Source: an uncultured Dictyoglomota bacterium (GTDB lineage Bacteria > Dictyoglomota > Dictyoglomia > Dictyoglomales > Dictyoglomaceae). From it: a stretch of 10,197 nucleotides of DNA. This document shows, one piece after another, positions 1 to 10,197 of this stretch. Location: assembly GCA_964654465.1 (NCBI GenBank), contig CAZZIO010000027.1:1-10197 (forward strand), given 5' to 3'. The notes beneath the pieces are model-generated. The model searched no databases, was not told where the DNA came from, and worked only from the letters and a program-made list of their open reading frames with translations. The position numbers and the translations under genes were made by a program. How positions within the stretch are numbered: position 1 is the first letter of the stretch; each line of letters starts with the position of its first letter.

Positions 1-101
1 CCATTAAATTTTTCCAATCTAAACCATGAAATAAGTTCTTTAATATTTATCAGAAATGCAGGGGTCTTAATATAAATCTCTTTCCCAATAGGAAACTTCA
101 C
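1..101 (-). CDS. Hypothetical protein, 5' portion (runs off the left edge)
   Basis: GTG at 101-99 with a purine-rich GGGGAAGGGG element about 10 nt upstream. The frame stays open to position 1: MKFPIGKEIYIKTPAFLINIKELISWFRLEKFN. It lies 42 bp downstream of the SDR stop on the same strand. Not in the ORF track. Confidence 0.55.
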   Translation of the reverse strand, partial: MKFPIGKEIYIKTPAFLINIKELISWFRLEKFN

Positions 102-143
102 CTTAATACATCCCCTTCCCCTTATTCAATAAATATCTATATC

Positions 144-851
144 CTAAAAGGGAATTTCCTTACCATCTTTGAAAAATTTTCCTGTTACTTCAAAAGGCAT
201 AGTAACAAGAGCCAAAGCTCCCTTTGCAGAATCTTTTGGGCTTCCAGGGGCATTAGGCCCACCCATATCCGTCTTTACCCATCCAGGATCTAAAGCATTG
301 ACAGCAACCTTTCCTTTCAATTCATTAGCAAGAAGCACGGTAAGACCATTTAGTGCAAATTTACTTAATCTATAGCTTGCAATATCATACATCTCTCTTA
401 AAGCTGAAAAAGTACCTGCTCCAGAGCTAACATTCACTATTCTTGGCTCATTACCTTTAAGAAGAAAAGGTACCATAGCCCTTATAAGATAATACGGAGC
501 ATAAAGATTCACTTGAAAAGTTTTTTCCAATATATCCTTATCTTCTTCTAAAAATCCTCCATAAGCTAACATTACCCCAGCATTATTAATAAGAATATCC
601 AAAGCATTCCATTTATTTTTGACAAACTCTACCACCTTTTCTTCAAAACCCATTTGGGATATATCTAATACAAGACCTTCAAAATCCCCCAATTTCTTAA
701 ATTCTGACTCTGCTTCTCTTAATCTCTTCTCATCCCTCGAAATACCAATTATACTTGCCCCTTCTTCTAAAAATAACTTTACAATCTCATAACCAACACC
801 TCGGGAAGCTCCTGTTATCAACACCCTTTTCCCCTCAAGTACTCTACCCAT
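144..851 (-). CDS. Short-chain dehydrogenase/reductase (classical SDR, carbonyl-reductase-like)
   Basis: TGASRGVG (TGxxxGxG), NNAG, NVSS, catalytic YRLSK (YxxxK) and PGWVKTDMGG. Start moved from 872 to the ATG at 851 because GGAGGT (861-866, minus strand) lies 9 nt upstream. Confidence 0.93.
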   Translation of the reverse strand: MGRVLEGKRVLITGASRGVGYEIVKLFLEEGASIIGISRDEKRLREAESEFKKLGDFEGLVLDISQMGFEEKVVEFVKNKWNALDILINNAGVMLAYGGFLEEDKDILEKTFQVNLYAPYYLIRAMVPFLLKGNEPRIVNVSSGAGTFSALREMYDIASYRLSKFALNGLTVLLANELKGKVAVNALDPGWVKTDMGGPNAPGSPKDSAKGALALVTMPFEVTGKFFKDGKEIPF

Positions 852-895
852 TATATATTTACCTCCAATCATTCTCTAACTTATATACTAACATC

Positions 896-906
896 ATTAT
901 AACACA
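896..906 (-). promoter_or_regulatory. Putative extended -10 promoter for the SDR gene
   Basis: Minus strand reads TGTG-T-TATAAT (TRTG motif plus perfect -10). No good -35 at 17 bp spacing. Confidence 0.55.
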
Positions 907-929
907 TTACCTTATAATTTCTTTTACAA

Positions 930-958
930 TTGAAAAAATAAAATCTTATTGGTATAAT
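930..958 (+). promoter_or_regulatory. Putative sigma70/sigmaA promoter for phoU
   Basis: TTGAAA (930-935), 17-bp spacer, TATAAT (953-958), with an extended -10 TG at 950-951. Confidence 0.7.
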
Positions 959-998
959 TACTAAAATTCAAAATGGGTTCTAAGGAGGATAAGAAGCT

Positions 999-1655
999 TT
1001 GCTTAGACAGAATTTCTTAGAAGAACTTAAAAAATTAGAAAACTCACTTGTAGAAATGGGCTCTACTGTAAAGGATATGCTTGAAAAAAGTAAAAAAGCC
1101 ATAATAGATAAAGATGAGGCTTTAGCAAAACAAGTTATAGATATGGATGATATTGTAGACAAATACAATTGGAGTATAGAGAACAACTGTCTCAAGCTTC
1201 TTGCTCTTCAGCAACCTATGGCTCATGATCTTAGAGTAATTGCTGCTGCAATGAAAATTATAAGTGATATAGAAAGAATGGGAGATTATTGTGTAGATAT
1301 AGCCAAATTCACTATTGAACTAATCAAGTTACCCCTATTGCCATTAAACAAAAATTTAACAAACATGTTTGAACTAGTTGAAAAAATGCTCTGTGATTCA
1401 CTGGATGCCTTTATTAACAGAGATATTAACTTTATACTAAGTGTGGTAGACCAAGATGACGCTATTGATAGAACATATTACCGAATATATGATGAGGTTA
1501 TAGAAGAGATCGAACATGCACCTGAGACTGCCCCTCAGCAAGTAAAATATCTTATGATTGCAAGATTCTTAGAAAGAATAGCAGACCATATAACCAATAT
1601 AGCAGAAAGAATATATTATATGGAAACAGGAGAATTAAAAGAGCTTCACGAATAA
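999..1655 (+). CDS. phoU: Phosphate signalling/transport regulator PhoU
   Basis: Two PhoU repeats: LALQQPMAHDLR...SDIERMGDYCVDIA and DDAIDR...RFLERIADHITNIAERIYY. TTG start with AGGAGG at 983-988. Confidence 0.96.
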   Translation: MLRQNFLEELKKLENSLVEMGSTVKDMLEKSKKAIIDKDEALAKQVIDMDDIVDKYNWSIENNCLKLLALQQPMAHDLRVIAAAMKIISDIERMGDYCVDIAKFTIELIKLPLLPLNKNLTNMFELVEKMLCDSLDAFINRDINFILSVVDQDDAIDRTYYRIYDEVIEEIEHAPETAPQQVKYLMIARFLERIADHITNIAERIYYMETGELKELHE

Positions 1656-1656
1656 A

Positions 1657-2415
1657 TTAGCCAAACTTTCCTGTAATATACTCTTCAGTAAGCTTTTTCT
1701 TTGGATTTGTAAAAATCTCAGCAGTAGGTCCTATCTCAATAACTTCTCCAAGGTACATGAATACCGTCTCATCTGATACTCTTGCTGCTTGTTGCATATT
1801 GTGAGTAACAATTATTATTGTGACTTCCTTTTTCAATTCCCTTATAGTCTCTTCTATTCTATATGTAGATATGGGGTCTAAAGCTGATGTAGGCTCATCC
1901 ATAAGTAATACCTCGGGTTGCACAGCTAAGGCTCTTGCTATACAAACTCTTTGTTGTTGCCCGCCTGATAGGCTAGAAGGATACTCCCTTAATCTATTCT
2001 TAACCTCTTCCCAAATTCCAGCAAGTCTTAAACTTCTTTCCACAATTTCATCCTTTTCTGATTTTGAAAGTCTTTTATTGTTCAAGATATATCCTGCAAT
2101 TACATTATCATAAATAGTCATATTAGAAAAAAGATTTGGTCTTTGAAAAACCATTCCAATTCTTCTTCTTACAATAACAGGATCCACATCCTTACCATAT
2201 ATATTTAAATTACCCAAAAAGATGTTACCTTCAACTCTTGCACCAGGAGACAATTCATGCAATCTATTAAAACATCTAAGAAGAGTGGTCTTTCCACAAC
2301 CTGATGGTCCAATAATAGCTGAAATATATTTCTCTTTAATAGAAAGATTAATATTTTTAAGGACATGCATAGACCCAAACCATGCATTTAAATTTTCGAC
2401 CCTTATCTTATCCAA
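1657..2415 (-). CDS. pstB: Phosphate ABC transporter ATP-binding protein
   Basis: Walker [21 protein letters not shown], signature LSGGQQQR, Walker [26 protein letters not shown] and C-terminal [13 protein letters not shown] start with GGAGG at 2424-2428. Confidence 0.97.
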
Positions 2416-2429
2416 TGCACATTCCTCCC

Positions 2430-3266
2430 TTAATGTTTTCCTTTTTTACTCGCATATATTCGGGCAATTATATTTAAAATCAAAATAATAGTAACAAGAA
2501 CAAGGGCTGATGCAAAAGCTTTATTTCTCCAATCATCATATGGAGATGTGGCATAATTAAAGATGGTTACAGTAAGGCTTCCAATTGGCTTAGTCAAGCT
2601 AAGACTCCAATATACATTATTAAATGAAGTAAAAAGTAAAGGCGCAGTTTCTCCCATAACTCTTGCTACTGCGATCATTATTCCTGTTACTATACCACTG
2701 GATGCAGAAGGAATAACCACTCTCAAAATTGTTTTCCACTTTGGCACTCCCAAGGCATAAGCTGCTTCTCTTACAGAGATAGGCACCATTTTTAAAGATT
2801 CTTCTGTAGATTTAGCTATAACAGGAAGCATTATTATAGATAAAGCTATACTTCCGGCAAGAGCTGAAAAGGTCCTCATAGGGATAACAATTATAGTATA
2901 AACAAAGACACCTATGATTAAAGTTGGAAAACTGGTAAGTACCTCTGTTAAAAATTTAGCCCACCATGCAAGCTTTCCTAAATGATATTCTGTAATAGCT
3001 ATAGCAATCATCATACCTATAGGCACTCCAATTAAAGATGCCACTAAAGTAAGAATTAATGTACCTACAATAGCATTTGCAACTCCACCACCCGGAACAC
3101 CTGGAGGCTTGGGAAGCTCTAAAAAAAGACTGAAATTTATATATCTAATACCCTTTATAAATACATCCCCTAAAATCCAAAAAAGAAATAAAGATCCAAT
3201 AAGGAATGTTATCATGCTTATGGTTAACATTACTCTATTTATTATCTTTCTTGTCCTATAATTCAT
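2430..3266 (-). CDS. pstA: Phosphate ABC transporter permease PstA
   Basis: [14 protein letters not shown] loop REAAYALG and [11 protein letters not shown]. Multiple TM segments. ATGA overlap with the pstC stop. Confidence 0.95.
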
Positions 3267-4171
3267 TCTTTAACAATCCTCTTCAATATATAGTATCGAG
3301 CAAACCCCATTATTAGAAAAGTGATTAAGAATAAAATTAAAGCGAGTTCCATAAGTACAGAAAGCTTTAACTCACCTGTTGCCTCTGCAAACTGATTTAT
3401 AATTACACTGGTTATAGTAACTCCAGGAGAGAAGAGGGATATGGATATATCATGAAAATTTCCAATTACCATAGTTACAGCTACAGCCTCACCAAGAGCC
3501 CTACCAAGCCCTAAAATTCCTGCTGCAAAAATTCCTGACTTTGCATTACCCAAAACTACCTTTGATATAACCTCCCATTTAGTCATACCAAGAGCATATC
3601 CTGCCTCCCTCTGATCCATAGGGACTGCCATTAATATCTCACGAGACAAAGAAGATATGGTTGGAATGATCATAATAGAAAGAACAACTCCAGCAGTAAG
3701 ATAACCTACTCCCATAGGATATCCTTGGAAGAATGGTAAAAATCCAAGGATTCTTTGAATAAAAGGACCTATCTTAAGTTGAAGTAAGGGAGCTAAAACA
3801 AAAAGTCCCCACATACCATAAATTAAACTTGGTATTGCCCCTAAAAGCTCAATAATAAAAGAAAAAATACGTTTTAAAAAAATAGGAGCAAGCTCCGAGA
3901 TAAATATAGCAATTCCAATACTTATAGGAAAGGCAATAAGAAGAGCAAGAAAAGATGTAACCAATGTACCATATATAGCAGGTAAAGCACCATACTTATC
4001 TGCCACAGGGTCCCATATCTTATCTATTACAAATTTAAATCCAAATTTCTTTATACTGGGGATAGAATAAATAACTAATGATATAAAGAGGGATATAACA
4101 AGAATAACAAGTAGAAGACTTGCAAAAATGGCAAGACCTTTAAAAATTTTATCTCCTATACTTTTACTCAT
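3263..4171 (-). CDS. pstC: Phosphate ABC transporter permease PstC
   Basis: WDP..KYGALPAIYGTL, IELLGAIPSLIYGMWG, REAGYALG and LGRALGEAVAVTMVIGN. The ATG at 4171 is preferred (GGGTGA at 4180-4185, 8 nt upstream); the GTG at 4183 is the alternative. Confidence 0.94.
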   Translation of the reverse strand: MSKSIGDKIFKGLAIFASLLLVILVISLFISLVIYSIPSIKKFGFKFVIDKIWDPVADKYGALPAIYGTLVTSFLALLIAFPISIGIAIFISELAPIFLKRIFSFIIELLGAIPSLIYGMWGLFVLAPLLQLKIGPFIQRILGFLPFFQGYPMGVGYLTAGVVLSIMIIPTISSLSREILMAVPMDQREAGYALGMTKWEVISKVVLGNAKSGIFAAGILGLGRALGEAVAVTMVIGNFHDISISLFSPGVTITSVIINQFAEATGELKLSVLMELALILFLITFLIMGFARYYILKRIVKE

Positions 4172-4239
4172 ATATTTCTTCACCCATAAAAACTAAACTA
4201 CCCTTATTTTAATTTTAGAAAAATCAATCGTAAAGTAAA

Positions 4240-5487
4240 TTAAAAAAATTTTAAAGTAATATCATCTAATATGTTAAAAAACAAATCCATTGTCTCCACC
4301 AAATTTTCTCTTTTTATCTTTTCTCTTGTGTCAGACTTTTGATGAAGATCAGGAATATATCCCTCTGAATCACTTCTTATAAAAAAGAAAACAGGAATCT
4401 TAAGAAGATGAAAGATATATTGATCCGAATCGGACAGATAATAATTCTCTACAAAATTTGCAGGTACACTCAATTTTTTAATATATTTCTCAGCATACGT
4501 ATTATAACCTACTATTAAGAATTTTCCCCTTCCTACACAGTCTAAATTTACATTTAAAAATATATTTTCAAGAGGAATAGGAGAATTTTCCACAAAGTAT
4601 TTTGCTCCTAAAAGTCCCTTCTCCTCTGCATTTGTCACTAAGAATAATATATTAAAAGGATAATCATTACCTTTTTCCAATATTAATTTTGCTATCTCCA
4701 TTAAAACCCCAACGCCTGAGGCATTATCATTGGCACCTGGAAAAAAGGTGTTATCAGGCTCTTTTCCCACATGATCTACATGGGCAGAAATTAATAAAAC
4801 TTTCTCACTTTTTATCTTTGATGGTACATAAAAAATAAGATTATAGGCTTTCTCTAATCTTTTATCATATTCAATCCTATAATAACCTATTACTTTTTGT
4901 TTCTTATCTAAAAGATCCTTTATATTCTGAAATATTTGAGAAGAAATATAGATTACAGGTAGATTACTATTTTGAAAGAACAAGGATTTTTCAAAAATCA
5001 ATTCCGTCATATCCTTTGGTATACCCAATATTACTCCCTTTGCACCATAAATAGAGGCAACAACCTGAGACTTCGTAACTCCATTCCTATAATCTGTAAG
5101 CCAAAAACTATCTTTAATATTTTTAACATCCCCTTCAATAGGAGCTTCTACTTTCCAGCTTCCCGAAAATCTATCTCTAAAATCTTCCCTATATTTAAAT
5201 TTCTTTAACTCCTGATTATACTTTATAGCAAATTCGGGCATATCCCTTAGCTCATAAACTTCTACAGGAAAATCTTGCAAAAAATAATTACTAACATTTA
5301 TCTTATCTAATTCCGAAGACAAAAAATTAATAGCCTCCCTATTTTCTAATGTACCTGCTTGTCTACCCATATATTTTTTATCAGAAAGTTCATAAATCAC
5401 ATTTAGTGCATAATCTCCCTTAACATAAGAAGATAAAGAGGAAATAAAAAGAAGAAAAAAGGATAAAATCAAGATTATAATTCTCAT
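4240..5487 (-). CDS. Exported M28-family zinc aminopeptidase (probable PA-like insert)
   Basis: N-terminal hydrophobic signal, GRQAGT, and metal-ligand motifs SAHVDH, GANDNASG, AEEKGLLG, NLDCVG and LHQKSD. ATGA overlap with the upstream gene. Confidence 0.88.
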   Translation of the reverse strand: MRIIILILSFFLLFISSLSSYVKGDYALNVIYELSDKKYMGRQAGTLENREAINFLSSELDKINVSNYFLQDFPVEVYELRDMPEFAIKYNQELKKFKYREDFRDRFSGSWKVEAPIEGDVKNIKDSFWLTDYRNGVTKSQVVASIYGAKGVILGIPKDMTELIFEKSLFFQNSNLPVIYISSQIFQNIKDLLDKKQKVIGYYRIEYDKRLEKAYNLIFYVPSKIKSEKVLLISAHVDHVGKEPDNTFFPGANDNASGVGVLMEIAKLILEKGNDYPFNILFLVTNAEEKGLLGAKYFVENSPIPLENIFLNVNLDCVGRGKFLIVGYNTYAEKYIKKLSVPANFVENYYLSDSDQYIFHLLKIPVFFFIRSDSEGYIPDLHQKSDTREKIKRENLVETMDLFFNILDDITLKFF

Positions 5488-7031
5488 GCGTTTGTACTCC
5501 TTTTATCTATCTCTTTAAGAAGTATCAAGGCAGAATTTAAAAGAGAATAGGTATCCATATCCTGAGGAATTGTCTGAGACTTAAATTTTTCAATGTAATT
5601 CTCTAAATCAGAGATCAAAGAATACACATCAATTTTAGGAGTAACCCTTGGAGTTATAATTTCTTTCTTTTCTAAATCTAAGGTTTGGGCATAGGTAGGA
5701 ATAATAGTCTTTCTTCCTCTAAGTTGTAATAACTGTCCAAGGGTTTGAGAAGCCTTAGGCTCTCCATGAACTATGATAAAAGTAGGATCACCTTGAAAAT
5801 TATCTGTCCAAGTTAAAAGATCCTTTTGATCTGCATGAGCAGAAAATCCATTTATGGTATGAATTTTAGCCCTAACTGTTATTTCCTCTCCCATCACATG
5901 TACCTTCCTCTCGCCATCTACAATCCTTCTTCCCAATGTCCCCTCTGCCTGATAACCTACAAAAATCAAATGGGTATTTTCTTTCCACAAATTATGTTTC
6001 AAATGGTGAAGAATTCTTCCTCCCGTACACATTCCACTTCCTGCAATAACAACTCCTATATCAAGATCATTTATACTTTTTGATTCCTCAGGAGTAGACA
6101 AAAATTTTAAATTTTTTAATTGAAAAGGGCTTATTCCTTCAAGAAAATATTTCTGAATTTCTCCCGAAAGAAGATTACTATGCCTTTCATAAACTTCTGT
6201 TACCTTTTTTCCCATAGGACTATCAAAAAATATAGGAATTTTTGTTAAGATTGGGTATTTATAGGATAAAAGCATAATTTCATATATTACCCTTTGAGCC
6301 CTATCTACCACAAAGGAAGGTATAAGTACCTTACCTCCACTATTTAAAGCATCTAAGATAACTGATTCAAATTCTTTTCTCGTATCTTCCAAAGACTTAT
6401 GAAGTCTATCACCATAGGTAGATTCAATTACTACATAATCTGCTCCCTCAATAATAGGTGGAGTTCCTTCCATTACATTGTTTTGTGGCCCTATATCTCC
6501 AGAAAAAACTATCTTAGTATTATCTCCCCATACCTCTAAGGAGGATGCGCCAAGAATATGGGCAGAATCCCTAAACCTAACCTTTATATCATTAAGATCT
6601 AACATTTCATCATAAGGCACTGGTTCAAAAAGCTTCATGGCCATTTCTACTTCTTTTTCTGTATAAAGAGGCTCTATAGGAGGCTTACCCGATCTAAGAT
6701 TTTTCCTATTTATTCTTTCCACTTCCTCTTTCATAAGTTTTACAGTATCCAGCCATAGAATTTCACAAAGTTCTATAGTAGGATAGGTAGCGTATATTTT
6801 ACCCTTGAATCCTTCCTTTACAAGCTTAGGAATCCTTCCCGAATGATCCAAATGGGCATGAGTAAGAATTACTCCAGAAATCTCCTTAGGATCAAAAGTA
6901 AAAGGTACTGCATTTTCATTTTCAGATTTTCCCTGAAATATACCACAATCTACAATATATTTCTTATTATTCTCCAAGAGAAAGCAAGAGCCTGTAACCT
7001 CGCCTGCAGCCCCTAAAAAAGTTATTATCAA
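5484..7031 (-). CDS. MBL-fold/beta-CASP ribonuclease (bacterial CPSF73/YSH1-like family)
   Basis: FLGAAGEVTGS, VDCG, THAHLDHSG, SAHILG, SGDIG, IESTYG, AGSGMCTGGRILHHL, GFSAHAD and VHGE. TTG start with GAGGGTGA upstream. Confidence 0.93.
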   Translation of the reverse strand: MIITFLGAAGEVTGSCFLLENNKKYIVDCGIFQGKSENENAVPFTFDPKEISGVILTHAHLDHSGRIPKLVKEGFKGKIYATYPTIELCEILWLDTVKLMKEEVERINRKNLRSGKPPIEPLYTEKEVEMAMKLFEPVPYDEMLDLNDIKVRFRDSAHILGASSLEVWGDNTKIVFSGDIGPQNNVMEGTPPIIEGADYVVIESTYGDRLHKSLEDTRKEFESVILDALNSGGKVLIPSFVVDRAQRVIYEIMLLSYKYPILTKIPIFFDSPMGKKVTEVYERHSNLLSGEIQKYFLEGISPFQLKNLKFLSTPEESKSINDLDIGVVIAGSGMCTGGRILHHLKHNLWKENTHLIFVGYQAEGTLGRRIVDGERKVHVMGEEITVRAKIHTINGFSAHADQKDLLTWTDNFQGDPTFIIVHGEPKASQTLGQLLQLRGRKTIIPTYAQTLDLEKKEIITPRVTPKIDVYSLISDLENYIEKFKSQTIPQDMDTYSLLNSALILLKEIDKRSTNA

Positions 7032-7047
7032 AGTATCACCCTCTTTA

Positions 7048-7848
7048 CTATTTAATTTTCCATTCTACCTGTCCACAAATGAAACATTCATGACATCTGA
7101 TACAATGAGGAGAATTAGGATCCTTATTAACCTCTATATTTACAGGACATTTTGTCTTACATAAACTACAAGAAGGACAGGTGGGCTTTACTTCTAAATG
7201 ATAAAAGGAAATTTTATTGAAAACAGAAAGGATAGTACCAAGAGGACATATAAATCTACAAAAAAGACGAGATATAAACATGGAAGAAACAATAAATAAG
7301 ATAAGAAATAGAATCTTAATGGCAAACAAAAAACCAATAAGATTTCTAAGAGGTGGATGTATTAAGACTTGAGGTATTCCTGCCTCCAAGGTGCCTGCAG
7401 GACAAAGCTTACAAAACCATGGTTCAAGAGTAAAATAGGGGATCAAAATTACAAGAATAATAAGAATACTCCATCTTATAAAAGTAGCAAATCTATTTTC
7501 TATCCTTATCTTTCTCACTGGAATTTTATAAAGAAGGTCTTGAATAAAACCAAAGGGACAAAGCCAGCCACAAAAATATCTCCCAAGAAGTAAACCCGAA
7601 AGAAAAAGAATACCAAGAGTAAAAAAGGGAAATTGATGAAGCACTATAAAATGCTGAAGAGTACCAATAGGACAAGCAAAACTTGCTAATGGACAAGAAT
7701 AACAATTAAAAACTGGCACAGGTATATGCTTACCCCAAGGAGCTAAAAAATAGGAATTCACAATAAGAAGACTTATTATCTGCCAAAGACTCCGTTTTTT
7801 AGATATACTCTTTTTCTTCATGAGATAAATTATACTACAAAAAGTCAT
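7048..7848 (-). CDS. Membrane 4Fe-4S-binding protein (NapH/MauN/YccM-like polyferredoxin)
   Basis: NCYSCP...ACPIG, GRYFCGWLCPFG, FCKLCPAG, RLFCRFICPLG, C-terminal CPSCSLCKTKCP and CIRCHECFICG, plus several TM helices. Start is either 7848 (TAATG overlap) or the ATG at 7821. Confidence 0.85.
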   Translation of the reverse strand: MTFCSIIYLMKKKSISKKRSLWQIISLLIVNSYFLAPWGKHIPVPVFNCYSCPLASFACPIGTLQHFIVLHQFPFFTLGILFLSGLLLGRYFCGWLCPFGFIQDLLYKIPVRKIRIENRFATFIRWSILIILVILIPYFTLEPWFCKLCPAGTLEAGIPQVLIHPPLRNLIGFLFAIKILFLILFIVSSMFISRLFCRFICPLGTILSVFNKISFYHLEVKPTCPSCSLCKTKCPVNIEVNKDPNSPHCIRCHECFICGQVEWKIK

Positions 7849-8963
7849 TATCTAAGCCTTTTTGAAGTATAATTATAAATCAATGTGGCAGAACTCTCTC
7901 CCTTCACCTTTACATAAAATACAAAAGTATTTTTATCTATCTTCTCATAAGAGAAATTAGAAGAAACAATCTCCACACTATCTTCATAAATATATTCCTT
8001 TACCTCTACAGTCACATCCTCCTTTTTACTATTTCTTATCTCTACTGAAACCTTTGCTTCCTTTATCTCATATTTTCCTTCAACTCTCTGCTTACTCTCC
8101 AAAACCTTTCTCTCTCCTTTTATATCAAAATCAATTCCTTGTATTACTTCTATTTTTTCTCCAACTGCTATATTGGGTATACTGCTTTCCCCTAAAAAGA
8201 TTACCTTATTTCCTACCATTTCAAAAATTTTAAGACTTCCCATAGGTATAGGAATCCCAAGCCCATTCTCTTTTTTATTCTCTATATTCCATAAAATATA
8301 AACTTTTCCATTTTGAAAAGCATATCTCTTAATAGCATTATTTATCTCTGCATCTATAATAGGGATAATTTTCGTACCCCCTTTAGCTAAACTATATTCA
8401 CCTGAAAGATCAAATAATTTATAACCTTCTACTTCTTTTAACTCTGTCTCAGAGGGAACCCGCATAGCAAGAACGCTTAAACCTTTTTCCTGTAGCATTT
8501 CCTGAGGTCCTCTCTCTATATTTATTTCCCCTGCCAAAACAGAAAGCTTTATTTTTTGAAAACTCATATCAGATTTATTTTGTAGATAAATATCAGAAGA
8601 AAATCTTAATTTATCTTTATCAATAAAAAAGGAATGAACAGCATTCCAATTAATATTTGGAAGAATATAAACAATCTTTAAAGTATCAATCATATCTTCA
8701 GAAGAATAGATAAAAATACCAGATGGAGGATACAATACCTCCAAAATTCTATTTCCCTTACTTGAATATATAAAAAAGTTCCCCGCACCTACGCTCTGAG
8801 GAACTTCATCTAAGGCTATAAAATTGACTCCTTTTGTTAGTTTTACCTCTTTTTCAAGAGATACTACAGCAAAATTTCTCTGATAAACAATTAAATTCTG
8901 AGAAAAGGAAAAGGAGAGAATAAAAAGCATAAAAATAATCAAAAATATGGATATTTTTTTCAT
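7848..8963 (-). CDS. Exported DUF4139-domain protein
   Basis: Signal peptide MKKISIFLIIFMLFILSFSFS, N-terminal LIVYQRNFAVV, W...H...LQNKS, IENKKENGLGIPIPMG and C-terminal IRNSKKEDVTVEVKE..., recognised as the DUF4139 pattern. RBS GGGGGT at 8972-8977. Confidence 0.75.
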   Translation of the reverse strand: MKKISIFLIIFMLFILSFSFSQNLIVYQRNFAVVSLEKEVKLTKGVNFIALDEVPQSVGAGNFFIYSSKGNRILEVLYPPSGIFIYSSEDMIDTLKIVYILPNINWNAVHSFFIDKDKLRFSSDIYLQNKSDMSFQKIKLSVLAGEINIERGPQEMLQEKGLSVLAMRVPSETELKEVEGYKLFDLSGEYSLAKGGTKIIPIIDAEINNAIKRYAFQNGKVYILWNIENKKENGLGIPIPMGSLKIFEMVGNKVIFLGESSIPNIAVGEKIEVIQGIDFDIKGERKVLESKQRVEGKYEIKEAKVSVEIRNSKKEDVTVEVKEYIYEDSVEIVSSNFSYEKIDKNTFVFYVKVKGESSATLIYNYTSKRLR

Positions 8964-8995
8964 TATTATTTACCCCCTATAAAGAAATTTTCTAA

Positions 8996-9006
8996 ATTAT
9001 AACATA
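8996..9006 (-). promoter_or_regulatory. Putative extended -10 promoter for the DUF4139...pstB gene run
   Basis: Minus strand reads TATG-T-TATAAT, the same TRTG-T-TATAAT architecture as 896-906, about 33 bp upstream of the 8963 ATG. Confidence 0.55.
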
Positions 9007-9011
9007 TTTTT

Positions 9012-9040
9012 ATGTCACCCACTCTTAGGATTTATTTAAT
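9012..9040 (+). promoter_or_regulatory. Possible promoter of the small-gene cassette
   Basis: ATGTCA (9012-9017), 17 bp, TTTAAT (9035-9040). These are 4/6 and 5/6 matches in AT-rich DNA. Confidence 0.3.
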
Positions 9041-9045
9041 AGAAT

Positions 9046-9060
9046 CCCAAAAGAAAGGAG
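9046..9060 (+). repeat. 15-bp direct repeat CCCAAAAGAAAGGAG, copy 1
   Basis: Identical to 9567-9581. Includes the RBS of the DUF1659 gene. Confidence 0.85.
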
Positions 9061-9068
9061 GTAAAAAA

Positions 9069-9290
9069 ATGGCAGTACAAAGTTTACCTTATAATTCCCG
9101 ACTTATTCTTAGAGTACAGGTAGGAATCCAGCAAGGAAACCCCGTATTAAGAAACAGAAGCTTCAACAATGTAAAAGCAGATGTACCAGATGAGGCAGTA
9201 TATACAGTAGCTCAAGCTTTGGGATCCCTTCAAAAATTTCCACTAGTTAAAGTTGTAAGAACCAATGATGAAGAGTTATCTGAAATCTAA
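9069..9290 (+). CDS. DUF1659-family small protein (73 aa)
   Basis: SRLILRVQVG...RSFNNVKADVPDEAVYTVAQALGSLQKFPLVKVVR matches the recalled DUF1659 pattern. ATG at 9069 follows AAGGAGGT, so the 9012 start in the ORF track is too far upstream. Adjacent to DUF2922, as is typical. Confidence 0.85.
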   Translation: MAVQSLPYNSRLILRVQVGIQQGNPVLRNRSFNNVKADVPDEAVYTVAQALGSLQKFPLVKVVRTNDEELSEI

Positions 9291-9308
9291 AAATAAGGAG
9301 GTATAAAG

Positions 9309-9539
9309 ATGGCCACTTATTCCACAAGAAAATATGTGAGAATGATATTTAGAGACAGTGGAGGAAGCAACTTTACCATAAGAATTTCTGATCCTAAGGA
9401 TGACTTAACAGAATCCCAGATTTTAAGCGCTATGGACACAATAATAAATCAAAATATATTTCAAGGAAAAACAGGAGATCTGGTAGAAAAAGTTGACGCA
9501 AGAATAATAGAAACGAATATTAGCGATTACTACGACTAA
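9309..9539 (+). CDS. DUF2922-family small protein (76 aa)
   Basis: VRMIFRDSGG..FTIRISDPKDDLTESQILSAMDTIINQNIF...GDLV...ARIIET matches the recalled DUF2922 pattern. Strong RBS AAGGAGGT. Confidence 0.85.
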   Translation: MATYSTRKYVRMIFRDSGGSNFTIRISDPKDDLTESQILSAMDTIINQNIFQGKTGDLVEKVDARIIETNISDYYD

Positions 9540-9546
9540 AATTAAA

Positions 9547-9569
9547 GGGTGGAGGTAATACCTCCACCC
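9547..9569. repeat. Perfect GC-rich inverted repeat (hairpin)
   Basis: GGGTGGAGGTA-A-TACCTCCACCC has 11-bp arms around a 1-nt centre (realistically a 10-bp stem with a 3-nt loop). It is followed by A-rich, not U-rich, sequence on the plus strand and by TTTAATTTT on the minus strand. Confidence 0.85.
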
Positions 9570-9581
9570 AAAAGAAAGGAG
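9567..9581 (+). repeat. 15-bp direct repeat CCCAAAAGAAAGGAG, copy 2
   Basis: Identical to 9046-9060. Includes the RBS of the 9590 ORF. Confidence 0.85.
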
Positions 9582-9589
9582 AGTTAAAT

Positions 9590-9820
9590 ATGTTTGAAAA
9601 CTTAGTAAAAAGAGTACAATTTAAATTTAGCTTCTTATATCAAACCTTTCCAAGCTATACATGCAAAATATGTGGCCAAAAGAAAAATTTTGTATTTTTT
9701 ATAGATGAAAATCCTGTATGTCCAGAATGTTTACCCATATTTTTTGAAAAACATCTAATCCCATTGATTATCTCAAAAGTAATAATAGGACTTGAACATA
9801 AGGAGGACAAAAATGCCTGA
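9590..9820 (+). CDS. Small hypothetical zinc-binding protein (CxxC-x15-CxxC)
   Basis: CKIC...CPEC, RBS AAGGAG about 8 nt upstream, and its end overlaps the start of the next gene by 8 bp. Confidence 0.65.
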   Translation: MFENLVKRVQFKFSFLYQTFPSYTCKICGQKKNFVFFIDENPVCPECLPIFFEKHLIPLIISKVIIGLEHKEDKNA

Positions 9821-10148
9821 AATAAATGATATTAAAATATCTAAAAACTTCTACCTTAAAGATTTTCAATGCCCATGTTGTAAAAAGGTAATAATACACC
9901 CATCTCTTCTTGATGAAATGGAAAAATTATCTGCCATGGTAAAAGGTAAAATAAAAATTACAAGTGGATATCGTTGTGAAAAACACAACAAAGAAGTAGG
10001 AGGAGTACCAAATTCAAAACATATGAAAGGACTTGCTTGTGATATCACAGCCACAGATCTACAAGAAGTATATAACATAGCAAAAAAATTAAAATTCTCC
10101 TTCGTTAAACTTGACGAAAAAAAGAAATATATCCATATGGAGGTGTAA
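9813..10148 (+). CDS. Peptidase M15A (Peptidase_M15_3) zinc peptidase, endolysin-like
   Basis: ISKNFYLKDFQCPCC, ITSGYRCEKHNKEVGG..SKHMKGLACDI (H-x6-D) and C-terminal YIH. Start is the ATG at 9813 after AGGAGG (9801-9806). No signal peptide. Confidence 0.9.
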   Translation: MPEINDIKISKNFYLKDFQCPCCKKVIIHPSLLDEMEKLSAMVKGKIKITSGYRCEKHNKEVGGVPNSKHMKGLACDITATDLQEVYNIAKKLKFSFVKLDEKKKYIHMEV

Positions 10149-10151
10149 GCC

Positions 10152-10197
10152 TTGGAAGATATATATCAATTAATAAGCAATCTTGGATTTCCTATAG
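10152..10197 (+). CDS. YvrJ-family small membrane protein (holin-like), 5' portion, truncated by the window end
   Basis: GGAGGT (10139-10144), then TTG at 10152: MEDIYQLISNLGFPI. The I.N.GFPI start is characteristic of YvrJ, which typically accompanies DUF1659/DUF2922. Not in the ORF track. Confidence 0.75.
   Translation, partial: MEDIYQLISNLGFPI

Follow-up and report, generated by a model that had tools for sequence, protein, structure and literature searches.

Does a run of five small genes at the end of a Dictyoglomaceae contig represent a mobile element, a lysis device, or a resident chromosomal system with a regulatory half? The window, i.e., the whole 10,197-nt stretch of DNA that was analyzed, is an entire contig from a 1.9-Mb genome and terminates 15 codons into the fifth gene; no second contig of the assembly overlaps its end. 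The cassette (9069 to 10197) contains five co-oriented genes that encode DUF1659, DUF2922, a zinc-ribbon protein, an M15/LAS peptidase, and the start of YvrJ. These genes and the associated elements are as follows.

9013 to 9044, plus strand: conserved upstream element, candidate promoter/operator (10-mer and A/T-rich block)
9069 to 9290, plus strand: DUF1659 protein, SroA-like (73 aa; PF07872), followed by an 18-nt gap
9309 to 9539, plus strand: DUF2922 protein, SroB-like (76 aa; PF11148), followed by a 50-nt gap
9547 to 9569, plus strand: GC-rich hairpin with a stem of 10 bp and a loop of 3 nt, candidate partial terminator or stabilizer of the transcript end
9590 to 9820, plus strand: zinc-ribbon protein (76 aa; CxxC...CxxC), with an 8-nt overlap with the M15 start
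9813 to 10148, plus strand: M15A/LAS-type zinc peptidase, signal-less (111 aa; PF08291), followed by a 3-nt gap
10152 to 10197, plus strand: YvrJ, first 15 codons (TTG start), truncated at the contig end

A GGAGG-type Shine-Dalgarno sequence precedes all five starts. The layout described in the initial annotation, i.e., five open reading frames with strong Shine-Dalgarno sequences and gaps of 18, 50, -8, and 3 nt, was reproduced. The genes upstream lie on the opposite strand and encode a DUF4139-like protein, an Fer4_5 membrane protein, a beta-CASP metallo-hydrolase, an M28 peptidase, and ABC-transporter/PhoU proteins. Integrase, terminase, and capsid families are absent from the window according to a Pfam search, as the same annotation had stated, and the PADLOC defence models gave 0 hits among 6 proteins. 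Pfam also bears out the families that had been named for three of the genes: DUF1659 matches PF07872 (85.1 bits, E = 3e-24, profile positions 1 to 72 of 72; curated cutoff, 24.1 bits), DUF2922 matches PF11148 (85.2 bits, E = 2.9e-24; curated cutoff, 25.5 bits), and the peptidase matches PF08291 (Peptidase_M15_3; 64.8 bits, E = 9e-18). The 15-codon stub of YvrJ scores 12.9 bits against PF12841 (E = 0.68; curated cutoff, 29.5 bits) and agrees with the conserved N terminus of the 48- to 52-aa orthologs in sister genomes; a sister-genome ortholog matches the same profile with 65.2 bits (E = 3.7e-18).

The cassette is single-copy in the source genome, as confirmed by a copy count, and is present in 9 of 10 genomes of the family, so the arrangement exceeds chance. 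All five genes were found by tblastn in the same order in eight of these nine genomes; in the ninth (G002), a contig end falls inside the M15 gene. The tenth genome (G004), which is 72% complete, gave no cassette match. Gene order is kept across three genera with protein identities of 61 to 97%, and the flanks vary between genera, with a CRISPR array located downstream in one sister genome. No phage, integration, replication, or capsid genes were found in the sister-genome flanks, including the sequence downstream of the cassette in two complete genomes, where neither an integrase nor a replication gene is located.

These observations bear on whether the five genes are the leftover lysis end of a decayed prophage or a minimal virus-like element; the initial annotation had proposed a virus-like module or a very small cryptic element as a possibility. 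All four recognizable families have PHROG counterparts (that of DUF1659 is a weak match to PHROG 20302, of unknown function), and one family genome carries a second cassette copy (locus L049) with a GH108 enzyme. An IS21 IstB-like gene and a gene for type I restriction adjoin this copy, which suggests at least one joint transfer of the whole module. Nevertheless, a viral or cryptic mobile origin is very improbable. The cassette is chromosomal and single-copy, its order persists across three genera while its flanks change, it occurs in about half of another phylum, mostly once per genome, and integrase, terminase, capsid, and replication genes are lacking in the window and downstream in the two complete sister genomes. 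The viral side does not uphold the proposal either: the DUF pair occurs within 5 kb of the YvrJ relative in 0 of 37 viral contigs that carry such a relative. Neither YvrJ nor DUF2922 matched any of 50,697 phage records by tblastn, and a pattern scan for DUF2922 in viral contigs (alignment A13), which is insensitive, gave 45 hits, none of which was confirmed. In the reading that we prefer, the locus is the form taken in Dictyoglomaceae by an old cassette of two parts that resides in the chromosome, and not a mobile element.

The other phylum is a Bacillota-like phylum, in which 201 whole genomes were searched with the Pfam families. DUF2922 was detected in 102 genomes and YvrJ in 85; 79 genomes have both. 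For 74 of the 124 DUF2922 matches, distributed over 67 genomes, YvrJ is located 44 to 1,437 nt downstream on the same strand. YvrJ and wall hydrolases thus accompany the DUF pair in other genomes, as the initial annotation would lead one to expect; YvrJ is missing from 23 of the 102 DUF2922-bearing genomes. The orphan families DUF1659, DUF2922, and YvrJ, carried by deep-branching thermophiles and by approximately half of the genomes sampled from a major phylum, therefore form one tightly linked cassette, and a terminator-like hairpin regularly lies between the DUF pair and YvrJ. In a full-text search of the literature outside subscription papers, a single paper named both DUF families, and YvrJ was absent from it.

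The DUF1659 and DUF2922 proteins are soluble, with pI values of 8.1 and 4.7, respectively. DUF1659 is encoded once in the genome, and its orthologs in the family are 68 to 94% identical. Alignment of the two family profiles with hhalign gave an E value of 5.7e-6 and a probability of 85% over 42 columns; judged from this comparison, the two families are paralogs, a relationship newly recognized here. The AlphaFold2 model of DUF2922 (pLDDT = 80.7) takes a beta-beta-alpha-beta fold. The model of the DUF1659-DUF2922 complex has an ipSAE of 0.77, compared with 0.00 for the best control. Among 80 solved complexes, 58 attain the mark used for this score; among 110 mismatched pairs, 2 do. Contact agreement between the runs is 100%, and the pLDDT of the partners is at least 84. 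On the basis of this model, we propose for the first time that DUF1659 and DUF2922 most likely form a heterodimer. Profile searches of solved structures found no relative of either protein below an E value of 0.07. With the DUF2922 model as query, no structural search rose over background (Foldseek against the PDB, best E = 0.1, phage phi29 p56; BFVD, best E = 0.025; VIA-align wide search, best Z = 4.5), and no fold was assigned. The pairing entertained in the initial annotation is thus supported by the complex model, and the fold search for DUF2922 was uninformative.

The closest known counterpart is the Staphylococcus aureus pair SroA (DUF1659) and SroB (DUF2922), which is reported to be the foremost target of SigS, an ECF sigma factor, and whose members are reported to interact in a two-hybrid assay and to act intracellularly on sigS mRNA (bioRxiv 10.1101/2022.10.19.512975). 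Both loci have two adjacent genes of approximately 70 codons, in the same order and from the same families, with GGAGG in the short spacer. Partner interaction is common to both as well, observed by two-hybrid in S. aureus and predicted by the complex model here, and the hairpin after the second gene here fits a bicistronic transcript. On the other hand, the S. aureus pair is described alone, whereas YvrJ follows here and in 67 of the 201 genomes of the other phylum, often with a hydrolase. No sigma factor gene adjoins the present cassette, and the mRNA-stabilizing role is one reported for the S. aureus pair. Since 23 of 102 DUF2922 genomes lack YvrJ and SroAB reportedly acts without YvrJ, the DUF pair is not simply a component of a lysis device.

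A hairpin between the DUF2922 stop codon and the ribosome-binding site of the zinc-ribbon gene is found in 10 of 10 family genomes. The stem sequence varies and the pairing is kept, with energies of -18 to -22 kcal/mol (each sequence folded singly) and z values of -2.4 to -5. RNAalifold recovered only 4 stem pairs on a MAFFT alignment of the region, because the loop lengths differ. In the Bacillota-like phylum, 21 of 29 testable loci likewise have a strong hairpin behind DUF2922, in many cases together with a T-run. In the window, the T-run is located on the minus-strand side of the hairpin, which was therefore scored as terminator-like for that strand alone. In both phyla, a conserved hairpin or terminator, newly seen here, thus stands between the DUF pair and the genes that resemble a lysis set. 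The two sides of the hairpin may be independent transcription units that are adjacent through shared regulation only. In a metatranscriptome, one run contained 5% of the sampled words, and its contigs came from a relative approximately 90 to 95% alike. One 494-nt contig covers DUF1659 and DUF2922 (9063 to 9536), the zinc-ribbon gene and the M15 gene lie on separate contigs, and none bridges the hairpin. RNA contigs of this kind are blind to transcript ends and levels, and the library may contain DNA, so no inference on co-transcription is drawn from them.

The SroAB report and the hairpin favor a regulatory role of the DUF pair, with export as the less likely alternative. One specific form of this role is that the heterodimer is an RNA-level switch (an antiterminator or transcript stabilizer) that gates read-through of the hairpin to YvrJ and a swappable signal-less hydrolase. 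We consider this form quite unlikely; if it were true, three uncharacterized families would gain a function together, and Bacillota-like bacteria would share with deep-branching thermophiles a "lysis or export timer" that is chromosomal and complete in itself.

Upstream of DUF1659, the 10-mer TGTCRCCCA[CA] at 9013 to 9022 is followed by an A/T-rich block that ends with TAATAGAA at 9031 to 9044, and the Shine-Dalgarno sequence (9057 to 9061) lies downstream of both. The core of this element is invariant in all 10 family genomes, and the remaining spacer is variable (alignment A8). The region from 9013 to 9044 is, on these grounds, a candidate promoter and/or operator. The 10-mer occurs 3 times in the 1.9-Mb genome and is paired with the second block only at the cassette. 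The motif was not found ahead of 38 cassettes of other phyla. As a separate matter, a role of the 10-mer as a regulon motif within the genome was ruled out by its 3 occurrences.

The M15 protein has residues Arg54, His70, Asp77, and His108 invariant across 7 sequences, and His70, Asp77, and His108 form the H-x6-D...H metal-ligand motif of M15A/LAS peptidases. It matches PHROG 894, labeled endolysin, with an E value of 5.9e-28. Among solved structures, its profile comes closest to 1LBU, a zinc D-Ala-D-Ala carboxypeptidase from Streptomyces (E = 5.5e-8), and the match to solved L-Ala-D-Glu endopeptidases is weak (E = 0.054); phmmer against solved chains gave no detectable match. No hydrophobic N terminus or signal sequence was found. 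From these matches, the M15 protein is a probable peptidoglycan peptidase.

The class of the enzyme that accompanies the DUF pair and YvrJ is exchangeable. M15_3 is found in the window and in loci L058 and L139, GH108 in L049, Amidase_2 in L050, L052, and 13 of 34 sampled loci, and a GH73 glucosaminidase in L056 and L057; together with the phage endolysins of viral contigs, five classes of hydrolase adjoin YvrJ. An N-terminal hydrophobic segment is absent from all 21 genomic linked hydrolases, 6 of which carry SLH or SPOR wall-binding domains. Such domains on signal-less enzymes imply action outside the membrane without Sec export. The combination of swapped hydrolase classes and missing signal sequences is, by analogy, the logic of holin and endolysin. 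No recognized hydrolase is located within four open reading frames downstream of DUF2922 in 20 of the 34 sampled loci, one of which (L111) has an Amidase_2 gene upstream instead; YvrJ therefore has a role that is independent of an adjoining enzyme.

YvrJ has a single hydrophobic segment (residues 7 to 23), and its ortholog matches PHROG 4898, which is labeled holin by annotation only (E = 8.6e-11). It is thus a small single-pass membrane protein and a candidate holin-like partner. The endolysin-holin-like pair put forward in the initial annotation is supported by the labels of PHROG 894 and 4898, by the signal-less enzyme, and by the presence of YvrJ and wall hydrolases alongside the DUF pair in other genomes, the holin function being putative. 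Among 20 viral contigs examined, a YvrJ relative is directly before an endolysin in 6 and beside portal, terminase, or head genes, a non-lysis context, in 11. As in the phage holin-endolysin pair, a small membrane protein is encoded beside a signal-less muralytic enzyme with a 3-nt gap, the enzyme class is interchangeable, and the genes are tightly packed or overlapping. Unlike that pair, the cassette is chromosomal, single-copy, conserved, and outside any phage late region, and YvrJ is only 48 to 52 aa long with one hydrophobic segment and has relatives in phage head modules as well.

A further known arrangement of this kind is the Serratia type 10 secretion system, with the holin ChiW and the LAS-family L-Ala-D-Glu endopeptidase ChiX (PMC5778951, PMC10109510). 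Both systems have a chromosomal holin-like protein, whose function is inferred here, and a LAS zinc peptidase beside genes for signal-less proteins. In contrast, the M15 protein of the window is nearer to the D-Ala-D-Ala carboxypeptidase than to L-Ala-D-Glu endopeptidases, the host belongs to another phylum, and the DUF pair is only a candidate cargo. By this analogy, and in line with the holin-dependent secretion of cargo that the initial annotation had entertained, YvrJ and M15 would form a non-lytic export route, and the DUF1659-DUF2922 heterodimer would be its cargo, such as a surface, signaling, or inter-cell factor. The candidate cargo genes are small, encode soluble and signal-less proteins, and lie directly upstream; no other element of the cassette is as conserved as the DUF pair, which, being placed before the hairpin, is probably also the most expressed; the hydrolase class swaps while the remainder is unchanged; and known type 10 systems pair a holin with a LAS-family L-Ala-D-Glu endopeptidase such as ChiX (PMC5778951). 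We regard export of the DUF pair as unlikely, however: SroA and SroB are reported to be intracellular and to act on mRNA stability (bioRxiv 10.1101/2022.10.19.512975), YvrJ or the downstream hydrolase is missing in many genomes and loci (23 of 102 and 20 of 34, respectively), and the fold searches gave no informative match.

Some of the enzymes may not leave the cell at all. The M15/LAS and Amidase_2 families include cytoplasmic members, and Amidase_2 and M15 proteins without signal or wall-binding domains could be cytoplasmic recycling enzymes. A non-lytic envelope-stress or regulatory module would fit this property, with the DUF proteins as a regulator pair, YvrJ as a sensor or anchor, and the peptidase trimming muropeptides for recycling or signaling. 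An ECF-like sigma factor gene is directly upstream in 6 of 34 loci, and YvrJ is frequently found without a hydrolase. The SroAB preprint (bioRxiv 10.1101/2022.10.19.512975) and the SigO-RsoA acid-stress regulon of Bacillus subtilis, which includes yvrJ (PMC8103513), point the same way. The B. subtilis protein belongs to the same Pfam family, and its dedicated alternative sigma factor parallels the ECF-like sigma factors beside 6 of 34 cassettes; however, in that control genome YvrJ is present and neither DUF family is over the cutoff, whereas YvrJ is tied here to the DUF pair and a peptidase. The six linked signal-less hydrolases with SLH or SPOR domains make sense only outside the membrane, GH108 and GH73 enzymes take intact glycan strands as substrate, and 6 of 20 viral contigs have an endolysin directly behind the YvrJ relative. 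We therefore regard such a non-lytic module as unlikely.

The evidence is best combined in a model of a DUF regulatory half and a hairpin-separated, phage-lysis-like export pair, which in our judgment stands at about equal chances of being right or wrong. Starting from the gene content, conservation, linkage, hydrolase swapping, missing signals, hairpin, paralogy, and predicted heterodimer, we infer all of its functional steps. The DUF pair would be the regulatory or sensing half. A dedicated signal would activate the conserved upstream promoter/operator, and the DUF pair would be overproduced because most transcripts would end or be stabilized at the hairpin. Through read-through, the zinc-ribbon protein, M15, and YvrJ would be made at a low and gated level. 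YvrJ would then locally permeabilize or cross the membrane, which would give the enzyme access to the wall, and M15 would trim stem peptides or cross-links. The translationally coupled zinc-ribbon protein is probably an accessory that, for example, chaperones or inhibits either the peptidase or YvrJ. The outcome would be controlled wall remodeling, limited autolysis, or release of contents. That YvrJ travels with interchangeable signal-less hydrolases makes regulated breaching of the wall from inside a testable model. If this model is right, the cassette is a very common non-phage relative of the holin-endolysin and type 10 systems, and it helps to explain the effect of the S. aureus pair on stress survival and virulence.

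The zinc-ribbon protein shows 81% mean column identity over 9 orthologs. It scores 17.2 bits against Zn_ribbon_8, below the cutoff of 34.4 bits, and has a moderately hydrophobic C-terminal helix (AlphaFold2 pLDDT = 71). Only 1 representative among 1.84 billion was found at E < 1e-10, and a protein-atlas search returned unnamed clusters only. Small zinc-ribbon proteins occupy the equivalent position in 5 of 34 loci of the Bacillota-like phylum; no homology was detected between these and the Dictyoglomaceae proteins by hhalign (E = 0.048, probability = 1%).

With respect to possible regulators, the source genome has seven sigma-70-family open reading frames, none of which adjoins the cassette. 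A ComK-like family of approximately 200-aa proteins, absent from the source genome, is encoded near the cassette in many loci. The Pfam ComK profile recognizes 2 of 15 members, with a best E value of 1.2e-5, and hhalign of this family against true ComK gave an E value of 7.5e-4 and a probability of 25%, i.e., the family is weakly ComK-like.

Five closely packed open reading frames (ORFs), each preceded by a GGAGG-type ribosome-binding site, occupy the + strand from position 9069 to the end of the contig, which belongs to an assembly of 1.91 Mb (32% G+C, 72 contigs). That contig (C27, 10,197 bases) and the window are one and the same. Sources give Dictyoglomus or Dictyoglomaceae as the name for close homologs of the DUF2922 protein, which places the organism in this thermophilic family. 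The ORFs are listed here with two non-coding features, the hairpin and the upstream element, that were absent from the initial annotation.

9013-9044: candidate promoter/operator upstream of DUF1659, core invariant in 10/10 family genomes
9069-9290, + strand: DUF1659 (Pfam E 3e-24), then an 18-nt gap
9309-9539, + strand: DUF2922 (Pfam E 2.9e-24), then a 50-nt gap
9547-9569: GC-rich hairpin, after the DUF2922 stop codon and ahead of the ribosome-binding site of the next gene (zinc ribbon)
9590-9820, + strand: 76-aa CxxC...CxxC protein with only a sub-threshold zinc-ribbon match in Pfam, then an 8-nt overlap
9813-10148, + strand: Peptidase_M15_3 (M15; Pfam E 9e-18), then a 3-nt gap
10152 onward, + strand: fifth ORF (YvrJ stub), cut after 15 codons by the contig end

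The ORFs and Pfam matches agree with the five-gene cassette as first described, with the truncation of YvrJ as a caveat. The 15-codon stub gives no significant YvrJ match alone; it is the conserved N-terminus of 48- to 52-aa orthologs in sister genomes, one full-length member of which is a clear YvrJ (65.2 bits), and the observation is thereby confirmed. No continuation of the cassette end was found in the other contigs of the assembly. The cassette may well be a resident system of two parts; this reading has the best support, and we hold it with middling confidence. The first part would be an SroAB-like DUF1659-DUF2922 heterodimer, and behind the hairpin a phage-lysis-like pair would carry a signal-less wall peptidase over the membrane, with regulated wall cutting as the outcome.

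The 1.2-kb cassette stretch is present in nine of the ten Dictyoglomaceae genomes compared, at 69-92% DNA identity; the tenth, without a match, is only 72% complete. The five genes have the same order in eight of the nine (tblastn), and in the ninth (G002) M15 is cut off by the end of its contig. The window's genome has one copy of each DUF family. The flanks vary: downstream, one complete sister genome has an Nramp transporter, another a CRISPR array with Nramp beyond it. Families for integrases, terminases, capsids, or replication were found neither in the window nor in these flanks. The tiny cryptic or virus-like element proposed initially is not borne out by this single, conserved copy, and a decayed phage or cryptic element is very improbable. 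What speaks for such an origin is an additional, diverged version of the module in the family genome G006 (locus L049, G006:C1:315500-329700, about 5470-9150), which consists of DUF1659, DUF2922, a GH108 lysozyme in place of the zinc-ribbon and M15 genes, and YvrJ. This copy has a type I restriction R subunit on one side and an IS21 IstB-like ATPase on the other, and the whole module has thus probably been transferred on at least one occasion.

In the sister genome G001 (L020, G001:C1:466000-480000), a series of short, recurring ORF motifs, as is usual for a CRISPR array, separates YvrJ from Nramp at about 5700-8050 of the locus. The contigs of the window's assembly and of G002 both stop at the cassette's 3' end, perhaps from a comparable cause; in the window's assembly, C53 carries Nramp, preceded by a 178-aa ORF. 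On the minus strand at 7848-8963, a divergent gene encodes a 371-aa protein whose N-terminus is hydrophobic and whose match to DUF4139 stays below threshold; the gene adjoins the cassette in two genera and not in a third, and so is probably outside the cassette. Farther away, the PhoU, ABC ATPase, and two permease genes at 999-4183 form an ordinary-looking, phosphate-transport-like set.

A profile-profile comparison of DUF1659 and DUF2922 (E 5.7e-6, probability 85%, 42 columns) indicates that the two are paralogs. Their charges are opposed (pI 8.1 and 4.7, respectively), and neither contains a hydrophobic segment. DUF2922 is predicted to be a small β-β-α-β protein (pLDDT 80.7); fold searches with this model gave no informative match, and a sequence search of solved structures gave no relative of either protein. 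The predicted DUF1659-DUF2922 complex scores 0.77, the best control 0.00. In the calibration, 58 of the 80 solved complexes and 2 of the 110 mismatched pairs attain this mark; the calibration holds only roughly here, the alignments used being our own. The runs showed 100% contact agreement and a partner pLDDT of at least 84, which supports a predicted heterodimer built around the two helices. According to a preprint (bioRxiv 10.1101/2022.10.19.512975), SroA (DUF1659) and SroB (DUF2922) of S. aureus are encoded by a bicistron that the ECF sigma factor SigS induces ~1000-fold, SroA stabilizes sigS mRNA, and a two-hybrid test shows an interaction of SroA with SroB, in agreement with the complex predicted here. 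Another article (PMC8103513) lists B. subtilis yvrJ among the SigO-RsoA targets. A type-10-like system that exports the DUF pair, akin to the cargo or structural role first proposed for the pair, is quite unlikely.

At the hairpin site, a stem of 9-11 bp occurs in 10/10 family genomes; the stem sequences vary while pairing is maintained, with folding energies between -18 and -22 kcal/mol (z -2.4 to -5 versus dinucleotide shuffles). Because the window's hairpin has its T-run on the other strand, the scan rates it as terminator-like in the minus orientation only. In a Bacillota-like phylum, a strong hairpin follows DUF2922 in 21 of 29 testable spacers, and several of these have a coding-strand T-run, i.e., are canonical terminators. 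The DUF pair is thus regularly set apart from the following genes, as fits the bicistronic sroAB transcript of S. aureus, and the lysis-like genes behind the hairpin may accordingly be expressed in an attenuated or gated way. The 9013-9044 element is essentially unique in the window's genome and is not common to cassettes of other phyla. Contigs of one metatranscriptome, derived from a relative, include one of 494 nt over DUF1659 and DUF2922 (9063-9536) and separate ones on the zinc-ribbon gene and on M15, none of them crossing the hairpin; such contigs are compatible with joint as well as separate transcription.

The initial assignment of the fourth gene to M15A is sound, since R54, H70, D77, and H108 are invariant (seven sequences) and the nearest solved relative of the profile is a Streptomyces zinc D-Ala-D-Ala carboxypeptidase (E 5.5e-8). 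M15 matches PHROG 894, labelled endolysin (E 5.9e-28), and the YvrJ ortholog, with a single strongly hydrophobic segment (residues 7-23) and a helix-prone tail, matches PHROG 4898, labelled holin (E 8.6e-11). None of 21 cassette-linked hydrolases has an N-terminal hydrophobic segment, and six carry SLH or SPOR wall-binding domains; judged from this combination, these six must act outside the membrane without using Sec. The catalytic class of the hydrolase has been replaced repeatedly while YvrJ stays, the pattern expected if YvrJ gives wall access whichever bond is cut. These points sustain the proposed endolysin-holin pair in part; the linked loci and phage contexts described below temper it.

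The zinc-ribbon protein shows 81% column identity within the family and, at the sequence level, is almost without relatives outside it: HMMER against 1.84 billion representatives found one below E 1e-10, plus a 61-aa protein at 5e-4. In the structure model, a zinc ribbon leads into a long helix of moderate hydrophobicity. The overlap of the gene's stop codon with the start of M15 points to coupled translation of the two. We tentatively take the protein to assist the enzyme or YvrJ, and no other element of the proposed system is as weakly supported. In 5 of 34 Bacillota-like loci (L106:3116-3379, L110:3875-4096, L116:2991-3236, L125:2884-3120, and L128:3891-4202), the corresponding place between DUF2922 and YvrJ is taken by small proteins with two CxxC pairs and conserved DR and GD; homology to the Dictyoglomaceae protein was not demonstrable.

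Among 401 genomes drawn around the window's genome, DUF2922 was present in 23, 13 of them outside the family, in eight other families. Annotation covered 14 loci, these 13 plus the additional copy in G006; one of the 14 is cut by a contig end straight after DUF2922. YvrJ was recognized in five and a peptidoglycan hydrolase in six (GH108, Amidase_2 with SLH twice, GH73 glucosaminidase twice, and M15_3); a Sigma70_r2-only protein lies downstream in two. A second sample, 201 genomes of the phylum to which one of these genomes belongs (Bacillota-like, judging by that genome's ComK), contained DUF2922 in 102, YvrJ in 85, and both in 79. YvrJ follows 44-1437 nt downstream on the same strand for 74 of 124 DUF2922 matches (67 genomes), and 73 of 107 YvrJ matches are so linked. 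The 34 loci are every second of the 67 linked genomes; DUF1659 is directly upstream of DUF2922 in 31. Within four ORFs downstream, Amidase_2 occurs in 13/34, M15_3 in 1/34, and polysaccharide deacetylase in 2/34, with Amidase_2 upstream in one further locus.

YvrJ and hydrolases do, then, accompany the DUF pair elsewhere (67/201 genomes; 6/14 loci). Against a lysis pair, no recognized hydrolase lies downstream of DUF2922 in 20/34 linked loci, and YvrJ is absent from 23 of the 102 DUF2922-bearing genomes. A stress or regulatory module without lysis, which we consider rather unlikely, would accommodate the loci without a hydrolase; an ECF-like sigma-70 gene lies directly upstream on the same strand in 6/34 loci.

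An IMG/VR survey gave 37 viral contigs with a YvrJ relative, 20 of which, non-redundant, were examined after removal of near-identical duplicates and of 13 weak matches. The relative precedes an endolysin in 6/20 and, against the lysis-pair reading, adjoins portal, terminase, head, or virion-structural genes in 11/20, two contigs showing both contexts. Local profiles detected neither the DUF pair nor the zinc-ribbon protein within 5 kb in any of the 37. In L062, L069, L071, L072, L079, L082, L083, and L091, clear YvrJ proteins lie between portal/terminase and major-head/protease genes (around position 5000 or the match). This placement is a head-morphogenesis context that the holin reading leaves unexplained.

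The cassette belongs with holin/endolysin-derived chromosomal systems, and the window adds a further example of a cassette that is very widespread. The combination of tight three-family linkage, DUF paralogy with predicted pairing, a conserved separating hairpin, and hydrolase swapping was not found in the searchable literature.

Many Bacillota-like loci have, after the cassette, a conserved ~200-aa family that gives hardly any Pfam signal (e.g., L109:2395-3006, L122:4108-4728, and L135:2432-3034; alignment A9, 15 ORFs, one apparently in the wrong frame). The family lies between DUF2922 and YvrJ in two more (L111:2961-3413 and L120:2876-3409) and was not found in the window's genome. Its resemblance to ComK is weak; true ComK holds the same downstream place in two of the 14 loci (L054 and L055, Bacillales-like genomes), with a convergent ECF-like sigma gene. 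A marginal ComK-profile match in the window's assembly (G000:C32:110332-110511, L140; 22.6 bits, just above the cut-off) falls inside a 368-aa ORF. Directly after DUF2922, L050 encodes an 85-aa protein with several hydrophobic stretches (6655-6912), and two other loci encode a small hydrophobic protein of 81 aa (L060:3550-3795 and L061:7272-7517), which, by eye, may resemble LL-H-type holins.
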